From positions 4,948-68,947 of the forward strand of contig JACPFJ010000028.1 of the NCBI GenBank assembly GCA_016182975.1: a stretch of DNA of 64,000 nt, written 5' to 3'. Numbering within the stretch: position 1 is the stretch's first letter; each line of letters opens with the position of its first letter. The notes under the pieces are model-generated. The model ran no database searches, had not been told where the DNA came from, and was given only the letters and a program-made list of their open reading frames with translations. Positions 1 to 64,000 of this stretch are shown piece by piece. The DNA is from Deltaproteobacteria bacterium (GTDB lineage Bacteria; Desulfobacterota; Desulfuromonadia; Geobacterales; Pseudopelobacteraceae). Position numbers and translations under genes: made by a program.

Positions 1-7
1 GAATCCG

Positions 8-571
8 GTGCGGGCGGTGATGGTGAAGCTCCCGGAGGATTACCCGTGGAGCGGCCATCGTGCGTATCTCGGCAGGGAAACACTGCCGTGGTTGACAACC
101 GATTGGGTACTCTCGCTTCTCGGCCGGAGAATCGATTCTGCCCGCAAGGCTTACCGGCAATTCGTTGCTGATGGAATGGATGAGGGGAAAAGGGACGAGT
201 TTCACAGCGGAACATGCGAGGGACGTATCCTGGGTGACGACGACTTTGCCGATGACGCTCTGTGCAAAGCGAATCAGATTCGTAGGCGGGAGTGGACGCT
301 GACGGAAGTCGTCGCTTCTGTTTGCCGCCGGTACGGGATTACAGAGGAACAACTGAGGTCGCCGGGCAAGGCTCGGACTTTCAGTGAAGCGAGAGCGCTT
401 GCCGCTGTAATCGTACAGGAATCACCACACCTTTTCCTGACAGAACTGGGGAAGTTATTCAACCGAGATGTGTCAACCATTGGCAAGGCGGCGCAAAGAA
501 TGATATATCGTTCTCAGACCGATGATCCGCTGGCAACGAATATCGAAGCAGTACGGAGAGACCTGGGGTAA
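8..571 (+). CDS. C-terminal part of a RayT/IS200-type (COG1943-like) Y1 transposase with a DnaA-C-like HTH; the 5' end lies outside the window
   Basis: The ORF is open at the window edge. 'VKLPEDYPWSGHRAYLG' resembles the conserved '..PEDYPWSS..' tail of REP-associated tyrosine transposases. 'LTEVVASVCRRYGITEEQLRSPGKARTFSEARALAAVIV' resembles a DnaA domain-IV HTH. The catalytic domain is not visible. Confidence 0.5.
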   Translation: MRAVMVKLPEDYPWSGHRAYLGRETLPWLTTDWVLSLLGRRIDSARKAYRQFVADGMDEGKRDEFHSGTCEGRILGDDDFADDALCKANQIRRREWTLTEVVASVCRRYGITEEQLRSPGKARTFSEARALAAVIVQESPHLFLTELGKLFNRDVSTIGKAAQRMIYRSQTDDPLATNIEAVRRDLG

Positions 572-589
572 ATGTCCAAATGTCTAACC

Positions 590-623
590 CGACCCCAGAG
601 CCCTTCCGACCCCAGAGCCCTTC
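590..623. repeat. Two tandem 17-nt direct repeats (CGACCCCAGAGCCCTTC)
   Basis: Read directly: 590-606 and 607-623 are identical. A partial copy, CCCCGACCCC, lies near 651-661. Confidence 0.85.
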
Positions 624-719
624 CAACAAAAAGGGGATCGGAATTCGTCTCCCCGACCCCCATGACTCGGTCTTGCCTACGTTCCCCCTCCTCTTTGATC
701 CCACAACAGCACTCTAATG

Positions 720-1010
720 TTAACGGCCTTTGTTGATGAGTTGCCTGATGAACAGCCCGGAATCTATCTCTTCCAGTTCGGGCACTTCAGCTTCCTCGGC
801 CTCCTCGGCTTCCTCCTCCTCAGCTTCCTTCATCTCCTTGGCCTTCTCCTTCTCGAGTTTTTCTATCTTGTTCTTAACAGCGACCCCGTGTTTCTTGTCG
901 GGCGGCACCGCACCGACGCTCGTCACCATCGCGAACGCCAAGGTGATTATTGATGTGGCGAGAAGGGACGCCAACCTTTTCAGGTTTCCGACGATATCGA
1001 AGTTTCTCAT
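720..1010 (-). CDS. Hypothetical secreted or anchored Lys/Glu-rich small protein
   Basis: 96-aa ORF. N-terminal hydrophobic stretch LASLLATSIITLAFAMVTSVGA is followed by a KEKAKEMKEAEEEEAEEAEEAE low-complexity tail. No family recognised. Confidence 0.4.
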   Translation of the reverse strand: MRNFDIVGNLKRLASLLATSIITLAFAMVTSVGAVPPDKKHGVAVKNKIEKLEKEKAKEMKEAEEEEAEEAEEAEVPELEEIDSGLFIRQLINKGR

Positions 1011-1261
1011 AGGGACACTTCCTTCCTTCTTACCCCATTACCCTTTTCATGGATGGGGTAACCGATTGACCACCCTTCTATCTGATCAAAGGATACCAAT
1101 TTTGTCCTTTATTATCAAGGGCACGGGGGCAGGGGTGCGGCGCAGCGGCAATATCATCTCTGGTGCGGTTTATGGGCAGGCCGAATACACGAATGCCTCC
1201 CGGGCTCTTATACCCAGAAGGCATTCTCATTGAAGGGGAAGGGGATTCGCGGAGCGGAAAA

Positions 1262-2080
1262 TCAGCCGGTGTAGGACGAGTAGAGCTGCTTGACCCTGAC
1301 CAAATACTCCCGCGTCTCGGCCGGCAGGCGGCCGGGGCGCTTGTCCACGTTGCCCGGCCCCCAGTTGTAGGCGGCCAGGGCGGAATCCAGGTCGCCGTTG
1401 TAGCGGTCGAGCAGGTCGCGCAGGAACCTGGTCCCGCCCATGACGTTCTGTTCCGCGTCGAAGGAGTCGCTGACGCCCAGGGAACGGGCGGTTCCGGGCA
1501 TGAGCTGCATCAGGCCGCGCGCCCCGGCGTGGGATACGGCGTTGGGGTTGAAGTTGCTCTCGGCCTTGATGACCGCCTTGATCAGCCCCATGTCTACCCC
1601 GTAGCGGCGGGAGGCCTTGGCGATGATCGGGTCGAGCCACTGGCTTCCCTGCGCGCTCGGGACGGATTGAGGGGGTGTAATCGAGGGTGTTTCGGTAAGT
1701 TCCTGGAGTTGAGACGGGGCTTCGGGCGGTTGAGCCGGGACGCCGTCGCTTTCCTGTTGATTGGCGTTGTAGGCCTGCAGCAGCGCCTGGATGGCGGACG
1801 ATTGCCGGCCGAGCAGGGGAGAGGTCGCGGCCTCGGACGGCGCGTCCCCGGCCAGGGTCATGGTGGTGTGGAGCATCTGCAGGTTGAGGGCCTCCGCCAC
1901 TGCCTGCGCCTTGGTCTGCTCCGACCGCGCTTCCTGGCCGTTGCCGCTCAGCAGGCTGTCCAGTTTGCCGGCAAAGAGACCGTCCGGCTCCGCCCCGCCG
2001 CGGGCCTCCGTCCGCTCGGCGGATTCCTTGGCCAGCAGGGATGCGAGCAGCGACGGTTTTTCGTAGATGCCGATGGTCAT
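1262..2080 (-). CDS. Lytic transglycosylase (SLT domain) protein
   Basis: C-terminal 'AVIKAESNFNPNAVSHAGARGLMQLMPGTARSLGV' is the classic SLT catalytic Glu-Ser block with the GLMQ motif. Confidence 0.85.
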   Translation of the reverse strand: MTIGIYEKPSLLASLLAKESAERTEARGGAEPDGLFAGKLDSLLSGNGQEARSEQTKAQAVAEALNLQMLHTTMTLAGDAPSEAATSPLLGRQSSAIQALLQAYNANQQESDGVPAQPPEAPSQLQELTETPSITPPQSVPSAQGSQWLDPIIAKASRRYGVDMGLIKAVIKAESNFNPNAVSHAGARGLMQLMPGTARSLGVSDSFDAEQNVMGGTRFLRDLLDRYNGDLDSALAAYNWGPGNVDKRPGRLPAETREYLVRVKQLYSSYTG

Positions 2081-2087
2081 GGCTCCC

Positions 2088-3482
2088 TTACTCCTCGCGG
2101 TAGGTCAGGTTCTTCTTCTTGAGCTTCTCGATCAGGGTGGTCCGCTTGAGGTTCAAAAGCGAGGCGGCCTCCTTCTTGTTTCCTCCGGTTCGCGCCAGCG
2201 CCTGCAGGATCAGGTTGTTTTCAAACCGGTCAACCGCCGCGTTGAGGCAGATCCCATCCTCAGGCAGTTCGTCGTCCGTCGGCAGGGAAGGCGCCTGAAC
2301 CAGCACCCGGCCGGAGAGGTATTTCTCCGGCAGGTCGTCGGGGGTTATGAAACCGTTGTCCTTGAGGATCACCATCCGCTCGACCAGGTTCTCCAACTCG
2401 CGCACGTTGCCCGGCCAGTTGTAGTTGCAGAGGGTGTCGAGGGCGTCGCGGGAGAACCCCTTCACCGCGTGCCTCCGGTCGCTGTTGAAGCGTGTCAGGA
2501 AACTGTGTATCAAGAGCGGGATGTCTTCACGCCGTTCCCGCAGCGGCGGGATGGTGATCGGGATTACCGAGAGGCGGTAAAAGAGGTCTTCGCGGAAATC
2601 CCTGCTCAGCACCAACTGCTCCAGGTCCTTGTTGGTGGCGGCGATGATGCGGACATCGACCTTCTGCGGTTTGGACGACCCCACCGGTTCGAATTCCCTG
2701 CTCTGCAGCACCCGCAGGAGCTTGACCTGCAGATTGGCCTTCATGTCGCCGATTTCGTCCAGGAAGAGCGTCCCCTTGTCGGCCATCTCGAAGCGGCCGG
2801 CCCGGTTGGCATAGGCGCCGGTGAAGGAGCCCTTGACATGGCCGAACAGTTCGCTCTCCAGCAGGTCGTCGGGGATGGCGGCGCAGTTGACCGGGACGAA
2901 ATTGCGGTTGTTCCTGCCGCTCAACTGGTGTATTGCCCGTGCTGCAAGTTCCTTGCCGGTGCCGGACTCTCCCTGGATCAGAACGGTAGCGCTGGATTCG
3001 GCCACCTTCTCGATCATGCTGAACAGCGACAGCATGGGGGCGCTTCTGCCGATGATGGTCGAGCAGAGTATGTGCGGGTGGCTGGCGGCGTCGCCGGTGG
3101 CGCCGGAAAACCTCATGGCCTGGTACTCGGCGGCGCGCATGACCAGGCTCTCCAGTTCATCCAGGTTGAGCGGCTGCGGCAGGAACAGGAAGCTCTCGTC
3201 GTTGGGTGGATGGGGGAGTTTATCGTCCTTGCTTCCGTAGCCGATAAGTACAAGGGGAGGGACAAGCTTTCTGGCCCGCTCGATAAAATCGGGGACGATG
3301 GAGTACAGATAGGGCAACTCGGCGATGACGACCATTACGCGCTGTTCCCGAATGGTGTCAAAAATAGATGCGGCGTTATCTTCCTGGGCGATATCATATC
3401 CCTGATATGTCAAAAAGGCCGATACCAGGTCACGGCTCTTGCGGTCACTGTCTGCGATCAGGATTTTTCCGGCAGTGTGCAT
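2088..3482 (-). CDS. Sigma-54-dependent transcriptional activator (NtrC family) with a degenerate receiver domain
   Basis: AAA+ Walker A '[15 protein letters not shown]'. The GAFTGA-type loop reads 'GSFTGA'. C-terminal Fis-type HTH '[24 protein letters not shown]'. The receiver-like N-terminus has 'VVIAELP' at the phospho-Asp position. Confidence 0.9.
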
Positions 3483-3775
3483 GGGGTACCGTTGTTCCTA
3501 GGGATTTGAATGCCGCTGGGCGAATGGTCGACAGCATAATGCGATTGTGCCGTAAAAGTCAAGATAATGACTCTAGGAAATTTAGATGGTGACATTATTT
3601 TGATTTTCTGTTCCAAGTCGCCGGAACCGTCAAATTTCCTCGGAGAAATAACGCAAACAAATTTTATCCCGCTTGATAAAGCGCGGCGTACATGGTAGAT
3701 TTGCCTGATTAAAAAACAGCCAAATAGCCGATGTCAAGGGCGTATTGAGATAATTTCCATCCGGAGGAGGAAATC

Positions 3776-4270
3776 ATGAGTGGTGCACTAGTACCGGTAA
3801 AGGCCGACGAGTCCCGCGGCGAACTGATCCAACTGGTCAGTTTCAATCTCGATCAGGAAGAGTATGGGGTCGATGTCCTCAAGGTTCGCGAGATCATTCG
3901 CATGCCCACGGTGACCCGCGTCCCCAACACCCCCCTTTACGTGGAAGGGGTCATCAACCTGCGCGGCAAGGTTATCCCGATCATCTCCATGCGCAGGAAG
4001 TTCGGCCTGCTGGAGGCGGACAACGACAAGCAGACCCGCATCATGGTCATGGACGTGGATGGCGAACTGATGGGTTTCATCGTCGATGCCGTATCCGAGG
4101 TCATCCGCATCTCGGGCAGCGAGATCCAGCCGTCTCCTGCTGTCGTGGCCAGCGGTATCGACCAGGAGTGCATCGCCGGTGTGATCAACCAGACCGAGCG
4201 CCTGCTCGTGCTGCTTGACCTGGAGAAGATGTTTTCGCAAGACGAAAGAAGGGTTTTCAGTTCCTTGTGA
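3776..4270 (+). CDS. cheW: Chemotaxis coupling protein CheW
   Basis: 164 aa. 'LVSFNLDQEEYGVDVLKVREIIRMP...VEGVINLRGKVIPI' is a typical CheW domain. AGGAGGA RBS lies upstream. Confidence 0.9.
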   Translation: MSGALVPVKADESRGELIQLVSFNLDQEEYGVDVLKVREIIRMPTVTRVPNTPLYVEGVINLRGKVIPIISMRRKFGLLEADNDKQTRIMVMDVDGELMGFIVDAVSEVIRISGSEIQPSPAVVASGIDQECIAGVINQTERLLVLLDLEKMFSQDERRVFSSL

Positions 4271-4313
4271 TGTGATGTAAGCGTAATGCCAAGCCCTGCC
4301 GAAGGAGATTGCA

Positions 4314-6140
4314 ATGCCCATTGATTGCGAAGACCAGGAACTTCTCGAAGGTTTTCTCACCGAGACGACCGAACTGTTGGAGAAGCTCGACGACGATCTC
4401 GTGTCCCTGGAAAAGTCGTCGGAAGATGCCGAACTGCTCAACCGGATCTTCAGGTCCATTCACACCGTCAAGGGGGCTTCGAGTTTTCTCGGCTTCGATT
4501 TGCTGGTCAAGGTGACCCACAAGACCGAGGATGTCCTCAACCGGCTCCGCAAGGGGGAGTTGCCGGTGAATCCGGATATAATGGATGTCATCCTCGAAGC
4601 GACCGACCTGGTCAAGCTGCTGGTGAGCGACATCAAGGCGGGGGAGATCCAGGAGCGCGAGATCGATGGGACCATTGCCAAGCTGTTGCCGCTGCTCTCC
4701 GAGAGCGCAGCCGCGCAGGCGCGGGCCGTAGAGGCGCCGGCAACGGAGGAGGCGGCTGCACCAGCGGAGCCGGTAGTTACGCCAACGCCCGAGGAGTCCC
4801 CGGCGGCCGAGCCTGCCGCCCCGCCGGTCCCGGCGCAGGAGCCTTCTCCCGAGCCTCCCCGGAAGGCCGCCGGCGAGGTGGTGCCCAAGAAGGCGCCGCA
4901 GCCTCCCAAGCAGGCCGAGGGGAAGGGAGAGGACCTTTCGGACAACACCACGGTCCGTGTTGATGTCAAACGCCTGGACGACCTGATGAACCAGGTCGGC
5001 GAGTTGGTCCTGGAGCGCAACCGCATGATCCAGCTTAACCAGGACCTGCAGCAGGGGGAGACCGGCCGGCCCGACTTCAACGAGGAGTTCGGCAAGCTTA
5101 CCAAGCGGATGAACTTCGTCACCTCCGAGCTGCAGATGCAGGTGCTCAAGATGCGCATGATGCCGGTGGACAAGGTTTTCAAGAAGTTCCCCCGCATTGT
5201 GCGCAGCCTGGCCCGCGACCTGAGCAAGGAGGTTGACCTGCAGATCTACGGCGAGGAAACCGAGCTGGACCGCTCGGTCGTGGATGAGATCGGCGATCCG
5301 CTCATCCACCTGATCCGCAACGCCCTGGACCACGGCCTGGAGACGCCCGACGAACGCATCGTCGCCGGAAAACCGCGCACCGGTACGCTGATCCTCGCGG
5401 CCATCCACGAAGGCAACCAGATCATCATCAGCATCAAGGATGACGGCCGCGGCATCGACACCGACAGGGTCGGGCGCAAGGCCGTCGAAAAGGGGTTGAT
5501 CGGCGAGGACCAACTGGCGGCAATGAGCCAGCGCGAGATATTCGACCTGATCTTCCTGCCGGGCTTCTCCACCAAGGAAAAGGCCTCCGACCTGTCCGGC
5601 CGCGGCGTCGGCATGGACGTGGTCAAGACCAACATCAAGAAGTTGAACGGCCTGATCGAGATCAAAAGCGACAAGGGTCTCGGTTCGGAGTTCATCCTGC
5701 GCCTGCCCCTGACCCTGGCGATCATCCAGTCGCTGCTGGTGGAGGTGGAGGGCGAGATCTACTCGATCCCGCTCTCCTCCGTACTGGAAACCCTGCGGGT
5801 TGACCAGCGCCAGTTCCATCTGATCGGTGGTCAGGAGGTGCTCAAGCTGCGCGATATGGTGCTTCCGCTGATGAGGCTGCAAAGGATATTCAACGTTCAG
5901 CAACGCTACGACAGAGACGATTTCTGCTATGTCGTGGTCATCGGCGCCGCCGACAAGCGCATGGGGCTTGTGGTGACACGCCTGGTCGGACAGCAGGAGG
6001 TGGCCATCAAGTCGCTGGGGAGCTATCTGGCCAACATCCCCGGCATTGCCGGCTCCACCATCCTGGGCGATGGCCGGGTGACCCTGATCATCGACCCGGT
6101 GGGTCTCATCGACGGCGGCGACGGCGGTTCCGGCCGCTGA
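4314..6140 (+). CDS. cheA: Chemotaxis histidine kinase CheA (P1-linker-P3-P4-P5; no obvious P2 domain)
   Basis: Hpt His in 'SIHTVKGAS'. A Pro/Ala-rich linker sits where P2 would be. HATPase boxes 'IRNALDHG', 'DDGRGID' and 'GRGVGMDVV'. C-terminal CheW-like domain. Confidence 0.95.
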   Translation: MPIDCEDQELLEGFLTETTELLEKLDDDLVSLEKSSEDAELLNRIFRSIHTVKGASSFLGFDLLVKVTHKTEDVLNRLRKGELPVNPDIMDVILEATDLVKLLVSDIKAGEIQEREIDGTIAKLLPLLSESAAAQARAVEAPATEEAAAPAEPVVTPTPEESPAAEPAAPPVPAQEPSPEPPRKAAGEVVPKKAPQPPKQAEGKGEDLSDNTTVRVDVKRLDDLMNQVGELVLERNRMIQLNQDLQQGETGRPDFNEEFGKLTKRMNFVTSELQMQVLKMRMMPVDKVFKKFPRIVRSLARDLSKEVDLQIYGEETELDRSVVDEIGDPLIHLIRNALDHGLETPDERIVAGKPRTGTLILAAIHEGNQIIISIKDDGRGIDTDRVGRKAVEKGLIGEDQLAAMSQREIFDLIFLPGFSTKEKASDLSGRGVGMDVVKTNIKKLNGLIEIKSDKGLGSEFILRLPLTLAIIQSLLVEVEGEIYSIPLSSVLETLRVDQRQFHLIGGQEVLKLRDMVLPLMRLQRIFNVQQRYDRDDFCYVVVIGAADKRMGLVVTRLVGQQEVAIKSLGSYLANIPGIAGSTILGDGRVTLIIDPVGLIDGGDGGSGR

Positions 6141-6214
6141 GTCAGGGACCGGGGACTGGGGACCGGGGATTGGGGATTGGTAAAAGCTTTTACTAGTCCC
6201 TGGTCCCCGATCCC
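6141..6214. repeat. Palindromic tandem-heptamer array starting directly after the cheA stop codon
   Basis: The run CGGGGAC TGGGGAC CGGGGAT TGGGGAT has period 7. It is followed by TAAAAGCTTTTA and then the inverted units GTCCCTG GTCCCCG ATCCC. Confidence 0.85.
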
Positions 6215-6247
6215 TCACGTTATAAAAGAGCAGCGAAGGGATAGAGC

Positions 6248-7075
6248 GTGTCAATTTCGGATAAAGATTTCGAACAACTGCGGGACTTCATCTATAACAT
6301 CTGCGGTATGTACTTCCACTCCACCAAGAAGTATTTCCTGGAGAGCCGTCTAACCCGCAGGATGGATGCCACCGGGACCAACTCCTATCAGGACTATTAC
6401 CAACTCCTCAAGTCCCTGCGGGGGGGAGAGGAACTGAAGTTCCTGATGGACGAGATCACCACCAACGAGACCTACTTCTTCCGTAACGTGCCCCAGTTGA
6501 ACGCCCTGGAGACCAAGCTGTTGCCGGAAATCGTCGAGTCCAAGACCAAGATGGGTTTCCGCAAGCTGCGCATCTGGAGCGCCGGCTCATCGTCGGGCGA
6601 AGAGGCCTACACGCTATCCATGATCCTGCTGGAAAAGCGCGCCGGGCTGCTCAAGGATTGGATCATCGAGATCATCGGCACCGACATCAACGAAACGGTG
6701 ATCTCCCAGGCCAAGGAGGGGATCTACAACGCCTATTCGGTCCGTAACATCCCCGACCTTTACAAACGCAAGTATATCCGCGAGGACGGCGGCAAGTTCA
6801 TCCTCTCCCCCGACGTGAAGAAGTTCGTCACCTTCAACAAGCTCAACCTATATGATGACTCGAAGATGATCTTCATGAAGAGTTTCGACTTCATCTTTTG
6901 CGCCAACGTACTGATCTATTTCGATACGGCATCCAAATCCAAGGTTGTCCAGCACTTCTACAACAACCTGCAGCCGTACGGCTACTTTTTTGTCGGCCAG
7001 TCCGAGTCCCTGCACGGGGTCAATGACAAGTTCAAGACGGTGCATTTTCCCGGTGGTTTCACCTATAAAAAATAG
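6248..7075 (+). CDS. cheR: Chemotaxis protein methyltransferase CheR
   Basis: 'ETYFFRN' and the SAM-binding block 'RIWSAGSSSGEEAYTLSMIL'. GTG start. Confidence 0.9.
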   Translation: MSISDKDFEQLRDFIYNICGMYFHSTKKYFLESRLTRRMDATGTNSYQDYYQLLKSLRGGEELKFLMDEITTNETYFFRNVPQLNALETKLLPEIVESKTKMGFRKLRIWSAGSSSGEEAYTLSMILLEKRAGLLKDWIIEIIGTDINETVISQAKEGIYNAYSVRNIPDLYKRKYIREDGGKFILSPDVKKFVTFNKLNLYDDSKMIFMKSFDFIFCANVLIYFDTASKSKVVQHFYNNLQPYGYFFVGQSESLHGVNDKFKTVHFPGGFTYKK

Positions 7076-7092
7076 CCTGAAAGGTTTGAAAC

Positions 7093-7989
7093 ATGGATAA
7101 AGTCGCAATGATCGCAAAAGCCGAGCAACTGGTGGCGAAGATCGACGATCTGCCCACCATCCCGGTGGTCGCCACCCAGGTGCTGCAGCTCCTCGACCAG
7201 CCGGACGTGCGGATCGAGCAGGTGGCCGATCTGATGCTTTCCGACCAGGTCATGGCGGCTCGGGTGTTGAAGATGGTCAACTCGCCGGTCTACAAGCCGG
7301 GCCAGGAGATCACCTCGCTCAAGCGGGCCCTGGTCTACCTGGGATTGAAGCATATCCGCGAGGTGGCGCTGACCACCTCGTTCATCGATGCCTTTGATGA
7401 GAATGCCGGCGCATTCGAGATCAGCACATTCTGGGAACACTCCTTCGGCGTCGGCATGGTGTCCAAGATAATCGCCGGGAAGATCGGCTATCACGACCAG
7501 GAACAGGCCTATATCGCCGGCATCATCCACGATCTCGGCGAGGTGTTTCTCAGCAACTTCCTGCGGGATGAATTCCAGGCGGTGTTGGACAGCATCAAGG
7601 ACAAGCCGGTCAAGCTGGTTGACGCCGAAGCGGAGCAGCTTGGCACCAGCCACTGCGAGATCGGTCTCTGCATGGCGCGCAAATGGAACTTCCCCGAGGT
7701 GTACTGCGAGGTGATCGCCTATCACCATACCCCTTCCGAGGCGACCATCGACCCGGTCCTGTGCGCCATCGTCAACCTCTCCGACCTGTTTTGCAGCGTG
7801 CGGGAGCTCAACTACGGCGGCAGGGAGTGGGTCAGCTTCAATCTCTTCGAAGAGCAGGCCTGGCAGATCCTGAAAAAGGAGTCGCCCAGCCTGGCCGAGC
7901 TCGACGTGGAACGTTTCTGCTACGAACTTGACGATGCCATCCCCGACGTGAAAGAGCTGGTCAGATCTATCTTCAACTCAAAGGAATAG
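7093..7989 (+). CDS. HDOD domain signalling protein
   Basis: 'LPTIPVVATQVLQLLDQPDV..VADLMLSDQVMAARVLKMVNSP' plus 'AGIIHDLGEVFL' and 'HCEIGLCMARKWNFPE..IAYHH' are typical HDOD features. Confidence 0.85.
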   Translation: MDKVAMIAKAEQLVAKIDDLPTIPVVATQVLQLLDQPDVRIEQVADLMLSDQVMAARVLKMVNSPVYKPGQEITSLKRALVYLGLKHIREVALTTSFIDAFDENAGAFEISTFWEHSFGVGMVSKIIAGKIGYHDQEQAYIAGIIHDLGEVFLSNFLRDEFQAVLDSIKDKPVKLVDAEAEQLGTSHCEIGLCMARKWNFPEVYCEVIAYHHTPSEATIDPVLCAIVNLSDLFCSVRELNYGGREWVSFNLFEEQAWQILKKESPSLAELDVERFCYELDDAIPDVKELVRSIFNSKE

Positions 7990-7999
7990 GCGGACCCAA

Positions 8000-9082
8000 A
8001 TGATCGCTCCCCGGACAGGAAAAACGCGCTTACTGATCGTTGACGACTCGTCGTTCATGCGCATGGCCATCCGCAGCATCCTCTCCAAGGAACCGACCAT
8101 AGAGATTGTCGGCACGGCTGCCGACGGCGTGGAAGGTGTGGAGAAGGCGGTTGACCTCAAGCCCGACGTGATCACCATGGACGTGGAGATGCCGCGCATG
8201 GACGGCATTGCCGCCCTGCGCCAGATCATGGCCAAGGCGCCCACCAGGGTGATCATGGTCTCGACCCTGACCAATGAAGGGGCGCGGGCCACCTTTGAGG
8301 CCCTCGATGCCGGCGCCATCGACTATATACCCAAAAACGTCACCGACTCTCCCGATGCCCAAAAGGTATTCCGCGAGGAGCTGCTGCACAAGATTCAAAT
8401 GGCGGTCGGATCGCGCTTCTTCCGCCCTGTTGTAACGCCCCCGGAACGCCAGGCAGCGGCGCCTCCCCCGCTACAGCGCCATGTCGCCGGCAAGCTGGCC
8501 GGCAAGAAGATCGGTTACGTGGGGATCGGGGCCTCCACCGGCGGGCCGGTTGCGCTTCAGGAGGTGCTCTCCCGCATCCCGGTCAATTTCCCCTACGGCA
8601 TCATCGTCGGCATACACATGCCCAAGGCCTTTACCGGTCCCTATGCCGACCGCCTGAACGCCAAATGTTCCATGACGATCCGCGAGGCGGTGGACGGTGA
8701 CGTCCTCAAGCCGGGGCTGGCCCTAATCGCACCCGGCGGCATGCACACAACACTGGTGCGTCAGGGGGCGAACGTCGTGGTCAAGGTTGCCCCCACCAGC
8801 GCGTATCCCCAGTATATCTACGTCCCTTCGGTGGACCTGATGATCTCGACCATGGCTGAGGCCACTCACGGTTCCATGCTGGGGGTCATCCTGACCGGGA
8901 TGGGCAACGACGGTTTCAAGGGGATGCAACTCCTGAAGGGCAAGGGGGGGGTCACCATCGCCCAGAACGAGGCGACCTCGACCATTTACGGCATGCCCAA
9001 GGCCTGCGTGGACGGCGGCGTGGCCGACGAGGTGCTGCCTCTGGGGCAGATCGGGTTCGAGATCGCCAAGTTCGCGGGGTAA
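8000..9082 (+). CDS. cheB: Chemotaxis response regulator protein-glutamate methylesterase CheB
   Basis: Receiver 'LLIVDDSSFMR...VITMDVEMPRMDG' plus the esterase 'GIGASTGGPVAL' and 'GMGNDG'. Confidence 0.95.
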   Translation: MIAPRTGKTRLLIVDDSSFMRMAIRSILSKEPTIEIVGTAADGVEGVEKAVDLKPDVITMDVEMPRMDGIAALRQIMAKAPTRVIMVSTLTNEGARATFEALDAGAIDYIPKNVTDSPDAQKVFREELLHKIQMAVGSRFFRPVVTPPERQAAAPPPLQRHVAGKLAGKKIGYVGIGASTGGPVALQEVLSRIPVNFPYGIIVGIHMPKAFTGPYADRLNAKCSMTIREAVDGDVLKPGLALIAPGGMHTTLVRQGANVVVKVAPTSAYPQYIYVPSVDLMISTMAEATHGSMLGVILTGMGNDGFKGMQLLKGKGGVTIAQNEATSTIYGMPKACVDGGVADEVLPLGQIGFEIAKFAG

Positions 9083-9087
9083 ACGGC

Positions 9088-9122
9088 GGTTCGAGGTTCA
9101 AGGTTCAAAGTTCAAAGTTCAA
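9088..9122. repeat. Tandem heptamer array (GGTTCGA GGTTCAA GGTTCAA AGTTCAA AGTTCAA) 6 nt after the cheB stop
   Basis: Read directly. Five units with period 7. Confidence 0.85.
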
Positions 9123-9123
9123 A

Positions 9124-9152
9124 GGGCGGCCTGGTTATGGTCGCCCTTTTTT
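9124..9152 (+). terminator. Rho-independent terminator after cheB
   Basis: Hairpin GGGCGGCC-tggttat-GGTCGCCC followed by TTTTTT. Confidence 0.75.
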
Positions 9153-9331
9153 GTCAGCGCTGTGCGTGAACCACCAACCCCTTGGCGGTGGTTTGCACCT
9201 TGCAGTTGGAATATCCGAGCCGCTTCAGCCGCCACAGGATGAAGAAGGCGGCAATCGGATGAACCCCCGGCAGGAACAGGGGGAAGTGATCGACGGGAAG
9301 CGAGCGGATTGCCCGCCAGGTGGCGGAAATG

Positions 9332-9748
9332 TTAGTTCGCTTCAAAAGGATTTAAGAGAACCGCGCCTGTTCGCATCACATCACGAACATTACGCGTAAC
9401 CAGGGTTAGATTGTGGTGAAGCGCCGTCGCCGCCAAGAGTCCATCTATGACCGAGATGGGATCGGGTATCCCCATTCGACCCCAACAATCGGCAATTTCG
9501 GCCGTGACCGGCAGAATTCGGTCGCCGGCCTCACCTCTGACGGAAAAAAGCCAGTTTTCAAGTCGTTCCGCACCTATTTCGTCACGACGACGCATCAGTT
9601 CAATTCCGTGACGGATCTCTCCCAAGACGAGTGTCGAAATGTGGATGTCCTCCGAAGCAATGGAATCAAACCAGAGTCGAACGTTGGCATCCATGCGCGC
9701 GCCTTTCCGCAATTCCGAAAGGACATTCGTATCTATCAGGAATCCCAT
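9332..9748 (-). CDS. vapC: PIN-domain toxin (VapC/FitB-like)
   Basis: 'FLIDTNVLSELRKG' is the N-terminal PIN acidic motif. 138 aa. It overlaps the upstream small antitoxin-like ORF. Confidence 0.8.
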   Translation of the reverse strand: MGFLIDTNVLSELRKGARMDANVRLWFDSIASEDIHISTLVLGEIRHGIELMRRRDEIGAERLENWLFSVRGEAGDRILPVTAEIADCWGRMGIPDPISVIDGLLAATALHHNLTLVTRNVRDVMRTGAVLLNPFEAN

Positions 9749-9960
9749 GACACATCCCTGCGCCCAAAATCCCTCTGCCGCGCAAAATCCTCGTCCGTGC
9801 CGACGTCCGGCATATCCGCCAGTAATGATTTGAGGGAGCGACCGGGCTTGTCATTTTCATCAAGCGGCCAGAGGATAATCTCCAGACGCCTGTGTTGCAA
9901 TTCCAGCGGCAGTGGCAAGAGCGGAGGTGCATCATTAATTATTTGTCTAATGGGTTGCAT
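9736..9960 (-). CDS. Putative VapB-type antitoxin
   Basis: 74-aa ORF beginning MQPIRQ at the ATG at 9960. GGAGG lies 8 nt upstream. It overlaps vapC by 13 nt. The longer track ORF (to 10014) has no RBS. Confidence 0.55.
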   Translation of the reverse strand: MQPIRQIINDAPPLLPLPLELQHRRLEIILWPLDENDKPGRSLKSLLADMPDVGTDEDFARQRDFGRRDVSWDS

Positions 9961-10047
9961 ACTGTTTACCTCCGGATAATGGATAAAACGTAAACAATAA
10001 CAATATATCACCAATAAACTTGTAATGCACTGAATTCAGGTGAATTC

Positions 10048-11631
10048 CTATGAATGCTCGCTGGTCTCGTGGAACTCCAGCCCCTTCCAGTTCTCGATGG
10101 TGTTGTCCAGGCGCCACTGGCTGCCGGCCATGTAGGTCAGCTTCCCCTCGCCGTCGATGTAGACGTGCATGGCCTCCCGCTTCTCGAACTCCTCGATCCG
10201 TTTCCTCTCACCCGTGACCCAGCGGGCGGTGACGTAGCTGACCGGCTCGAAGGCCACCTTGACCCCGTATTCGTGCTCCAGGCGGTGCATGACCACCTCG
10301 AACTGCAACAGCCCCACCGCGCCGATGACCCAGTCGGCACCCATCAGCGGCTTGAAGACCTGGGTGGCGCCCTCCTCGGCCAGCTGCACCAGCCCCTTCT
10401 CCAGGGCCTTGGACTTCATCGGGTTCAAGAGGCGCACCTTGCGGAAGTGTTCCGGGGCGAAGCTGGGGATGCCGGTGAACTTCAGCTCCTCGCCCTGGGT
10501 GAAGGTGTCGCCGATCTTGATCGTGCCGTGGTTGTGGATGCCGATTATGTCCCCCGGCCAGGCCTCCTCCACATTGGTGCGGTCCTGGGCCATGAAGATG
10601 GTGGCGTTGGCGATCTGCACGTCACGCCCCAGCCGGACATGCCTGACCTTCATGCCGCGGGTGAACCGGCCGGAGCAGATGCGGAAAAAGGCGATCCGGT
10701 CGCGGTGGGCCGGGTCCATGTTTGCCTGGATCTTGAAGGTAAAACCGCTGAAGGGCTCCTCGTATGGGGAGACCGCCCTGGTGACGGTCTCGCGGGGAAG
10801 CGGCGCCGGTGCGTGCGCCACGAAGGCGTCCAGGAGTTGCTGGACGCCGAAGGTGTTGATGGCGCTGCCGAAGAAGACCGGAGTTTGCCGGCCGGCCAGG
10901 TAGGCCTCCCTGTCAAAGGGGTGGGCGGCCCCCTCCAGCAGCTCCACGTCGTGGCGCAACTCCGTCACCTGACTCCCCAGGAGCTCATCCAGCAGAGGGT
11001 CGTCCAGGCCGGTGACGGTCAGAACGCGTCCGGTGCCGTTCTGCGCCTCGGCGTCGAAGAAGGTCAACTCCTTGGTGTGGAGGTGATAGGTGCCCCGGAA
11101 GCGCTTGCCCATCCCCACCGGCCAGGTGACCGGCGCGGTCTGCATCCGCAGGTTCTTTTCAATGTCGTCCAGTAGGTCCAGCGGTTCCTGCCCCTCCCGG
11201 TCCAGCTTGTTCATGAAGGTCATGATCGGGGTGTGGCGCAGGCGGCAGACATCCAGCAGTTTCCTGGTCTGGCTCTCCACCCCCTTGACCGAGTCGATCA
11301 CCATCAGCACCGAGTCAACCGCGGTCAGCACCCGGTAGGTGTCCTCGGAGAAGTCGTTATGGCCCGGGGTGTCGAGCAGGTTGATCTCGCAGCCGTTGTA
11401 GGTGAATTTCATCACCGACGAGGTGACCGAAATGCCGCGCTGCTTCTCCAGCTCCATCCAGTCCGAGGTCGCATGGCGCGCGCTCTTCCTGGCCCGGACC
11501 TCGCCGGCCTGCTGGATGGCGCCGCCGAAGAGCAGCAGCTTCTCGGTTATGGTCGTCTTGCCGGCGTCCGGGTGGCTGATGATGGCGAAGGTGCGTCTTT
11601 TATCCACTTCCTGTTGATTATGCCTCTGCAC
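10048..11631 (-). CDS. prfC: Peptide chain release factor 3
   Basis: GTPase motifs '[12 protein letters not shown]', 'DTPGHNDF' and 'NKLDR'. The 527-aa length is typical. Confidence 0.95.
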
Positions 11632-11707
11632 GTGCGTACTCCTCTATGCAATCGAAAGGCGGGCCTTTGCCCGCCTTGCCTGTTGACTTGTAACTATTCA
11701 GCGTTCG

Positions 11708-11823
11708 TCTCACACAAAGCCACAAAGGCACAAAGAAAGGGTGAATATCCTTGGTTGAAAGTTGGCTTACGAAAAGTTCCGACTGTTCGGTTTTCTTTGT
11801 GTGCTTCGTGCCTTCGTATGAGT
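11708..11823. mobile_element. Short inverted-repeat element related to the MITE-like family at 25396 and 38982
   Basis: Left arm is TCTCACACAAAGCCACAAAGGCACAAAGAAAGG. Right arm is TTTTCTTTGTGTGCTTCGTGCCTTCGTATGAG. Same (CACARAG)n arm architecture as the other copies. Confidence 0.5.
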
Positions 11824-11856
11824 ACAAGAAGTTTAGTGTTCTGAATCAATAAACGG

Positions 11857-12303
11857 TCAGCGCCTGAAGATCAGCCGATCCAGGCACCACTGGCCGCCGC
11901 CGGCGACCAGCAGGTAGAGCGCCATCCCCAAAAGGGCGACGTTGAACTCGATCCCGTGGCCGCGCCCGGGAACGCAGGCCCCATTGAGGAAGAAGCCGTG
12001 CGCCCAGTGGACCTTGTAGATGGCCACCAGCATGACCGCCGAGATGCCGGTCGCCGAGAGCCGGGTCAGGAAGCCGGTCAGGACGCCGAAGCCGCCGCCG
12101 AATTCGGCGATGATGGCCAGCAGGGTGAAGATCGGGGGGATGCCCATCTTTTCCTCGAAGGTCCTGAAGGTGGCGGTCAATCCCTGTCCGCCGAACAGCC
12201 CCAGGAGCTTCTGCGAACCATGCGCCATGAAGATCAGCCCCAGGGGGATCCGCACCATCAGCGGGGCAATCATGCCGCTTGCGTCAAAATTCCCTTTTGC
12301 CAT
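11857..12303 (-). CDS. DoxX family membrane protein
   Basis: 148 aa from the ATG at 12303 (MAKGNF...). Four hydrophobic segments. 'LGLIFMAHGSQKLLGLFGG' is DoxX-like. The longer track ORF reads through the tRNA. Confidence 0.75.
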   Translation of the reverse strand: MAKGNFDASGMIAPLMVRIPLGLIFMAHGSQKLLGLFGGQGLTATFRTFEEKMGIPPIFTLLAIIAEFGGGFGVLTGFLTRLSATGISAVMLVAIYKVHWAHGFFLNGACVPGRGHGIEFNVALLGMALYLLVAGGGQWCLDRLIFRR

Positions 12304-12382
12304 GCCATGCCTCCGCGACGTCCGGGGTGGGGCGCTGCCGCGCAAATACAAAAGGGGACATATGTCCCCAAGGGTGATAAAT

Positions 12383-12459
12383 TGGCGGGCGGCATGGGAT
12401 TCGAACCCACGACCCCAGGCTTCGGAGGCCTGTACTCTATCCAGCTGAGCTAACCGCCC
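12383..12459 (-). tRNA. tRNA-Arg (anticodon CCG)
   Basis: The reverse complement folds as a cloverleaf: GGGCGGT-TA-GCTC..GAGT-A-CAGGC-CUCCGAA-GCCTG-GGGTC-GTGGG-TTCGAAT-CCCAT-GCCGCCC-G-CCA. CCA is encoded. Confidence 0.85.
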
Positions 12460-12607
12460 GCACATGAGGGCATCCGCCCGCAGGCGGATGACTTGTAAGA
12501 GTAACATTAATAAGGGCGGCAACTCAAGCCAAAAATCTGTCAATTTGGCGTTTCGTTTGCTAAACTGCCTCACATCCGGCGGATCACTATAAGTATTCGG
12601 GTGTGAC

Positions 12608-13228
12608 ATGAATAATCGAAACGCAATCCGCGTCATCGGCCTGACCGGCGGGATCGCCAGCGGCAAGAGCACGGTGGCCAGGTTCCTCGAAGAGCAGGGC
12701 GCCGTGGTTGTCGATGCCGACGCCCTGTCGCGCGAGGCGGTCGGACCGGGGAGCGCCGCGCTGGCGCGGATCGTGGCCGCATTCGGCGAGGAGATGCTCC
12801 TGCCGGGCGGCGGCCTCGACCGCAAACGCCTGGGCAGGGTGGTGTTCGCCGATCCCGCCAAGCGCACGCTTCTGGAAGGAATCGTTCACCCCGAGATCAG
12901 GCGCCTGGCGGACGAACGCATCGCCAGTGCCGCCGCCGAGGGGCGGCGTGTGGTTTTCTACATGGCGCCGCTCCTGATCGAGTCCGGCTCCGTCGAGCGG
13001 GTCGACGAGGTCTGGGTGGTGACCGTCCGCCCGGAAATCCAGTTGGAGCGTCTGATGAGGCGCGACGGCATCGGCCGCGAGGAGGCCGGGCGCATCATCG
13101 CCAGCCAGATGCCGCTGGTCGAGAAGGAGCGCCACGGCAGCATCGTGATCGACAACAGCGGTACACCCGAAGAGACGCGCCGCGTGCTGGCCGAAATCTG
13201 GGCGCGGGAGATCAGGAGCATGCAATGA
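12608..13228 (+). CDS. coaE: Dephospho-CoA kinase
   Basis: P-loop 'IGLTGGIASGKST'. 206 aa. Confidence 0.9.
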   Translation: MNNRNAIRVIGLTGGIASGKSTVARFLEEQGAVVVDADALSREAVGPGSAALARIVAAFGEEMLLPGGGLDRKRLGRVVFADPAKRTLLEGIVHPEIRRLADERIASAAAEGRRVVFYMAPLLIESGSVERVDEVWVVTVRPEIQLERLMRRDGIGREEAGRIIASQMPLVEKERHGSIVIDNSGTPEETRRVLAEIWAREIRSMQ

Positions 13229-14406
13229 GCGAGAAGAACCACATATTGAGAAAGGGGTCACGGCCGGCGTCGCCGCCGGATGTTCCCTTGCACTGCTTTG
13301 CCGCTGTCCCGCGCGGGGCCGAGGAGATGACGGCCGCCGAGCTGGCGGCGCTGGGTATCCGGGGGGCGGCCGTGGGGCGCGGCGGGGTCTCGTTTACGAC
13401 CGGCCGGGCCGGCCTGTACCGCGCCAACCTCTGGCTGCGCAGCGCCAGCCGGGTGCTGGTAGGGCTGGCCGAGTTCCCCTGCGCCACCCCGGACGAGCTC
13501 TACGCCGGTGTGCACGCCATTGCCTGGCAGGAGTTGATCACCCCGGCCATGACCCTGGCGGTGGACTGCACCCTGCGCGACTCGGCCCTGACCCACTCCG
13601 GATTCGTGGCGCTCAAGACCAAGGACGCCATCGTGGACCGCATCCGCGAGGCATGCGGCAGCCGCCCCAACGTCGATACCGCCGCACCGGACGTGCGTGT
13701 CAACATCCACCTGGCGAAGAACCGCTGCAGCGTCAGCCTGGACAGCTCGGGCGAGCCGCTGGACCGGCGCGGCTACCGGCTGGAGCGCACCGAGGCCCCG
13801 CTGCGCGAGACGCTGGCCGCCGCCGTGATCGCCCTGACCGGCTGGGACGGGACCATCCCGCTTGTGGACCCGATGTGCGGCTCGGGGACCATCCCCATCG
13901 AGGCGGCGCTGCTGGCGGCACGGACGCCGCCGGGCCTGCGGCGCTCGTTCGGCTTCCAGCGCTGGCTGGATTTCGACAACAGGTTGTGGGACAGGCTGCT
14001 CAAGGAGGCCGAGGGCGGGATACAGAGGCTTCCGGTCGGCTTGATAACCGGCTATGACCAGGACAGCCGGGCGCTGGTGCTGGCAGCTAAAAACGCCGCC
14101 AAGGCCGGATTCGAGGGACAGCTGCACTTCTTTCATGCCACCCTGGAGGCGTTCCGGCCGGAGGGGGACAAAGGGGTGCTGATCGTCAACCCCCCTTACG
14201 GCATGCGGCTGGGGGAAGAGGAGGAACTGCGGGAGCTGTACTGCCGCATCGGCGACATCATGAAGCAGCGCTGCCGCGGCTGGACCGGCTTCGTGCTGAC
14301 CGGCAACCTGGAGCTGGCCAAGTACATCGGCCTGAAGGCGTCGCGCCGCTTCGTGCTCTTCAACGGCCCTATCGAGTGCCGGCTCTTGCGCTACGAGCTG
14401 TACTGA
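13225..14406 (+). CDS. THUMP-domain class I SAM-dependent RNA methyltransferase (RlmL/COG0116-like)
   Basis: 'VDPMCGSGTIPIEAAL' SAM-binding motif and 'VNPPYGMR' catalytic motif. ATGA overlap with coaE. Confidence 0.8.
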   Translation: MSEKNHILRKGSRPASPPDVPLHCFAAVPRGAEEMTAAELAALGIRGAAVGRGGVSFTTGRAGLYRANLWLRSASRVLVGLAEFPCATPDELYAGVHAIAWQELITPAMTLAVDCTLRDSALTHSGFVALKTKDAIVDRIREACGSRPNVDTAAPDVRVNIHLAKNRCSVSLDSSGEPLDRRGYRLERTEAPLRETLAAAVIALTGWDGTIPLVDPMCGSGTIPIEAALLAARTPPGLRRSFGFQRWLDFDNRLWDRLLKEAEGGIQRLPVGLITGYDQDSRALVLAAKNAAKAGFEGQLHFFHATLEAFRPEGDKGVLIVNPPYGMRLGEEEELRELYCRIGDIMKQRCRGWTGFVLTGNLELAKYIGLKASRRFVLFNGPIECRLLRYELY

Positions 14407-14461
14407 CTCATCCGACCACAGGGTCCACCCATGTGGTTTTGTTTTTCGGGAAAAAATCGCC

Positions 14462-15175
14462 ATGCCTGCTGCCAAACGCCCCCCAGCGAAACATCAACCC
14501 AAAGGGCTTCCGATCCTCTACGAGGACAGGGATATCATCGTGGTGGAAAAACCGGGCGGCCTCTTGACGATGGGGACGGACCGGGACAAGTCGCGAACGG
14601 TCCACACCATTCTCAACGAGTATGTCCGCAAGGGGGACCCCCGTTCAAGAAACCGTGTCTACATCGTCCACCGCCTGGACCGCGAGACCTCCGGCATCCT
14701 GATCCTTGCCAAGAGCGAGCCGGCCAAGTCCTTTCTGCAGGGGCACTGGCAGGAGACCGACAAGCGCTACCTTACGGTCGTATACGGCCAGCTTGCGCCG
14801 AAGGCGGGGACGATCAGCAGCTACCTGGCCGAGAACAGCGCCTTTAAGGTCTATTCCACCCCCGATCCGGCACTGGGGCGGTTGTCCCATACCGAGTATA
14901 CGGTCCTGAAAGAGGCCAAAGGGTTCAGCCTGCTCGAAATCCACCTGCTCACCGGCCGCAAACACCAGATACGGGTGCACCTGTCGGAAAAGGGCAACCC
15001 CGTCGTGGGTGACGGAAAATACGGCAGGGGGAGCGATGCCCATGGCACCCTGGCACTGCATGCCAGATCGATCTCTTTCACACACCCTGTCAGCGGCAAA
15101 CGGCTGACCTTTGAAACCGGCATCCCGGATCTTTTTACCCGCCTGGTCGGGAAGATAGAAACGCCGGCAGCCTGA
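14462..15175 (+). CDS. RluA-family pseudouridine synthase
   Basis: 'HRLDRETSGILILAK' catalytic Asp motif and 'GRKHQIRVHL'. Confidence 0.9.
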   Translation: MPAAKRPPAKHQPKGLPILYEDRDIIVVEKPGGLLTMGTDRDKSRTVHTILNEYVRKGDPRSRNRVYIVHRLDRETSGILILAKSEPAKSFLQGHWQETDKRYLTVVYGQLAPKAGTISSYLAENSAFKVYSTPDPALGRLSHTEYTVLKEAKGFSLLEIHLLTGRKHQIRVHLSEKGNPVVGDGKYGRGSDAHGTLALHARSISFTHPVSGKRLTFETGIPDLFTRLVGKIETPAA

Positions 15176-15395
15176 TCGATCCCGCGACAACCTCTCGGGC
15201 TCTTAGTGAATCTCAGGTTCTACCCCAGGATTCCGATTGTGGAATGATTAGCAGGGGTTCCCTTTCGTGCTTTTCGTGTATTTCGTGGACCAGGATTGTT
15301 GTTGATGTGCTCCGTTGACAGGCGGGTAGCGCTGGGGCGGCCTTTTTTTATTCAACTGCCTTTTCAGGCCATAAACTGCAAGAAGAGAAAAACGG

Positions 15396-15755
15396 TTGCA
15401 CATTGTTCTCAAATATACAACAAATGAAGCTATTGTGAGAACAACAGCGAATAAACAGATAAAAACCAGCGGTCTGGCGGAAACCCTTTTCAGCGATTAC
15501 CGGCGGCGGGTGCTGGCCCTGTTGCTGCTGCGTCCCGACGAGCATTTCCATGTCAGAGAGATTTCCCGGTTGACGGCAATCCCGGCAGGGTCACTGCATC
15601 GGGAGCTCAAGCTGCTTGCGGATGCCGGACTCCTGGAGCGGCATGCGCAGGGCAATCAGGTCCGTTATCAGGCCAACCTGGATTGCCCTATTTTCACCGA
15701 ACTGGCCGGCATCTTCCGCAAGACCAGCGGTCTGGGGGCGACTCTAGGGACGTAG
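15396..15755 (+). pseudogene. Winged-helix (ArsR-like) N-terminal domain. Likely a truncated HTH-nucleotidyltransferase gene.
   Basis: 'LFSDYRRRVLALLLL..FHVREISRLTAIPAGSLHRELKLLADAGLL..GNQVRYQAN...IFRKTSGL' matches, from memory, the N-terminal half of wHTH+NTase proteins. The ORF stops inside the palindrome at 15747. Confidence 0.4.
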
Positions 15756-15862
15756 TTTATTTGTCTAGTAACTCCGACAAAAAAGCACGTTAGTGAACTA
15801 ATAAACAACGTCCCCGGCGGGGTCCCCGCTTCGCTCCGCCGGTGCGCCTTGTAACGTTGAAC
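15747..15862. repeat. Structured site 1: a 68-bp imperfect palindrome followed by an attC-like unit (AAACAAC...GTTGAAC)
   Basis: GGGACGTAGTTTATT (15747-) pairs with AATAAACAACGTCCC (-15814). Then come the inverted CCGGCGG and CCGCCGG, a central CCGCTTCGCTCCGC, and a terminal GTTGAAC (15856-15862). Confidence 0.55.
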
Positions 15863-15883
15863 GAAAAGAGAGAGGAATTAAAT

Positions 15884-16198
15884 ATGCCGACGATCCGAAC
15901 TCTTAGCGGAAGAAACTCCTTTTCGTACACAGGAAACTGCAAAGAAGGGTTTTATCTGGAGTACTCCGACCGCCCCTTCGTCTCCCCTCAAGTTATTTCC
16001 TCAATTACTTCATTTTTTTGTGGCACCACAGTCATTGGAGGCTTCAATGTCAGCAATCCCAAAGGCTTCGGAAAGTGGCTCCAAGAAAACACTTCTTTCA
16101 CATCAAGACATGGCTCACATATCGCCGCAGTATTGGCTCATGAAGACTTGCTGGTGCCTTCCTGGGACGGGAACCGAATACTGCTTCATTTTCGCTAG
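15884..16198 (+). CDS. Hypothetical protein (cassette ORF A)
   Basis: ATG at 15884 preceded by AGAGAGGA. 104 aa. Low-GC context. No family recognised. Confidence 0.5.
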   Translation: MPTIRTLSGRNSFSYTGNCKEGFYLEYSDRPFVSPQVISSITSFFCGTTVIGGFNVSNPKGFGKWLQENTSFTSRHGSHIAAVLAHEDLLVPSWDGNRILLHFR

Positions 16199-16225
16199 TC
16201 AGCATTCGTAAAAGAGGAGGCACCC

Positions 16226-16609
16226 TTGTCAGTTCAGGCCATTGTTGTCGCGATTATTTCCTCACTTATTTCAGGATTGGTCGGCGTGGCAGTTTCGGCG
16301 TGGTTTTTCTACAAGCTGGAGCGACACAAACTGAAACTCGACCTTGCACGTAGACTGTTAGGAAACCGGTTCAGTATTTTGGGTGACAACTTCTCATGTG
16401 CAATGAACGAGGTCATTGCAGTTTTCGCTGACTCTCCAGAAGTGCTTGAAAAGATGGGGCGGCTTTATGAGGCACTTCAGGTGCCGGGAAAACCAAATGC
16501 TAACGGGGCGCTCATGGACTTTCTTAAGGCGGTTTGCAAGAGTTCGGGGCTTACGCAGGCGACTTTGAACGATGGTTACCTCATCAAAACGTTAAATGCC
16601 AGAAACTAA
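16226..16609 (+). CDS. Hypothetical N-terminally membrane-anchored protein (cassette ORF B)
   Basis: TTG start 6 nt after AGAGGAGG. One TM (IVVAIISSLISGLVGVAVSAWFFY) then a soluble domain. No family recognised. Confidence 0.5.
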   Translation: MSVQAIVVAIISSLISGLVGVAVSAWFFYKLERHKLKLDLARRLLGNRFSILGDNFSCAMNEVIAVFADSPEVLEKMGRLYEALQVPGKPNANGALMDFLKAVCKSSGLTQATLNDGYLIKTLNARN

Positions 16610-16676
16610 CGTCCAACAAGGCTAGTAGACCGGTCGCGATAAACCCCGCGCCGGTCACCGCCAAGCCGTTATGACA
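16605..16676. repeat. Structured site 2 (attC-like): GTCCAAC ... GTTATGA
   Basis: It starts at the stop codon of ORF B. GTCCAAC (16611-16617) fits RYYYAAC. Inner inverted repeats are GACCGG..CCGGTC and CGCG..CGCG. It ends with GCCGTTATGAC. Confidence 0.5.
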
Positions 16677-16734
16677 CGAATATGATGAAAACAAAAAGGC
16701 AAAACGGCGAGAAGGCGAGCCAAGCGAGGATTCA

Positions 16735-17028
16735 ATGCAAATGGGTGAGATACAGCAGAACTACAGGAAGAGAAAAACCATCTACTTGGGTTTAATTGCA
16801 GCCTTATTTGCAATTCTCATAGCCTTTCGATTTATCGCACCAGAGGGCGAACATAAAGTAACATCACTAGAAGCAATGATGATTGTCTCGCTAATCGGGA
16901 TTGTTGTAGCTATCTATGCAGTATTCCGCTGCCCAAAATGCAAGACTGCCCTGGTCCCAGCATATTCCGCATCATGGGGAAAGCTGAACCACTGTCCAAA
17001 GTGTGGTGTCAATCTGTCTGGCAAATGA
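16735..17028 (+). CDS. Hypothetical two-TM protein with a C-terminal zinc ribbon (cassette ORF C)
   Basis: Two hydrophobic helices then 'CPKC..(x17)..CPKC'. 97 aa. Confidence 0.5.
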   Translation: MQMGEIQQNYRKRKTIYLGLIAALFAILIAFRFIAPEGEHKVTSLEAMMIVSLIGIVVAIYAVFRCPKCKTALVPAYSASWGKLNHCPKCGVNLSGK

Positions 17029-17048
17029 AGCACCTGTGAGGGCAGTGA

Positions 17049-17121
17049 ATAAACAACGTCATAACTAAGCGCAGCAGCAGTCTCCGCTTCGCTCCGCTGC
17101 TGTACTCTCCCATGTTGGGCA
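17049..17121. repeat. Structured site 3 (attC-like): AAACAAC ... GTTGGGC
   Basis: It shares AATAAACAACGTC and the central CCGCTTCGCTCCGC with site 1. Inverted repeats are CAGCAGCAG and CTGCTG. The terminal GTTGGGC fits GTTRRRY. Confidence 0.55.
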
Positions 17122-17240
17122 GAAAGTGAAATAAATTTAGAATTGATGGGGGTTAGATGCGGGGACGATGGAGCGTTATTGGCAAGTGGGACTGAAACAA
17201 CGTGAAGTCTTCATCTGTGGTGAATAGAGGAGGACAGGGT

Positions 17241-17328
17241 GTTTATTTGTTTACTAACGCTGACTTGACTGCGACATGATAAACAAATAAACAACGTCAC
17301 CGGAGAGGCCCGTCACCGGAGAGGCCCC
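17241..17328. repeat. 14-bp perfect hairpin plus a fourth AAACAACGTC box and a 16-nt tandem duplication
   Basis: TGTTTATTTGTTTA (17241-54) pairs with TAAACAAATAAACA (17281-94). GTCACCGGAGAGGCCC occurs twice in tandem (17297-17312 and 17313-17328). Confidence 0.8.
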
Positions 17329-17442
17329 TGGCAGAGGAAGGTCGTATATCATTGAAGTTCGTAACAGACGACATATCAATTGGTTAGTAGTCGCAATTTG
17401 ACAAATTGACTACGTCCCCGGATGGGTCCCCCAGCCCTGAAT

Positions 17443-17661
17443 TTACCACTCATCGCGCATCTTCCGCTGGGTTGCTACGGCATCTCCCTTCCAGGACAGC
17501 TTGCCGCAGAGATCTGAGAAACGGTAAGTTGCCGCATGTTGAGTTTTCATTTTCTTCGTTTTGCCGCTCCGGTACAAAAGAAACTGATAAAAATCCCGTA
17601 CCTCTCGCCGTGAAGACGCGGGCAGAACGGAAAGATCGAGCAGGTCGGCTGTTGTCGCCAT
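17443..17661 (-). CDS. DUF2281-like antitoxin-type small protein with no partner toxin visible
   Basis: 'LSVLPASSRREVRDFYQFLL' and the C-terminal 'WKGDAVATQRKMRDEW' resemble, from memory, DUF2281 antitoxins that normally precede PIN toxins. Confidence 0.5.
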   Translation of the reverse strand: MATTADLLDLSVLPASSRREVRDFYQFLLYRSGKTKKMKTQHAATYRFSDLCGKLSWKGDAVATQRKMRDEW

Positions 17662-17862
17662 AACTTATACCCCCTTACGGCAAAAAAGTAGCATAGCGAT
17701 ATGAAAGTGACAAGCTTTCCATCAGTGATAACGGAATTCCCGCATGCTCACCAACTGCCTGAAAACCTTCCCCACCCTCCATTCCGGAGCCATTGGGGGA
17801 CATGACAAAGTAAACCTTGGTCAATTACGGGTCGCTTAAATTGATGTCACGACGGAGCGCAT

Positions 17863-18360
17863 ATGAATGCAACGGCCAGCTACTGGATCGACCGCCTCTC
17901 CCTCATTCGCCACCCTGAGGGGGGATGGTTCTGCGAAACCTACCGCTCGGCCGGGTCGGTGGCGGCCTGCGCCCTGCCGGTGCGCTTCGGGGGGGAACGC
18001 TCCCTTTCCACCGCCATCTACTTTCTGCTGGAGGCGGGGGAATTTTCCGCCTTCCACCGGATAAAGTCCGACGAGATGTGGCATGCCTACACGGGTGATG
18101 CGCTGACGGTGCATGTGATCGACCCGGATGGGGAATACCGGGCACTCAGGCTGGGGGGCGTCCCGGAGCGGGGAGAGTGCTTTCAGGGGGTGGTGCCGGC
18201 GGGGTGCTGGTTTGCGGCGGAAACGGAAGGGGAATATTCCCTCGTAGGCTGCACCGTCTCCCCCGGTTTCGCCTTTGAAGATTTCGAGATGGCGGCGCGC
18301 GGCGCGCTCGTTTCGCTCTATCCAAGGCATCGGGAGCTGATCACCAGGTTCACCCGTTGA
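17863..18360 (+). CDS. Cupin-superfamily protein (DUF985-like)
   Basis: 'WIDRLSLIRHPEGGWFCETYRS...IYFLL...SAFHRIKSDEMWH' is typical of DUF985 cupins. Confidence 0.75.
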   Translation: MNATASYWIDRLSLIRHPEGGWFCETYRSAGSVAACALPVRFGGERSLSTAIYFLLEAGEFSAFHRIKSDEMWHAYTGDALTVHVIDPDGEYRALRLGGVPERGECFQGVVPAGCWFAAETEGEYSLVGCTVSPGFAFEDFEMAARGALVSLYPRHRELITRFTR

Positions 18361-18558
18361 CAGGGCGGCCCAGGGGGCTATGCCCCGCAGCCCGCTTGGA
18401 TTGTCCTGAGCCGGCAAAGCCGGAACCAGATAAGAAAGGCATTTTGTGCCTCAGATTACCTCGCGGTTACCGGGATTTCAGGCCAGTGTAAACTTAGAAG
18501 AAGCCTCGAAAAAGGGTTTTGAATCCGGAGCCTGTTCGTTATTAAAAAGGGACCTGAC

Positions 18559-19053
18559 ATGAAATTCACCCTGCTGACCCATTTCAAGGAGTTCGATAAA
18601 CGATCCAATACCGGGCGGGTGGTGCTGGACGTATTGGGGAGCGCGGCCGAGCAGGTCCGCTGGGACAGGCTGAATCCGCCCGCCGGGCTCGTCGGGGAGA
18701 TCGAGGCGGGTGGTGTGGCGCTGGTCTACCCCGGCACCGCAGGCCCGGATGACGAAGATTTGAGCGATATCGGGCACTTTGTCATCATCGACGGCACCTG
18801 GCATGAGGCACGAAAGATCCATCAGAAAAGCCCGTACCTGCGGAAGGCCCGCCGGGTCTGTCTCAAGCCCGCGGGGAAGTCGGTCTACAACCTCAGGAAA
18901 AACCAGAAGGAAGCGTGCCTCTGTACCGCGGAGTGCGTGATCGAAATCCTGCGCAGCACGGGAAGGACCGAGCAGGCCGAGCGGCTGCAGGAACGTTTTC
19001 TGGCATTTATCAGGCCGCTTGGCGCCATGCGCGGAGAGGTGCAGGGGCATTGA
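18559..19053 (+). CDS. DTW-domain protein (tRNA-uridine aminocarboxypropyltransferase family)
   Basis: 'VIIDGTWHEARKI' is the DTW motif. 164 aa. Confidence 0.75.
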   Translation: MKFTLLTHFKEFDKRSNTGRVVLDVLGSAAEQVRWDRLNPPAGLVGEIEAGGVALVYPGTAGPDDEDLSDIGHFVIIDGTWHEARKIHQKSPYLRKARRVCLKPAGKSVYNLRKNQKEACLCTAECVIEILRSTGRTEQAERLQERFLAFIRPLGAMRGEVQGH

Positions 19054-19132
19054 TGCGGCGAATTTGAACAGGCAATTCCGGAGACGGCGTCCTGCAATAT
19101 GCCGAATATGCACCAAGAGGGTTTGTGTCCAC

Positions 19133-19615
19133 GTGAACAAAGAGCAGATCATACGGGAAATAATTACGGCGCTTTCCGCCGATCTGACGGTGCTCTCCAG
19201 CGCCGCCAGGGCCGCCCACGAGGCAGCCACCCACGCGGAGTGCATCCCCGACAACAAGTACGACACCACCGCGCTGGAGGCCTCCTACATCGCCCAGGGA
19301 CAGGCCAACCGCGCCCAGGAGATCCGGGCGGCACTGGAGAGCTACCGCACCCTGATGCTGCATGCCTTCGACGACGACACTCCGATCCGGCTGACGGCGC
19401 TGGTTACCCTGGAAGACGGCGATGGGAACGTGCGGAGGCTCTTTCTCGGCCCCCAGGGCGGCGGCATGAAGATCAGCAATGGCATTGGGGAGATTGTGGT
19501 CATCACCCCTGGTTCTCCTTTGGGCCGCTGCCTGCTGGGCCGGCGAACCGGCGACGATGTGCAGGTTGGCGACGCTGTCACGGCTGCGACCTTTACCATT
19601 GTTGCGGTATGTTGA
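19133..19615 (+). CDS. GreA/GreB-family C-terminal-domain protein
   Basis: GTG at 19133. The C-terminal 'VVITPGSPLGRCLLGRRTGDDVQV' resembles the GreA/B C-terminal domain. The start codon is uncertain. Confidence 0.55.
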   Translation: MNKEQIIREIITALSADLTVLSSAARAAHEAATHAECIPDNKYDTTALEASYIAQGQANRAQEIRAALESYRTLMLHAFDDDTPIRLTALVTLEDGDGNVRRLFLGPQGGGMKISNGIGEIVVITPGSPLGRCLLGRRTGDDVQVGDAVTAATFTIVAVC

Positions 19616-19648
19616 GGTTTCCGGAAATGCGGGAGGCGGGGGGCGCCC

Positions 19649-20995
19649 TCATCCCCCCTCCTCCCCCTCTTCCACCCCGTAGCGCTTCATCTTGCGCCAG
19701 AGGGTGGTCTTGTTGATCCCCAGAATCCGCGCCGCCTCCAGCTTCCTGCCGTTGCAGGAGCGCAGGACCCGCAGGATGTGGTCGCGCTCGGCCTCTTCCA
19801 TCCGGAGCGGCTCCTCCTCCGGCGCTCCGGTCGCGGCGCCCCCCTCCACGAGCAGGCTCCTGGGGGTGAGCAGGTCGGAGGTCTCCAGGATCATGGCGCG
19901 CTCGACGATGTTCTCCAGCTCGCGCACGTTGCCGGGGTAGTCGTAGCGTTCCAGCAGGCGCCACCCCTCCTCGCTCATGCCGTTGATGCGCGGGTTGATG
20001 TGGCGGTAGAGCCGCATGAAATGCCCGGCCAGGAGCGGGATGTCCTCCGGCCGCTCGCGCAGCGGGGGTATCTGCAGGGTGACGACGCTCAGCCGGTAGT
20101 AGAGGTCGCTGCGGAAGACGCCGCGCCGCGCCTCTTCGTCCAGGTTCTGGTTGGTGGCGGCGATGATGCGGGCATCGACGGCGACCGGCGTGCCGCTGCC
20201 GACGCGCGTCACGCAGCGCTCCTGCAGGACGCGCAGCAGCTTGACCTGGAAGGGGTTGCCGGTCGTGCCGATCTCGTCCAGGAAGAGGGTGCCGCGGTTG
20301 GCCAGCTCGAAGTAGCCGGTCCTGCGGGCCACGGCCCCGGTAAAGGCCCCCTTCTCGTGGCCGAACAGCTCGCTCTCCAGCACCCCCTCGGCCAGGGCGC
20401 CGCAGTTGATGGGGACAAAGGGGTGCTCGCGCCGCGGGGAACAGTGGTGGATCATCCGCGCCACCAGTTCCTTGCCGACGCCGGTCTCCCCCTGGATCAG
20501 CACGCTGCTGTCGCTGCGGGCGGCGCGGCGCCCCAGCTCCAGCACCTCGGCCATGCGCCGGTTGCGGGTGAGCGGGGCATGCCGCTCCTGCTCCTGCTCC
20601 TGTTCCTGGCGGTAGAAGGCGAGCGTCCCCTCCAGACGCCGTTCCTTGAGGGCCCGGTTGATGCGCGCCAGCACGTCGTCCGGATCGAAGGGCTTGGCGA
20701 TGTAGTCGTAGGCCCCGTTCTTCACCGCCGTCACCGCACCCGCCAGGGAGGAGTGGCCGGTGATGATGAACACCGGCACCTCCGGGTTGATCTCCTTCAC
20801 CCGCGCCAGGAGCTCCATCCCTCCCAGGCGCGGCATCTTCACGTCGCTGAGGATGATCTCCGCCCCCTGGCGGCGAAAGTGGGCCAGCGCCTCCTCGCCG
20901 TTGCCGAAGGCGTCCACCAGGTAGTCCGGACCGAGCATCCGCGTGAGGATGCGGCAGGCCAGCGGATCGTCGTCCACCACGATCACCCGTATCAT
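19649..20995 (-). CDS. Sigma-54-dependent response regulator (NtrC family)
   Basis: Canonical receiver ('VVDDD', 'LSDVKMP', 'AKPF'). 'GETGVGKE' and 'GAFTGA'. C-terminal HTH. Confidence 0.9.
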   Translation of the reverse strand: MIRVIVVDDDPLACRILTRMLGPDYLVDAFGNGEEALAHFRRQGAEIILSDVKMPRLGGMELLARVKEINPEVPVFIITGHSSLAGAVTAVKNGAYDYIAKPFDPDDVLARINRALKERRLEGTLAFYRQEQEQEQERHAPLTRNRRMAEVLELGRRAARSDSSVLIQGETGVGKELVARMIHHCSPRREHPFVPINCGALAEGVLESELFGHEKGAFTGAVARRTGYFELANRGTLFLDEIGTTGNPFQVKLLRVLQERCVTRVGSGTPVAVDARIIAATNQNLDEEARRGVFRSDLYYRLSVVTLQIPPLRERPEDIPLLAGHFMRLYRHINPRINGMSEEGWRLLERYDYPGNVRELENIVERAMILETSDLLTPRSLLVEGGAATGAPEEEPLRMEEAERDHILRVLRSCNGRKLEAARILGINKTTLWRKMKRYGVEEGEEGG

Positions 20996-22923
20996 GCCCC
21001 CACCTCCCGCGTTCCCGGGATAAAGACCTTGAAGCAGGCCCCCTCGCCGGGGCGCGACTCCACCTCGATGTCCCCCCCCATGCCGTTGATCATGCCGTAG
21101 CTGACCGAGAGACCGAGGCCGGTCCCCTCTCCGACCTCCTTGGTGGTGAAGAACGGATCGAAGATCCGGTCCAGGTGCTCGGGCGCGATGCCGCAGCCGT
21201 TGTCCCGGAAACTGGCCTGCACCCCCCCGTCCCGTTGCCGGAGCGTCACGGCCACCTCCCCGCCCGGCGCGGCATCGATGCCGTTCAGCAGGATGTTGAC
21301 GAAGACCTGGCGCAACTGGTCGCCGTCGATCAGCAGGGAAGGGAGGGGGGCGTCGTCGCAGCTGAGCCGGACCTGTCTGTTTTCGGCCCGCAGCCTGACC
21401 AGCGCCAGGGCCTCACCCATGATCACGGCCGGGTCGTGGGGGGCCGGCGTGGCCCCGGAGCGACGGGCGAAGCTCAAAAGCCCGGCGATGATCCCGCTGC
21501 ATTTGCCGGCCTGGTCGGCGATGTCGTCCAGGTCGCCGGTCAGCGAGCGCCGGTCGCACTCCCCCCGTTCGATCCCCTTCCGGGCCAGGATCGCCAGGGC
21601 CTTGATGTTGCCGAGCGGGGTGTTCAGCTCGTGCGCCAGTCCGGCCGCCATCTCCCCTATCGAGGCCAGTTTCTCCGTCCCCCTGATCCGCTCCTCCACC
21701 CGCAACCGTTCCTCGGCGCTCTGCTGGATGGCGTCCGCCATCCGGTTGATCTCCCCGGCCAGGAAGCCGACCTCGTCGCGCGAACCCTCCGCTATCCGTT
21801 CGGCCGGGTTGTTCCCCATCCTGCGGATACCCTCCACCACCGCCTGTATCGGGCGGGTCAGTGAGCGGGCGAAGAAGAGGGAGGCCGCCAGGGCGAGTCC
21901 CAGCACCAAGGTGGCCCAGAGGGCGGTCTGGCGGCCGATGGTGGCCAGCGGACCCAGGAAGAAGTCCCGCCGCGCATTGACCACCACCACCCACCCCCGG
22001 TCCTGGCGGCCGTAGGGGGAGTAGTAGGCATGGGCCAGGATGTCCCTGCTGCGCGGGTCGCTGGCGATGCCGCGCTCGCTGGTGAGCCAGGCGCTGGTGA
22101 TCTCGGGGGGGTAGTCGTCGAAGATGGTGCGGCGGCTGCCGGTCTGGTCGCCGAACTCGCACGACCCGTCGCGATGGAAGAGGTAGATGCCGTTTCTGCG
22201 GTTGTCGGCGGGGTTGCGTTCGACCAGGAAGGCGCTCCCCTGCTCGGCGGCGATCAGGCGGTTGATCAGGCGGCCGGCCTGCTCCCCCCAGACGTTGACG
22301 ACCAGTACGCCGCGCTGGACGCCGTCCCGCCCGAAGAGCGGGGTGGCAAAGCGCACCATGGCCGGACAGAGGGCGTCCTCCTCCTCGATCTTGCCCCGCT
22401 CCAGGTTGGAGATCAGCACGCCGTTGCGGGGAAGCCGGAGCGCGGCCTGGAAAAAGTCGCGCCCGGCCACCGAATGGACCGCGGGCATGGAGTAGGGGGG
22501 GCGCTCGGGGCCGGTCGCGGGCACGAGCCTCCCCTCCTTGATCTTGACCAGGACGTTGCCGGCCGGGTCGATCAGGCGGATCGCCTGGATGGTCGCGTCC
22601 AGTTTCTGCCAGCCGAGAAACGCGCCTTCCAGGCGCCGCAGTGAACCGGCCAGCCGGGTCTGGCTGACCGATCCCAGCGCCTCCAGATAGTCCCCCACCT
22701 CCGGGGATGCCGCCATGGTCGCCAGGGTGGTCTGTGAATGTCCCACCATCTCCGCCAGGCCGGTCGCCGAACGCTCCGCCAGCGAGCTGACCTGCCGGGA
22801 GGCGTTCCCTTGCAGGATGTGGGCGGTGGATACGATGATCAGCATCGAGAAGGCGATCAGCGACGGGACCGCCACCCCCAGCAGGGTGACCAGTGCCTTG
22901 CGGCGTATACCCAAACGTTTCAT
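20992..22923 (-). CDS. Sensor histidine kinase (periplasmic sensor, HAMP, HisKA, HATPase)
   Basis: Start taken at MKRLGI (ATG at 22923; alternative at 22941). Two TMs flank a sensor of about 270 aa. H-box 'AAGLAHELNTPL'. 'DNGCGI' and 'GTGLGLSVS'. ATGA overlap with the EBP. Confidence 0.85.
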   Translation of the reverse strand: MKRLGIRRKALVTLLGVAVPSLIAFSMLIIVSTAHILQGNASRQVSSLAERSATGLAEMVGHSQTTLATMAASPEVGDYLEALGSVSQTRLAGSLRRLEGAFLGWQKLDATIQAIRLIDPAGNVLVKIKEGRLVPATGPERPPYSMPAVHSVAGRDFFQAALRLPRNGVLISNLERGKIEEEDALCPAMVRFATPLFGRDGVQRGVLVVNVWGEQAGRLINRLIAAEQGSAFLVERNPADNRRNGIYLFHRDGSCEFGDQTGSRRTIFDDYPPEITSAWLTSERGIASDPRSRDILAHAYYSPYGRQDRGWVVVVNARRDFFLGPLATIGRQTALWATLVLGLALAASLFFARSLTRPIQAVVEGIRRMGNNPAERIAEGSRDEVGFLAGEINRMADAIQQSAEERLRVEERIRGTEKLASIGEMAAGLAHELNTPLGNIKALAILARKGIERGECDRRSLTGDLDDIADQAGKCSGIIAGLLSFARRSGATPAPHDPAVIMGEALALVRLRAENRQVRLSCDDAPLPSLLIDGDQLRQVFVNILLNGIDAAPGGEVAVTLRQRDGGVQASFRDNGCGIAPEHLDRIFDPFFTTKEVGEGTGLGLSVSYGMINGMGGDIEVESRPGEGACFKVFIPGTREVGA

Positions 22924-22963
22924 GTTGACCTCGCGCTGCATTCGGCACCGCTCTGGATTGGGA

Positions 22964-22984
22964 TTGCACCCGCATTCGGTGCAA
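22964..22984. promoter_or_regulatory. Perfect 7-bp inverted repeat TTGCACC-N7-GGTGCAA. Candidate enhancer (UAS) for the adjacent EBP.
   Basis: Read directly in the divergent intergenic region. An extra half-site, TGCACCC, lies at 22986-22992. Confidence 0.35.
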
Positions 22985-23057
22985 TATGCACCCGGCGCTA
23001 CCGTACGCCGATCGGCATTGCCGGTCAACCCCTTTCTTTCATTGTCTATTTCCGCCC

Positions 23058-23073
23058 TGGCACGTCCTGTGTA
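23058..23073 (+). promoter_or_regulatory. Sigma-54-like promoter (TGGCAC-N5-GTGTA) upstream of the cytochrome gene
   Basis: The -24 box TGGCAC is perfect. The -12 box is GTGTA against consensus TTGCA. It lies about 50 nt upstream of the ATG at 23126. Confidence 0.35.
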
Positions 23074-23125
23074 ATGGTACAGGCGGGCCATGAGAGCCCG
23101 CATACAATTCAAGGAGGAGGATGCC

Positions 23126-25003
23126 ATGAAAACTGTGATTGCGGTTGCGCTGCTGCTCGTGACTGCCGGGGCCGCCTGGGGCCTCGATGCCGGGTCGGGG
23201 TGTGTTGCCTGCCACGGCGACAGGGGAAAGATGAAGGAACTGGGGGCGGAGGCGATGTACCTCGACCCGGTCCAGGTGGATCGGGAGGTGAACATGAAGG
23301 GGAAGCCGACCTGCGTGGATTGTCACCTGGGTGATCCCAAGGCCCAAGACAAGACTGCGGCCCACAAGGGGCTGCTGCGCCCCTTCCTGGTGGCGGCGGG
23401 GAAGAAGTACAAGGGAGAGGCGATCTCCCGCGAGGAGGCGGGGGCCCTGCAACCCCTGACGCCGAAGGGGACCAGCATGAGCAGCATGATCCCCAAGGGG
23501 GACCCCAAGAAGCTGGAAGCGGCCGGGGTCAAGCGGATCGTCAACATCCATTGGCATGACCGCGACCCGCAAACCATGGCCTACTCCCCCAAGGTGGCCG
23601 AGCAGACCTGCGGCCGCTGCCACAGTAAGGCGGTGCAGGATTACAACAGCTCCACCAAGGGGCTCTCCAGGATGCAGCGCTCGTTCCGCAGCTGGTCCGA
23701 GAAGCTCCCCGGACCGCACAACTGCGGTGTTTGGCCCGGAGAGAACGAGGAGGGGCTCCGCTCCCAGACCTCGGTCCCGTACAGCAAACAGCAGAACGAC
23801 AGCATGGGGCGTTCCTGCAACATGTGTCATCCCTCCTGCAACGACTGCCACTTCAAGCCGGTGGCCGCCAGGGGTACCCATGCCTTCGGAAAGCCGGACA
23901 ACCCCAGTTGCTCCGGCGGCAACCGGGCCAGCATCTGTCACGGCGCCACCATGGAACGCCGCCGCGGCGCCGGTTTCGTCAGAGGGGTCTACGCCTTCCC
24001 CCCCGACCAGAAGCAGGGGGCCCACATCAAGGCCGGTCTGGAGTGCCTCGACTGCCACAAGCCAGCCAACCACCAGTTCGGGCACCTGGCCTCCGACGAT
24101 GCCCGAAACTCGTGCGGGAAGTGCCACAACGACATCGTAAAGGCCGTCCAGGCCTCGCCCCACGGCAAGGTGGAGTGCGGCTCCTGCCACATCACCGCCC
24201 TGGGGGCCTACCAGTACACCTTCTGGGGCAAGGGGCACTACTTCGGCGTGGAGAACCCCTACGGCAAGCACAAGGATTACTACGGCAGCCGCGACCTGCC
24301 GACCATCGTCCGCAATCCCGCGGGACGCTGGATACCGATGAAACCCTACCCGATGGCGGTCATGAACCAGACCGGCGAGTTGGGGCCGACCGGGCTTCTG
24401 TTCCGCTCGATCCCGAAACGGACCGTACCGGGCAACCCCAAGCTCGGCGAGCCGAGTTCATTCGAGGCGGTCCGGGAGGTAAGCGAGGTCAACGACGCCT
24501 ATATCGGGGTCGGCACGCGCAGCGATCTTCCCACAGGGAACAAGACGATACTCTGGATCCAGATGGAGAAGCTGAGCCACGCCATGGGCAAGCCGCGCGG
24601 CTGCGGCAGCTGCCACGACTCCCATGCCCAGGTCGGCAAGTCGCAGTGGAGCTACTTCGAGGAGCGCGACGTGACCAAGCCGTTCAAGGGGAGCTACACC
24701 ATCACCGCCGACAAGGACGGGATGCGCTTCGGCGACGTGACCTGGGAGGAGCCGCAGCTCGCCCCCAACCGCAGGCTGGAGGAGGTAGCCCCCTTCGCGG
24801 TGCTGCCGAAGAACGCCTGGGACGTCAATGGGATCGACCTCTCCATCCCCTTCGACGACAAGAAGACCGCGACGGCCCGCAAGGAACTGGATGAGTTCCT
24901 CAAGGAGCTGGACAGGCGCAAGGACGACCCGAAGGTGAAGGAGATCCGCGTGATTGCCTATCACAACCTGGCAATGGCCAAGAAGATGCTGAAGAAGAAA
25001 TAG
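23126..25003 (+). CDS. Periplasmic multihaem c-type cytochrome (9 CXXCH plus one CX8CH candidate)
   Basis: Signal peptide MKTVIAVALLLVTAGAAWG. CXXCH motifs are CVACH, CVDCH, CGRCH, CNMCH, CNDCH, CLDCH, CGKCH, CGSCH and CGSCH. AAGGAGG lies 8 nt upstream. Confidence 0.9.
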   Translation: MKTVIAVALLLVTAGAAWGLDAGSGCVACHGDRGKMKELGAEAMYLDPVQVDREVNMKGKPTCVDCHLGDPKAQDKTAAHKGLLRPFLVAAGKKYKGEAISREEAGALQPLTPKGTSMSSMIPKGDPKKLEAAGVKRIVNIHWHDRDPQTMAYSPKVAEQTCGRCHSKAVQDYNSSTKGLSRMQRSFRSWSEKLPGPHNCGVWPGENEEGLRSQTSVPYSKQQNDSMGRSCNMCHPSCNDCHFKPVAARGTHAFGKPDNPSCSGGNRASICHGATMERRRGAGFVRGVYAFPPDQKQGAHIKAGLECLDCHKPANHQFGHLASDDARNSCGKCHNDIVKAVQASPHGKVECGSCHITALGAYQYTFWGKGHYFGVENPYGKHKDYYGSRDLPTIVRNPAGRWIPMKPYPMAVMNQTGELGPTGLLFRSIPKRTVPGNPKLGEPSSFEAVREVSEVNDAYIGVGTRSDLPTGNKTILWIQMEKLSHAMGKPRGCGSCHDSHAQVGKSQWSYFEERDVTKPFKGSYTITADKDGMRFGDVTWEEPQLAPNRRLEEVAPFAVLPKNAWDVNGIDLSIPFDDKKTATARKELDEFLKELDRRKDDPKVKEIRVIAYHNLAMAKKMLKKK

Positions 25004-25042
25004 CCGCCTTTGCAAGGGGCGGCCATCTCTTTTTGTGACGTT

Positions 25043-25357
25043 TCAGGATTTGACCAGCTTGTGGCAGAAGAGGCAGCGGTTCTTGGGGGGGTGATTGGGG
25101 GGAAAGGGGACCCCTTTTTCCTTGTGGCAGGGCTCGCAGTATACCTCGGCCCCCTTCTTGTCGGGCTTGAAGAAGGCGCGTTTGAATATCGAGGCGTCCG
25201 GGCCGGGCGCGTTGCGAAAGGCGGTTTCGTAGACGATCCGGTGCGTGCCGTCCGGCGGCACCGGTCGGGTCTTCTCCTTGCCGGAGATGGCGATGAAGGT
25301 CCCAATGACCACGACAAACAGCCCGGCAAAAAGCCAATCACGTTTAACCAGTTTCAT
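25043..25357 (-). CDS. Membrane-anchored dihaem c-type cytochrome
   Basis: N-terminal TM 'WLFAGLFVVVIGTFIAI' then CEPCH and CLFCH. 104 aa. Convergent with the large cytochrome. Confidence 0.7.
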   Translation of the reverse strand: MKLVKRDWLFAGLFVVVIGTFIAISGKEKTRPVPPDGTHRIVYETAFRNAPGPDASIFKRAFFKPDKKGAEVYCEPCHKEKGVPFPPNHPPKNRCLFCHKLVKS

Positions 25358-25395
25358 TGAGTTGTTTCCCTTTCAAAACCCAAATTCTCAGATTG

Positions 25396-25589
25396 AACCT
25401 AAGTTCTGCAAACCTCACCACAGAGTCACAGAGGGCACAGAGAAATCGGTTTTAATAACAAAACATCAGACTTTGATGCCTATGATTTTGCCGCTCACCT
25501 TTTTGGTTATGCGGTTTTTTATTTTCAAAAAGGCTCTGTGATTACTCCGTGTTCTCTGTGACTCTGTGGTGGAAGTGCCGCTTTTGGTT
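25396..25589. mobile_element. MITE-like element, copy 1 (about 194 bp, terminal inverted repeats of about 35 bp)
   Basis: Left end is AACCTAAGTTCTGCAAACCTCACCACAGAGTCACAGAGGGCACAGAG. The right end is its inverse, CTCTGTGACTCTGTGGTGGAAGTGCCGCTTTTGGTT. A near-identical architecture occurs at 38982. Confidence 0.7.
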
Positions 25590-25603
25590 GAATGTTTGAG
25601 TAT

Positions 25604-25942
25604 CTATTCCGATTTTATCAGCGAAATATAGATGACGACGCCCCCGATCAACAGTCCGCCGCAGACAAAAGGGATCAGCGATTTCAGGGTCAGGACCTCG
25701 CCGGGCACCGGCATGGCGAAACGCAGGATCACGATCAAACCGATCATCCCGAACAGCGTCAGCAGCACGATCTTGGACCTCTTGATCACACCGTAGAAAA
25801 AGACAAACGCTATGCAGAGCAGGACGACGGGGTTCGTGAACATCTGCTTCAGAGTCAGGTTTTGCAGGGTGGTCAGCAGGTTGGTGGTCTCAAAGGGGTG
25901 CAGTATCTCGGCGGCTTTCTCCGCGAGCTGCTGTCTATTCAT
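25604..25942 (-). CDS. Hypothetical small membrane protein
   Basis: 112 aa with three hydrophobic segments. No family recognised. Confidence 0.45.
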   Translation of the reverse strand: MNRQQLAEKAAEILHPFETTNLLTTLQNLTLKQMFTNPVVLLCIAFVFFYGVIKRSKIVLLTLFGMIGLIVILRFAMPVPGEVLTLKSLIPFVCGGLLIGGVVIYISLIKSE

Positions 25943-26009
25943 GAACGTTCTCCGTTTTTGATGCGGTAAAGCCGAGTGAAATAGTAAAGCAAAGCGGCGG
26001 GTTCGGCAA

Positions 26010-26043
26010 GAAAAAATAAAAGGCCCGCAACGAATGCGGGCCT
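26010..26043 (-). terminator. Rho-independent terminator after dnaJ
   Basis: On the minus strand, GGCCCGCA-ttcgt-TGCGGGCC is followed by TTTTATTTTTT. Confidence 0.75.
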
Positions 26044-26050
26044 TGGGGCA

Positions 26051-27172
26051 TCAGGTCAGGAACTCCATGACCTTGTCCAGGAACCCCTTCTTCAGGGGGT
26101 GGACGTCCTCACCGCTGATCCTGGCGAACTCCTCCAGCAACTCCTTCTGCTTCTTGTTGAGGTTGGTGGGGGTCTCGACCCGGATGATCACCAGCTGGTC
26201 GCCGCGGCCGTACCCCTGCAGCGAGGGGATGCCCTTGCCGCGCAGACGGTAGATCTTGCCGGACTGTGTGCCGTCGGGGATCTTCATCGAGACCTTGCCG
26301 TCCAGGGTCGGCACCTCGATCTCGCACCCCAGGGAGGCCTGGATGAAGCTGATCGGGAACTCGCAGATGACGTTGTTGTCCTCACGCTGAAAGATGGGGT
26401 GCTCCCTGACGCTGATGGCTACGTACAGGTCGCCGTTTGGCCCCCCCTTGCCCTGGCCCCCCTCGCCGGTCAGCTTCAGCCGTGAACCGGTCTCTACCCC
26501 GCCCGGCACCTTGACCGAGAGGGCCTTGCTGTCCTTGACACTCCCCTTGCCGCGGCAGGTGGGGCAGGGGTTGTCGACGATCTTTCCCTCTCCCTGGCAC
26601 TGGCCGCAGGTCTTGCTGACGCTGAAGAAGCCCTGCTGATAGCGTACCTGGCCGGCCCCGCGGCAGGAGGGACAGACCTTGGGTTCGGTGCCCGGCTTCG
26701 AGCCGGAGCCGTTGCAGGCGCCGCAGCGCTTGGCAAAGGGGACCTCGATCCGCTTTTCCACACCGAAGGCGGCCTCCTCGAAGCTGATCTCCAGGTTGTA
26801 GAGCAGGTCGTCGCCCCTTCGCCCCTGTTGGCGTCCCCTGCCGCCGGTGCCGCCGAAGATGTCGCCGAAGATGTCGCTGAAAATGTCGCCAAAGGGTGTG
26901 CCCGCCCCGAATCCGCCGCCGGAAAAGCCGCCCCCCCCGGAGAGGCCGGCGTGGCCGAACTGGTCGTAGTGGGCGCGCTTCTGGGCATCGGAGAGCACCT
27001 CGTAGGCCTCGGTGGCCTCCTTGAACCTGTCCTCGGCCGCCTTGTCGTCCGGGTTCTTGTCGGGGTGATGCTGGAGGGCCAGCTTGCGGAAGGCCTTCTT
27101 GATCTCGGTCTCGGAGGCGTTGCGGTGGACACCCAGTATCTCGTAGTAATCGCGTTTTTCGCCGTTTGCCAC
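26051..27172 (-). CDS. dnaJ: Molecular chaperone DnaJ
   Basis: J domain 'DYYEILGV...HPDKN'. G/F region. Four CxxCxGxG repeats. GTG start. Confidence 0.95.
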
Positions 27173-27240
27173 TATGGTTTCCTTGATAACGCAACGAGCA
27201 GCGACCCCGGAATGAGGCGCTGCCCGATGCAGTATGGGTG

Positions 27241-27320
27241 TAGGGGCAATTCATGAATTGTCCCTACTTGGGCAATTCATGAATTGTCCCTACTTGGGCA
27301 ATTCATGAATTGCCCCTACA
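27241..27320. repeat. Three tandem copies of a 26-bp unit, each containing the palindrome GGGCAATTCATGAATTGYCCC, between dnaK and dnaJ
   Basis: Read directly. There are no spacers between units. The outer ends TAGGGG...CCCCTA are also complementary. Confidence 0.85.
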
Positions 27321-27331
27321 ATCCCTTGTTA

Positions 27332-29200
27332 TTACTTCTTCTCTTCCTTGACCTCTTCGAAGTCCGCGTCTACCACCTTGTCGTCCTTCGGCTTGGCTGC
27401 CCCGGCCTGCTCGGCGCCGGCGGCCGCCTCCCCCTCGCCGGCCTGGCCCTTGGCGTACATGGCCTCGGCCAGCTTGTGGGCCGATTGGGCCAGCTCGTCG
27501 GTGGCCTTCTTGATCGCCTCGGCGTCCTCGCCTTCCATGACCTTCTTCAGTTCGGCGATCTTGTTCTCGATGTTCCCTTTTTCGACGGCCTCGATCTTGT
27601 CACCGAACTCCTTGAGCGACTTCTCGGTGCTGTAGATCATGCTGTCGGCGTGGTTGCGGGCCTCAATGGCCTCGCGTTTACGCTTGTCCTCATCGGCATG
27701 GGCCTCGGCGTCGCGCACCATCTTGTCGATCTCCTCCTTGGAGAGGCCCGAGGATGCGGTGATGCGTATCGACTGCTCCTTGCCGGTGCCCAGGTCCTTG
27801 GCGGAGACATGGACGATGCCGTTGGCGTCGATGTCGAAGGACACCTCCACCTGCGGCATGCCGCGCGGCGCCGGCTCGATGCCCGCCAGGTCGAACTTGG
27901 CCAGCGACTTGTTGAAGCGGGCCTGTTCGCGCTCGCCCTGGACCTGGCTCTTGCGGCAGGGAATGGTGGTGTTCTGCTCGATCAACCTGGTCATCACGCC
28001 GCCCAGGGTCTCGATCCCCAGCGAAAGCGGGGTCACGTCCAGGAGCAGCACGTCCTTGACGTCGCCTTTGAGTACCCCTCCCTGGATGGCCGCGCCGATG
28101 GCCACCACCTCGTCCGGGTTGACCCCCCTGTTGGGGACCTTGCCGAAGATCTCCTCGACCCTTTTCTGCACGGAAGGCATACGGGTCATGCCGCCGACCA
28201 GGATGACCTCGTCGATATCGCTTGGGGACAGACCGGCGTCCTTGAGGGCGGTGCGGCAGGGGCCCTCCAGCTTGGCCAGCAGCGGTGCGCAGATGGACTC
28301 CAGCTTGGCGCGGGAGAGCTTCATGGTCAGGTGCTTGGGACCCGAGGCGTCGGCGGTGATGAAGGGGAGGTTGATATCGGTCTCAAGCGAGGTGGAGAGC
28401 TCGCACTTGGCCTTCTCTGCCGCCTCTTTCAGGCGCTGCAGGGCCATCTTGTCGCCGCGCAGGTCGATCCCCTGGTCTTTCTTGAACTCGTCGGCGATCC
28501 AGTCGATCACCAACTGGTCGAAATCCTCGCCACCCAGGAACGTGTCGCCGTTGGTGGACTTGACCTCGAAGACACCGTCGCCCAGTTCCAGGATGGAGAT
28601 GTCGAACGTTCCGCCACCCAGGTCGAAGACGGCGACCTTCTCCTCCTTCTTCTTGTCCAGACCGTAGGCCAGGGCCGCGGCGGTCGGCTCGTTGATGATG
28701 CGCAGGACGTTGAGACCGGCGATCTTGCCGGCGTCCTTGGTGGCCTGGCGCTGGGAGTCGTCGAAGTAGGCCGGGACGGTGATCACGGCGTCGGTGACGG
28801 TCTCGCCGAGGTAGTCCTCGGCGGTCTTCTTCATCTTCTGCAGCACTATGGCCGAGATCTCCGGGGCGGAATAGCGCTTGCTGCGCACCTCCACCCAGGC
28901 GTCGCCGTTGTCGGCCTTGACGATCTTGAAGGGAGAGATGCTGATGTCCTTCTTGACCGCCTCCGACTCGAACTTGCGGCCGATCAGGCGCTTGATGGCA
29001 TACAATGTGTTTTCCGGGTTGGTGACGGCCTGACGCTTTGCCTGCTGACCCACCAGGCGCTCGCCGCTCTCGGCGAAGGCCACCATCGAGGGGGTCGTGC
29101 GGCTCCCCTCGGCGTTGGCGATAACGACCGGCTCGCCACCCTCCATGATTGCGACGCAGGAGTTGGTGGTTCCCAGGTCGATTCCGATTACCTTGCTCAT
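27332..29200 (-). CDS. dnaK: Molecular chaperone DnaK (with an apparent 16-residue in-frame gap in the substrate-binding domain)
   Basis: '[10 protein letters not shown]', 'DLGGGTFD' and '[11 protein letters not shown]'. 622 aa. It reads '[13 protein letters not shown]' where E. coli has '[25 protein letters not shown]'. Confidence 0.95.
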
Positions 29201-29280
29201 CTCGTATATTCCTCCTTTTCGGGTCTTTCTATCTTGAAGGTAGTCATCGCTTTGTGAAAAAACAAGGGCGTGGGGAAAAA

Positions 29281-29351
29281 AGTTTTGAATTTTAAGTTTT
29301 GGGTTTTGAGTTCAAGATCTTAACTCAAAACTAATAACTCAAAACTCATAA
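29281..29351. repeat. Palindromic tandem-heptamer array ending 5 nt from the grpE stop
   Basis: AGTTTTG AATTTTA AGTTTTG GGTTTTG AGTT-caagatct-TAACT CAAAACT AATAACT CAAAACT. Period 7, with self-complementary halves. Confidence 0.85.
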
Positions 29352-29355
29352 CAGC

Positions 29356-29943
29356 TTATTTCTGCGCCGCCGAGACCGAGACCATGGCGGGGCGAAGCAG
29401 TCGTTCCTTGAGCAGATACCCCTTCTGGAACTCCTCCACCACCGTATTGGGGGGGTGCTCATCGGTTGCAACCTGCGACATGGCCTGGTGGAAGGCGGGA
29501 TCAAAGGGGGCGCCGGCTGCCTCCACGGGGGTGACGCCGAACTTCTTCAGGGCTGCCACCAGCATGCAATGGGTCATGCGAATCCCCTCCACCACCGCCG
29601 AGAGACCGTCCTCGTTGGCATGGACCAGGGCGCGCTCCAGGCTGTCCACCACCGGCAGGATCTCCTCGATCAGCGACTTGGTGCCGTAGTTGAGCAGTTC
29701 CTCCTTTTCGCGATTGACCCGTTTGCGGTAGTTTTCCAGATCGGCTCGTTCGCGGAGGTAGCGGTCCCAGTTCTCGCGGCATTCCTTTTCCTTGGCGGCG
29801 AGTTGTTCTTCAAGCTGAAGGATGCGCTCCTCGGGGGGTGCCGGTTCGGCGATTGCGCCGCTTTCGCCGCCGGGCGCTTCGGCTCCGGAGGGGGGTGTCG
29901 CTTTTGCATCCTTGGTGATCTCTACGCTGTCGTGTTTTTTCAT
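29356..29943 (-). CDS. grpE: Nucleotide exchange factor GrpE
   Basis: '[12 protein letters not shown]' and 'VVEEFQKGY' are typical GrpE blocks. It sits in an operon with dnaK. Confidence 0.95.
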
Positions 29944-29990
29944 GATTTCGTATACGTCCTTTTGGTTTGATAATCAGGTCCGGCCGATTT

Positions 29991-31022
29991 TCAGGTCTCG
30001 TTCAAGATCCGGCTCACCAGGCGCGCGGTGTAGTCCACGATGGGGATGACGTTGGAGTACCCCATGCGGGTGGGACCGATCACCCCCAGCAGTCCCACGG
30101 TATTGCTGCTGGTAACGAAGCGCGAGGTGATGAGGCTGACCCCGGCGGACCGGCTGACCGGCGTCTCGGAGCCGATATAGATCTGCACGCCTTCCGCGGT
30201 CATGCAGCGACTCAGGAGTTGCAGCAGATGCCCCTTCTGCTCGAAGGCGCGGAAGATCTCCTGCATCCGCCGCACGTCGCTGAACTCGGGTTGGTCGAGG
30301 ATGCGGGCCTGTCCCTCGACGAAGATCTCATCCCCTTCCATGGCCACGGTTTGCTGGCTGAGGCTCAGGGCACGGGCAATCAGGCGGTCATATTGCACCT
30401 TTTCCGTCGCCATCTCCGTCAGGATGCGCTCCCGCGCCTGGGAGATGGTGAGACCCTGCATCAGTTCGTTCAGATAGTTGCCCATCCTGACCAGGTCTTC
30501 CTCGGGGAAGTCCTCCTCTGTCTCCACCAGCCGGTTCTGTACCGAGCCGTTGCTGGATACCAGGATGGCGAGAACACGGCGGGGGGCCAGGCGAAGGAAC
30601 TCGATGTGACGGAAGACGTTGGATATGAAGCTGGGCGCCACGACGATACCCATATAATTGGAGAGCGAGGAAAGGGTGCGGCTCGTCTCCTTGAGGATGT
30701 CCGACAGCCCCGCCCCTGACTGGCGGCAGCGGCTGATTATCTGTCTTTTTTCCTCGCGGGTGACCTGGCGCAAGGTTACCAGCGAGTCCACGTAGAAGCG
30801 GTAGGCCTTTTCGGTCGGTATTCTGCCGGCGGAGGTGTGGGGCGAGGTCAAAAGTCCCATCTCCTCGAGGTTGGACATGACGTTCCTGACCGTGGCCGAA
30901 GAGAACGTCAGGGCGTGGCGGCGCGCGACGGCGCTGCTGCCTACCGGTTCGGCGGTGGCGATGTAGTCCTCGACGATCGCCTCGAGTATCTGCCTGCTTC
31001 TTGGTGAGAGTTCCACATCCAT
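29991..31022 (-). CDS. hrcA: Heat-inducible transcription repressor HrcA
   Basis: 'LSPRSRQILEAIVEDYIATAEPVGS' wHTH. Start taken at MDVEL (ATG at 31022) because the longer ORF would run into the CIRCE operator. Confidence 0.9.
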   Translation of the reverse strand: MDVELSPRSRQILEAIVEDYIATAEPVGSSAVARRHALTFSSATVRNVMSNLEEMGLLTSPHTSAGRIPTEKAYRFYVDSLVTLRQVTREEKRQIISRCRQSGAGLSDILKETSRTLSSLSNYMGIVVAPSFISNVFRHIEFLRLAPRRVLAILVSSNGSVQNRLVETEEDFPEEDLVRMGNYLNELMQGLTISQARERILTEMATEKVQYDRLIARALSLSQQTVAMEGDEIFVEGQARILDQPEFSDVRRMQEIFRAFEQKGHLLQLLSRCMTAEGVQIYIGSETPVSRSAGVSLITSRFVTSSNTVGLLGVIGPTRMGYSNVIPIVDYTARLVSRILNET

Positions 31023-31039
31023 GACCAGACCCCAAAAAA

Positions 31040-31066
31040 TTAGCACTCATTGCGGCTGAGTGCTAA
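31040..31066 (-). promoter_or_regulatory. CIRCE operator (TTAGCACTC-N9-GAGTGCTAA), perfect consensus
   Basis: Read directly. It lies 18 nt upstream of the hrcA start. Confidence 0.9.
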
Positions 31067-31077
31067 AATCTCCTTTC

Positions 31078-31106
31078 AAATTAATCAGTACCCCGCTATT
31101 TGTCAA
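31078..31106 (-). promoter_or_regulatory. Sigma-70-type promoter of the hrcA-grpE-dnaK-dnaJ operon
   Basis: Minus strand reads TTGACA-17 nt-TAATTT, ending 11 nt upstream of CIRCE. Confidence 0.6.
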
Positions 31107-31225
31107 GGACAATTCGCCACTCCGCCGGTGGGGGTATGTCCGTCAAATGGCTTGCTTCGGCCGGGTAAAAAGGTATATAGTTTTTTATTCACGACCATCT
31201 CAGAACAGCTCAAAGGGGAACATCC

Positions 31226-32044
31226 GTGTCCTGGCAGGCCATCGGCATATTCGATTCGGGTGTGGGCGGGCTGACCGTCCTGCGCGAGATCTTCAGGGCG
31301 CTGCCCCAGGAAGATACCATCTACTTCGGCGACACGGCCCGGGTCCCCTACGGCACCAAGTCTCCCGAGACGGTGGCCCGCTATGCGCACGAAATCACCT
31401 CCTTTCTGGTAAGACGCGACATCAAGCTCCTGGTGGTGGCGTGCAATACGGCGTCTGCGGTGGCCCTGAACGGGCTCAAACGGCAGTTCCCCATCCCGGT
31501 GGTGGGGGTGATCGAGCCGGGGGCGCGGCGGGCGGTCGAGGTGTCCAGGAGCGGCCGCATCGGCGTGATCGGCACCGCCGCTACCATCAAGAGCAGCGCC
31601 TACACCCGCGCCATAAAGCGCCTCAACCCCGGGGCAGAGGTCCTGACCCGCTCCTGTCCGCTGTTCGTTCCGCTGGCCGAGGAGGGGTGGACCGACAACG
31701 AGGTGGCGCGTCTCACGGCCCGGAACTACCTGTTGGAGCTGAAGGAGGCGGGGGTGGATACCCTGGTGCTGGGTTGCACCCACTATCCCCTGCTCAAGCC
31801 GGTCATAGCCGAAACCATGGGATCGGATGTCACCCTGGTGGATTCGGCCGAGGAGACCGCCCGGACAGTGGCCGCGATCCTGGCGAAGAAGGATCTGTTG
31901 CGCCCCGCCGCGGAGAAGGGGAATCACCACTACTTCGTGAGCGACATACCGGCCGGCTTCATCCGGGTCGGGAACCGTTTCCTGGGCGGCCGCCTGGGGG
32001 ACGTGTACCAGGTGAACCTCGACAATGATGGGGAGGAGTGCTGA
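31226..32044 (+). CDS. murI: Glutamate racemase
   Basis: 'IGIFDSGVGGLTV', 'VVACNTAS' and 'LGCTHYP' carry the catalytic Cys motifs. GTG start. Confidence 0.9.
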   Translation: MSWQAIGIFDSGVGGLTVLREIFRALPQEDTIYFGDTARVPYGTKSPETVARYAHEITSFLVRRDIKLLVVACNTASAVALNGLKRQFPIPVVGVIEPGARRAVEVSRSGRIGVIGTAATIKSSAYTRAIKRLNPGAEVLTRSCPLFVPLAEEGWTDNEVARLTARNYLLELKEAGVDTLVLGCTHYPLLKPVIAETMGSDVTLVDSAEETARTVAAILAKKDLLRPAAEKGNHHYFVSDIPAGFIRVGNRFLGGRLGDVYQVNLDNDGEEC

Positions 32045-32047
32045 TTC

Positions 32048-32674
32048 ATGCCGCAAGGAGAGCGCAAACAGATCAACATCAGCCTGCTGATACCGTTTCT
32101 GGTGATTGCCCTGGTATTCGGCGTGCTGATCTGGCAGAAATACCGGACGAGCCGCGAGATTCCGCCGGCGCCGCAGGTTGAGCAACCCTCCGGTGCACCT
32201 ACGGCGATCCTGTTTTTCGTGGAGGGGGGAAACAGGCTGGGCCGGGAGGCGCGGGAGCTGGAGCCGTGCGACGGGCCGGCCGCATGCGCCAAGCTCGTAC
32301 TGGACGAGCTCTTCTACGGGCCGGTGGGGGATCTGGACGAGGCGTTGCCGGAAGGCGCGCTGCTCAATAGCGTGCGGATCGAGGGGGATACGGCCGTTGT
32401 CGATCTGAACCGCGCCTTTGCCGACGAACTACCTTCGGTCAGCTCGGCCGAGGTGCTGGCGGTATACTCCATCGTCGACACGCTCTGCGTCAATTTCCCG
32501 CAGATTGCCAGGGTAAAGCTGACCATCGAAGGGGAGGGGAAGGCGCGGCTGCGCCACCTGGACCTCTCCGGCCCGCTCGCACCCGATTATACGCTTGAAC
32601 AGGAACCAAAACCGGAGGGGGAGGGTAAGACAAAGGCTCCATCTACTCCAACCACCAAGAAGGGACGTCCATGA
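32048..32674 (+). CDS. GerMN-domain protein (membrane-anchored)
   Basis: N-terminal TM then 'VRIEGDTAVVDLNRAFADELP..SSAEVLAVYSIVDTLCVNFPQIARVKLTIEG', typical of GerMN. Confidence 0.6.
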   Translation: MPQGERKQINISLLIPFLVIALVFGVLIWQKYRTSREIPPAPQVEQPSGAPTAILFFVEGGNRLGREARELEPCDGPAACAKLVLDELFYGPVGDLDEALPEGALLNSVRIEGDTAVVDLNRAFADELPSVSSAEVLAVYSIVDTLCVNFPQIARVKLTIEGEGKARLRHLDLSGPLAPDYTLEQEPKPEGEGKTKAPSTPTTKKGRP

Positions 32675-35091
32675 AGCCATTCCGCGAAGCCATCCGCGAG
32701 CAGGTGCTGATCCTCGACGGGGCCATGGGGACCATGCTCCAGGAGCGCGGCCTGAAACCGGGGCAGTCACCCGAGGAGCTCAACCTGACCATGCCCGGGG
32801 TAGTGGCCTCGGTGCACCGCGACTATATCGAGGCCGGCGCCGACATCATCATCACCAACACCTTCGGCGGTACCCGTTTCAAGCTGTCCCATTACGGGCT
32901 TGAGGGGCGTCTGGCCGAGATCAATGCCCGCGCCGTGGAGATTGCCCGCAAGGAAGCGGGGGGCAGGGCCTACGTGGGCGCCTCCATGGGACCAACCGGC
33001 CAGTTCGTCGAGCCCTTGGGCGAGGTCTCCTTCGACGAGATGAAGGCCGCCTTCCGCGAGCAGGCCGAGGCCCTGATCCGGGCCGGGGCCGACCTGATCA
33101 GCCTGGAGACCTTTCTGGACATCAAGGAGTGCCGGGCCGCGCTGATCGCGGTGCGCGAGGTCTCCCGCGCAATCCCGGTGATCGCCATGCTGACCTTTGA
33201 CGACAACGGCCGCTCGGTGCTGGGAACGCCGCCCGAGGCGGCCGCCATCACCCTGGCCGCGGCCGGGGCCGACATGGTCGGCTCCAACTGCGGGCTGGGG
33301 GTGGAAGGTATCCATGACATCCTCTCCAAGATGCGGACAGTGACCGATCTGCCGCTCATCTCCCAGGCCAATGCCGGTCTGCCGCAACTCATCGACGGAG
33401 TGACCGTCTTTCCGGGCACACCCGAGGAGATGACCGCCTACCACGACCGCCTGATCGCGCTGGGGGTGCGGGTGATCGGCGGCTGCTGCGGCACGACCCC
33501 GGCCCACATCCGCGCCATGAAGGCGGCGCTCGCAGGGCGCCGCTACCCCTGGCAGCCGCGCGAAGATACCAGCGGCGTCACCTTCCTCTCCTGCCGCGCC
33601 GGCTGGACGGCCGTGGGCGGCGGCAACAAGACCGCCATCATCGGCGAGCGTATCAATCCCACCGGCAAGCGGCTCTACTCGGAGGAACTGGCCGAGGGAA
33701 AGGTGGCCTACATCCGCCGCGAGGCCATGGAGCAGGTCCAGGCCGGAGCGACGCTTTTGGACGTGAACGTGGGGGCGCCGGGGATCGACGAGCCGGCCGC
33801 CATGGAGCGCGCCGTGTTCTGCGTCAGCGGGGCGACCGGCGTGCCGGTCGTGCTGGACTCATCCAGCCCGGCCGCGCTGGAGCGGGGACTCAAGGCCGCC
33901 GACGGCAAGGTGCTGATCAACTCGGTCTCGGGCGAGGCCAAGAGCCTGGCCAGGGTGCTGCCGCTGGCGAAGAGGTATGGCGCCGCCGTGATCGGCCTGA
34001 CCCTGGACGCCAAGGGGATCCCCGCCACGGCCGAGGGACGCCTCGCCATTGCCCGCCGCATCCGCACGGCGGCCCGTAAACATGGCATCCCCGACGCGGA
34101 CGTCATCATCGACTGCCTGACCCTGACGGTCAGCGCCGAGCAGAAGCGCGCCGTCGAGACCCTGCGGGCCATCCGCCTGGTCAAACAAAAGCTGGGTCTT
34201 TCCACTGTGCTGGGTGTCAGCAACATCTCCTTCGGCCTGCCGCAGCGCCCGCTGATATCCGCGGCCTTCTTCGCCATGGCCATGGAGGCCGGCCTGGATG
34301 CGGCCATCATCAACCCCAGGGACAAGGCCATGATGGATGCCTGGCGCTCGGCCCAGGTGCTGCTCAACCGCGACCTCCGGGCCGCAGACTACATCGAGGC
34401 GTATCGCGGCGAGCAGGCCGCCGCCACTGTGGCGGCTGCCGTCACCGACCGGCCGCTCTCCATCCGCGAACGGCTTTCCCTGGCAATCATCAACGGCGAG
34501 CGCGACGGTATCGTCTCACTGGTGGAACAGGCGCTGGGCGAAGGGCTGACCCCGATGCAGGTCAGCAGCGAAGGGTTTCTCCCCGGCCTGGAGGAGGTCG
34601 GGCGGCGCTTCGAGCGGAACATCTTCTTCCTCCCCCAGGTGATGCAGTCGGCCGATACCATGCAGGCCGGTTTCGCCCGCCTGAAGGAGGAGATGAAGGG
34701 GCAGGCCTTCGAAAGCCGCGGCCGCATCCTGATGGCCACCGTCGAGGGGGACATCCACGACATCGGCAAGAACATCGTCTGCACCCTGCTGGAGAACCAC
34801 GGCTTCGAGGTCTTCGACATCGGCAAGAACGTCCCGGCCGCCACCATCCTCGCCAAGGCCGGGGAATACGCGGTGGATGCGGTCGGGCTCTCGGCGCTGA
34901 TGACCACCACCATGTCCGAGATGGACAACGTCATCAAGAGGCTGCGCAGCGCCGGGATCAAGACCTTCACCATGGTGGGGGGAGCGGTGGTGACCCAGGA
35001 GTACGCCGACCGCATCGGCGCCGACCTCTACGCCCGCGATGCGATGGAGGCGGTGGCCAAGGTGAAGCGGCTGCTGGCGGCTGACAGCTAG
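32671..35091 (+). CDS. metH: Cobalamin-dependent methionine synthase, short form (Hcy-binding, pterin-binding and B12-binding domains; no AdoMet reactivation domain)
   Basis: 'ILDGAMGT' and 'GGCCGTTP' (Hcy methyltransferase). 'INSVS' and 'GVSNISFG' (pterin binding). 'EGDIHDIGKNIV' is the DxHxxG B12 motif. 806 aa. Confidence 0.85.
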   Translation: MKPFREAIREQVLILDGAMGTMLQERGLKPGQSPEELNLTMPGVVASVHRDYIEAGADIIITNTFGGTRFKLSHYGLEGRLAEINARAVEIARKEAGGRAYVGASMGPTGQFVEPLGEVSFDEMKAAFREQAEALIRAGADLISLETFLDIKECRAALIAVREVSRAIPVIAMLTFDDNGRSVLGTPPEAAAITLAAAGADMVGSNCGLGVEGIHDILSKMRTVTDLPLISQANAGLPQLIDGVTVFPGTPEEMTAYHDRLIALGVRVIGGCCGTTPAHIRAMKAALAGRRYPWQPREDTSGVTFLSCRAGWTAVGGGNKTAIIGERINPTGKRLYSEELAEGKVAYIRREAMEQVQAGATLLDVNVGAPGIDEPAAMERAVFCVSGATGVPVVLDSSSPAALERGLKAADGKVLINSVSGEAKSLARVLPLAKRYGAAVIGLTLDAKGIPATAEGRLAIARRIRTAARKHGIPDADVIIDCLTLTVSAEQKRAVETLRAIRLVKQKLGLSTVLGVSNISFGLPQRPLISAAFFAMAMEAGLDAAIINPRDKAMMDAWRSAQVLLNRDLRAADYIEAYRGEQAAATVAAAVTDRPLSIRERLSLAIINGERDGIVSLVEQALGEGLTPMQVSSEGFLPGLEEVGRRFERNIFFLPQVMQSADTMQAGFARLKEEMKGQAFESRGRILMATVEGDIHDIGKNIVCTLLENHGFEVFDIGKNVPAATILAKAGEYAVDAVGLSALMTTTMSEMDNVIKRLRSAGIKTFTMVGGAVVTQEYADRIGADLYARDAMEAVAKVKRLLAADS

Positions 35092-35107
35092 CGGCTAGCG
35101 GCTGGGG

Positions 35108-35428
35108 GTGTTCATGGTCCTGGGCTTCAATCACAACGTCATGTACAAGGGGGAGCTGTTCCACGTCCAGACCGAGGACAGCGGCGTCGCCAACCCCCAT
35201 ATCATCACCCTGCTCTACAAGGGAGGGGCCATCCTCTGTTCCAGGAAGACCAGCTATGCCGACATCCTCGGGATGGAGAACCTCGGGCAGACAGTGCAGG
35301 AGCTGATGAAGGAGCAGCACAAGGGTATGATGCGCAGCCTGAAGAACGGGGAGTTCGACGAGCGTGCGTTTTCGACCAGGGACGCCGATGAAGGGCAGGC
35401 TCAACCGCAGCGCCGGGAGTTTAATTAA
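35108..35428 (+). CDS. Conserved hypothetical small protein
   Basis: 106 aa. 'YKGELFHVQTEDSGVANPHIITLLYKGGAIL' is a block I recall from deltaproteobacterial hypotheticals. No function known. Confidence 0.45.
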   Translation: MFMVLGFNHNVMYKGELFHVQTEDSGVANPHIITLLYKGGAILCSRKTSYADILGMENLGQTVQELMKEQHKGMMRSLKNGEFDERAFSTRDADEGQAQPQRREFN

Positions 35429-35429
35429 C

Positions 35430-36929
35430 GTGTTCAAGAGCCTGACAACCAGAATTATCGTTACCACCATCGCCCTCCTGGTCTGCGGTATCTACATCTA
35501 CACCTTCTTCAACGTGCGCCACCAGCAGTCGCAACTCATCGAGGCCGCCAGGGAGAGCACCGAGCTCCTGCTGCATACGGTCGAGAGCAGTATCTATAAC
35601 ACCATGCACCTGGGGAATGTGCAGGACGTGGGTTCGATCCTTGCCATGGTCGGCCAGCACAACCAGCTGGTCGGTGTCCGCATCTTCCATCCCCACGGTG
35701 TGATTCAGCGCTCGTCCGACCCCTCGGAGGTGGGGCGCGCGGTGAACGTGAACGACTACAAGCTCTTCCAGAGCCCCAAGAATTACGGGATCTTCGACCT
35801 CCCACCCCATGGTGAGGTCCTGACGATGGTCAAGCCGATCTACAACGAGCCGGTCTGCCACACCTGCCACGGCAACAAGGCCAGGGTGATCGGCGTTCTC
35901 GATATCAACTATTCCCTCAGGCGCACCAAGATGCAGATGCTGGAGGCGTCCCGCATCTTCATCTTCTCTTCGGTGGCGATTACCGTTTTCCTGGCCATCG
36001 CCATCTCGCTGATCCTGTTGAAATTCGTCAAACGCCCCCTGGATCGTATCATCGAAAATATGTCGCGGGTGGAAAACGGCGATCTGAGCGTCCGCATCGA
36101 CTACCGGGGCCGGGACGAGATCGGGCGCCTGATAACGAGCTTCAACTCGATGGTTGACCGGCTCGGCGCTACCAAGGGCGAGCTTGAAAAGTACCATTTC
36201 CAGCAACTGGAGCGGGCCGACCGGCTGGCATCCATCGGTGAAATGGCTGCCGGCATAGCCCATGAGATCAAGAACCCGCTGGCGGGTATTTCGGCGGCGG
36301 TGACCATCATCAGGGACGACCTCGCTGACTCCGATCCGCGCGGCGAGATCCTGAGCGAGGTCCTGCAACAGGTGCAGCGTCTGGACAAGACGGTCAATGA
36401 CCTGCTCTTCTTCGGCAAGCCCTCGATGCCGGAACTCGCCTGCATCGACATCAACGAGGTCATCGAGAAGACCCTCAAGTTTGCCTCGCAGCATCGCGGC
36501 TTGTTGAACATCGAAAAACGGCTCGAACTGGCCCCCGACCTCCCCACCGTGTATGCCGACGGCAAGCAGATGCAGCAGGTGTTCCTCAACATCATCCTGA
36601 ATGCCTTCCAGGCCATGGTCGGCGGCGGTACACTGACCATTACCACGTATCTCAGTTCGCACGATGAGCGGGCTTTCGTGCGGATTGACGTTGCCGACAC
36701 CGGCCCTGGCATCCCTCCCCAGGTACTGGAGAAGATATTCACGCCGTTTTTTACCACCAAGGCCCAGGGTACCGGCCTGGGGTTGCCCATCTGCTGCAAG
36801 CTGGTCCGTCTGCACAACGGAGAGATGCGGGTCGCCAGCGACGACAGCAACGGCACCGTCTTCACCGTCGAGTTGCCGGCCTGCAACGTGCACGAGATCG
36901 ATGACGCAAGGGGAGATCATGAAGCGTAA
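35430..36929 (+). CDS. Sensor histidine kinase (TM, periplasmic CxxCH-containing sensor, HAMP, HisKA, HATPase)
   Basis: H-box 'AAGIAHEIKNPL'. 'DTGPGI' and 'GTGLGLPIC'. HAMP 'RPLDRIIENMSRVENGDLS'. The start is ambiguous (ATG 35364 or 35388, or GTG 35430). The sensor contains 'CHTCH'. Confidence 0.8.
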   Translation: MFKSLTTRIIVTTIALLVCGIYIYTFFNVRHQQSQLIEAARESTELLLHTVESSIYNTMHLGNVQDVGSILAMVGQHNQLVGVRIFHPHGVIQRSSDPSEVGRAVNVNDYKLFQSPKNYGIFDLPPHGEVLTMVKPIYNEPVCHTCHGNKARVIGVLDINYSLRRTKMQMLEASRIFIFSSVAITVFLAIAISLILLKFVKRPLDRIIENMSRVENGDLSVRIDYRGRDEIGRLITSFNSMVDRLGATKGELEKYHFQQLERADRLASIGEMAAGIAHEIKNPLAGISAAVTIIRDDLADSDPRGEILSEVLQQVQRLDKTVNDLLFFGKPSMPELACIDINEVIEKTLKFASQHRGLLNIEKRLELAPDLPTVYADGKQMQQVFLNIILNAFQAMVGGGTLTITTYLSSHDERAFVRIDVADTGPGIPPQVLEKIFTPFFTTKAQGTGLGLPICCKLVRLHNGEMRVASDDSNGTVFTVELPACNVHEIDDARGDHEA

Positions 36930-38292
36930 CAAGATACTGGTCGTTGACGATGAACATCTGATCCGCTGGTCGCTGGAGCAGAACCTCAAAAAACAGGGTT
37001 TCGAGGTGGTTACCGCCGGCAGCGGCGAGGACGCCCTGCGTCTCGCCCGCGAGGAAGAGCCCGATCTGGTGCTGCTGGATATCCAGTTGCCCGGCATCAG
37101 CGGCATCGAGGTGCTGGAAAGGCTCAAGGATCATGACGAGGAGGTCGTCGTCATCATGGTCACGGCCCACGGCGGCCTGGAGACGGCGGTCAACGCCATG
37201 CGTATCGGGGCCCACGACTATATCAGCAAGCCGTTCAATCTCGATGAACTCTCCATAATCATCAAAAAGGCACTGGAGACCTCCGACCTCAAGCGCGAGG
37301 TGGCCAGGCTCCGCTACGAGACGAAAAAATCGATCCCGCCCAATATCATCGGCTTCAGCAGACACATGAAGTACCTGATGGAGGTTCTGGACAAGGTAGC
37401 CAGGAGCGAGGCGTCAACGGTGCTGGTGCAGGGTGAATCGGGCACCGGCAAGGAATTGGTGGCCAAGTGGATCCACTACAGCTCGAACCGGGCGGAAAGA
37501 CCCTTCATCGCCATCAACTGCGCCGCGGTGCCGGCCACCCTGCTGGAAAGCGAGCTGTTCGGCCATGAAAAGGGGGCCTTTACCGACGCCAAGGCCACCA
37601 AAAAGGGGCTTTTCGAGTTGGCCGACGGCGGTTCGGTGTTTCTCGACGAGATCGGCGACATGGAGATGGGGATGCAGGCCAAGCTGCTGCGTTTCCTGGA
37701 AGACCGCACATTCCGGCGCATCGGCGGCGGACGTGTCTTCACGGTGGACGTCCGTATCATCTCCGCCACCAACAAGGACCTGCAGAAGGCCATCGAGGAG
37801 AAGACCTTCCGCAACGACCTCTATTACCGCCTGCAGGTGATTCCCATCTTCCTGCCTCCCTTGCGGGAACGCAGGGAGGATATCATCCCTCTGGCCAAGC
37901 ATTTCATCGAGATATATAACAGGGACTTCAATAAAAAGGTCCAGGGGATCGCCGCCATGGCCGAACGCATGATGCACGATTACAACTGGCCGGGCAATGT
38001 GCGCGAGCTGAAAAACGTTATCGAGCGGGCCATAATCCTGGGCAATGACGAGACGCTCCTTCTGGAAAACCTGCCGTTGGAGATCACGGCAGGGGCGGCC
38101 CCCCAGGGTGATGAGCCCATGGCGGCGTTTCGCCTTCCACCCGAGGGCATCGATATTGAAGAGGTCGAAAAGGACCTTATCCGCCAGGCCCTGGAGTGTA
38201 CCGAGTGGAACCAGTCCAAGGCGGCAAAAAAACTCAATCTGGGCATTGACGCGTTCCGCTATCGGATGAAGAAATTCGGTTACCTGAAATAG
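36919..38292 (+). CDS. Sigma-54-dependent response regulator (NtrC family)
   Basis: Start at MKRNKILVVDDE (ATG 36919), overlapping the kinase stop. 'LLDIQLP', 'SKPF', 'GESGTGKE' and 'GAFTDA'. C-terminal HTH. Confidence 0.9.
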   Translation: MKRNKILVVDDEHLIRWSLEQNLKKQGFEVVTAGSGEDALRLAREEEPDLVLLDIQLPGISGIEVLERLKDHDEEVVVIMVTAHGGLETAVNAMRIGAHDYISKPFNLDELSIIIKKALETSDLKREVARLRYETKKSIPPNIIGFSRHMKYLMEVLDKVARSEASTVLVQGESGTGKELVAKWIHYSSNRAERPFIAINCAAVPATLLESELFGHEKGAFTDAKATKKGLFELADGGSVFLDEIGDMEMGMQAKLLRFLEDRTFRRIGGGRVFTVDVRIISATNKDLQKAIEEKTFRNDLYYRLQVIPIFLPPLRERREDIIPLAKHFIEIYNRDFNKKVQGIAAMAERMMHDYNWPGNVRELKNVIERAIILGNDETLLLENLPLEITAGAAPQGDEPMAAFRLPPEGIDIEEVEKDLIRQALECTEWNQSKAAKKLNLGIDAFRYRMKKFGYLK

Positions 38293-38349
38293 TCTTCCAA
38301 CAGGAATTTTCTCTTGATTTGCCTTGCAATCTGACGTACCGTTCAATTT

Positions 38350-38982
38350 ATGAACGGTATCGATAGCGGCGTCACTGACGATGTGAAGGCATTCCAACTC
38401 CTCTCCGAGGTGACGGATGAGCAGCCCATTTCCCAGCGTGAACTGGCCAGGCGTCTGGGCATCGCCCTGGGGCTGGTCAACTCCTACATCAGGAACTTCG
38501 TGGCCAAGGGGTTCATCCGTGTCAAGAACTATCCCCGCAACCGTTACGCCTATCTGCTGACCCCCCAGGGCGTGGCCGAAAAGGCCAGGCTCGCCTGCCG
38601 GCATGTCCATTACTTCACCAACCTGTACACGGTTACCCGTCAGGCCTATCTGCAGCTCTTCAGGGAGCTTGCCGAACGCGGAATCGCGCGGGTCGCGTTC
38701 TGCGGCGTTGACGAGGTCGCCGAGATCGCCTGGCTTTCGCTCAGGGAGGTCGGCTTGGACCTGGCGGAGGTTATGGATGACGATCGCGCCGGGAGCGCTT
38801 TCATGGGGAGGGAGGTCGTAACGCTGGCCCGCGGCCTCTTGACGGGCAATCATCTGGTTGTGATCACATCGTTGAAGCGGACGGAGCAGTTGAGTGAGCG
38901 CTTGCGGGAACTGGGCATCGTCGCCGAGGTCATCCACCACCCCGCCCTGTCCGGTACGGTGGAGAACGGTCACGATAATTAA
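38350..38982 (+). CDS. Winged-helix (MarR-like, EPS-locus-associated type) regulator with a C-terminal Rossmann-like domain
   Basis: 'ISQRELARRLGIALGLVNSYIRNFVAKGFIRVKN..RYAYLLTPQG' is a wHTH. It sits at the head of a glycan cluster. Confidence 0.55.
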   Translation: MNGIDSGVTDDVKAFQLLSEVTDEQPISQRELARRLGIALGLVNSYIRNFVAKGFIRVKNYPRNRYAYLLTPQGVAEKARLACRHVHYFTNLYTVTRQAYLQLFRELAERGIARVAFCGVDEVAEIAWLSLREVGLDLAEVMDDDRAGSAFMGREVVTLARGLLTGNHLVVITSLKRTEQLSERLRELGIVAEVIHHPALSGTVENGHDN

Positions 38983-39171
38983 ACCTAAATTCTGTAAACC
39001 TCACCACAGAGACACAGAGGGCACAGAGAAAATCTTTTTAGTTACAATACATTAGACATGTATATCAAGGGTTATGCTGCTCACCCTTTTGGTGATTAAT
39101 CTATTTAAAAAAATCTCTGTGATTTCTCTGTGTTCTCTGTGACTCTGTGGTTGAAGTGCCGTTTTCAGGTT
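38982..39171. mobile_element. MITE-like element, copy 2
   Basis: AACCTAAATTCTGTAAACCTCACCACAGAGACACAGAGGGCACAGAG ... CTCTGTGACTCTGTGGTTGAAGTGCCGTTTTCAGGTT. The ends are nearly identical to copy 1. It starts at the stop codon of the regulator. Confidence 0.7.
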
Positions 39172-39193
39172 AAACATCTTTGGAGGCGTTTGA

Positions 39194-40234
39194 ATGATGG
39201 ACAAGCAGGCGAAGATTTTTGTGGCCGGACATCGCGGCATGGTGGGATCTGCCATCGTGCGCCGTCTCCGGGCGGAAGGGTACGGCAACCTGCTGCTCAG
39301 GACGCGGGACCAGCTTGACCTGCGGGACCAGGCGGCGGTGGCGGCCTTCTTCCGCGAAGAGCAACCCGAGTATGTCTTTCTTGCCGCCGCCAAGGTCGGC
39401 GGCATCCTGGCCAACAGCAGCCAGCCGGCCGAATTCATCCACGACAACCTGCAGATCCAGTGCAACACCATCCACAACGCCTGGCTCAGCGGAGTGAAGC
39501 GGCTCCTCTTCCTGGGAAGCACCTGCATCTACCCGAAACATGCCCCCCAGCCGATGAGGGAGGAGCATCTCCTCACCAGCCCGCTGGAGCCGACCAACGA
39601 CGCCTATGCCGTGGCCAAGATCGCCGGCATCTACCAGTGCCGCTCCTACAACCGCCAGTACGGCACCCGTTTTCTGGCCGCCATGCCGAACAACCTCTAC
39701 GGCATGAACGACAACTTCGACCTGGAGAAGTCGCACGTCATGCCGGCCCTGATCAGGAAGTTCCACGAGGCGAAAGCGAAGCGTGAGGAGTTAGGCGTGA
39801 GGCGTGAGGACAACCCCTTACCCCTCACCCCTCACCCCTCACCTGACCGCGAAGCGGTCGTCGTCTGGGGAAGCGGTTCGCCGCTGCGCGAATTCCTGCA
39901 TGTGGATGACCTGGCCGACGCCTGCCTGTTCCTGATGAACCTGAACGATGCACCCTACGATGTGCTGCTCCACGACCCTCTTGCGCCGGCCCTGATCAAC
40001 GTCGGTTCCGGTGAGGAGCTTGCCATCCGTGACCTGGCGCTTCTGGTGAAACGCGTGGTCGGTTTCGAGGGTGAACTGGTTTTCGATGCCGGCAAGCCGG
40101 ACGGAACCCCGCGCAAGCTGGCCGACGCCTCGCGTATCCACGCCCTGGGGTGGCGCCACCGGATCGGGTTGGAGGAGGGGGTTAGGGCGACGTACGAGTG
40201 GTACAGGGATAATGTGGCGGTAGCCGGCCGGTGA
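39194..40234 (+). CDS. fcl: GDP-L-fucose synthase (GDP-4-keto-6-deoxymannose 3,5-epimerase/4-reductase) carrying a 21-codon repeat-derived insertion
   Basis: '[16 protein letters not shown]', 'YAVAKIAG' and '[18 protein letters not shown]' match Fcl/WcaG. 346 aa. Confidence 0.9.
   Translation: [346 protein letters not shown]
39781..39843. repeat. Nine-heptamer (63-nt) palindromic array inside the fcl coding sequence
   Basis: GCGTGAG GAGTTAG GCGTGAG GCGTGAG GACAACC CCTTACC CCTCACC CCTCACC CCTCACC. It encodes '[21 protein letters not shown]'. Confidence 0.85.
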
Positions 40235-41574
40235 AGGACGAGGGCCTTCTGCGGTTGCTGCCCCGCGTTGTCCGCTCCGCCCTGGAGGGACGGGAGGAAG
40301 TCAGACAGGTAATCGGCAATACCGGGTGGCTCTTTGCCGACAAGCTCATGCGCATGGGCGTGGGGCTGCTGGTTAGCGTCTGGGTCGCCCGCTATCTGGG
40401 GCCGGCGCAGTTCGGCATGCTCAGTTATGCGACAGCATTTGTCGCATTGTTCGGTGCGCTGGCCACGCTTGGCCTGGACGGAATCGTCGTGCGGGAGTTG
40501 GTGCGGAACCCGGACGACAGCCAGGAGATCCTCGGCACCGCATTTGCACTCAGGCTGGCAGGCGGTCTCCTGGCCCTGCTCATGGCGGTTGCGGTTGCAT
40601 CCTGGCTGCGTCACGGCGAGCAGACGCTGCGCTGGCTGGTGGCGATCATTGCCGCCGGGGCGGTCTTTCAGGCCTTTGACGTGATCGATTTCTGGTTCCA
40701 GGCCAATGTCCTCTCCAAGCATACGGTCATGGCGAAGAATGCGGCCTTCAGCGTTGCCTCCCTGGCAAGGGTCGGGCTGATCCTCTCGCATGCGCCGCTT
40801 ATCCTTTTTGCCGGCGTTTCACTCCTGGAAGTCGTTCTAGGCGCCGCCGGCCTGATCATCGTCTACCGGCGCAACGGCGGCTTCCCCGGGGAGTGGCGCA
40901 GTAACGCCGCCCGCTGCCGCCGGCTTCTGGGCGACAGCTGGCCCCTGATACTGAGCGGTTTCTCGGTGGCCATCTACATGAAGATCGACCAGGTGATGCT
41001 CGGTGAAATGGCCGGTGACCGTGTGGTTGGCATCTATTCCTCCGCCATCCGCATCTCGGAGATATGGTACTTTCTCCCCATGATCATCGTGTCATCGGTA
41101 TTTCCCGCCGTGATCCAGGCCAAGGAGCGGGATGAAGGCCTTTACGTCCGGAGGATGCAACGCCTCTTCAGGCTGATGACGGCCATCTCCCTCGCCATAG
41201 CGGTGCCGATGACCTTCCTTTCCGAGTGGGTGGTGGTCACGTTGTTCGGCCAGGGGTTTGCCGCTGCCGCGCCGGTGCTTGCGATCCATATCTGGGCCGC
41301 GCTCTTCGTGTTTCTGGGTGTAGCACAGGGGCCATGGGATCTGGCGGAGAACCTTACCAGGCTGGCGCTCTTCCGGATTTCATCCGGTGCGTTCATCAAC
41401 GTGGTGCTGAATGTTTTCCTGATCCCCGCTTACGGAGCGGTTGGGGCGGCCGTGGCGACGGTCGTCTCCCAGGCTTTTGCCGCGGTATTCCTGAACGTGG
41501 TCCATGTAAAAACGAGGGGGATATTTTTCGCCCAACTCAGGTCGTTCCTTGTTTTCCGCTCCGGCCATCAGTAG
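40231..41574 (+). CDS. Polysaccharide flippase (Wzx/MOP superfamily)
   Basis: 447 aa with about 12 hydrophobic segments. 'NTGWLFADKLMRMGVGLLVSVWVARYLGP.QFG' is a typical Wzx N-terminus. GTGA overlap with fcl. Confidence 0.75.
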   Translation: MKDEGLLRLLPRVVRSALEGREEVRQVIGNTGWLFADKLMRMGVGLLVSVWVARYLGPAQFGMLSYATAFVALFGALATLGLDGIVVRELVRNPDDSQEILGTAFALRLAGGLLALLMAVAVASWLRHGEQTLRWLVAIIAAGAVFQAFDVIDFWFQANVLSKHTVMAKNAAFSVASLARVGLILSHAPLILFAGVSLLEVVLGAAGLIIVYRRNGGFPGEWRSNAARCRRLLGDSWPLILSGFSVAIYMKIDQVMLGEMAGDRVVGIYSSAIRISEIWYFLPMIIVSSVFPAVIQAKERDEGLYVRRMQRLFRLMTAISLAIAVPMTFLSEWVVVTLFGQGFAAAAPVLAIHIWAALFVFLGVAQGPWDLAENLTRLALFRISSGAFINVVLNVFLIPAYGAVGAAVATVVSQAFAAVFLNVVHVKTRGIFFAQLRSFLVFRSGHQ

Positions 41575-41652
41575 GAAGAGACTGCGTACAGCGAATTGTA
41601 TCGTCTGTTCGAGGATTGTTAATCTCCATCCCTGTCATGGGAGAAAACGGTA

Positions 41653-42573
41653 TTGACTGGAACCCCTGTCGCCTTTCTGATATTCAATCGGCCCGACACG
41701 ACCGCGCGGGTTTTCGAGGCCATCCGCCGTGCACGGCCTGCCAGGCTGCTGGTGGTTGCCGACGGACCGCGGTCCGGACGGCCGGATGACGCGAGGCTTT
41801 GCGCCGAGGTGCGTGCCGTCATCGACAGCGTGGACTGGCCGTGCGAGGTCCTTAAAGACTTCGCGGAACGGAACCTGGGGTGCAAGAAGCGTGTCTCCAC
41901 GGGGCTCGACTGGGTGTTCAGCCAGGTGGAGGAGGCGATCATCCTTGAAGACGACTGCCTTCCGCATCCCGGCTTTTTCCCGTTCTGCGAGCAGTTGCTG
42001 GAGCGCTATCGGGACGACGAGCGGGTGATGATGATCGGGGGAACGAATTACCTGCTTGACCGGCTCGCTATAAAGGAAAGTTACTTTTTCTCCCGCTATT
42101 TTCCCATCTGGGGATGGGCTTCATGGAAAAGGGCCTGGAGCAGATATGATATTGCCATGAAGGATTGGGAAAGGTTCAGGTCGGAAAGGCAGTTGAACTC
42201 ATTCTATTCGCAGAGGTTCATGCGGAGCTATGTCACCAACATGTTCGATGCCGCCCATGACAACCGCATCGATACCTGGGATATCCAATGGTTCTACTCC
42301 TGCCTCTTCAACAACGGCTTATGCGCTGTCCCGCGTGTCAATCTGATCTCCAATATCGGGCTGGCAGGCACCCATACGTCAGGAGATACATCTAACAATC
42401 TGTTCCCGCTGTTCGATATCGAGGTTGATGATTTGAGGCATCCGCAGCAGGTGTATCCGAATTTTTTATACGACAATGAGTTCTTCGCAAAAAAACTCAA
42501 GCCCGGTGCGAAGGATTTGCTGAAAAAGGTGTATGCGGCGATGTGGAAAAAATACCGGACATCGGTTTTGTAG
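41653..42573 (+). CDS. Putative GT-A-fold glycosyltransferase (HlpA/GNT-I-like)
   Basis: 'VAFLIFNRPDTT..VFE.I...P.RLLVVADGPR' and 'ILEDDCLP' (DxD-like) recall this family. TTG start. Lower-GC block. Confidence 0.45.
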   Translation: MTGTPVAFLIFNRPDTTARVFEAIRRARPARLLVVADGPRSGRPDDARLCAEVRAVIDSVDWPCEVLKDFAERNLGCKKRVSTGLDWVFSQVEEAIILEDDCLPHPGFFPFCEQLLERYRDDERVMMIGGTNYLLDRLAIKESYFFSRYFPIWGWASWKRAWSRYDIAMKDWERFRSERQLNSFYSQRFMRSYVTNMFDAAHDNRIDTWDIQWFYSCLFNNGLCAVPRVNLISNIGLAGTHTSGDTSNNLFPLFDIEVDDLRHPQQVYPNFLYDNEFFAKKLKPGAKDLLKKVYAAMWKKYRTSVL

Positions 42574-42585
42574 GTCAGAAACGAC

Positions 42586-43614
42586 ATGGCCAACAAGAGA
42601 ACTCTGCATTTTGTCTATTCAACGCCGCAAGGCCTTGCGGACAAGATAATCATGGCGCTGTTCAGGAAAAGGGTGGACCATCCCTCATGGGAGCGGTATG
42701 CATGGCCCGACCCGGTGCGGGCGCCGCTGTCGATCACCTACCAGATCGCACGTCATTTTTCGTCGCGCTACCGGATCAGGCTGTACGACTTGAGAGAACG
42801 GACCACCATAGAGCCGGACAAGGGGGACATCCTGCTCGGCCATATGTGGCCGGACCCGCAATCCGTCATGTGGCGCTCCCTCGGCGCGAAGAACTTTTCG
42901 AAGAGATACGTCATTGCCCCGTATAACCACGAGCCGCGGCAGGTCCTCTGGTTTCGCCAGGCTGTCGAGCAATGCGACAAATACTTCGCCATCTGCGGCA
43001 AATACTGGATCGACACCTTTGACCGCTCCCCTTTCAGGGACTTTGCGCACAAAATCGTGCATCTGAACATGGCGCTGGATGCAAGGGATTACCCCTTTGT
43101 CAAAAGGGGCTTCAACCCGCCGGGGCGCAGGAGGTTCTTCTATATCGGGCGTTACGGCCGTTACGGCGATGAAAAGGGGATCGGCCTGCTTGAGCGCCTG
43201 GCCGGGGAGATTCCGGGGTTTGCCGGCGGCTATATCTGTGAAGGGGGGGAGATCAGGGGATGGGAAAGGATCTCCGCGCCGACGAGGCTGACTCCCGAAT
43301 TCATCGCCAGGATTGCCGAGGACTATGACTGTTTCATCAACATGAGCAGGGCGGATGCCCAGGCGACTACGGTGCTCGAAGCCATGAGCTGGGGGTTCCC
43401 GGTGGCATGCACCAGGGAGAGCGGCTATGCGGATGGAGACCTGTTTTTCCTGGACCTGGAGGATGAACGGGGCAACATGGAGACCATCCGCAAGATCCAG
43501 GGCTTGAGCGAGAGGGAGCTGACGGAAATCTCGATCAGTAACAGGCGGGCGGTCGAGACGAGGTACAGTTGGGAGAGCTTTCTTTCGACGCTGGAGAAAA
43601 ATATCGCTGAGTGA
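42586..43614 (+). CDS. Putative GT-B-fold glycosyltransferase
   Basis: C-terminal 'FINMSRADAQATTVLEAMSWGFPVACTRESG' resembles the E-x7-E region of GT1/GT4 enzymes. Confidence 0.5.
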   Translation: MANKRTLHFVYSTPQGLADKIIMALFRKRVDHPSWERYAWPDPVRAPLSITYQIARHFSSRYRIRLYDLRERTTIEPDKGDILLGHMWPDPQSVMWRSLGAKNFSKRYVIAPYNHEPRQVLWFRQAVEQCDKYFAICGKYWIDTFDRSPFRDFAHKIVHLNMALDARDYPFVKRGFNPPGRRRFFYIGRYGRYGDEKGIGLLERLAGEIPGFAGGYICEGGEIRGWERISAPTRLTPEFIARIAEDYDCFINMSRADAQATTVLEAMSWGFPVACTRESGYADGDLFFLDLEDERGNMETIRKIQGLSERELTEISISNRRAVETRYSWESFLSTLEKNIAE

Positions 43615-43621
43615 GGGGGAT

Positions 43622-44227
43622 GTGATGGTGAAGAAAGAGGCGCTCGAGCGCATTCTCATTACCCGGGAAAAGTTTTTCGAAGTCGAGAGCGAGATCCGTT
43701 TCCACGAACATCTGCGCCGTTACGCCGCCGTAAGAAGGTTTTGCTACGGCAGGGTCCTGGATTTTGCGTCGGGCTGCGGATACGGTTCCTTCCTGCTGTC
43801 CGCAAACCCCGATGTGGAATCGGTTACCGGCATAGACAAGGACAGCGACGCCATTGCCTGGGCTCGCAAAGAGTTCAAGGGCGACAAGACGGATTTCAGA
43901 TGCCAGGACATCGAGGAGGTGAACGAAAAATACGATACCCTTGTCAGTCTGGAGGCGATAGAACATTTCGACGACGTATCGCTGATCCCCAGGCTTGCCG
44001 CCAGGTGCGGGGTTGACAACGTGATCGTCTCCTACCCGAACAAGAAATCCACCCACTTCAACAAATACCACGTGCATGATTTTTCAAATCAGGACATCGT
44101 GAACCTGATGGAGGGGTATGTCTGCTATCATGGTTTCACCATGGGGGACGTGCAGTTTCTCCTCTTCACCAGGAAGCCGCTGAAAGCGCCGGCACACCTG
44201 TACAGAAATCTGATCGACCTGAGATGA
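43622..44227 (+). CDS. Class I SAM-dependent methyltransferase
   Basis: Motif I 'RVLDFASGCGYGSFLL'. 201 aa. Confidence 0.7.
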   Translation: MMVKKEALERILITREKFFEVESEIRFHEHLRRYAAVRRFCYGRVLDFASGCGYGSFLLSANPDVESVTGIDKDSDAIAWARKEFKGDKTDFRCQDIEEVNEKYDTLVSLEAIEHFDDVSLIPRLAARCGVDNVIVSYPNKKSTHFNKYHVHDFSNQDIVNLMEGYVCYHGFTMGDVQFLLFTRKPLKAPAHLYRNLIDLR

Positions 44228-44267
44228 CCGCAGGAGATGACGTCTGCCGCGGGAAGGAAGACGCAGC

Positions 44268-45062
44268 TTGAAATGTAATATCTGTTTTTCCGGCACGGAA
44301 CCTTTCGCCCGCGCCCTGATGCTCGGCCGCTATGAGGTCGCCTACTACAGGTGCGCCGGCTGCGGGTTTGTCCGGACCGAGGAGCCCTACTGGCTGGAGG
44401 AGGCCTATGCCGACGCCATCACCGGCAGCGACGTCGGGCTGGTGCGGAGGAACCTGCGCCTGGCAAAGAGCACCGCCGCGCTCGTCTCGGCGTTCTTCGA
44501 CCGCAAGGGGCGCTTTCTGGACTATGGCGGCGGCTACGGCCTGCTGGTGCGCCTGCTGCGGGACGCGGGGCTGGATTTCCACCACTTCGACCGCCACTGT
44601 CAGAACATCTTCGCCCGCGGATTCGAGGCGCACCCCAACGACGGGGAGAACTTCGAGCTGCTGACCGCCTTCGAGCTTTTCGAGCATCTGCCGGACCCGG
44701 CGGCGGAGCTGGACTCCATGCTGCGCCTCTCCCGGAACATCCTCTTCACGACCACCCTGCTCCCCGAGCCGGCCCCGCTGCCGGGCGCATGGTGGTATTA
44801 CGGCCTGGAGCACGGGCAGCACGTCTCGTTCTATTCCATGAGGTCGCTGCAGCGGCTGGCCGAACGTTTTTCGCTCCACCTCTGCAGCGACGGCGCGACG
44901 CGCCACCTGCTGACCGAACGGCGCATCCCGCCGCTTCTGTTCAGGGCGGTTTCGAGATACAAGGTGGCCCTGCTTTTGGAGGCGCTGAACCGCCGGCGCC
45001 CCCTGACCGACGACGATTACCGGCTGGTTTCCGGGGACGGTGCGCCGGAGGGGGGGCGATGA
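44268..45062 (+). CDS. Class I SAM-dependent methyltransferase with an N-terminal zinc ribbon
   Basis: 'CNIC...CAGC' then 'FLDYGGGYGLLVRLL'. TTG start. Confidence 0.65.
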   Translation: MKCNICFSGTEPFARALMLGRYEVAYYRCAGCGFVRTEEPYWLEEAYADAITGSDVGLVRRNLRLAKSTAALVSAFFDRKGRFLDYGGGYGLLVRLLRDAGLDFHHFDRHCQNIFARGFEAHPNDGENFELLTAFELFEHLPDPAAELDSMLRLSRNILFTTTLLPEPAPLPGAWWYYGLEHGQHVSFYSMRSLQRLAERFSLHLCSDGATRHLLTERRIPPLLFRAVSRYKVALLLEALNRRRPLTDDDYRLVSGDGAPEGGR

Positions 45063-46222
45063 GGATCGCCCTGAACGCGGTAGGGTTCGCACCCGGCAGG
45101 ATGGGGGGGATGGAGACCTACTTCCGTAACCTGCTCTTCAACCTGCAACGCCTGGAGGGGGGGGACAGCTATTCCGTCCTCTGCGACGAGCGCCATGCCG
45201 GCGAGTTCGACCTGACGAACAGCGCCTTCGGCTTCAGGTATCTCAACTATGCCAGGCCGTCGGCAAGATGGCTTCTGCGCGGCCTGCTGCGCAACCTGCT
45301 CGGCCTCGATCCCCTCTCCCTTGAGATGAGGGGGGTGGCTGCGGACCTGATCCATCATCCCTTCACGGTGCTGACGCCCCTCGGGATGCGGATACCATCG
45401 GTGCTGACCTTCTGGGACATGCAGCACGAGTTTTTCCCGGAGTTCTTCCCCCCGCTGGAACTGCGCAAGCGCAGGCGCATCTACCGGATGTCGGCGGAGC
45501 AGGCCACGCGCATCATCGTCAGCTCCGCCTTTACCGGCGAGTGCCTCATGGAGCGCTACGGCATCGACCGGCGCAGGATCGAGGTCATCCATACCGGCTT
45601 CGGCGGGGAGTACCGCGTGATCGACGACCGGGAGGCGCTGGAGCGGGTCAGGGCCAGGTACGCCCTGGAGCGCCCCTTTCTCTTCTACCCGGCCGCCACC
45701 TGGCCGCACAAGAACCACAAGACCCTGCTGGCCGCGCTGAGGATCCTGCGGGAGGAGTACCGATTCGACGGCGAACTGCTCCTCAGCGGCATCGCCATGG
45801 GTGCCCACGGCGACATCCTGGCCGAGATCGAACGGCTGGGGTTGGCGGGGAGCGTCAGGGTGCTGGGCTACCTCCCGTCCGGGGAACTCCCCTGCATCTT
45901 CAACCTGGCCAGGGTGATGGTCTTTCCCTCGCTCTTCGAGGGGTTCGGCATCCCGCTGGTGGAGGCCATGGCCTGCGGCTGTCCGGTGGCCTGCTCCAAC
46001 GTCACCTCGCTCCCCGAGGTCGCAGGCGATGCCGGGGCGCTCTTCGACCCGCACTGCGCGGAGGAGATGGCCGAGCGGATCTGGCAGCTCTGGAGCGACG
46101 ACGAACTGCGGGCGACCCTCCGGCGGCGCGGCCTGGAGCGGGCGCGGCTGTTCGACTGGCAGGAGACGGCCCGGAAAACCGTCGCGGTGTACAGGACGGC
46201 GGCGGCAGAGGGGCAGCCATGA
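45059..46222 (+). CDS. Glycosyltransferase family 4 (GT-B)
   Basis: Start at MRIALNAV (ATGA overlap). 'FPSLFEGFGIPLVEAMACGCPVACSNVTSLPEVAGDA' is the GT4 signature. Confidence 0.8.
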   Translation: MRIALNAVGFAPGRMGGMETYFRNLLFNLQRLEGGDSYSVLCDERHAGEFDLTNSAFGFRYLNYARPSARWLLRGLLRNLLGLDPLSLEMRGVAADLIHHPFTVLTPLGMRIPSVLTFWDMQHEFFPEFFPPLELRKRRRIYRMSAEQATRIIVSSAFTGECLMERYGIDRRRIEVIHTGFGGEYRVIDDREALERVRARYALERPFLFYPAATWPHKNHKTLLAALRILREEYRFDGELLLSGIAMGAHGDILAEIERLGLAGSVRVLGYLPSGELPCIFNLARVMVFPSLFEGFGIPLVEAMACGCPVACSNVTSLPEVAGDAGALFDPHCAEEMAERIWQLWSDDELRATLRRRGLERARLFDWQETARKTVAVYRTAAAEGQP

Positions 46223-47016
46223 AGTTTTCGATCATAACCGTAACCCTGAACAGCGAACGCCACCTGGCGGAGTGCATCGGGAGCGTCCTTGGCCAGGAGA
46301 ACGCCGAACTGGAGCAGATCCTGGTGGACGGCGGCTCGACCGACGGCACACTCGACATCGTCAGGCGCTTTGCGGCCGTTGATCCCCGGCTGCGCTGGAT
46401 CTCCGGGCCGGACGCGGGGATCGCGGACGCCTTCAACAAGGGATTGGCCCTGGCCACCGGCGAGCTGATCGGCATCCTCAATTCGGACGACGCCTATGCG
46501 CCGGGGGCGCTGTCGCGGGTGGCGGCGGCGTTTGCCGACCATCCGGGGTGCGACGTCTTCCACGGCGACATGGAGCGTTTCCGCGACGACACCCCCCTGT
46601 TCGTGCTGAAACCCGCTCCCGTGGGAGAGAACATCTGGTACGAGATGCCGGTGAACCATCCGGCCACCTTCGTCACCGGGCGCGCCTACGACAAGGTCGG
46701 CCGCTTCGATCCCCGCCTGAGGGTGGCCATGGATTACGAGCTCGTGCTGCGGCTCTACCTGGCCGGCTGCCGCTTCCATTACATCCCCGCGCTCCTGGCC
46801 CGCATGCGCTACGGGGGGGCCAGCGACGACCGCTTCATTCAGGCCCGGCAAGAGGTGGTCGCAGTTACCGTCCGGGCGGGGTATCCCAGGCACAAGGCCT
46901 GGTTCTGGTTCTGCCTGAGTATCCTCAAAAGCTCGCTGAAGAACCTCTTGCGCCGGCTTCGGCTCCATGCGCTGATCCGCCTGCACCCCAGGTTCAGGCC
47001 CGGCGCCGGGCGCTGA
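46219..47016 (+). CDS. Glycosyltransferase family 2
   Basis: 'FSIITVTLNSERHLAECIGSVLGQ...ILVDGGSTDGT' and 'LNSDD' (DxD). ATGA overlap. Confidence 0.85.
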   Translation: MKFSIITVTLNSERHLAECIGSVLGQENAELEQILVDGGSTDGTLDIVRRFAAVDPRLRWISGPDAGIADAFNKGLALATGELIGILNSDDAYAPGALSRVAAAFADHPGCDVFHGDMERFRDDTPLFVLKPAPVGENIWYEMPVNHPATFVTGRAYDKVGRFDPRLRVAMDYELVLRLYLAGCRFHYIPALLARMRYGGASDDRFIQARQEVVAVTVRAGYPRHKAWFWFCLSILKSSLKNLLRRLRLHALIRLHPRFRPGAGR

Positions 47017-47033
47017 TCAAGAAGGAGAACGAC

Positions 47034-48155
47034 GTGCGCATAGCAATCGACGCCTCGACCATATCCACCCAGGGAGGTCCCCGCACCTACGTCCTCGGTC
47101 TTGTCGAGGCCCTGCTGAGGCTTGACCGGGAAAACGAATACGTGGTTTTCTACAACGACCCGGCGCACCTCGGCCGCTTCCCACGGGCCAGGGAGGTCGT
47201 GCTCCCCGGCAAGAGCCCGCTCGCCAGGCTCTGGCGGGAGCACCTGCTGCTGCCGCTGGCCTGCAAAAGGGAACGGATCGATCTGCTCCACTGCCCGAAG
47301 AGCGCCATCCCCTTTCGCTCCCCCTGCCCGACGGTGGTGACGCTGCACGACCTGATCCCGATCCGCCACCCGGAGACCGAGACCGTTGCGGCCCGCCTCT
47401 ACTGGCGTCTGCACATCCCGGCGGCGGCCAGGCAGAGCGATTTCGTCATCACCGATTCCGAGCATGCCCGGCGGGAGATCATCGCCGCCTTCGGCGTCTC
47501 TCCCGAGCGGGTCCGCGCCATCCTGCTCGGCTTCGACCCGGCGATGCTGGCGCAGCGCGACGGGGCGCACGGCGCAAGGCTTCGGCGGCGCTACGCCCTG
47601 CCGGAGGGTTACATCCTCTACGTCGGCACCATCCAGCCGCGCAAGAACCTGGACACGCTCATCGAGGCCTACGCCCGCCTGCGGCGGGAAGGGGGAGTCG
47701 AGCGCAAGCTGGTGATCGTCGGCAGGAAGGGGTGGCTCTGCGAGAGCCTCTTTGCCCGCATCGCCCGCCACGGGTTGCAGGACGAGGTGCTCTTCACCGG
47801 CTTCGTGCCCGACGGGGAGCTGCCCTATCTCTACGACGGGGCCGCCGTCTTCGTCTACCTCTCCCTGTTCGAGGGTTTCGGGCTGCCGCCGCTGGAGGCT
47901 ATGGCCTGCGGCGTGCCGGTCATCACCTCCAACAGCACCTCGCTCCCGGAGGTGGTCGGCGATGCCGGCATCACCGTGGACCCGCTCGACCAGGCGGTCG
48001 TGGCGGATGCCCTGCGACGGGTGCTGGAGACCCCGGAGCTGGCGCAACGGATGACCGCCGCGGGGCGCGCCAGGGCCGCGGGGTTCTCCTGGGAGAGGTG
48101 TGCCAGGGAGACGCTGGAGGTGTACGGCATGGTTTTAAAAGCGCACAATTCATGA
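47034..48155 (+). CDS. Glycosyltransferase family 4 (GT-B)
   Basis: GTG start 7 nt after GAAGGAG. 'YLSLFEGFGLPPLEAMACGVPVITSNSTSLPEVVGDA'. Confidence 0.85.
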   Translation: MRIAIDASTISTQGGPRTYVLGLVEALLRLDRENEYVVFYNDPAHLGRFPRAREVVLPGKSPLARLWREHLLLPLACKRERIDLLHCPKSAIPFRSPCPTVVTLHDLIPIRHPETETVAARLYWRLHIPAAARQSDFVITDSEHARREIIAAFGVSPERVRAILLGFDPAMLAQRDGAHGARLRRRYALPEGYILYVGTIQPRKNLDTLIEAYARLRREGGVERKLVIVGRKGWLCESLFARIARHGLQDEVLFTGFVPDGELPYLYDGAAVFVYLSLFEGFGLPPLEAMACGVPVITSNSTSLPEVVGDAGITVDPLDQAVVADALRRVLETPELAQRMTAAGRARAAGFSWERCARETLEVYGMVLKAHNS

Positions 48156-48171
48156 AAACCGGGGTGTACCC

Positions 48172-50598
48172 ATGACGGAACGAAGGAAGACGCTGCTGGC
48201 GCTTGGGGTGCTGCTCGGCGTCCTGATCCTCTTCTTCGGCAAGATCCTCTTCACCGACAAGATCATCAGGGCGCCGGACATCATCAACGAATACTACTGG
48301 AGCGTGGTCAGCCTCTCCAAGCAGAGCCTGGGCGATGTCTTCAGGCTGCATCTCAGCGCCGACTGGGACATCTTCAACAACACCGGCAACACCCTGGAGG
48401 GGGGAGGACAGGGAAACAGGTTCCTCTTCTGGCAGGGGCTGCTCTACAAGCTGATCCCGCCGCCGGCCAGCGTGGCCTGGTTCATCGTGCTGCACCTTTT
48501 CGCCGCCGCCGCCGGCGTCTTCATGCTCTGCCGGGCCATCGGCTGCGGCAGGTTGGCGGCGGTCGCCGCCGGGCTGGTGTTCGCCCTGGCGCCGGAGAAC
48601 GCCTCGCTGATCAACGCCGGCCACGTGCTGAAGATCGCCACCATCTGCGTGGCGCCGTGGGCCTTTTATTTCCTGGAGCGGGGCCTCCAGAGCCGCCGCC
48701 CCCTATTCTTCATGACCGCCGGCTTTGTCCTGGCCCTGCAGTTCTTCTACACCCACTGGCAGATCGCCTTCTATACCTGCCTGGCCGTGGCCCTCTACGC
48801 CCTCACGAGGAGCGCCGCCATCATCATGGCCGAAAGGCAGGAACGGCCACGCCTGGCCGGAAGGCTGTTCTTGCTCAACCTCGTGGTCCTGGTCTTTTTC
48901 CTCACCACCGTGGCCATGGACCTGATGCCTCTGGCCAAGTGGTCCAGCGAGACCAACCGCGGCGCCCTTTCCGGCGCCAACCAGGGGAAGGGGGGGCTCA
49001 ACCGCGAGGAGGCCATGCTCTGGTCCATGCCGCCGGAAGAGCTGGCGGCCTTCGCCATTCCCGGCATGTTCGGCTTCTCCCGCCAGGAGGGGGGTGAAAA
49101 TCCCACCAACATCGGCGCCTACTACTGGGGGCGGATGATCTTCACCCAGACCACCAGCTATCTGGGGCTGCTCCCCTGGCTGCTCTTGCCCCTGCCGCTC
49201 CTCTTCCGCCGCGACCGCTACACCTGGATCGCCCTGGCCGGGGTCGTGCTGGGCCTTTTGTTCTCGATGGGGAAGTTCACCCCCTTCTACAACCTCCTCT
49301 TCGACCACTTCCCGGGGGTCAACCGCTTTCGCGTCCCGAAGATGATCATGTTCATCCCGGTACTCGCCATGGCGTTTTTGAGCGGGATCGGACTGACTCT
49401 CCTGCGTGACGAGGCGGTGCGGACCGCGCGGAGATTCAGGGGATACCTGCTGGCGGTCGCCGCCCTGCCGCTGCTCTTGCTCCTGCTGTTGGCCGTGGAG
49501 AAGGCGGGGGAGGCGTTCTGGATCACGAGCCTCATGGAACTGCTGGCCCAGCCGACCCGCTATCAGCAGGGTGCACAACTGGTGGCGCAGCGCTGGAACA
49601 ACCTCGTCGCGGAAACCGCTATCGCGGCCGCTTTCGCGGCGGCCTACGCCCTGGTCCTCTGGGTGGGCTGCCGGCGGCCGCGACTTGCCACGGCCGTGCC
49701 GCTCCTGCTCGTCCTGCTGTTCCTGGCGGACGTGGGGCGGGTGAACGCCAAGTTCCTCTTTCTGGTCGATGAACCGCGGGAGACCTCCCACGCATTCACC
49801 ACCCCGGCCATCGAGTTCCTGCGCACCAAGCCGCACGAGTACCGGGTGCTGCCGATGAACGGCACGTCGGGGCCGTACTCGGCCAAAAGGATACCGGTGC
49901 TCTTCGTCCCGATGCCGGTGCAACAGCAGCGCTGGCAGGAGTTTCTCGACGCCCTGGTCCTGACCAGCGCCATGCCGGATATCGTCAACCTGAAATACCT
50001 GGTCATGAGCGGGGAGCAGTACCAGCGGGAAAAGGGGAGTATCGGCGACCGCTACGTTCCGGTCTTCCAGGCGCCGGACGGGAGCGAGGTGGTGCTGGAG
50101 AACCGCCGGGTGCTTCCCAAGGGGTGGCTGGTGCCGTCGGTGGCGCTGGCAAGCCGGCCGGGGGAGGCGCTGACCCTCATGCAGAACAGCGCCTTCGATC
50201 CGCGCCGCCTGGCCATTGTGGAAGTGGCGCCGCCGTTCGCGATGTCGCCGCCGGACAGGGCCGCCGGCGGGGCGGGTGAGGTGGTTCTCGGCCGCTACGA
50301 GGGGCTGCGGATCGACCTGACCGCAAGAGCAACGGTCAATGCCCTGCTGGTCCTGGGGGAGAAGTACTACCAGGGGTGGAAAGCGACGGTGGACGGCAGG
50401 CCGGCCGAGATCCAGCGGGTCAACCACATCCTGCGCGGGGTCTATCTCACCCCCGGAGAGCACCGGGTCGAGTTCGTCTTCGATCCGCTGCCGTTCAAGA
50501 TCGGCAAGTACCTGACCCTGGCCTCGTTCGCCCTGTTCGCCGCCCTGCTGGTGCGGGAGTGGCTGCTGCGCCGCGGCAGGGTGAGGAGTGAGGAGTGA
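48172..50598 (+). CDS. Large polytopic membrane protein, YfhO/GT-C-like (putative glycan transferase or polymerase)
   Basis: 808 aa. Many TM segments over the first 560 aa or so, a large C-terminal extracytoplasmic domain and a final TM. The family call is from overall architecture only. Confidence 0.45.
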   Translation: MTERRKTLLALGVLLGVLILFFGKILFTDKIIRAPDIINEYYWSVVSLSKQSLGDVFRLHLSADWDIFNNTGNTLEGGGQGNRFLFWQGLLYKLIPPPASVAWFIVLHLFAAAAGVFMLCRAIGCGRLAAVAAGLVFALAPENASLINAGHVLKIATICVAPWAFYFLERGLQSRRPLFFMTAGFVLALQFFYTHWQIAFYTCLAVALYALTRSAAIIMAERQERPRLAGRLFLLNLVVLVFFLTTVAMDLMPLAKWSSETNRGALSGANQGKGGLNREEAMLWSMPPEELAAFAIPGMFGFSRQEGGENPTNIGAYYWGRMIFTQTTSYLGLLPWLLLPLPLLFRRDRYTWIALAGVVLGLLFSMGKFTPFYNLLFDHFPGVNRFRVPKMIMFIPVLAMAFLSGIGLTLLRDEAVRTARRFRGYLLAVAALPLLLLLLLAVEKAGEAFWITSLMELLAQPTRYQQGAQLVAQRWNNLVAETAIAAAFAAAYALVLWVGCRRPRLATAVPLLLVLLFLADVGRVNAKFLFLVDEPRETSHAFTTPAIEFLRTKPHEYRVLPMNGTSGPYSAKRIPVLFVPMPVQQQRWQEFLDALVLTSAMPDIVNLKYLVMSGEQYQREKGSIGDRYVPVFQAPDGSEVVLENRRVLPKGWLVPSVALASRPGEALTLMQNSAFDPRRLAIVEVAPPFAMSPPDRAAGGAGEVVLGRYEGLRIDLTARATVNALLVLGEKYYQGWKATVDGRPAEIQRVNHILRGVYLTPGEHRVEFVFDPLPFKIGKYLTLASFALFAALLVREWLLRRGRVRSEE

Positions 50599-50608
50599 GG
50601 AGTGAGGA
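50581..50608. repeat. Four tandem GTGAGGA heptamers spanning a gene junction
   Basis: Read directly. The array contains the TGA stop of the upstream gene (50596-98) and the GTG start of the next gene (50595) plus GAGGAG. Confidence 0.9.
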
Positions 50609-51320
50609 GACCATCGACGAGGTGAAGGGGTACGGCCTGCGGATCATCCAGCCGCGCCACGGTTACCGTTTTTCGCTGGACCCCCTCCTCCTGGCCGATT
50701 TCGTCGCCTGCGGCGATGATGCCCGTATCGTCGACCTGGGGTCCGGCTGCGGGGTGCTGGCGCTGCTCCTGGCAAGGCGCTTCCCCGGCTCCTCCGTGGT
50801 GGCGGTGGAGAAGCAGGCCGCCATGGCGGATCTCGCCCGGAGGAACGCCGCTCTCAACGCCCTCGCGGAGCGGGTCGCGGTGCTGGAGGTAGACGTCCTC
50901 GACCTGCGGAGCCGATTCGCCGTGTCCGGCTTCGACGCCGTGGTCTCCAACCCCCCCTTCCGCGTCCCCGGCACGGGACGCGTCAGCCCCAGGGAGGGGC
51001 GCGACCTGGCGCGGCACGAGTCCACGGCCGGGCTGGCCGACTTCCTGCTGGCGGCCAAGTACCTGGTCAGGCCGGCGGGGCGGATCTTCTTCATCCACCA
51101 CCCCTCGCGCCTGGCGGAGTTCGCGGCCCTGGCGAGGGAAAACCGGCTGGCGCTCATCAGGCTGAGGCTGGTGCACGGCAGGATCGGGGGCGAGGCGGGG
51201 ATGTTCCTGGCCGAGCTGGCCAAGGGGAGCAGGGGGGCGACCACGGTCATGCCGCCTTTGATCGTCTACGGCGAGGACGGGGGGTACACCCCGGAGGTGC
51301 GGGCGATACTGGGGGAGTGA
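50595..51320 (+). CDS. SAM-dependent N6-adenine methyltransferase, tRNA1(Val) m6A37 (YfiC/TrmN6)-like
   Basis: 'IVDLGSGCGVLALLLA' and 'VVSNPPFR' (NPPF). 241 aa. Confidence 0.65.
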   Translation: MRSEETIDEVKGYGLRIIQPRHGYRFSLDPLLLADFVACGDDARIVDLGSGCGVLALLLARRFPGSSVVAVEKQAAMADLARRNAALNALAERVAVLEVDVLDLRSRFAVSGFDAVVSNPPFRVPGTGRVSPREGRDLARHESTAGLADFLLAAKYLVRPAGRIFFIHHPSRLAEFAALARENRLALIRLRLVHGRIGGEAGMFLAELAKGSRGATTVMPPLIVYGEDGGYTPEVRAILGE

Positions 51321-51470
51321 GCAGGGGACGCCGGCGGCTGCTCCGGATGAGTTGCCGGCCTTGCTGCAGGCGGAGTCTGTCCCGCTGTTGTCCGGCTGCG
51401 AGATTATTGTCTTGCCGTATCTGATTTCGGCGCTATCCTGCTTGTAAGATCGTACGAAGGAAGGCGTGAA

Positions 51471-52373
51471 ATGGCAAATCTCTGGACGGCAATCGGACTG
51501 ACGCTCCTGGCGGGGCTGGCCACAGGCATCGGCAGCGCGATCGCTTTTTTTGCCAAGCGGACGGACTACCGCTTTCTTTCTGTTGCGACGGGCTTTTCGG
51601 CCGGGGTGATGCTCTACGTCTCGTTCGTGGAGATATTCTTCGAGGGGGGAAAGTCGCTGGGCAGGGTGTACGGGGAGTACTGGGGGCATTGGGTGAACGC
51701 GGCCGCGTTCTTCGGCGGCATCGTCCTGATCGGCCTCATCGACAACCTGGTTCCCGCGGCGGAGAACCCCCACGAGACCCATTCCGAGCAGGAGACGGCC
51801 CCGCTGCGCAACGAATCCGCGCCCATGCCGCTCTTCAATATCGTCGCTGCCGAACCCGACCGTCTCCCCTTCGGCACCCACGACCACCACTTGCAGAACC
51901 GAAAACTCCATCGCATGGGGCTGTTCACGGCGCTGGCGATAGGGATTCACAACCTGCCCGAGGGGCTGGCGACCTTTCTCGCCGCCCTGGAAAACCCCAA
52001 GGTTGGCGTGGCAATCGCGATTGCCATTGCCCTGCACAACATCCCCGAGGGGATAAGCGTTTCTGTGCCGATCTTCTACGCCACCGGCGATCGCCGCAAG
52101 GCCTTTGTCTATTCGCTCTTGAGCGGCCTTGCGGAACCGGTCGGCGCGGGTATCGCCTACCTGGCGCTGGTGATGTTCCTGGGGGGCGATTCCGGCGCGA
52201 TCCCGCCGCAGATAACCGGCATCCTCCTGAGCGGCGTGGCCGGTATCATGGTCTTCATCAGCCTCGATGAGCTGCTGCCGACGAGCCGGGCCTACGGCAA
52301 GGGGCACGACAGCGTCTACGGGCTGGTGGCGGGCATGGGCGTCATGTCGCTGAGCCTCTTGCTGATGAAGTGA
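51471..52373 (+). CDS. zupT: ZIP-family zinc transporter ZupT with an extended His-containing loop
   Basis: '[13 protein letters not shown]', '[10 protein letters not shown]' and '[15 protein letters not shown]' are ZupT/ZIP motifs. 300 aa. Confidence 0.8.
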
Positions 52374-52404
52374 GGCGGCCGCGCAGGGGGCGGGGAAAGA
52401 GAAA

Positions 52405-52431
52405 GGGCGCCCGGTCAGGGCGCCCTTTTTT
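52405..52431. terminator. Bidirectional hairpin terminator between the convergent zupT and cheX-like genes
   Basis: GGGCGCCC-ggtca-GGGCGCCC followed by TTTTTT. Confidence 0.65.
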
Positions 52432-52451
52432 GCTGTCTGCCGCCGGGTTAA

Positions 52452-53318
52452 TCACCGGCGAATCAAAAGGATCAGTTCCATCTTTTCCCCCTCGCCCACA
52501 TGGATCGGAAAGCAGAGGGCGGTGTGCCCCTCGGGCACCGGCAGGCCGGTTGCCGGGGGGTGGATGGCGACCGGGGGGTTGATGTCGATGATTGCGCCCA
52601 TCTGCGAGGCCTTGGCGGCCACGTTGCCGCAGACTACGTTGACGAACTCCATGACCGTGTCTTCCAGCACCTCCGTAGGCTCGTTCTCCACGGACTCTTC
52701 CCGCAGGATGGCCCTGGCGACCCTCTTCTGGAGACCCTGCGAAACCGAGATGAGGTAGCGCGCCTGCACATCGCCGCTAAGGTCCATGGCCGCCATCATG
52801 AAGTTAGCGTCCAGCGAGGCGACCGACCGGCATTTCTCCGCCCGGAACTGGATATCCAGCACGCGGGTGATCATCTTGTAGGTCAGGTCGGCGGTCATCT
52901 CCCATATCCTGCTGTTGGGAACGCCGGCGGGAAGCTCGATCCGGTCGGTCACGTAGCGCGCCTGGTCGGCCTTGAATTCCTCCAGGTATTGGCGCAACTG
53001 CGCGGAGGTCAGGGCGCCCACCAGGACCAGGGCCTCGCCGATGTAGAGGTGGGTCTCCTTCTGCCGCGCAATGACCACGCCCAGCCGCTCGATTGTCAGG
53101 ATGCCCATCTCCACCAGCAGGTCGCCCAGTTTCATGTCCTTGGAAAGCTGGGCATTGTGGGCGCGGTCGATATCCTTTTGGGTGACGTAGCCCATTGCCA
53201 GCGCCATTTCGCCGAGCTTAAGGTTCTTCTGTTCCTGCAACTCGATCGCCTTGAGAAGACCATCGCGGGAAACGATCCCTTTTTCCACCAGAAACTGCCC
53301 GAAGAATTTAACCGCCAT
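52452..53318 (-). CDS. Fusion of four tandem MshEN-type (T2SSE_N) 24-residue motifs to a CheX/CheC-like CheY-P phosphatase domain
   Basis: The N-terminal motifs have 5-residue spacers (see finding). The C-terminal 'LEDTVMEFVNVVCGNVAAK...INPP' fits the CheC/CheX [D/S]xxxExxN...P signature. Confidence 0.6.
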   Translation of the reverse strand: MAVKFFGQFLVEKGIVSRDGLLKAIELQEQKNLKLGEMALAMGYVTQKDIDRAHNAQLSKDMKLGDLLVEMGILTIERLGVVIARQKETHLYIGEALVLVGALTSAQLRQYLEEFKADQARYVTDRIELPAGVPNSRIWEMTADLTYKMITRVLDIQFRAEKCRSVASLDANFMMAAMDLSGDVQARYLISVSQGLQKRVARAILREESVENEPTEVLEDTVMEFVNVVCGNVAAKASQMGAIIDINPPVAIHPPATGLPVPEGHTALCFPIHVGEGEKMELILLIRR

Positions 53319-53363
53319 GTTCAGATCCCTTGTATGTGATTAAATAGAAGTACCGGAGATATC

Positions 53364-53723
53364 TCAGAGCTGCCGCAGGATCTGCAGGACGTTGTCAGGC
53401 TCGAACGGTTTGGAAATGACGTTCTTGGCCCCCAATTTGAGCGCCTCGGTGAACTTGTCCCCGACGCCCCCCAGCGAGGTGACCATGACCACCTTGACCT
53501 CCTTGTCAAGCACCACCAGGCTGCGCAGGGCGGTCAGCCCGTCCATGCCGGGCATGTTCATGTCCATGCAGATGATGTCGGGGTTATCCGTATGGTTCAT
53601 CTTGATGGCCTCGGCGCCGTTTTTCGCATGCCCGATGCAGGTGAACTCACCGGATTCGTTGATGATCTTTTCGAGTTGACGGGCCACCGAAAGGCTGTCG
53701 TCGACTACCAGGATACTTTTCAT
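53364..53723 (-). CDS. cheY: Single-domain CheY-like response regulator
   Basis: Start at MKSILVVDDS (ATG 53723, with GAGGAGG upstream). 'ICMDMNMPGMDG', 'VMVTS' and 'SKPF'. 119 aa. Confidence 0.8.
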   Translation of the reverse strand: MKSILVVDDSLSVARQLEKIINESGEFTCIGHAKNGAEAIKMNHTDNPDIICMDMNMPGMDGLTALRSLVVLDKEVKVVMVTSLGGVGDKFTEALKLGAKNVISKPFEPDNVLQILRQL

Positions 53724-53914
53724 CAGCTGTTTTCCTCCTCGTCTTGAGACGGTCGGCCAAAACCAGTGGTCCCCGCTGCGGAACGCGAACCGTGGGAACA
53801 CGTCGCAACATATATACGAAACAGGTTTGAAAGTCAAAACTATGTTTACCTTTTCACACCGGCCAATATATGCTATAAAAATAGACTATTCCACTCACAA
53901 GGAGACACATTGCG

Positions 53915-54952
53915 ATGTACGCACCCCATCACGTAAAACATGCCGCCATGCTGCTGTTCGCGGCGCTGCTCGGCTTCGGGACAATGGCCGCGGCGGCTGA
54001 ATCCGATCAGAAGGCGCCCCCGGCGGCGAAGGCGGCCGAACCGGCGAAGGCGGCCCCAGTGGAGAAGGTTGCCGAGGTCGTTGCCAGGGTAAACGGCGCT
54101 GAGATAAGGGAGATCGAGTTGCGGCGGGCCAAGAAGATCATCATGTCGGGCCAGCCCGGCCTGCAGATCCCCCCCGAGCGGCAGAAGGAGTTCGATCAGC
54201 AGGCGCTCTCCCAGCTCGTCTCCACGGAGCTGCTCTACCAGGCGGCACAGAAGCTGGCGGTGAAGGACCTAGACAAGCGGGTGGACGAGAAGCTGGCCGA
54301 GAGCAAGGCGCGTTTCGGAAACGGAGAGGATTTCGCCAAGGCGATCAAGGCCCTGGACATGGGCGAGAGCGAGCTGCGCGAGTACACTCGCCGCGACCTG
54401 CTCATCTCGAATTTCATCGACCAGGAGATCGTGGCCAAGATCAAGGTCGGCGAGGAGGATGGCAAGAAGTTCTACGACCAGAACCTGGACAAGTTCACGC
54501 GCGGCGAGACGGTGCGGGCAAGTCACATCCTGATCGGCATAGACCCCAAGGCCACCGCCGAGGAGAAGAAACAGGCCCGCGAGAAGGCGGAGAAGCTGCG
54601 CAAGGAAGTGGCCGGCGGGGCGGATTTCTCCGTCCTGGCCAAGGGGAATTCGTCCTGTCCCAGCAGCCAGCAGGGGGGCGACCTGGGTGAATTCGGCAAG
54701 GGGCAGATGGTGCCCGCATTCGAACAGGCCGCCTTTGCCCTCAAGCCGGGGGAGATCAGCGACGTGGTCGAGACCCAGTTCGGCTACCACATCATCAAGG
54801 TATCCGACAGGAAGGGGGCGGAGACGACCCCCTTCAAGGAAGTGCGTGAGCGTATCGAGGAGTACCTCAAGGGGCAGAAGGTCTCCGCCGCGGTAGGCGA
54901 TTTCCTGGCCGAGGCCAGGAAGGGCGCCAAGGTGGAGATCCTGCTGAAGTAA
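53915..54952 (+). CDS. Periplasmic parvulin-type peptidyl-prolyl isomerase (SurA/PrsA-like)
   Basis: Signal peptide. 'VRASHILI' and 'GGDLGEFGKGQMVPAFEQAAF..GEISDVVETQFGYHIIKV'. Confidence 0.85.
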   Translation: MYAPHHVKHAAMLLFAALLGFGTMAAAAESDQKAPPAAKAAEPAKAAPVEKVAEVVARVNGAEIREIELRRAKKIIMSGQPGLQIPPERQKEFDQQALSQLVSTELLYQAAQKLAVKDLDKRVDEKLAESKARFGNGEDFAKAIKALDMGESELREYTRRDLLISNFIDQEIVAKIKVGEEDGKKFYDQNLDKFTRGETVRASHILIGIDPKATAEEKKQAREKAEKLRKEVAGGADFSVLAKGNSSCPSSQQGGDLGEFGKGQMVPAFEQAAFALKPGEISDVVETQFGYHIIKVSDRKGAETTPFKEVRERIEEYLKGQKVSAAVGDFLAEARKGAKVEILLK

Positions 54953-54994
54953 AACAATACCCCACAACCTGCAAAGACCACGCGGAGGTCCTCC

Positions 54995-56420
54995 ATGCTG
55001 AATCTGAAAGACCCCACCCTGCTGAAAGAACTGTGCTATCTGAACGGCCGCTGGTCGGACGCCGACAACGGCGCGACCATCGACGTGACCAACCCGGCCA
55101 CGGGCGAAAGGCTGGGGACCGTCCCCAGGATGGGTGGTGACGAGACCCGCCGCGCCATCGAGGGGGCCAACGCCGCCCTGCCGGCCTGGCGGGCGCGAAC
55201 CGCCAAGGAACGCTCCACGGTCCTGCGGCGCTGGTTCGAGCAGATCATGGCGAACCAGGAAGACCTGGCCGTGATCATGACCGCCGAGCAGGGGAAGCCG
55301 CTGGCCGAGTCCAGGGGCGAGATCGCCTATGCCGCCTCGTTCGTCGAATGGTTCGCCGAGGAGGGGAAGCGGGTCTACGGCGACACCATCCCCGGCCATG
55401 CCCCGGACAAGCGCATCGTGGTCATCAAGGAGCCGGTCGGCGTCTGCGCCGCCATCACCCCCTGGAACTTCCCGGCCGCCATGATCACCCGCAAGGCCGG
55501 CCCGGCCCTGGCCGCCGGCTGCACCATGGTGGTCAAACCGGCCAGCGCCACCCCCTATTCCGCCCTGGCCCTGGCCGAGCTGGGGGAGCGCGCCGGCATC
55601 CCGGCCGGGGTCTTCAGCGTGGTCACCGGCTCGGCCGGAGCCATCGGCAACGAGATGACCGCCAACCAGATCGTGCGCAAGCTGACCTTCACCGGCTCGA
55701 CCGCGGTCGGCAAGGAGCTTATGGCCCGTTGCGCCGCCACGGTGAAGAAGGTCTCCCTGGAGCTGGGGGGCAACGCGCCGTTCATCGTCTTCGACGACGC
55801 CGACCTGGACGCGGCGGTGGAGGGGGCGATCGCCTCCAAGTACCGCAACACCGGCCAGACCTGCGTCTGTTCCAACCGCCTGATCATCCAGGCGGGGGTC
55901 TACGACGCCTTTGCCGAGCGGCTGGTGGCGGCGGTCTCCAGGTTGCGTGTCGGGGACGGCCTGAAGGGGGAGGTGCAGCAGGGGCCGCTGATCGACATGG
56001 CCGCCGTGGCCAAGGTGGAGGAGCACATCGCCGATGCCGTGGCCAAGGGGGCGAGGATCATCCTCGGGGGGAGGCGCCACGAGCTGGGGGGGAGCTTCTT
56101 CCATCCGACCATCCTGACCGATGTCACCCCGGACATGCTGGTGGCCCGCGAGGAGACCTTCGGGCCGCTGGCGCCGCTCTTCAGGTTCACGACCGACGAG
56201 GAGGCGGTCGCCATGGCCAACGACACCGAGTTCGGCCCGCGTCTGGAAAGTGGCCGAGGCGCTGGAGTACGGCATGGTGGGGATCAACACCGGCCTTGTC
56301 TCCACCGAGGTGGCCCCCTTCGGCGGCATGAAGGAGTCGGGCATCGGCCGCGAAGGGTCCAGGTACGGCATCGAGGAGTTCATCGAGGTGAAGTACCTCT
56401 GCATCGGCGGGATTCGCTGA
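54995..56420 (+). pseudogene. gabD: Succinate-semialdehyde dehydrogenase disrupted by a short out-of-frame deletion near 56237
   Basis: Frame 1 is GabD-like up to 'AMANDTEFG' (with 'ELGGNAP', 'GQTCVCSNR' and 'EETFGP'). The C-terminus '[19 protein letters not shown]...[13 protein letters not shown]' continues in the frame of ORF 56121..56420. About 11 residues ('LAAYFY..'-type) are missing. Confidence 0.7.
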
Positions 56421-56533
56421 ATCCGGATAGCATTCAGGATGGCGCCGCAGAGACGGGCCGGTGGGCCGTCTTAGACGCCCCAGCGGGGCGTCTCTAAGAG
56501 GGAGGAATACGATAAATGGAATATATCCGGTAA

Positions 56534-56869
56534 ATGGCAATCGTCCCGATTGACAACCTTGCGGTCGGCATGCTGCTCAGTGGCGATGTCTGCGACCGCA
56601 GCGGCAGGATGCTGCTTCCGGCCGGCGTCGAGCTGACCGAGAGGCACCTCAAGGTCTTCCGCACCTGGGGGGTGCTCGAGGCCGACATCGAGGGGGAGGA
56701 GGGGGGTGAAACAGCGCCGGTCCAAGCCAGCGAGGATGCCGACCCGGTCGGGCTGGCCGCCGCGGAGGAAGGCGTGGGACGGATCTTCCGCCTCAACGAC
56801 CGCGAACATCCCGCCATCATGGAACTGATACGGCTCTGCATCGCACGGAAGGTGGCGGATGTCTCCTGA
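56534..56869 (+). CDS. Small DUF3391-like protein (resembles the N-terminal module of HD-GYP proteins)
   Basis: 'VPIDNLAVGMLLSGDVCDRSGRMLLPAGVELTERHLKVFRTWGV' resembles the DUF3391 pattern from memory. It overlaps the next gene. Confidence 0.4.
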   Translation: MAIVPIDNLAVGMLLSGDVCDRSGRMLLPAGVELTERHLKVFRTWGVLEADIEGEEGGETAPVQASEDADPVGLAAAEEGVGRIFRLNDREHPAIMELIRLCIARKVADVS

Positions 56870-57726
56870 AGCCGGCGTCGTCTCCATGGAAACCCTTCTG
56901 GAGGGTGTCTCCGCAGTCCCCTCGCTGCCGCTCTTCCATGCGCGGCTGGATGAGGCCATCAATCACCCGCGCAGTTCCATCGCCGATATCTCCAAGATCA
57001 TCTCCGAAGACCAAGGGCTCACCGCCCGCATCCTCAAACTGGCCAACAGCCCGCTGTTCGGCTACTTCTCCCGGATCGACACCATCACCCAGGCGGTCAC
57101 GATCATCGGTGTGCAGCAGGTCAGGGACCTGGCCCTGGCCATCTCGGTCATGGGGCTGTTCAATGGCATCCCAGAGGACCTGGTGACCATGGAGCTGTTC
57201 TGGAAACACAGCATCGCCTGCGGCCTTACCGCACGCATCCTGGCCACCAGCCAGCGTGAGTCGAACCTGGAGCGCTTCTTCGTGGCCGGTATCCTGCACG
57301 ACATCGGCCGCCTGGTGATGTTCATCAACATCCCCGACCTGTGCCGCGCGATGATCGAGCAGTCCCGTTCCGAGGAGAGGCTCTTGTACGAGGTCGAACG
57401 GGAGCGGCTGGGATTCGACCATGGCGACGTGGGCGGCAGCCTGCTGCAGCGCTGGAAGATCCCCCCCCGTGTCGCCGAGCCGGTAGCGTGCCACCACAAC
57501 AGCCGGCATTCCGGACAGTACCCCCGCGAGGCTGCCATCCTCCACCTGGCCGACCTGATTGCCCATGCCCTCGAATTCGGCAGCAGCGGGGAGGGGTGCG
57601 TGCCGCGCCTCGACCTGGGGGCATGGGAGCGGCTGGCCCTTTCTCCCCACCTCTTCCCGTCGCTGGTCAGGGAGATCGACACGCAGTTCTCCGAAACGGT
57701 CAAGATCCTCGATGTGTGTGCCGGCA

Positions 57727-57734
<8 letters not shown>
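56859..57734 (+). CDS. HDOD domain signalling protein
   Basis: '[43 protein letters not shown]' and '[12 protein letters not shown]' are HDOD features. Confidence 0.85.
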
Positions 57735-59900
<2,166 letters not shown>

Positions 59901-59904
<4 letters not shown>

Positions 59905-61019
59905 TCGACGAGGTTACGATCCTGGCAGTCGATGACGTCGACCTGAACCTGGAGATGCTGGATGTCATGCTCTCCGATCTGGGGTGCAGCCTGCTCAAGG
60001 CCTGCAACGGCCGGCAGGCCCTGGACGCCCTGGCGCTGAATCCCGCCACGGACATCATCCTGCTCGATCTTGAGATGCCGGTCATGGACGGCTTCGAGGT
60101 GCTCCAAGTCCTGAAGAGCAGCGAGGAATACCGCGAGATCCCGGTCATCGTCGTCACCGCCGACCGCAACGAGGTGATCAGGACCCTTGCCCTGGGGGCC
60201 AACGACTTCCTTGCCAAGCCCTACGATCCGCAGGAGCTCAGGCTGCGGGTCATGAACCATGTCCGCAGCAAAAAACTGAACGATCTCGCCCGCGACATGA
60301 ACGCCGTCCTGGAGGCGGAGGTGGTCAGGAAGACCGCTGCCCTGCGGCAGGCCCTCGATCTGTCCCGTGAGGCGGAATACGAGATAACGCTCAGGCTCGG
60401 CAAGGCCGCCGAGTTCCGCGACCTGGAGACCGGCATGCACACCCGCCGTATCAGCGAGCTCTCCCTGCTGCTCGCCTCGCTGGCAGCCCTCCCGGCCGAG
60501 GAGTGCGAGGAACTGCACCATTGCGCCGCACTGCACGACGTGGGCAAGGTCGGCATCCCGGACCGCATCCTGCTCAAACCGGGCAAGCTGGAGGAGATGG
60601 AATTCACAATCATCAAGCAGCATACCGTGATCGGAGGCAAGATCCTGTCGGAGGCGGACCGTTTTCCGTGCCTCCGCGCCGGGCAGATCGTGGCCCTGCA
60701 GCATCACGAAAAATGGGACGGCAGCGGATATCCCGCCGGGCTCAAAGGCGCCGCTATCCACATCTACGCCCGGATCGTGATGATCGTGGACGTCTTCGAC
60801 GCACTCACCTCCGAACGCCCCTACAAGAAGGTCTTTTCCATCGACAAGGCCCTGGGGATCATGAGGGAGGGGCGCGGCACCTTCTTCGACCCCGATCTGC
60901 TGGACCTTTTCCTGGCGAACATCGAGCAATTCCAACAGTTGAAAGAGGAACTGAGCGACCCGCAGCAGGGCCATGACCCGGCGACGGAGGCCCTCGAACT
61001 GGTCTTGTTGCAGCGATAA
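59901..61019 (+). CDS. Response regulator with an HD-GYP c-di-GMP phosphodiesterase domain (RpfG-like)
   Basis: Receiver 'ILAVDDVD...[11 protein letters not shown]...AKPY'. '[12 protein letters not shown]' and '[11 protein letters not shown]'. ATGA overlap with the kinase. Confidence 0.9.
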
Positions 61020-61025
61020 ATAGTG

Positions 61026-61053
61026 TTGACAATAATCGCGGCAAAATGATATT
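61026..61053 (+). promoter_or_regulatory. Candidate sigma-70 promoter for the riboswitch-met operon
   Basis: TTGACA (61026-31), a 16-nt spacer, then GATATT. It lies about 45 nt upstream of the riboswitch P1 helix. Confidence 0.4.
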
Positions 61054-61097
61054 CGTGTCGGCATTGCCTGCACATAACGCGGTACACATAGCAGCAT

Positions 61098-61206
61098 TTC
61101 TTATCTAGAGCGACCGAGGGACTGGCCCTTTGACGTCGCGGCAACCAGCCTGAGAAGGCAAGGTGCCAATTCCAGCGGGATCGCAAGGTCCCGGGAGATA
61201 AGGAAG
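61098..61206 (+). promoter_or_regulatory. SAM-I (S-box) riboswitch
   Basis: TTCTTATCTAGAGCGACCGAGGGACTGGCCCTTTGACGTCGCGGCAACC...AAGGTGCCAATTCCAGC...GGGAGATAAGGAAG matches the conserved S-box core (P1 TTCTTATC/GATAAGGA, GAGGGA, GGCCC, GCAACC, GTGCCAATTCC). Confidence 0.9.
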
Positions 61207-61221
61207 AGACGAAACCTCTAT

Positions 61222-61258
61222 GGGAATCCTCTTCCGCACCCCGGAAGGGGATTTTTTC
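61222..61258 (+). terminator. Riboswitch expression-platform terminator
   Basis: AATCCTCTTCCG-caccc-CGGAAGGGGATT followed by TTTTTT. The 5' arm CTCTTCC can pair instead with GGAAGAG at the 3' side of P1 (antiterminator logic). Confidence 0.75.
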
Positions 61259-61274
61259 GTCGGAGGTATCGAGC

Positions 61275-62411
61275 ATGAACATCGCAACAGAGGCGGTACA
61301 GGTCGGGCTGGAGTGGGACAGCCGCACGGGAGCGGTCTCGGTCCCCATCTACCAGACCGCGACCTTCAGGCATCCGGGGCTGGGCCTTAGCACCGGCTTC
61401 GACTACAGCCGCTCCGGCAACCCGACCCGCCAGAGCCTGGAAGAGGGCATCGCCCGCCTGGACGGCGGCGCCCGCGGCTTCGCCTACTCGTCCGGCATGG
61501 CGGCCATCACCAATCTTCTGCTGCTCTTTTGCTCCGGCGACCACATCGTGGTCACCGAGGACCTCTACGGCGGCACCTGCCGCCTCTTCGACAGGGTCTT
61601 CAACCAGTTCGGGCTGACCTTCAGCTATGTGGACACGAGCGACACCGCCGCGGTGGCGGCGGCCATCCGGCCCGAGACCAGGGCCGTTTTCGTGGAGACA
61701 CTCACCAATCCCCTGCTCAAGTTCGCCGACATCCCCGCCCTGGCTGCCATCTGTCGCCAGCGGGACCTGCTGCTGATCACGGACAACACCTTCCTGACCC
61801 CATACCTGATGCGCCCCCTGGATCTGGGCGCCGATATCACCGTCTACAGCGCCACCAAGTATCTCTCCGGACACAACGACACGGTGGCCGGGCTGGTGGT
61901 TGCCAGGGACCCGCAGTTGGCGGAGCGGATCTACTTTCACCAGAACGCCGCCGGCGCCGTGCTGGGACCGCAGGACTCCTGGCTGGTGATCCGCGGCATG
62001 AAGACCCTCGGTGTCCGCCTTGACCGTCACCAGGAGAACGCCCTGCGGATCGCGGCCTGGCTCCAGGCCCATCCGCGCATCGCCAAGGTCTACTATCCCG
62101 GCCTGGATAATCACCCCGGCCACGACCTGATGAAGCGCGACGCCAGGGGGTTCGGCGCCATGATCGCCTTCGAGGTCGACGACCATGCGCTGGTGGAGCA
62201 GGTCCTGCTCAGGACCCGCCTGATATCGTTCGCCGAGAGCCTGGGGGGCGTGGAGAGCCTGATCACCTTCCCCGAGGTGCAGACCCATGCCGACATCCCG
62301 CCAGAGCTGCGCGCCCGGCTGGGGATCAACAACGTGCTCCTGCGCCTGTCGGTGGGGATCGAGGATTGCGACGACCTGATCGAGGACCTGCGCCAGGCCC
62401 TGGAATCATAA
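61275..62411 (+). CDS. PLP-dependent trans-sulfuration enzyme (cystathionine gamma-synthase / O-acylhomoserine thiol-lyase type)
   Basis: Cys/Met-metabolism PLP family: 'YSRSGNPT', 'DNTFLTPY' and 'SATKYLSGHND' (PLP Lys). 378 aa. Confidence 0.85.
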   Translation: MNIATEAVQVGLEWDSRTGAVSVPIYQTATFRHPGLGLSTGFDYSRSGNPTRQSLEEGIARLDGGARGFAYSSGMAAITNLLLLFCSGDHIVVTEDLYGGTCRLFDRVFNQFGLTFSYVDTSDTAAVAAAIRPETRAVFVETLTNPLLKFADIPALAAICRQRDLLLITDNTFLTPYLMRPLDLGADITVYSATKYLSGHNDTVAGLVVARDPQLAERIYFHQNAAGAVLGPQDSWLVIRGMKTLGVRLDRHQENALRIAAWLQAHPRIAKVYYPGLDNHPGHDLMKRDARGFGAMIAFEVDDHALVEQVLLRTRLISFAESLGGVESLITFPEVQTHADIPPELRARLGINNVLLRLSVGIEDCDDLIEDLRQALES

Positions 62412-62420
62412 GGAGGTAAC

Positions 62421-63560
62421 ATGAAATTCGCGACCAGGCTGATCCACGGCGGCCAGACCGTCGATCCCCTGACCGGGGCGCTCGGCATCCCCATCTACCA
62501 GACCTCCACCTTCCGCCAGCGCTCGCTGGACACGTTCGGCCGGTACGACTACGCCCGCTCCGACAACCCGACCCGCGAGGCGGTGGAGGAGGCCATTGCC
62601 CAACTGGAGGGTGGCACACGCGGCTTCGCCTTTGCCTCGGGCATGGCCGCCATCACCTCCACCCTGCTGATCTTCTCCGCCGGCGACCACCTGGTGGTGT
62701 GCGACGACGTCTACGGCGGCACCTACCGCGCCCTGACCGGAGTCTTCAGCCGCCTGGGCATCGCTTCGACCTTCGTGGACGCCACCGATCCGGCGGCGAT
62801 CGAGGCGGCCATCCGTCCCGAGACCAGGGGGATCTATCTGGAGACTCCCTCCAACCCGCTGCTCAAGGTCACCGACCTGCGGGCAGTGGCCGGCATGGCC
62901 CGATCAAGGGGGATCGTCACCCTGGTGGACAACACCTTCATGACCCCCTACCTGCAGCGCCCGCTGGAGCTCGGCTGCGACATCGTGCTGCACAGCGGCA
63001 CCAAGTTCCTGAGCGGTCACAGCGACGTGATCTGCGGCTTTGCCGTGGTCACGGACAGCGAGCTGGGCAACCGCATCCGCTACATCCAGAACGGCTTCGG
63101 CGCCATCCTGGGACCGCAGGACTCGTTCCTGGCCCAGCGGGGGCTGAAGACCCTCAAGGTCAGGATGGACCAGGCCCAGCAGAGCGCGGTGCGGATCGCC
63201 GACTGGCTGGCGGGACATGGCCGGGTGCGGGCGGTGCACTATCCGGGGCTTGCGCAGCACCCCGGCCATAGCGTCCATATGGCCCAGGCCGACGGCCCCG
63301 GCGCGGTGCTCTCCTTCGAGCTGGATTCCTACGAGACCACCAGAAGGCTCCTGGAGGGGGCCGAGCTCCCGGCCTTCGCCGTCAGCCTGGGAGGGGTGGA
63401 GAGCATCATCTCCTATCCGGCCAAGATGTCCCACGCCGCCGTTCCACCCGAGGAGCGCAAGCGCAAGGGGATCACCGATACCCTGGTGCGGCTATCAGTA
63501 GGGCTGGAGGACCCGGACGACCTGATCGCGGACATGGCGCGGGCCATGGGTGAAGGGTGA
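62421..63560 (+). CDS. PLP-dependent trans-sulfuration enzyme paralogue (cystathionine beta-lyase / gamma-lyase type)
   Basis: 'YARSDNPT', 'DNTFMTPY' and 'SGTKFLSGHSD'. 379 aa. AGGAGG RBS. Confidence 0.85.
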   Translation: MKFATRLIHGGQTVDPLTGALGIPIYQTSTFRQRSLDTFGRYDYARSDNPTREAVEEAIAQLEGGTRGFAFASGMAAITSTLLIFSAGDHLVVCDDVYGGTYRALTGVFSRLGIASTFVDATDPAAIEAAIRPETRGIYLETPSNPLLKVTDLRAVAGMARSRGIVTLVDNTFMTPYLQRPLELGCDIVLHSGTKFLSGHSDVICGFAVVTDSELGNRIRYIQNGFGAILGPQDSFLAQRGLKTLKVRMDQAQQSAVRIADWLAGHGRVRAVHYPGLAQHPGHSVHMAQADGPGAVLSFELDSYETTRRLLEGAELPAFAVSLGGVESIISYPAKMSHAAVPPEERKRKGITDTLVRLSVGLEDPDDLIADMARAMGEG

Positions 63561-63589
63561 AGGGTGAAGGGTGAAGGGTGAAGGGTGAA
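63548..63589. repeat. Six tandem GGGTGAA heptamers overlapping the stop codon of the second trans-sulfuration gene
   Basis: Read directly. The TGA at 63558-60 lies in unit 2. Confidence 0.9.
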
Positions 63590-63600
63590 GGGGTTTTGCC

Positions 63601-64000
63601 ATGCGCATCCGTGTGAACGAAAAACCGGCAAGTGTCGAGGATGGGCTGACCGTGGCCGCCCTGGCGGAACGCGTAAAGCCGGGCGCCGACGTCATGATCC
63701 TGAACGGCTTCCCGGTCCCGCCCGATACGGTGCTCCGCGAGGGGGACGAGCTGTTCCTGATCCGGCGGGGCGAGATCCCCGCCGAGGAGGAGCTTGAGTA
63801 TCTCATGGCGGCCCGCCACACCCCCGGCGTGCACGCCCGGCTGAAGCGGGCCGTGGTCGGGATCGCTGGCGCCGGCGGGCTCGGCTCGGCCGTGGCGGTG
63901 GCCCTGGCGCGGATCGGGGTGGGCAGGCTGGTTATCGCCGACTTCGACGTAGTGGAGCCCTCCAACCTGAACCGCCAGCAGTACTTCGTGGACCAGATCG
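63601..64000 (+). CDS. ThiS-like / ThiF-type adenylyltransferase fusion (partial; runs off the window)
   Basis: My own translation from the ATG at 63601: MRIRVNEKPASVEDGLTVAALAER...ELFLIRRGE (ubiquitin-fold ThiS-like), then 'VVGIAGAGGLGSAVAVALARIGVGRLVIADFDVVEPSNLNRQ' (E1/ThiF nucleotide-binding motif). It is not in the ORF track because no stop codon is reached. Confidence 0.65.
   Translation, partial: MRIRVNEKPASVEDGLTVAALAERVKPGADVMILNGFPVPPDTVLREGDELFLIRRGEIPAEEELEYLMAARHTPGVHARLKRAVVGIAGAGGLGSAVAVALARIGVGRLVIADFDVVEPSNLNRQQYFVDQI

Follow-up and report, generated by a model that had tools for sequence, protein, structure and literature searches.

The 64,000-nucleotide stretch analysed here (the window), part of a Geobacter-like deltaproteobacterial MAG, contains two complete gene cassettes and a preceding degraded attC site, with no integrase nearby. 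The block that holds them is probably the decaying remnant of a CALIN (a cluster of attC sites lacking an integron integrase; Cury et al. 2016, PMC4889954) on which REPIN-like repeats have been superimposed. It is a real and fairly ordinary scar of mobile DNA, of known kinds. Reading of the raw sequence sufficed to spot the cassette array: the preliminary description had proposed a CALIN-like arrangement, the core of which stood, while its choice of R'' box, its sites 1 and 4 and its details of the breakpoint in the upstream winged-helix (wHTH) gene did not.

Two cassettes in a low-GC islet

The block lies in a low-GC islet of ~2.7 kb between rluA and a cupin gene. Its GC content was 0.45 to 0.51 over positions 15700-17650 versus 0.60 to 0.72 in the flanking genes, which confirmed the lower GC reported earlier, but the extent of ~1.7 kb given for it was too narrow, since the low-GC zone runs from ~15100 to ~17950. 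As also described, three small ORFs were found on one strand, the + strand (15885-16198, 16226-16609 and 16735-17028). Nearly all features of that description were present, with several positions 1 to 3 bases off. The features of the block and its borders are as follows.

15435..15755, + strand: 5' fragment of a wHTH-nucleotidyltransferase gene (MNT-like antitoxin/regulator), with MarR_2/HTH_20 matches
15734..15827, no strand: palindrome A/B, REPIN-like, 94 bp; inverted ~39-nt units GGGGGCGACTCTAGGGACGTAGTTTATTTGTCTAGTAAC / GTTAGTGAACTAATAAACAACGTCCCCGGCGGGGTCCCC, 16 nt apart
15800..15862, + strand: site 1, degraded attC with apex and R' kept
15857-16668, + strand: cassette 1, 812 bp, from the TTGAAC of R' to the G of the next R'; ORF1 and ORF2
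15885-16198, + strand: ORF1, orphan, possibly not a gene
16226-16609, + strand: ORF2, DUF6680-like
16611-16674, + strand: site 2, attC of cassette 1, 64 nt
16669-17114, + strand: cassette 2, 446 bp; ORF3
16735-17028, + strand: ORF3, small protein with predicted membrane helices and zinc ribbon
17048..17061, + strand: box F, partial copy of the palindrome unit (AATAAACAACGTCA), directly 5' of site 3
17059-17120, + strand: site 3, attC of cassette 2, 62 nt; best covariance-model match in the window
17121..17433, no strand: degenerate tail, free of ORFs and attCs (no covariance-model match, no attC-like fold)
17221-17311, no strand: palindrome D/C, 91 bp, with perfect 14-nt arms (17240-17253 / 17280-17293)
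17383-17433, no strand: solitary unit E, inverted relative to arm A
17443..17661, - strand: orphan VapB/DUF2281-like antitoxin gene (DUF2281, E 0.008; TA_VapB, E 0.0016; both weak)

Logan contigs break at 17239-17267, so contiguity over these positions rests on the MAG assembly. A promoter and terminator scan of the block gave background level, and Rfam held no family for the sites, either at gathering thresholds over the 64 kb or at a relaxed E-value over the block. The earlier claim that no tyrosine recombinase lies within the 64 kb was borne out: tblastn with IntI1 returned nothing below E 0.6, the HxLRH...LGH...Y motif (tyrosine-recombinase box II) was absent from all six frames of the window, and neither search found an IntI or Xer-like recombinase.

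attC sites and their junctions

The attC architecture (R''-spacer-L''...L'-spacer-R', 57 to 141 nt, forming an imperfect hairpin) was found in sites 2 and 3. Site 2 reads GTCCAAC-AAGGCTA-GT[A]GACCGG[T]CGCG-loop-CGCGCCGGTCAC-CGCCAAGCC-GTTATGA. Its R'' (GTCCAAC, 16611-16617) begins one base past the TAA stop codon, its R' (GTTATGA, 16668-16674) fits GTTRRRY at 5/7 positions, its spacers of 7 and 9 nt are longer than the canonical 5 to 6 nt, and its fold has a z score of -2.8 on both strands. Site 3 is composed of R'' TCATAAC (17059; 5/7 positions fit the consensus), spacer TAAGC, L'' GCA[G]CAGCA, apex CCGCTTCGCTCCGC, L' TGCTGTAC and R' GTTGGGC (17114-17120). In both sites the bulged bases are on the 5' arm of the top strand, which is also where the attCs used for training the covariance model described below have them. 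Site 1 has retained an apex (CCGGCGG...GCTTCGC...CCGCCGG) and R' (GTTGAAC, 15856-15862); it has no canonical and no pairable L box, and its 5' part overlaps palindrome arm B.

The GTTGAAC, GTTATGA and GTTGGGC ends of sites 1, 2 and 3 and the GTCCAAC start reported previously were all found, as was the shared CCGCTTCGCTCCGC in the centre of sites 1 and 3, which occurs exactly at 15826 and 17084 only. Four attC-like sites had been proposed. Sites 2 and 3 held up and site 1 did so only as a degraded attC, while site 4 (17289-17345) is not an attC: it had been called structured, but its fold z was +0.2/+0.7, and it holds a 16-nt tandem duplication (17295-17326) and no inverted repeat. We also tested 17252-17389 as a long attC, because its TACTAAC and GTTAGTA are 7/7 complementary, and rejected it because it forms no hairpin (z ~0). 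No attC closing the end of a third cassette was found.

The sites were scored with a small home-made covariance model (R1), built from 15 attC sites of class-1 integrons on plasmids, and with an enlarged version of it (R2). R1 recovered arrays on which it had not been trained, such as that at locus L021, with 8 co-oriented matches (E 1e-5 to 1e-8). Run on the 64 kb with filters off, it had site 3 as its best match, with 23.5 bits (E 8.7e-4), and a second best of 10.7 bits; part of the score of site 3 is owed to the apex motif, which is present also in two training sequences. With R2, site 3 was again the top of the whole window (17.8 bits, E 0.07). R1 gave site 1 8.2 bits (E 0.55 over 6 kb, no better than noise over 64 kb) and site 2 5.1 bits, likewise at noise level.

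Further evidence came from the junctions. Reverse-complementing R' of site 2 (GTTATGA) gives exactly the R'' of site 3 (TCATAAC; 7/7), and R'' of site 2 (GTCCAAC) is complementary to R' of site 1 (GTTGAAC) at 6/7 positions. Within one site, R'' and R' have AAC/GTT in common and at most one more position. In a class-1 array used as positive control (locus L035), the same R''/R' rule held at 7/7 for 4 of 5 junctions, and by a rough estimate the probability of such agreement by chance is ~1e-3. When each attC was joined to the 5' end of its own cassette, the R boxes paired and the bottom strand folded end to end, with single-base bulges on one arm; for site 2 with TTGAAC this fold had -16.5 kcal/mol. 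Complementarity of 7/7 and 6/7 across the cassettes thus points to insertion by IntI, whose footprint it appears to be. The R''/R' rule can therefore confirm weak attC sites that score poorly in a small covariance model.

Resemblance to the attCs of class 1 and chromosomal integrons (aadA1, aac(6')-29, cmlA1, estX) extends to length (62 to 64 nt), to RYYYAAC...GTTRRRY ends, to an extrahelical L-box base on the top-strand 5' arm and to the apex GCTTCGC (GCGAAGC on the bottom strand). The 13-mer apex CCGCTTCGCTCCG, common to sites 1 and 3, is identical in the aac(6')-29 attC, and the aadA1, aadB, qacL and dfrA attCs have related GCTTCGC apexes. Unlike these attCs, site 2 has spacers beyond 5 to 6 nt, and R'' of site 3 and R' of site 2 each depart from the consensus at two of seven positions.

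CALINs are called from at least two attC sites that a covariance model recognizes on one strand within 4 kb. As in a CALIN, the block has two or more attC-type sites that share one orientation, lie within 1 kb of one another and each close a promoterless small-ORF cassette, with R''/R' junction logic, no intI nearby, GC foreign to the host and adjoining toxin-antitoxin (TA) genes. Unlike one, it has a single significant site (by our home-made class-1 model, not that of IntegronFinder), one attC is eroded and the tail is degenerate. IntI-type recombination (attC with attC or attI, crossing over at G/TT of R') probably once stacked at least 3 cassettes, of which ORF1 and ORF2 with site 2 and ORF3 with site 3 survive intact, while site 1 is what erosion has left of the attC of a cassette further upstream. 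The cassettes have no promoter of their own and run in the same direction as the truncated wHTH gene; they may be expressed by read-through from its promoter.

ORF2 is a cassette gene elsewhere

All three ORFs had been taken for orphans. This held for ORF1, which had 0 homologues among 1.84 billion representatives, but not for ORF2, which had >180 homologues of 72 to 87% identity in many phyla. ORF1 was also not called by the Logan gene caller. Homologues of ORF2 lie between attC matches at loci L021 (9859-9961 and 10379-10481) and L011, have attC matches downstream at L016 and L018, and have them upstream at L019 and L037; an 8-site Lysobacterales array is among the loci with attC-flanked homologues. 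At L016, the homologue lies ~215 bp from a C-terminal remnant of IntI (...GVRSPVDML*). Judged by this genomic context, ORF2 serves as a cassette gene in other attC arrays, which identifies a widespread DUF6680-like protein as a cassette gene in MAGs assigned to many phyla. A conserved pair of ORF2 with a partner of ~300 aa was considered and rejected, because its neighbours at L010, L011 and L037 showed no detectable mutual similarity.

A superimposed family of palindromic repeats

The preliminary description had assigned AAACAACGTC as the box with which sites 1, 3 and 4 begin. It is indeed present at all three (its only exact copies in the window are at 15803, 17051 and 17289), but it is not an attC R'': it belongs to a separate REPIN-like family of ~39-nt inverted repeats. 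The unit has the form GGGG…GGGACGT(A/T)GTTTATTTGT...TAAC (motif also given as GGGACGTWGTTTATTTGT), with a G+C-rich mini-hairpin beside a conserved GTAG/GTTG, and most copies are paired in inverted orientation, giving hairpins of ~90 bp. Inverted pairs were located at 15734-15827 and 17221-17311 and a half at 17383-17433, and units A to F align with one another. The palindrome described at the left boundary proved real: its arms (15734-15772 / 15789-15827) are 72% complementary over 39 nt and fold as DNA with -18.6 kcal/mol (z -2.9). For the region of D/C (17230-17330), the fold z was -5.0. The direct repeat said to bracket the block was recovered as well (15796-15825 versus 17400-17429, 77% identity), with GTTAGTG (15789) and GTTAGTA (17383) preceding the two copies; it and the boundary palindrome are members of this same REPIN-like family.

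Copies of the units were confined to this block within the 64 kb. That the Logan contigs break within arm D is a hint of more copies in the sample. The exact pattern AAACAACGTC-N8-35-CCGCTTCGCTCCGC had 0 matches in GTDB genomes and one, a chance match inside a membrane-protein gene, in JGI metagenomes, and blastn of the A/B palindrome against 72,556 plasmids found no similar sequence.

Since three of the four proposed sites open with this repeat-family box, one might hold that nothing in the block is integron-derived and that the sites are one REP/REPIN-like family plus ordinary hairpins, with a coincidental likeness to attC. The noise-level scores of sites 1 and 2 agree with this, as does a Geobacter locus (L007) in which many palindrome sites lie between co-oriented ORFs with no attC matches. 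We consider it improbable, since site 3 is the top attC match in 64 kb, cross-cassette complementarity of 7/7 and 6/7 is unexpected of REPs, ORF2 recurs between strong attC matches (L021) and beside an IntI remnant (L016), and site 2 has no similarity to the unit family.

Truncated flanking genes and the ends of the block

The proposal that the wHTH ORF is truncated and has lost its nucleotidyltransferase (NTase) half was upheld. What remains of it is 106 to 119 aa, depending on the start (alternatively TTG at 15396), whereas full-length relatives have ~180 aa and carry PF18765/PF01909 nucleotidyltransferase domains. Family homology ends after 'FRKTSGL' at ~15738, the last 6 codons and the stop codon come from palindrome arm A, and tblastn with five full-length wHTH-NTase homologues matched 15534-15752 only; no NTase-coding remnant was found anywhere in the window. 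Unlike MNT-like wHTH-nucleotidyltransferases, the gene thus has only the wHTH part left. It had been placed as cut at the array boundary; the truncation stands, but the breakpoint is the outer end of a palindrome unit and not an attC. A full-length wHTH-NTase locus (L039) had no attC match, which gives no support for this gene being itself a cassette. On the right, the outer end of unit E lies 10 nt from the antitoxin stop codon, and the toxin gene expected downstream of the vapB-like gene, toward the block, is missing.

The unrelated ~39-nt family is superimposed on the array, with units at both of its ends. The outer ends of these units coincide with the points at which two TA operons break off (on the left wHTH-NTase, on the right the vapB-like one), and the flanking genes may have been truncated by rearrangement or deletion between units rather than by attC recombination. 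The block adds a probable CALIN in a Geobacter-like MAG and documents cassette arrays decaying among toxin-antitoxin remnants.

The same breakpoints could be read in another way, with the whole block as a non-autonomous transposon (either a mobile insertion cassette or a composite similar to an integron mobilization unit) that carried the cassettes as passengers, had the inverted units A (15734) and E (17433) as its ends, landed in wHTH-NTase and was served by a transposase in trans. In its favour, arm A stands in inverted orientation to arm E, with 75% complementarity over 32 nt, and the breaks in the two flanking genes fall exactly at the outer arm ends. The Logan break in arm D suggests more copies of the unit elsewhere in the sample. 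With GGGG at their start and ...TAAC at their end, the arms loosely resemble the inverted repeats of the Tn3 family, which are 38 bp long and run GGGG...TAAG. We regard a transposon of this kind as unlikely. There is no target-site duplication around A...E (GGTCT left, AGCCC right) or around the 94-bp A/B palindrome (GGTCT / GCTTC), the window holds no transposase of a matching family, and nothing similar was present on the 72,556 plasmids; moreover, simple insertion leaves the lost NTase 3' half and toxin gene unexplained, and the reading accounts for the arrival of the block, not for its internal attC features. An identity of the arms as Tn3, TIME or MITE ends was rejected because target duplications (5 bp in the Tn3 family) are absent. 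MITE-flanked class 1 integrons occur in Acinetobacter, and integron mobilization units were reportedly described by Poirel et al. in 2009. Like these, the array is bracketed by short inverted elements; unlike them, it has no target-site duplication, elements of ~90 bp rather than 288 to 439 bp, and no integrase inside.

Association of the palindromes with Y1 transposase genes

At two Geobacteraceae loci (L007 and L038), similar units adjoin genes for RAYT-like Y1 transposases. GGGACGT[AT] is enriched at L007 (8 observed versus 1.2 expected); there, the remnant of a Y1 transposase gene with a frameshift (10537-10967) directly adjoins a perfect palindrome, and the palindrome at 10491-10566 is 96% complementary. 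The start of our window (2-571), 15 kb from the block, encodes the C-terminal half of a Y1-DnaA_C protein, cut at its 5' end, and the 3' flank of this gene has no palindrome unit. Because of their association with Y1 genes in other genomes, the units may be REP/REPIN-like elements tied to RAYT-like Y1 (HUH) transposases with a DnaA-type HTH. They share with REP/REPIN-RAYT systems the inverted ~39-nt pairs, the 76- to 94-bp hairpins, GTAG/GTTG beside a G+C-rich mini-hairpin and clustering beside Y1 (IS200-like) genes, as in L007 and L038. Unlike in those systems, the associated Y1 protein has ~340 aa with a DnaA-C-like HTH and reaches 63.5 bits with the NCBIfam RAYT model, below its cut-off of 80, and the units of the window occur in this block only.

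The preliminary description had offered an undescribed cassette system as an alternative. The cassettes themselves do not need one. For the palindromes, the GGGACGT(A/T)G hairpins might be recombination sites of a separate, undescribed system in Geobacter-like bacteria, in which a Y1/HUH enzyme (RAYT-like, with DnaA-HTH) captures or relocates small gene modules, integron cassettes such as ORF2 among them, through single-stranded hairpins, either alongside integrons or by making use of them. It would be a second way of shuffling cassettes, one that intersects with the biology of attC sites. Palindromes of the family flank ORF2 on both sides in two genomes, in the window and at L007 (9828-9925 and 10402-10566), where the Y1 remnant lies beside it. 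The L007 sites also closely precede a succession of co-oriented ORFs, and their ...AACTCAAGCACGTCCCC ends are similar to the L'-spacer of the aadA1 attC, with GTC in place of GTT after it. We nevertheless hold such a system to be very unlikely, as the pattern comes from two loci only and no module was found with different neighbours and breakpoints at hairpins. The first complete ORF of L007 (SnoaL-like, 236-706), the one gene checked there, has 83 to 85% identical homologues in Geomonas isolate genomes, which suggests that at least a portion of the L007 'array' may be plain chromosomal sequence. It is also common for REPs to gather around their RAYT gene and move no cargo.

With the block read as a CALIN remnant carrying superimposed repeats, the palindrome family near Y1-DnaA_C genes is the more open lead; should the hairpins beside these genes be active, they could account for the rearrangement or movement of cassette clusters that lack an integrase. 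At L038, the Y1_Tnp + DnaA_C protein has 342 aa and is preceded by 8.5 tandem 21-nt units, for which TRF gave the consensus AATCGGAAAACGTGCATCATAA and of which some copies read AAAATCGGAAAACGTCCCTCT.

Layout of the low-GC islet

GC content in ~15700-17650 was 0.45-0.51, versus 0.60-0.72 for the adjoining genes, which agrees with the drop reported in the preliminary description; the low-GC islet is wider, filling the interval between rluA (ending at 15175) and a cupin gene (starting at 17863). It is a CALIN-type cassette array in decay, lying among remnants of toxin-antitoxin genes and edged by REPIN-like hairpins. Its proposed features were as follows:

15435-15755 (+), winged-helix (wHTH) ORF
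15800-15862, attC-like site 1
15885-16198 (+), ORF1
16226-16609 (+), ORF2
16611-16674, attC-like site 2
16735-17028 (+), ORF3
17059-17120, attC-like site 3
17289-17345, proposed site 4

The three plus-strand ORFs were found, as were the AAACAACGTC boxes (15803, 17051, and 17289; no other copy within 64 kb), the GTT heptamers, the left palindrome, and the bracketing repeat. The shared center of sites 1 and 3 is also real: the 14-mer CCGCTTCGCTCCGC occurs only at 15826 and 17084. Site 4, previously taken for a structured site, was unstructured (fold z +0.2/+0.7) and carries a 16-nt tandem duplication.

Junction logic and folding of the attC sites

In integron arrays, the crossover point separates the G of R' from the TT that follows it, which assigns the final six R' bases to the following cassette; the R'' of an attC accordingly complements the R' just ahead of its own cassette. 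In the islet, TCATAAC (R'' of site 3) is the exact reverse complement of GTTATGA (R' of site 2), and GTCCAAC (R'' of site 2) matches the complement of GTTGAAC (R' of site 1) at 6 of 7 positions; within one site, R'' and R' agree in AAC/GTT only, plus at most one further position. The probability of such complementarity by chance was estimated at ~1e-3, counting nonconsensus positions only. A real array used as positive comparison (L035) obeyed the rule at four of its five junctions (estX to HAD, HAD to aadA2, aadA2 to cmlA1, and aadA1 to qacL). At the level of sequence, this cross-cassette complementarity is the decisive internal evidence for an integron array.

Joining each attC to the 5' end of its own cassette, to mimic an excised circle, let the R boxes pair and the bottom strand fold end to end (-16.5 kcal/mol for site 2). 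Single-base bulges lay on the same arm as the extrahelical bases of canonical attCs. Junction rule and folding together set the limits of cassette 1 at 15857-16668 and those of cassette 2 at 16669-17114.

Covariance models

A first attC covariance model (R1) was trained on 15 attC sites of class-1 integrons on plasmids (alignment A3), with R''/R' helices of 7 bp and L''/L' helices of 8 bp plus one bulge; a second (R2) was enlarged by adding environmental sites. R1 generalizes beyond its training set: in a Lysobacterales MAG locus outside that set (L021), it detected eight co-oriented sites (E 1e-5 to 1e-8). Over all 64 kb with filters off, its top match was site 3 (17059-17120, +; 23.5 bits, E 8.7e-4, from a small substitute for the standard model whose E-values are rough), and runners-up reached at most 10.7 bits. 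Site 3 was also the top match of R2 (17.8 bits, E 0.07). Part of the site 3 score comes from the apex motif, because two training sequences contain it. In a search of the block alone, R1 placed sites 1 (8.2 bits) and 2 (5.1 bits) at the predicted positions and strand, at scores that are noise level for the whole window. Sites 1 and 2 are supported by structure and junction logic, not by model score.

Sites 1 and 3 have the same center, CCGCTTCGCTCCG, as the aac(6')-29 attC, and related GCTTCGC apexes occur in the aadA1, aadB, qacL, dfrA5, and dfrA14 attCs. GCTTCGC reads GCGAAGC on the recombining bottom strand, and GCGAAGC is an unusually stable DNA mini-hairpin; the apex may be a strand-specific folding aid. 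Many attC apexes in loci L022-L035 and the window (15826-15839, 17084-17097) were GCTTCGC or near variants (GCTGCGC, GCTACGC).

Cassette genes and the missing integrase

The small ORFs had been called orphans. This held for ORF1, which had no homologue among 1.84 billion representatives; no gene was called for it on the contig of an independent assembly of the sample (Logan, SRR12113422) and may be noncoding. It did not hold for ORF2, whose DUF6680-like family (72-87% identity across its members) was attributed to Deltaproteobacteria, Geobacter, Chlorobium, Clostridia- and Actinobacteria-type MAGs, Achromobacter, and Marinobacter. ORF2 homologues were flanked on both sides by attC matches in L021 (9859-9961, 10379-10481) and L011; matches lay 3' of the homologue in L016 and L018 and 5' in L019 and L037. 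Judged by these sequence contexts, ORF2 is a cassette gene. No similarity was detectable among ORF2-neighbor genes of different loci, as expected for independent cassettes. In L016, a Candidatus Aquicultor MAG locus, an integron integrase C-terminal remnant (7806-7931, just after purH; 66.7% identity with IntI1 across residues 289-330; last residues ...GVRSPVDML*) lies ~215 bp upstream of the ORF2-homologue cassette on the same strand.

In L011 (9735-11500), the ORF2 homologue is followed by a 300-aa HNH_2 protein, between adh_short and Fe-ADH genes. The attC matches on either side of this homologue are weak, and the two-gene stretch appears from its layout to be a two-cassette mini-array, another integrase-less cassette insertion.

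As previously proposed, no integrase was found within the 64 kb: tblastn with IntI1 (a query 100% identical to plasmid copies) gave nothing below E 0.6, and the tyrosine recombinase motif HxLRH...LGH...Y was absent from all frames.

Palindrome units at the edges

The AAACAACGTC box, formerly read as the start of sites 1, 3, and 4, is the inner part of a ~39-nt palindrome unit, GGGGnCnnnnnnGGGACGT[A/T]GTTTATTTGTnTAnTAAC; R1 placed the R'' of site 3 (TCATAAC) at 17059, 8 nt downstream of the AAACAAC chosen earlier. Five full or nearly full copies and one fragment were present:

15734-15772, unit A
15789-15827, unit B
17048-17061, unit F (fragment)
17221-17259, unit D
17273-17311, unit C
17383-17433, unit E

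The inverted pairs A/B and D/C form ~90-nt hairpins (fold z -2.9 and -5.0). Logan contigs broke at 15263 and shared only a 29-nt overlap inside palindrome arm D (17239-17267), suggesting repeats or strain variants there; because of the latter break, the join across the D/C palindrome is taken from the MAG assembly alone.

The CALIN-like reading was retained in part: the cassettes, attC junction logic, and lack of an integrase in 64 kb stand, but the box and the boundary and bracketing repeats belong to the palindrome family. The attC reading accounts for the interior (sites 1-3, ORF layout, ORF2 mobility), and the palindromes account for the boundary palindrome, bracketing repeat, common box, and exact truncation points. 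Units A and E face one another across the entire block. The outer end of A coincides with the wHTH breakpoint, and that of E is separated by 10 nt from the stop codon of a VapB/DUF2281-like antitoxin gene, an orphan that lacks its toxin partner. Flanking genes could have been lost by deletion or inversion between inverted units; possibly, instead, a composite bounded by A and E arrived and deletion followed. No target-site duplications were found at the units.

A related family (GGGACGT[A/T]G...) was enriched in a Geobacter MAG locus, L007 (8 observed versus 1.2 expected). There, a 96% perfect palindrome (10491-10566) abuts a frameshifted Y1 transposase remnant (10537-10967, -), which adjoins an ORF2 homologue with GGGACGTAG palindromes, rather than attC sites, on either side (9828-10566); L007 gave no attC matches. 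Many intergenic sites in L007 end ...AACTCAAGCACGTCCCC, resembling an attC L'-spacer followed by GTC, not GTT. A Geomonas anaerohicana locus (L038) encodes an intact 342-aa protein with a Pfam Y1_Tnp match and a DnaA-C-like HTH (NCBIfam RAYT match 63.5 bits, below the cutoff of 80). Directly upstream (7044-7223) are 8.5 tandem 21-nt units (TRF consensus AATCGGAAAACGTGCATCATAA; some copies AAAATCGGAAAACGTCCCTCT), which look like a putative iteron-type binding array for this protein. Related motifs adjoin Y1 genes in L007 and L038, and by this association the units are probably REP/REPIN-like sequences that belong to a RAYT-like enzyme.

The left edge of the window cuts a gene (2-571, +) for a Y1 transposase (IS200/RAYT-like) that bears a DnaA-C-type HTH, leaving only the C-terminal half inside (Pfam Bac_DnaA_C, 41.7 bits; 28.5% identity to the Geomonas protein over its residues 123-322). 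Right after its stop codon, two copies of a 19-nt direct repeat (CCGACCCCAGAGCCCTTCC, 588-627) are unrelated to the GGGACGT units.

CALINs occur commonly and are well characterized (PMC4889954), and Geobacter species are already known to have integrons (PMC2426708, PMC3001079); the placement of a cassette array next to a family of hairpins associated with Y1 genes offers a modest lead.

Truncation of the wHTH-NTase gene

The suspected truncation of the wHTH gene was borne out. Among ~157 homologues, full-length proteins have ~180 aa with PF18765/PF01909 nucleotidyltransferase (NTase) domains; the window protein tracks the family until 'FRKTSGL' and then departs into 'GATLGT*' (alignment A1). 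With five full-length relatives as queries, tblastn matches were confined to 15534-15752; the NTase half has therefore been lost rather than moved.

Many public homologues (A1, L003, L006) are independently truncated, frameshifted, or internally deleted at differing points, the L006 copy by internal deletion, and the family seems, from these sequences, to decay often. The upstream operator-like region (CAAATATAnnACAAATGAAGC) is conserved despite decay of the genes. Elsewhere in the window, a SAM riboswitch (61098-61204, +; 94 bits) and a tRNA-Arg(CCG) gene (12383-12459, -) are ordinary features with no bearing on the finding.

Follow-up and report, generated by a model that had tools for sequence, protein, structure and literature searches.

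[quoted passage not shown] In a Geobacter-type genome we found a two-gene module on the minus strand, in which cheY is followed by a gene for two MshEN_N units fused to a CheX domain, (MshEN_N)2–cheX. The idea that c-di-GMP directly controls a CheY-P phosphatase goes back to 2016 and was drawn from domain architecture, and the architecture itself has been known since that year, when it was catalogued for Geobacter lovleyi Glov_2742 (Wang et al. 2016, PMC5013675, Nat Commun 7:12481; Supp. Table 4, Supp. Fig. 3c) and the same inference of a c-di-GMP input into chemotaxis was drawn. A literature search in which subscription journals were thinly covered found no MshEN–CheX fusion for which binding, enzyme activity or genetics had been studied. 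If c-di-GMP controls the phosphatase directly, the "stay or go" messenger would be wired into the reset step of the phosphorelay, which would then do without a separate PilZ effector or motor brake; in Geobacter and Desulfuromonas, the module could matter for how cells alternate between motility and attachment to electrodes or minerals. Judging from the sequence, the structural models and analogy to characterised proteins, we consider it probable that the module is self-contained and that its fusion protein is a c-di-GMP-modulated CheY-P phosphatase, with ligand binding, catalysis and gating all predicted.

The cheY/fusion locus and its relatives

The features of the locus are listed below by their positions in the window, the whole 64-kb stretch of DNA that was analysed.

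53734..53740, minus strand: ribosome-binding site GAGGAGG, 10 nt 5′ of the cheY ATG, read directly from the sequence
53364..53723, minus strand: cheY-like gene encoding a 119-aa single-domain receiver, ATG at 53723 and stop at 53364
53319..53363, minus strand: 45-nt spacer separating cheY from the fusion gene, with AAGGGA 7 nt ahead of the fusion ATG
52452..53318, minus strand: (MshEN_N)2–CheX fusion gene, open reading frame of 288 aa, the end counting the stop codon
53148..53306, minus strand: MshEN_N unit A, residues 5-57, composed of motif 1 (FFG…Q28), EQKNL and motif 2 (KLG…H54..Q57)
52974..53132, minus strand: MshEN_N unit B, residues 63-115, composed of motif 3 (KLG…Q86, a perfect fit), KETHL and motif 4 (YIG…F115)
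52914..52973, minus strand: linker, residues 116-135, modelled by AF2 as the end of helix 105-119 followed by an ordered extended segment
52455..52913, minus strand: CheX phosphatase domain, residues 136-288, assigned by Pfam CheX and CheC and by Foldseek
52638..52661, minus strand: catalytic signature D220-x3-E224-x2-N227, aligning with the E-x2-N of T. maritima CheX
52572..52577, minus strand: P248-P249, the end of the CheC/CheX signature, as far from the Asn as in T. maritima CheX
52402..52428, no strand assigned: hairpin with an 11-bp GC-rich stem, AAAGGGCGCCC / GGGCGCCCTTT, and a 5-nt loop, read by eye

The 288-aa reading frame and the four 24-residue motifs that a first-pass annotation had quoted for it, at residues 5-28, 34-57, 63-86 and 92-115, matched the sequence exactly, and the single-domain CheY that it had placed directly upstream on the same strand was recovered by Pfam Response_reg (E=1.2e-25). 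A terminator scan found none in the 45-nt spacer, so the arrangement is consistent with a single transcript; among relatives, cheY and the fusion gene are separated by 24-124 nt. Promoter and terminator consensus scans of 52300..54000 yielded no more than shuffled sequence. The hairpin between the convergent fusion and ZIP transporter genes is probably a bidirectional intrinsic terminator, a by-eye reading that the consensus scan did not flag.

Several neighbouring genes were considered and rejected. The HDOD protein and hybrid histidine kinase (Hpt) located ~3 kb from cheY were discarded as a conserved phosphodonor, HDOD being present at 2/80 related loci. As functional partners, the methyltransferase, the PpiC isomerase and YfhO reflect plain Geobacterales synteny, and the ZIP transporter is an insertion specific to this genome. 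No che, flagellar or pilus genes stood beside the cheY/fusion pair among the Geobacterales loci examined.

The fusion protein is identical to an NCBI MAG protein annotated as "chemotaxis protein CheX" (P0001). With a pair of MshEN_N units placed immediately ahead of a single CheX, in a protein of ~280-295 aa, it has the composition of its class, and nearly all of its homologs are ~288 aa long. Glov_2742 (ACD96455) from Geobacter (Trichlorobacter) lovleyi, which belongs to another genome, has the same domain order, domain number, length class and FFGQ N-terminus and differs in no architectural respect; over 133 published residues, the two proteins align gaplessly with 68% identity, and 17/17 key motif positions are identical. 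The family comprises >100 clusters at 50% identity. A profile search and a metagenome scan with the family alignment returned mostly Desulfuromonadales-like sequences, distant members showing 25-37% identity, and the family reaches well beyond Geobacter, with a report in Firmicutes (Wang et al. 2016, PMC5013675). Conservation was assessed in 79 Geobacterales orthologs and in a diverse set of 63 members that extends down to ~25% identity.

The CheX domain and its CheY partner

The first-pass annotation had proposed profile searches, and the MshEN-type, CheX and CheC profiles all exceeded their curated thresholds. Under the Pfam gathering thresholds (PF13690/PF04509), the C-terminal half scored 55.9 bits versus 27 for CheX (E=4.6e-15) and 25 bits versus 22 for CheC (E=1.9e-5). 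Foldseek aligned it with Thermotoga maritima CheX (1squ/1xko) at E=1e-12 to 1e-10, with a target TM of 0.82-0.87 and an rmsd of 2.1-3.1 Å, and with Borrelia burgdorferi CheX (3hzh_B) at a TM of 0.80, while CheC, FliY and FliM scored lower (TM 0.48-0.55). An unrelated C-terminal fold, which the annotation had named as one outcome that would contradict it, is thus not what the model shows. The equivalog model of Thermotogales CheX (NF041094) gave 28.9 bits against a cutoff of 280, so the domain is a distant member of the family and not an equivalog of the characterised enzyme. The catalytic signature D220-x3-E224-x2-N227 was present as described, followed by P248 and P249 at 21 and 22 residues past N227. 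All of these residues are invariant in 79/79 orthologs, and D220, E224 and N227 are kept in 50, 54 and 53 of the 63 diverse members, respectively.

The product of the upstream gene carries the acid pocket D8/D9, the phospho-acceptor D54, T82 and K105. Its closest solved relatives are CheYs, namely those of P. horikoshii (6er7, 4e-22) and T. maritima (1tmy/1u0s, 1e-19) and the CheX substrate CheY3 in the B. burgdorferi CheX complex (3hzh_A, 3.7e-17); the partner belongs to the canonical single-domain CheYs of the Thermotoga/archaeal/Borrelia type. A REC gene adjoins the fusion gene in 157/159 testable loci, and the CheY partnership is near-universal in the family. REC is even part of the fusion polypeptide in 8/63 diverse members, at the N- or C-terminus in seven representatives and in one further protein with the order REC–Hpt–HATPase–(MshEN_N)2–CheX, and one distant member is encoded within a CheA–CheC–fusion–REC operon.

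The MshEN_N units and their predicted ligand

An MshEN_N unit consists of two 24-residue motifs and a 5-residue spacer, 53 residues in total. The spacers EQKNL, LSKDM and KETHL were found as annotated and impose a strict 29-residue period. The accompanying claim that all four motifs fit one MshEN pattern held only for motif 3, and a regular-expression test placed deviations in motif 1 (F6), motif 2 (A39, Y44, H54) and motif 4 (I93, A102, F115); these 1, 3 and 3 positions are conserved across the family. The NCBIfam model NF053729 ("c-di-GMP_motif, MshE-related"; curated cutoff 38 bits) scored 85.8 bits on the whole protein (E=1.2e-24) and, when the units were scanned singly, 54.7 bits on unit A and 44.3 bits on unit B. 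A loose family-derived pattern matched solely the four motif sites in all six frames of the window, and at least two matches occurred in 1/100,000 shuffles of the fusion protein. The motif array is therefore far beyond chance.

AF2 modelled the full-length protein with a pLDDT of 96.6 and a pTM of 0.90. The linker, with a pLDDT of 89-95, has the highest sequence entropy among the four regions. This compact model represents an apo monomer and is uninformative on any ligand-induced change. A whole-chain Foldseek search returned CheX, CheC and FliM folds alone and no MshEN match, and residues 1-122 were therefore modelled separately, giving a four-helix bundle (pLDDT 94.2); the unit A helices span residues 6-12, 18-31, 35-41 and 47-57. 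The top 11 matches of this N-terminal model were all c-di-GMP-bound MshE or PilF GSPII-B (rmsd 0.9-1.9 Å over 56-59 columns), the closest being 5HTL (0.9 Å, 56 columns) and c-di-GMP-bound PilF GSPII-B, with probabilities of 0.99-1.00 and weak E-values (0.1-0.9) that reflect the short length of the unit. Apo PilF was farther away than the ligand-bound structures (2.6 Å).

Vibrio cholerae MshE (5HTL), the founding member of the c-di-GMP-binding MshEN domains, provides the reference for ligand contacts. In MshE, the backbone amide of the position-3 Gly bonds guanine O6/N7, and G11L and G40I abolish binding; in MshEN domains the position-24 Gln contacts ribose and phosphate and the position-1 Arg (or Lys) stacks on guanine. 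MshE shares with the fusion the two 24-residue motifs, the 5-residue spacer, the four-helix bundle, the position-3 Gly and, in motifs 1 to 3 of the fusion, the position-24 Gln, and the fusion-family profile matched it in register (E=6.6e-8). The position-3 glycines G7, G36, G65 and G94 are present in 79/79 orthologs and in 62, 58, 61 and 63 of the 63 diverse members, and the position-24 glutamines Q28, Q57 and Q86 are invariant in the 79 orthologs and kept in at least 58/63 diverse members, down to ~25% identity. Position 1 is basic in motifs 2 and 3 (K34, K63) and aromatic in motifs 1 and 4 (F5, Y92). Motif 1 of MshE has R/L at positions 1-2, whereas the fusion has F5-F6, and in motif 2 the polar H54 replaces a Leu of the guanine-stacking triad. 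Unit B aligns with c-di-GMP-bound MshE as K63=R9, G65=G11, Q86=Q32, Y92=R38, G94=G40 and F115=Q61, so that the R and Q of the second MshE motif, at positions 1 and 24, are replaced by Y92 and F115; motif 4 ends in F in 54, in Y in 9 and in Q in none of the 63 diverse members. By sequence, unit A is the more canonical of the two predicted c-di-GMP sites. The suggestion in the first-pass annotation of possibly two nucleotide sites is weak, and a second site is doubtful because unit B lacks two canonical ligand-contact residues.

Characterised MshEN-type domains provide precedents in both directions. [quoted passage not shown] 2016, PMC5013675, Supp. Fig. 4); F5, K34/K63 and A102 of the fusion resemble R1M, R30K and L40A in kind. 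In Thermus thermophilus PilF, the top PDB sequence match of the fusion-family profile (E=2.8e-15), three tandem GSPII (MshEN-like) domains parallel the tandem units of the fusion, although they are full GSPII units with N and C subdomains on a pilus ATPase and are widely spaced, in contrast to the 5-residue spacer found here. Their ligand competence is unequal: GSPII-A does not bind, and B and C bind with measured affinities of 324 nM and 12 nM (PMC12002112). An unsuitable structural context can defeat even a perfect MshEN motif: GSPII-A stays non-binding with its full consensus put back, owing to an N-cap helix and contacts between its subdomains. Binding became measurable only once the positions equivalent to Y92 and F115 were again Arg and Gln, S39 in place of Arg abolished binding, and measurable binding required both Gln residues (PMC12002112). 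[quoted passage not shown] 2016, PMC5013675). A motif match alone is no guarantee of c-di-GMP binding.

These precedents open the leading alternative, in which the N-terminal repeats are degenerate bundles that bind no nucleotide and serve as a dimerisation, localisation or docking module on a constitutive CheX phosphatase. PilF GSPII-A, XpsE and ABF44566_III all have good motifs and fail to bind, the non-canonical F5, F6, H54, Y92 and F115 lie at ligand-contact positions, the universal F/Y at the end of motif 4 would suit a structural rather than a ligand role, and the apo model is compact at its pTM of 0.90. We nevertheless regard this alternative as unlikely. The four position-3 glycines and three of the four position-24 glutamines, which are relevant to the ligand and not to the fold, are near-invariant down to 25% identity; both units score above the curated cutoff of NF053729, a model of c-di-GMP-binding domains; G40E and F48K, which cost ABF44566_III its binding, are absent from the fusion; and the model lies nearer to the ligand-bound structures than to apo PilF.

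A proposed c-di-GMP input into CheY-P dephosphorylation

Each computational check suggested in the first-pass annotation gave a positive outcome, and the MshEN and CheX profiles, the CheX fold, the invariant ExxN and the near-universal CheY link together make a c-di-GMP-gated CheY-P phosphatase the best-supported reading. In the mechanism that we propose, the CheX domain would dephosphorylate the co-encoded CheY-P with its Glu/Asn pair, which would reach into the active site of CheY as that of Borrelia CheX does in its complex with CheY3. [quoted passage not shown] The ligand may then remodel the short first helix and alter the packing of the N-terminal module against the CheX domain, which in turn could change phosphatase activity, dimerisation or access of CheY-P. 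The net effect would be a CheY-P lifetime that depends on cellular c-di-GMP.

Alternatively, c-di-GMP might be bound as proposed and the output be localisation or partner binding instead of catalytic rate, the CheX domain acting mainly as a CheY-P-binding adaptor, for example through recruitment to a pilus or secretion platform or by sequestering CheY or CheY-P. One distant member is followed by genes for REC, a T2SSF/PilC platform protein and pilin-like proteins, the usual targets of MshEN domains are pilus and secretion ATPases (Wang et al. 2016, PMC5013675), and FliM, a non-catalytic CheY-P binder, has the same fold. Moreover, ~15% of the diverse members have lost E or N and retained the MshEN positions, which implies that the N-terminal module has some role independent of catalysis. 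Against this stand the invariant catalytic D, E, N and PP of the Geobacterales orthologs, the window protein included, and P0132, a member with a degenerate catalytic site and no adjacent REC gene, which suggests that the CheY link goes with catalysis. An adaptor function is improbable on balance, more so than the non-binding bundles considered above.

A bolder version of the gated phosphatase takes the differences between the units at face value: unit A, which pairs Q/Q with F/K stacking, and unit B, which pairs Q/F with K/Y stacking, would be non-redundant, differ in affinity or in ligand (for instance c-di-GMP and 3′,3′-cGAMP) and integrate two thresholds or two messengers in setting the lifetime of a dedicated CheY-P. 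If true, this would be the first second-messenger-gated CheY phosphatase, with built-in signal integration, but we consider it a long shot. Geobacter species use 3′,3′-cGAMP. That one or both units recognise another cyclic dinucleotide such as this one and not c-di-GMP is highly improbable: VcMshEN binds cGAMP weakly (Kd 3.3e-4 M) and the base-contacting F5, F6, H/N54 and Y92 are conserved deviations peculiar to the family, but guanine specificity is conferred by the backbone amides that follow the position-3 Gly, which all four motifs conserve, and the family extends far beyond Geobacter, to 25% identity and with a report in Firmicutes.

Relative to the 2016 catalogue, our analysis of the candidate c-di-GMP-gated phosphatase adds the adjacency of CheY at nearly all testable loci, the REC or CheA domains fused in some lineages, the size of the family and the absence of two ligand-contact residues from unit B. 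A large, highly conserved and confidently predicted family of compact proteins (288 aa plus a 119-aa partner) should be unusually tractable in vitro.

The module combines parts that are known from separate systems. MshE couples one MshEN_N unit with an MshEN_C subdomain and a T2SSE ATPase, whereas the fusion couples two bare MshEN_N units with a phosphatase. The CheX proteins of T. maritima (1SQU/1XKO) and B. burgdorferi (3HZH, with CheY3-BeF3) share with the fusion domain its fold, a single E-x2-N site, the Pro-Pro spacing and a partner CheY of one and the same class; both are ~155 aa long and have no sensory domain, in contrast to the 135-residue N-terminal extension of the fusion. Aeromonas veronii CheA is, like the fusion, a chemotaxis phosphorelay protein with MshEN_N, but it carries one unit in the kinase, whereas the fusion carries two in the phosphatase. 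Finally, PilZ proteins have been linked to CheX in trans in two Vibrio species, V. cholerae (PlzC; PMC12799141) and V. vulnificus (PlzD, through suppressors; PMC12887009), and these two 2026 studies show that the connection between c-di-GMP and CheX is currently of interest. The effect of PlzC on CheX and motility was reported to be independent of c-di-GMP binding (PMC12799141). In both Vibrio cases a c-di-GMP effector is functionally tied to a CheX-type CheY-P phosphatase, as we propose for the fusion; the Vibrio partners are separate proteins with a PilZ sensor, whereas the fusion would carry an MshEN_N sensor in cis.

The fusion protein and its domains

The fusion gene forms a close pair with a cheY-like gene, and its translated reading frame matches exactly the 288-aa sequence quoted by the first-pass annotation. 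The relevant features are:

52452..53318, minus strand: fusion gene, ATG start, 288 aa (ORF read from sequence)
ATG 53723 to stop 53364, minus strand: cheY-like gene, 119-aa single-domain receiver, 45 nt upstream of the fusion gene
52402..52428: GC-rich hairpin of 11 bp, 3′ of the fusion gene, facing the convergent ZIP transporter gene (read from sequence)

The N-terminal half carries four 24-residue repeats (residues 5-28, 34-57, 63-86 and 92-115), and the three spacers, EQKNL, LSKDM and KETHL, are indeed exactly 5 residues each, giving the array a strict 29-residue period. The positions assigned to the repeats in the first-pass annotation were correct, but the literal MshEN pattern, applied as a regular expression, fits motif 3 only; the deviations are F6 in motif 1, A39, Y44 and H54 in motif 2, and I93, A102 and F115 in motif 4. 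The NCBIfam model NF053729 ('c-di-GMP_motif, MshE-related', a curated domain model of 53 positions with a cutoff of 38) scored 85.8 bits (E=1.2e-24) on the whole protein, and 54.7 and 44.3 bits on the separately scanned halves, unit A (motifs 1 and 2, residues 5-57) and unit B (motifs 3 and 4, residues 63-115), respectively. Moreover, a loose family-derived pattern, run over the six frames of the whole 64-kb window, matched at these four repeat sites alone, and shuffling the protein 100,000 times gave two or more matches once. The four-repeat array is therefore far beyond chance.

The C-terminal half matched Pfam CheX (E=4.6e-15, 55.9 bits against a threshold of 27) and also CheC (E=1.9e-5). 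Its catalytic signature is intact: D220-x3-E224-x2-N227 and P248-P249 are present as had been claimed, and E224 and N227 align in sequence with the E-x2-N of T. maritima CheX at equal Pro-Pro spacing. In a full-length AlphaFold2 model built from 63 diverse homologs (mean pLDDT 96.6, pTM 0.90), the C-terminal domain resembled T. maritima CheX (target TM 0.82-0.87, rmsd 2.1-3.1 Å) and the CheX of the Borrelia CheX–CheY3 complex (TM 0.80), while CheC, FliY and FliM received lower structural scores. A model of residues 1-122 (pLDDT 94.2) folded into two four-helix units, whose 11 best PDB matches were all c-di-GMP-bound MshE or PilF GSPII-B (rmsd 0.9-1.9 Å over 56-59 columns, 30-36% identity); the match probabilities were 0.99-1.00, but the E-values were weak because the unit is short. 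The N-terminal family profile aligned in register with MshE (5HTL, E=6.6e-8), pairing K63 with R9, L64 with L10, G65 with G11, Q86 with Q32, Y92 with R38, G94 with G40, L108/L112 with L54/L58 and F115 with Q61.

The CheY partner and the genomic neighbourhood

The gene directly upstream in the same orientation encodes a single-domain CheY, as first proposed. Its ATG at 53723 is preceded by GAGGAGG, and the receiver has the complete signature D8/D9, D54, T82 and K105. Its nearest solved relatives are genuine CheYs, namely those of P. horikoshii (4e-22) and T. maritima (1e-19) and the B. burgdorferi CheY3 (3.7e-17) that is bound as substrate by CheX in 3HZH. With the hairpin located 3′ of the fusion gene, the two genes appear to form a bicistronic unit. 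None of the surrounding genes supplies a che, flagellar or pilus context; they encode two GT4 glycosyltransferases, a YfhO-like membrane protein, an MTS methyltransferase, a ZIP transporter, a PpiC/SurA-type isomerase and an aldehyde dehydrogenase.

The ZIP-family zinc transporter gene (51471..52373, plus strand) lies between the fusion gene and the methyltransferase gene and had no match in any of 80 related loci, being present in the window genome only; in 67 of these loci the methyltransferase gene follows downstream at a distance of up to 3 kb, encoded on the opposite strand and usually separated from the fusion gene by 60-120 nt. The transporter gene thus looks like a local insertion. The succinate-semialdehyde-type aldehyde dehydrogenase gene (54995..56497, plus strand) has a frame-shifting lesion near 56240: compared with the ortholog in the related locus L004 it lacks 32 nt, including the conserved segment '…GLASYFYSRDINR…', and the Pfam Aldedh match is split between two frames (positions 1-395 in one, 402-460 in the other). 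Either the gene has become a pseudogene or the MAG is misassembled here. The bin 16001..18000 has a G+C of 0.50 compared with 0.56-0.70 in the other 2-kb bins and may be foreign or otherwise atypical DNA. Three consecutive plus-strand genes 3-7 kb from cheY (56859..61019) encode an HDOD protein (56859..57734), a hybrid histidine kinase HisKA–HATPase–REC–Hpt (about 57559..59904) and a REC–HD-GYP (PF13487) response regulator (59784..61019), a putative c-di-GMP-degrading two-component module. This set is not conserved beside the pair: HDOD occurs in 2 of 80 related loci, with a close match (88% identity) in L003 only.

Family breadth and conservation of the ligand contacts

An NCBI MAG entry under the name 'chemotaxis protein CheX' has the same sequence as the fusion protein, and the best 120 database matches are nearly all 288 aa long, with 70-100% identity, from Geobacter and Desulfuromonadales. 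Relatives occurred in 175 genomes (one genome per species), and an exhaustive search of 50%-identity representatives gave 2187 matches at E≤1e-3, of which 669 reach ≤1e-10 and 105 reach ≤1e-30; full-length matches of 276-300 aa remain collinear down to ~25% identity. Public annotation calls family proteins plain 'CheX', so that the sensor module is invisible to annotation readers.

The partnership with CheY is near-universal. In 77 of 80 genome loci a REC gene precedes the fusion gene by 24-124 nt in the same orientation, and contig ends truncate the remaining three; it also adjoins in 80 of a further 87, where five of the seven exceptions are cut, which gives 157 of 159 testable loci. Conservation is higher in the partner (76-93% identity) than in the fusion protein (58-83%), and REC still adjoins members at 25-38% identity, at times downstream. 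In eight representatives REC is fused to the (MshEN_N)2–CheX core: N-terminally in P0213, P0223 and P0256, C-terminally in P0172, P0183, P0220 and P0229, and in the 932-aa P0268 as REC–Hpt–HATPase_c–(MshEN_N)2–CheX, which places kinase, sensor and phosphatase in one chain. Distant members occur in different settings: one belongs to a CheA–CheC-like–fusion–REC operon, and downstream of another come REC, a gene for a T2SSF/PilC platform protein and two pilin-like genes, a GAF-GGDEF cyclase being encoded 3.4 kb off (contexts at L086 8001..13084 and 2814..4583; L085 1..3555). The role of the module may differ between lineages, tied to pili in some and to chemotaxis clusters in others.

In the MshEN motif as described by Wang et al. 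(PMC5013675), Arg at position 1 stacks on a guanine, and the other guanine lies over a hydrophobic triad built from Leu at position 2 and from residues 17/21 of the partner motif. The Hoogsteen edge is bonded by the backbone amides of the Gly at position 3 and beyond it, Gly at position 10 forms the turn, and Gln at position 24 contacts ribose and phosphate. The ligand-contact residues are conserved here: G7, G36, G65, G94, Q28, Q57 and Q86, as well as F5, F6, H54, I93, L108, L112 and F115, are invariant in 79 Geobacterales orthologs. Of 63 diverse members, 61 retain FFGQ, 58-63 retain each of the four position-3 glycines and 60-62 each of the three Gln. Position 24 of motif 4 is F in 54 and Y in nine, with no other residue; Y or F predominates at position 1 of this motif, and N or H at position 21 of motif 2. 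The family thus has a conserved motif variant of its own, in which position 1 is aromatic in the outer motifs 1 and 4, with K/R kept in the inner ones. Approximately 15% of the diverse members have lost the catalytic Glu and/or Asn while keeping the FFGQ, Gly and Gln positions (P0128, P0130, P0132, P0133, P0135, P0142, P0148, P0251 and P0269 in the family alignment), and in P0132 (locus L084) the neighbouring REC gene is missing as well; such proteins may be non-catalytic c-di-GMP receptors derived from the phosphatase.

Predicted control of the phosphatase by c-di-GMP

Precedents for binding by deviating motifs point in both directions. The MshEN_N embedded in an Aeromonas CheA bound c-di-GMP at 2.6 µM despite R1M, I11A, R30K and L40A (PMC5013675), which makes F5, K34/K63 and A102 plausibly compatible with binding. 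In contrast, any measurable binding by PilF GSPII-A required restoring the position-24 Gln in both motifs and the position-1 Arg in the second, and was even then vetoed by the N-cap helix and inter-subdomain contacts (PMC12002112). On this basis, unit A is probably competent for c-di-GMP binding, and unit B, with Y92 and F115, is an uncertain site.

The first-pass annotation had proposed a c-di-GMP-gated CheY-P phosphatase. We consider this the best available interpretation and, with binding and gating both predicted, find it fairly probable that c-di-GMP acts through the sensor units on the phosphatase. The CheX domain would hydrolyse the phospho-aspartate of the co-encoded CheY via E224/N227, in analogy to the Borrelia complex, and c-di-GMP would occupy at least unit A. 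In MshE the first helix is broken, making room for the ligand (Wang et al., PMC5013675); bound ligand might then shift the N-terminal module relative to the CheX domain and thereby change activity, dimerisation or substrate access. The main rival, that the repeats are non-binding scaffolds, has the PilF GSPII-A case on its side and the conserved contact residues against it, and we regard it as unlikely. Still less likely, given the invariant catalytic residues of the 79 orthologs, c-di-GMP might govern localisation or sequestration instead of catalysis, a reading that the degenerate members favour. Binding of another dinucleotide, for which the deviating motifs might leave room, appears very improbable.

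Wang et al. listed '(MshEN_N)2 – CheX' in their Supplementary Table 4 for Deltaproteobacteria and Firmicutes, with Geobacter lovleyi Glov_2742 (ACD96455) entered without experimental reference, and aligned both of its units in Supplementary Fig. 3c (PMC5013675). Glov_2742 and our protein share 68% identity over the 133 printed residues without gaps, and all 17 key positions are identical. As architecture and inference were published in 2016, the protein belongs to a known, uncharacterised kind; full-text literature searches turned up no work on ligand binding, enzyme activity or genetics of an MshEN–CheX fusion. Added here are the near-universal CheY partnership, the REC/CheA fusions, the family breadth, the family-specific motif variant, the doubt on the second site and the catalytically degenerate members. 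A c-di-GMP specialist would hardly be surprised, but the protein offers a clean and tractable system in which to ask whether a second messenger directly controls a CheY-P phosphatase. In two 2026 Vibrio papers, a single-domain CheX is influenced in trans by PilZ proteins (PMC12799141, PMC12887009), the effect of PlzC being reportedly independent of c-di-GMP binding (PMC12799141), whereas the fusion protein unites sensor and CheX in one chain.
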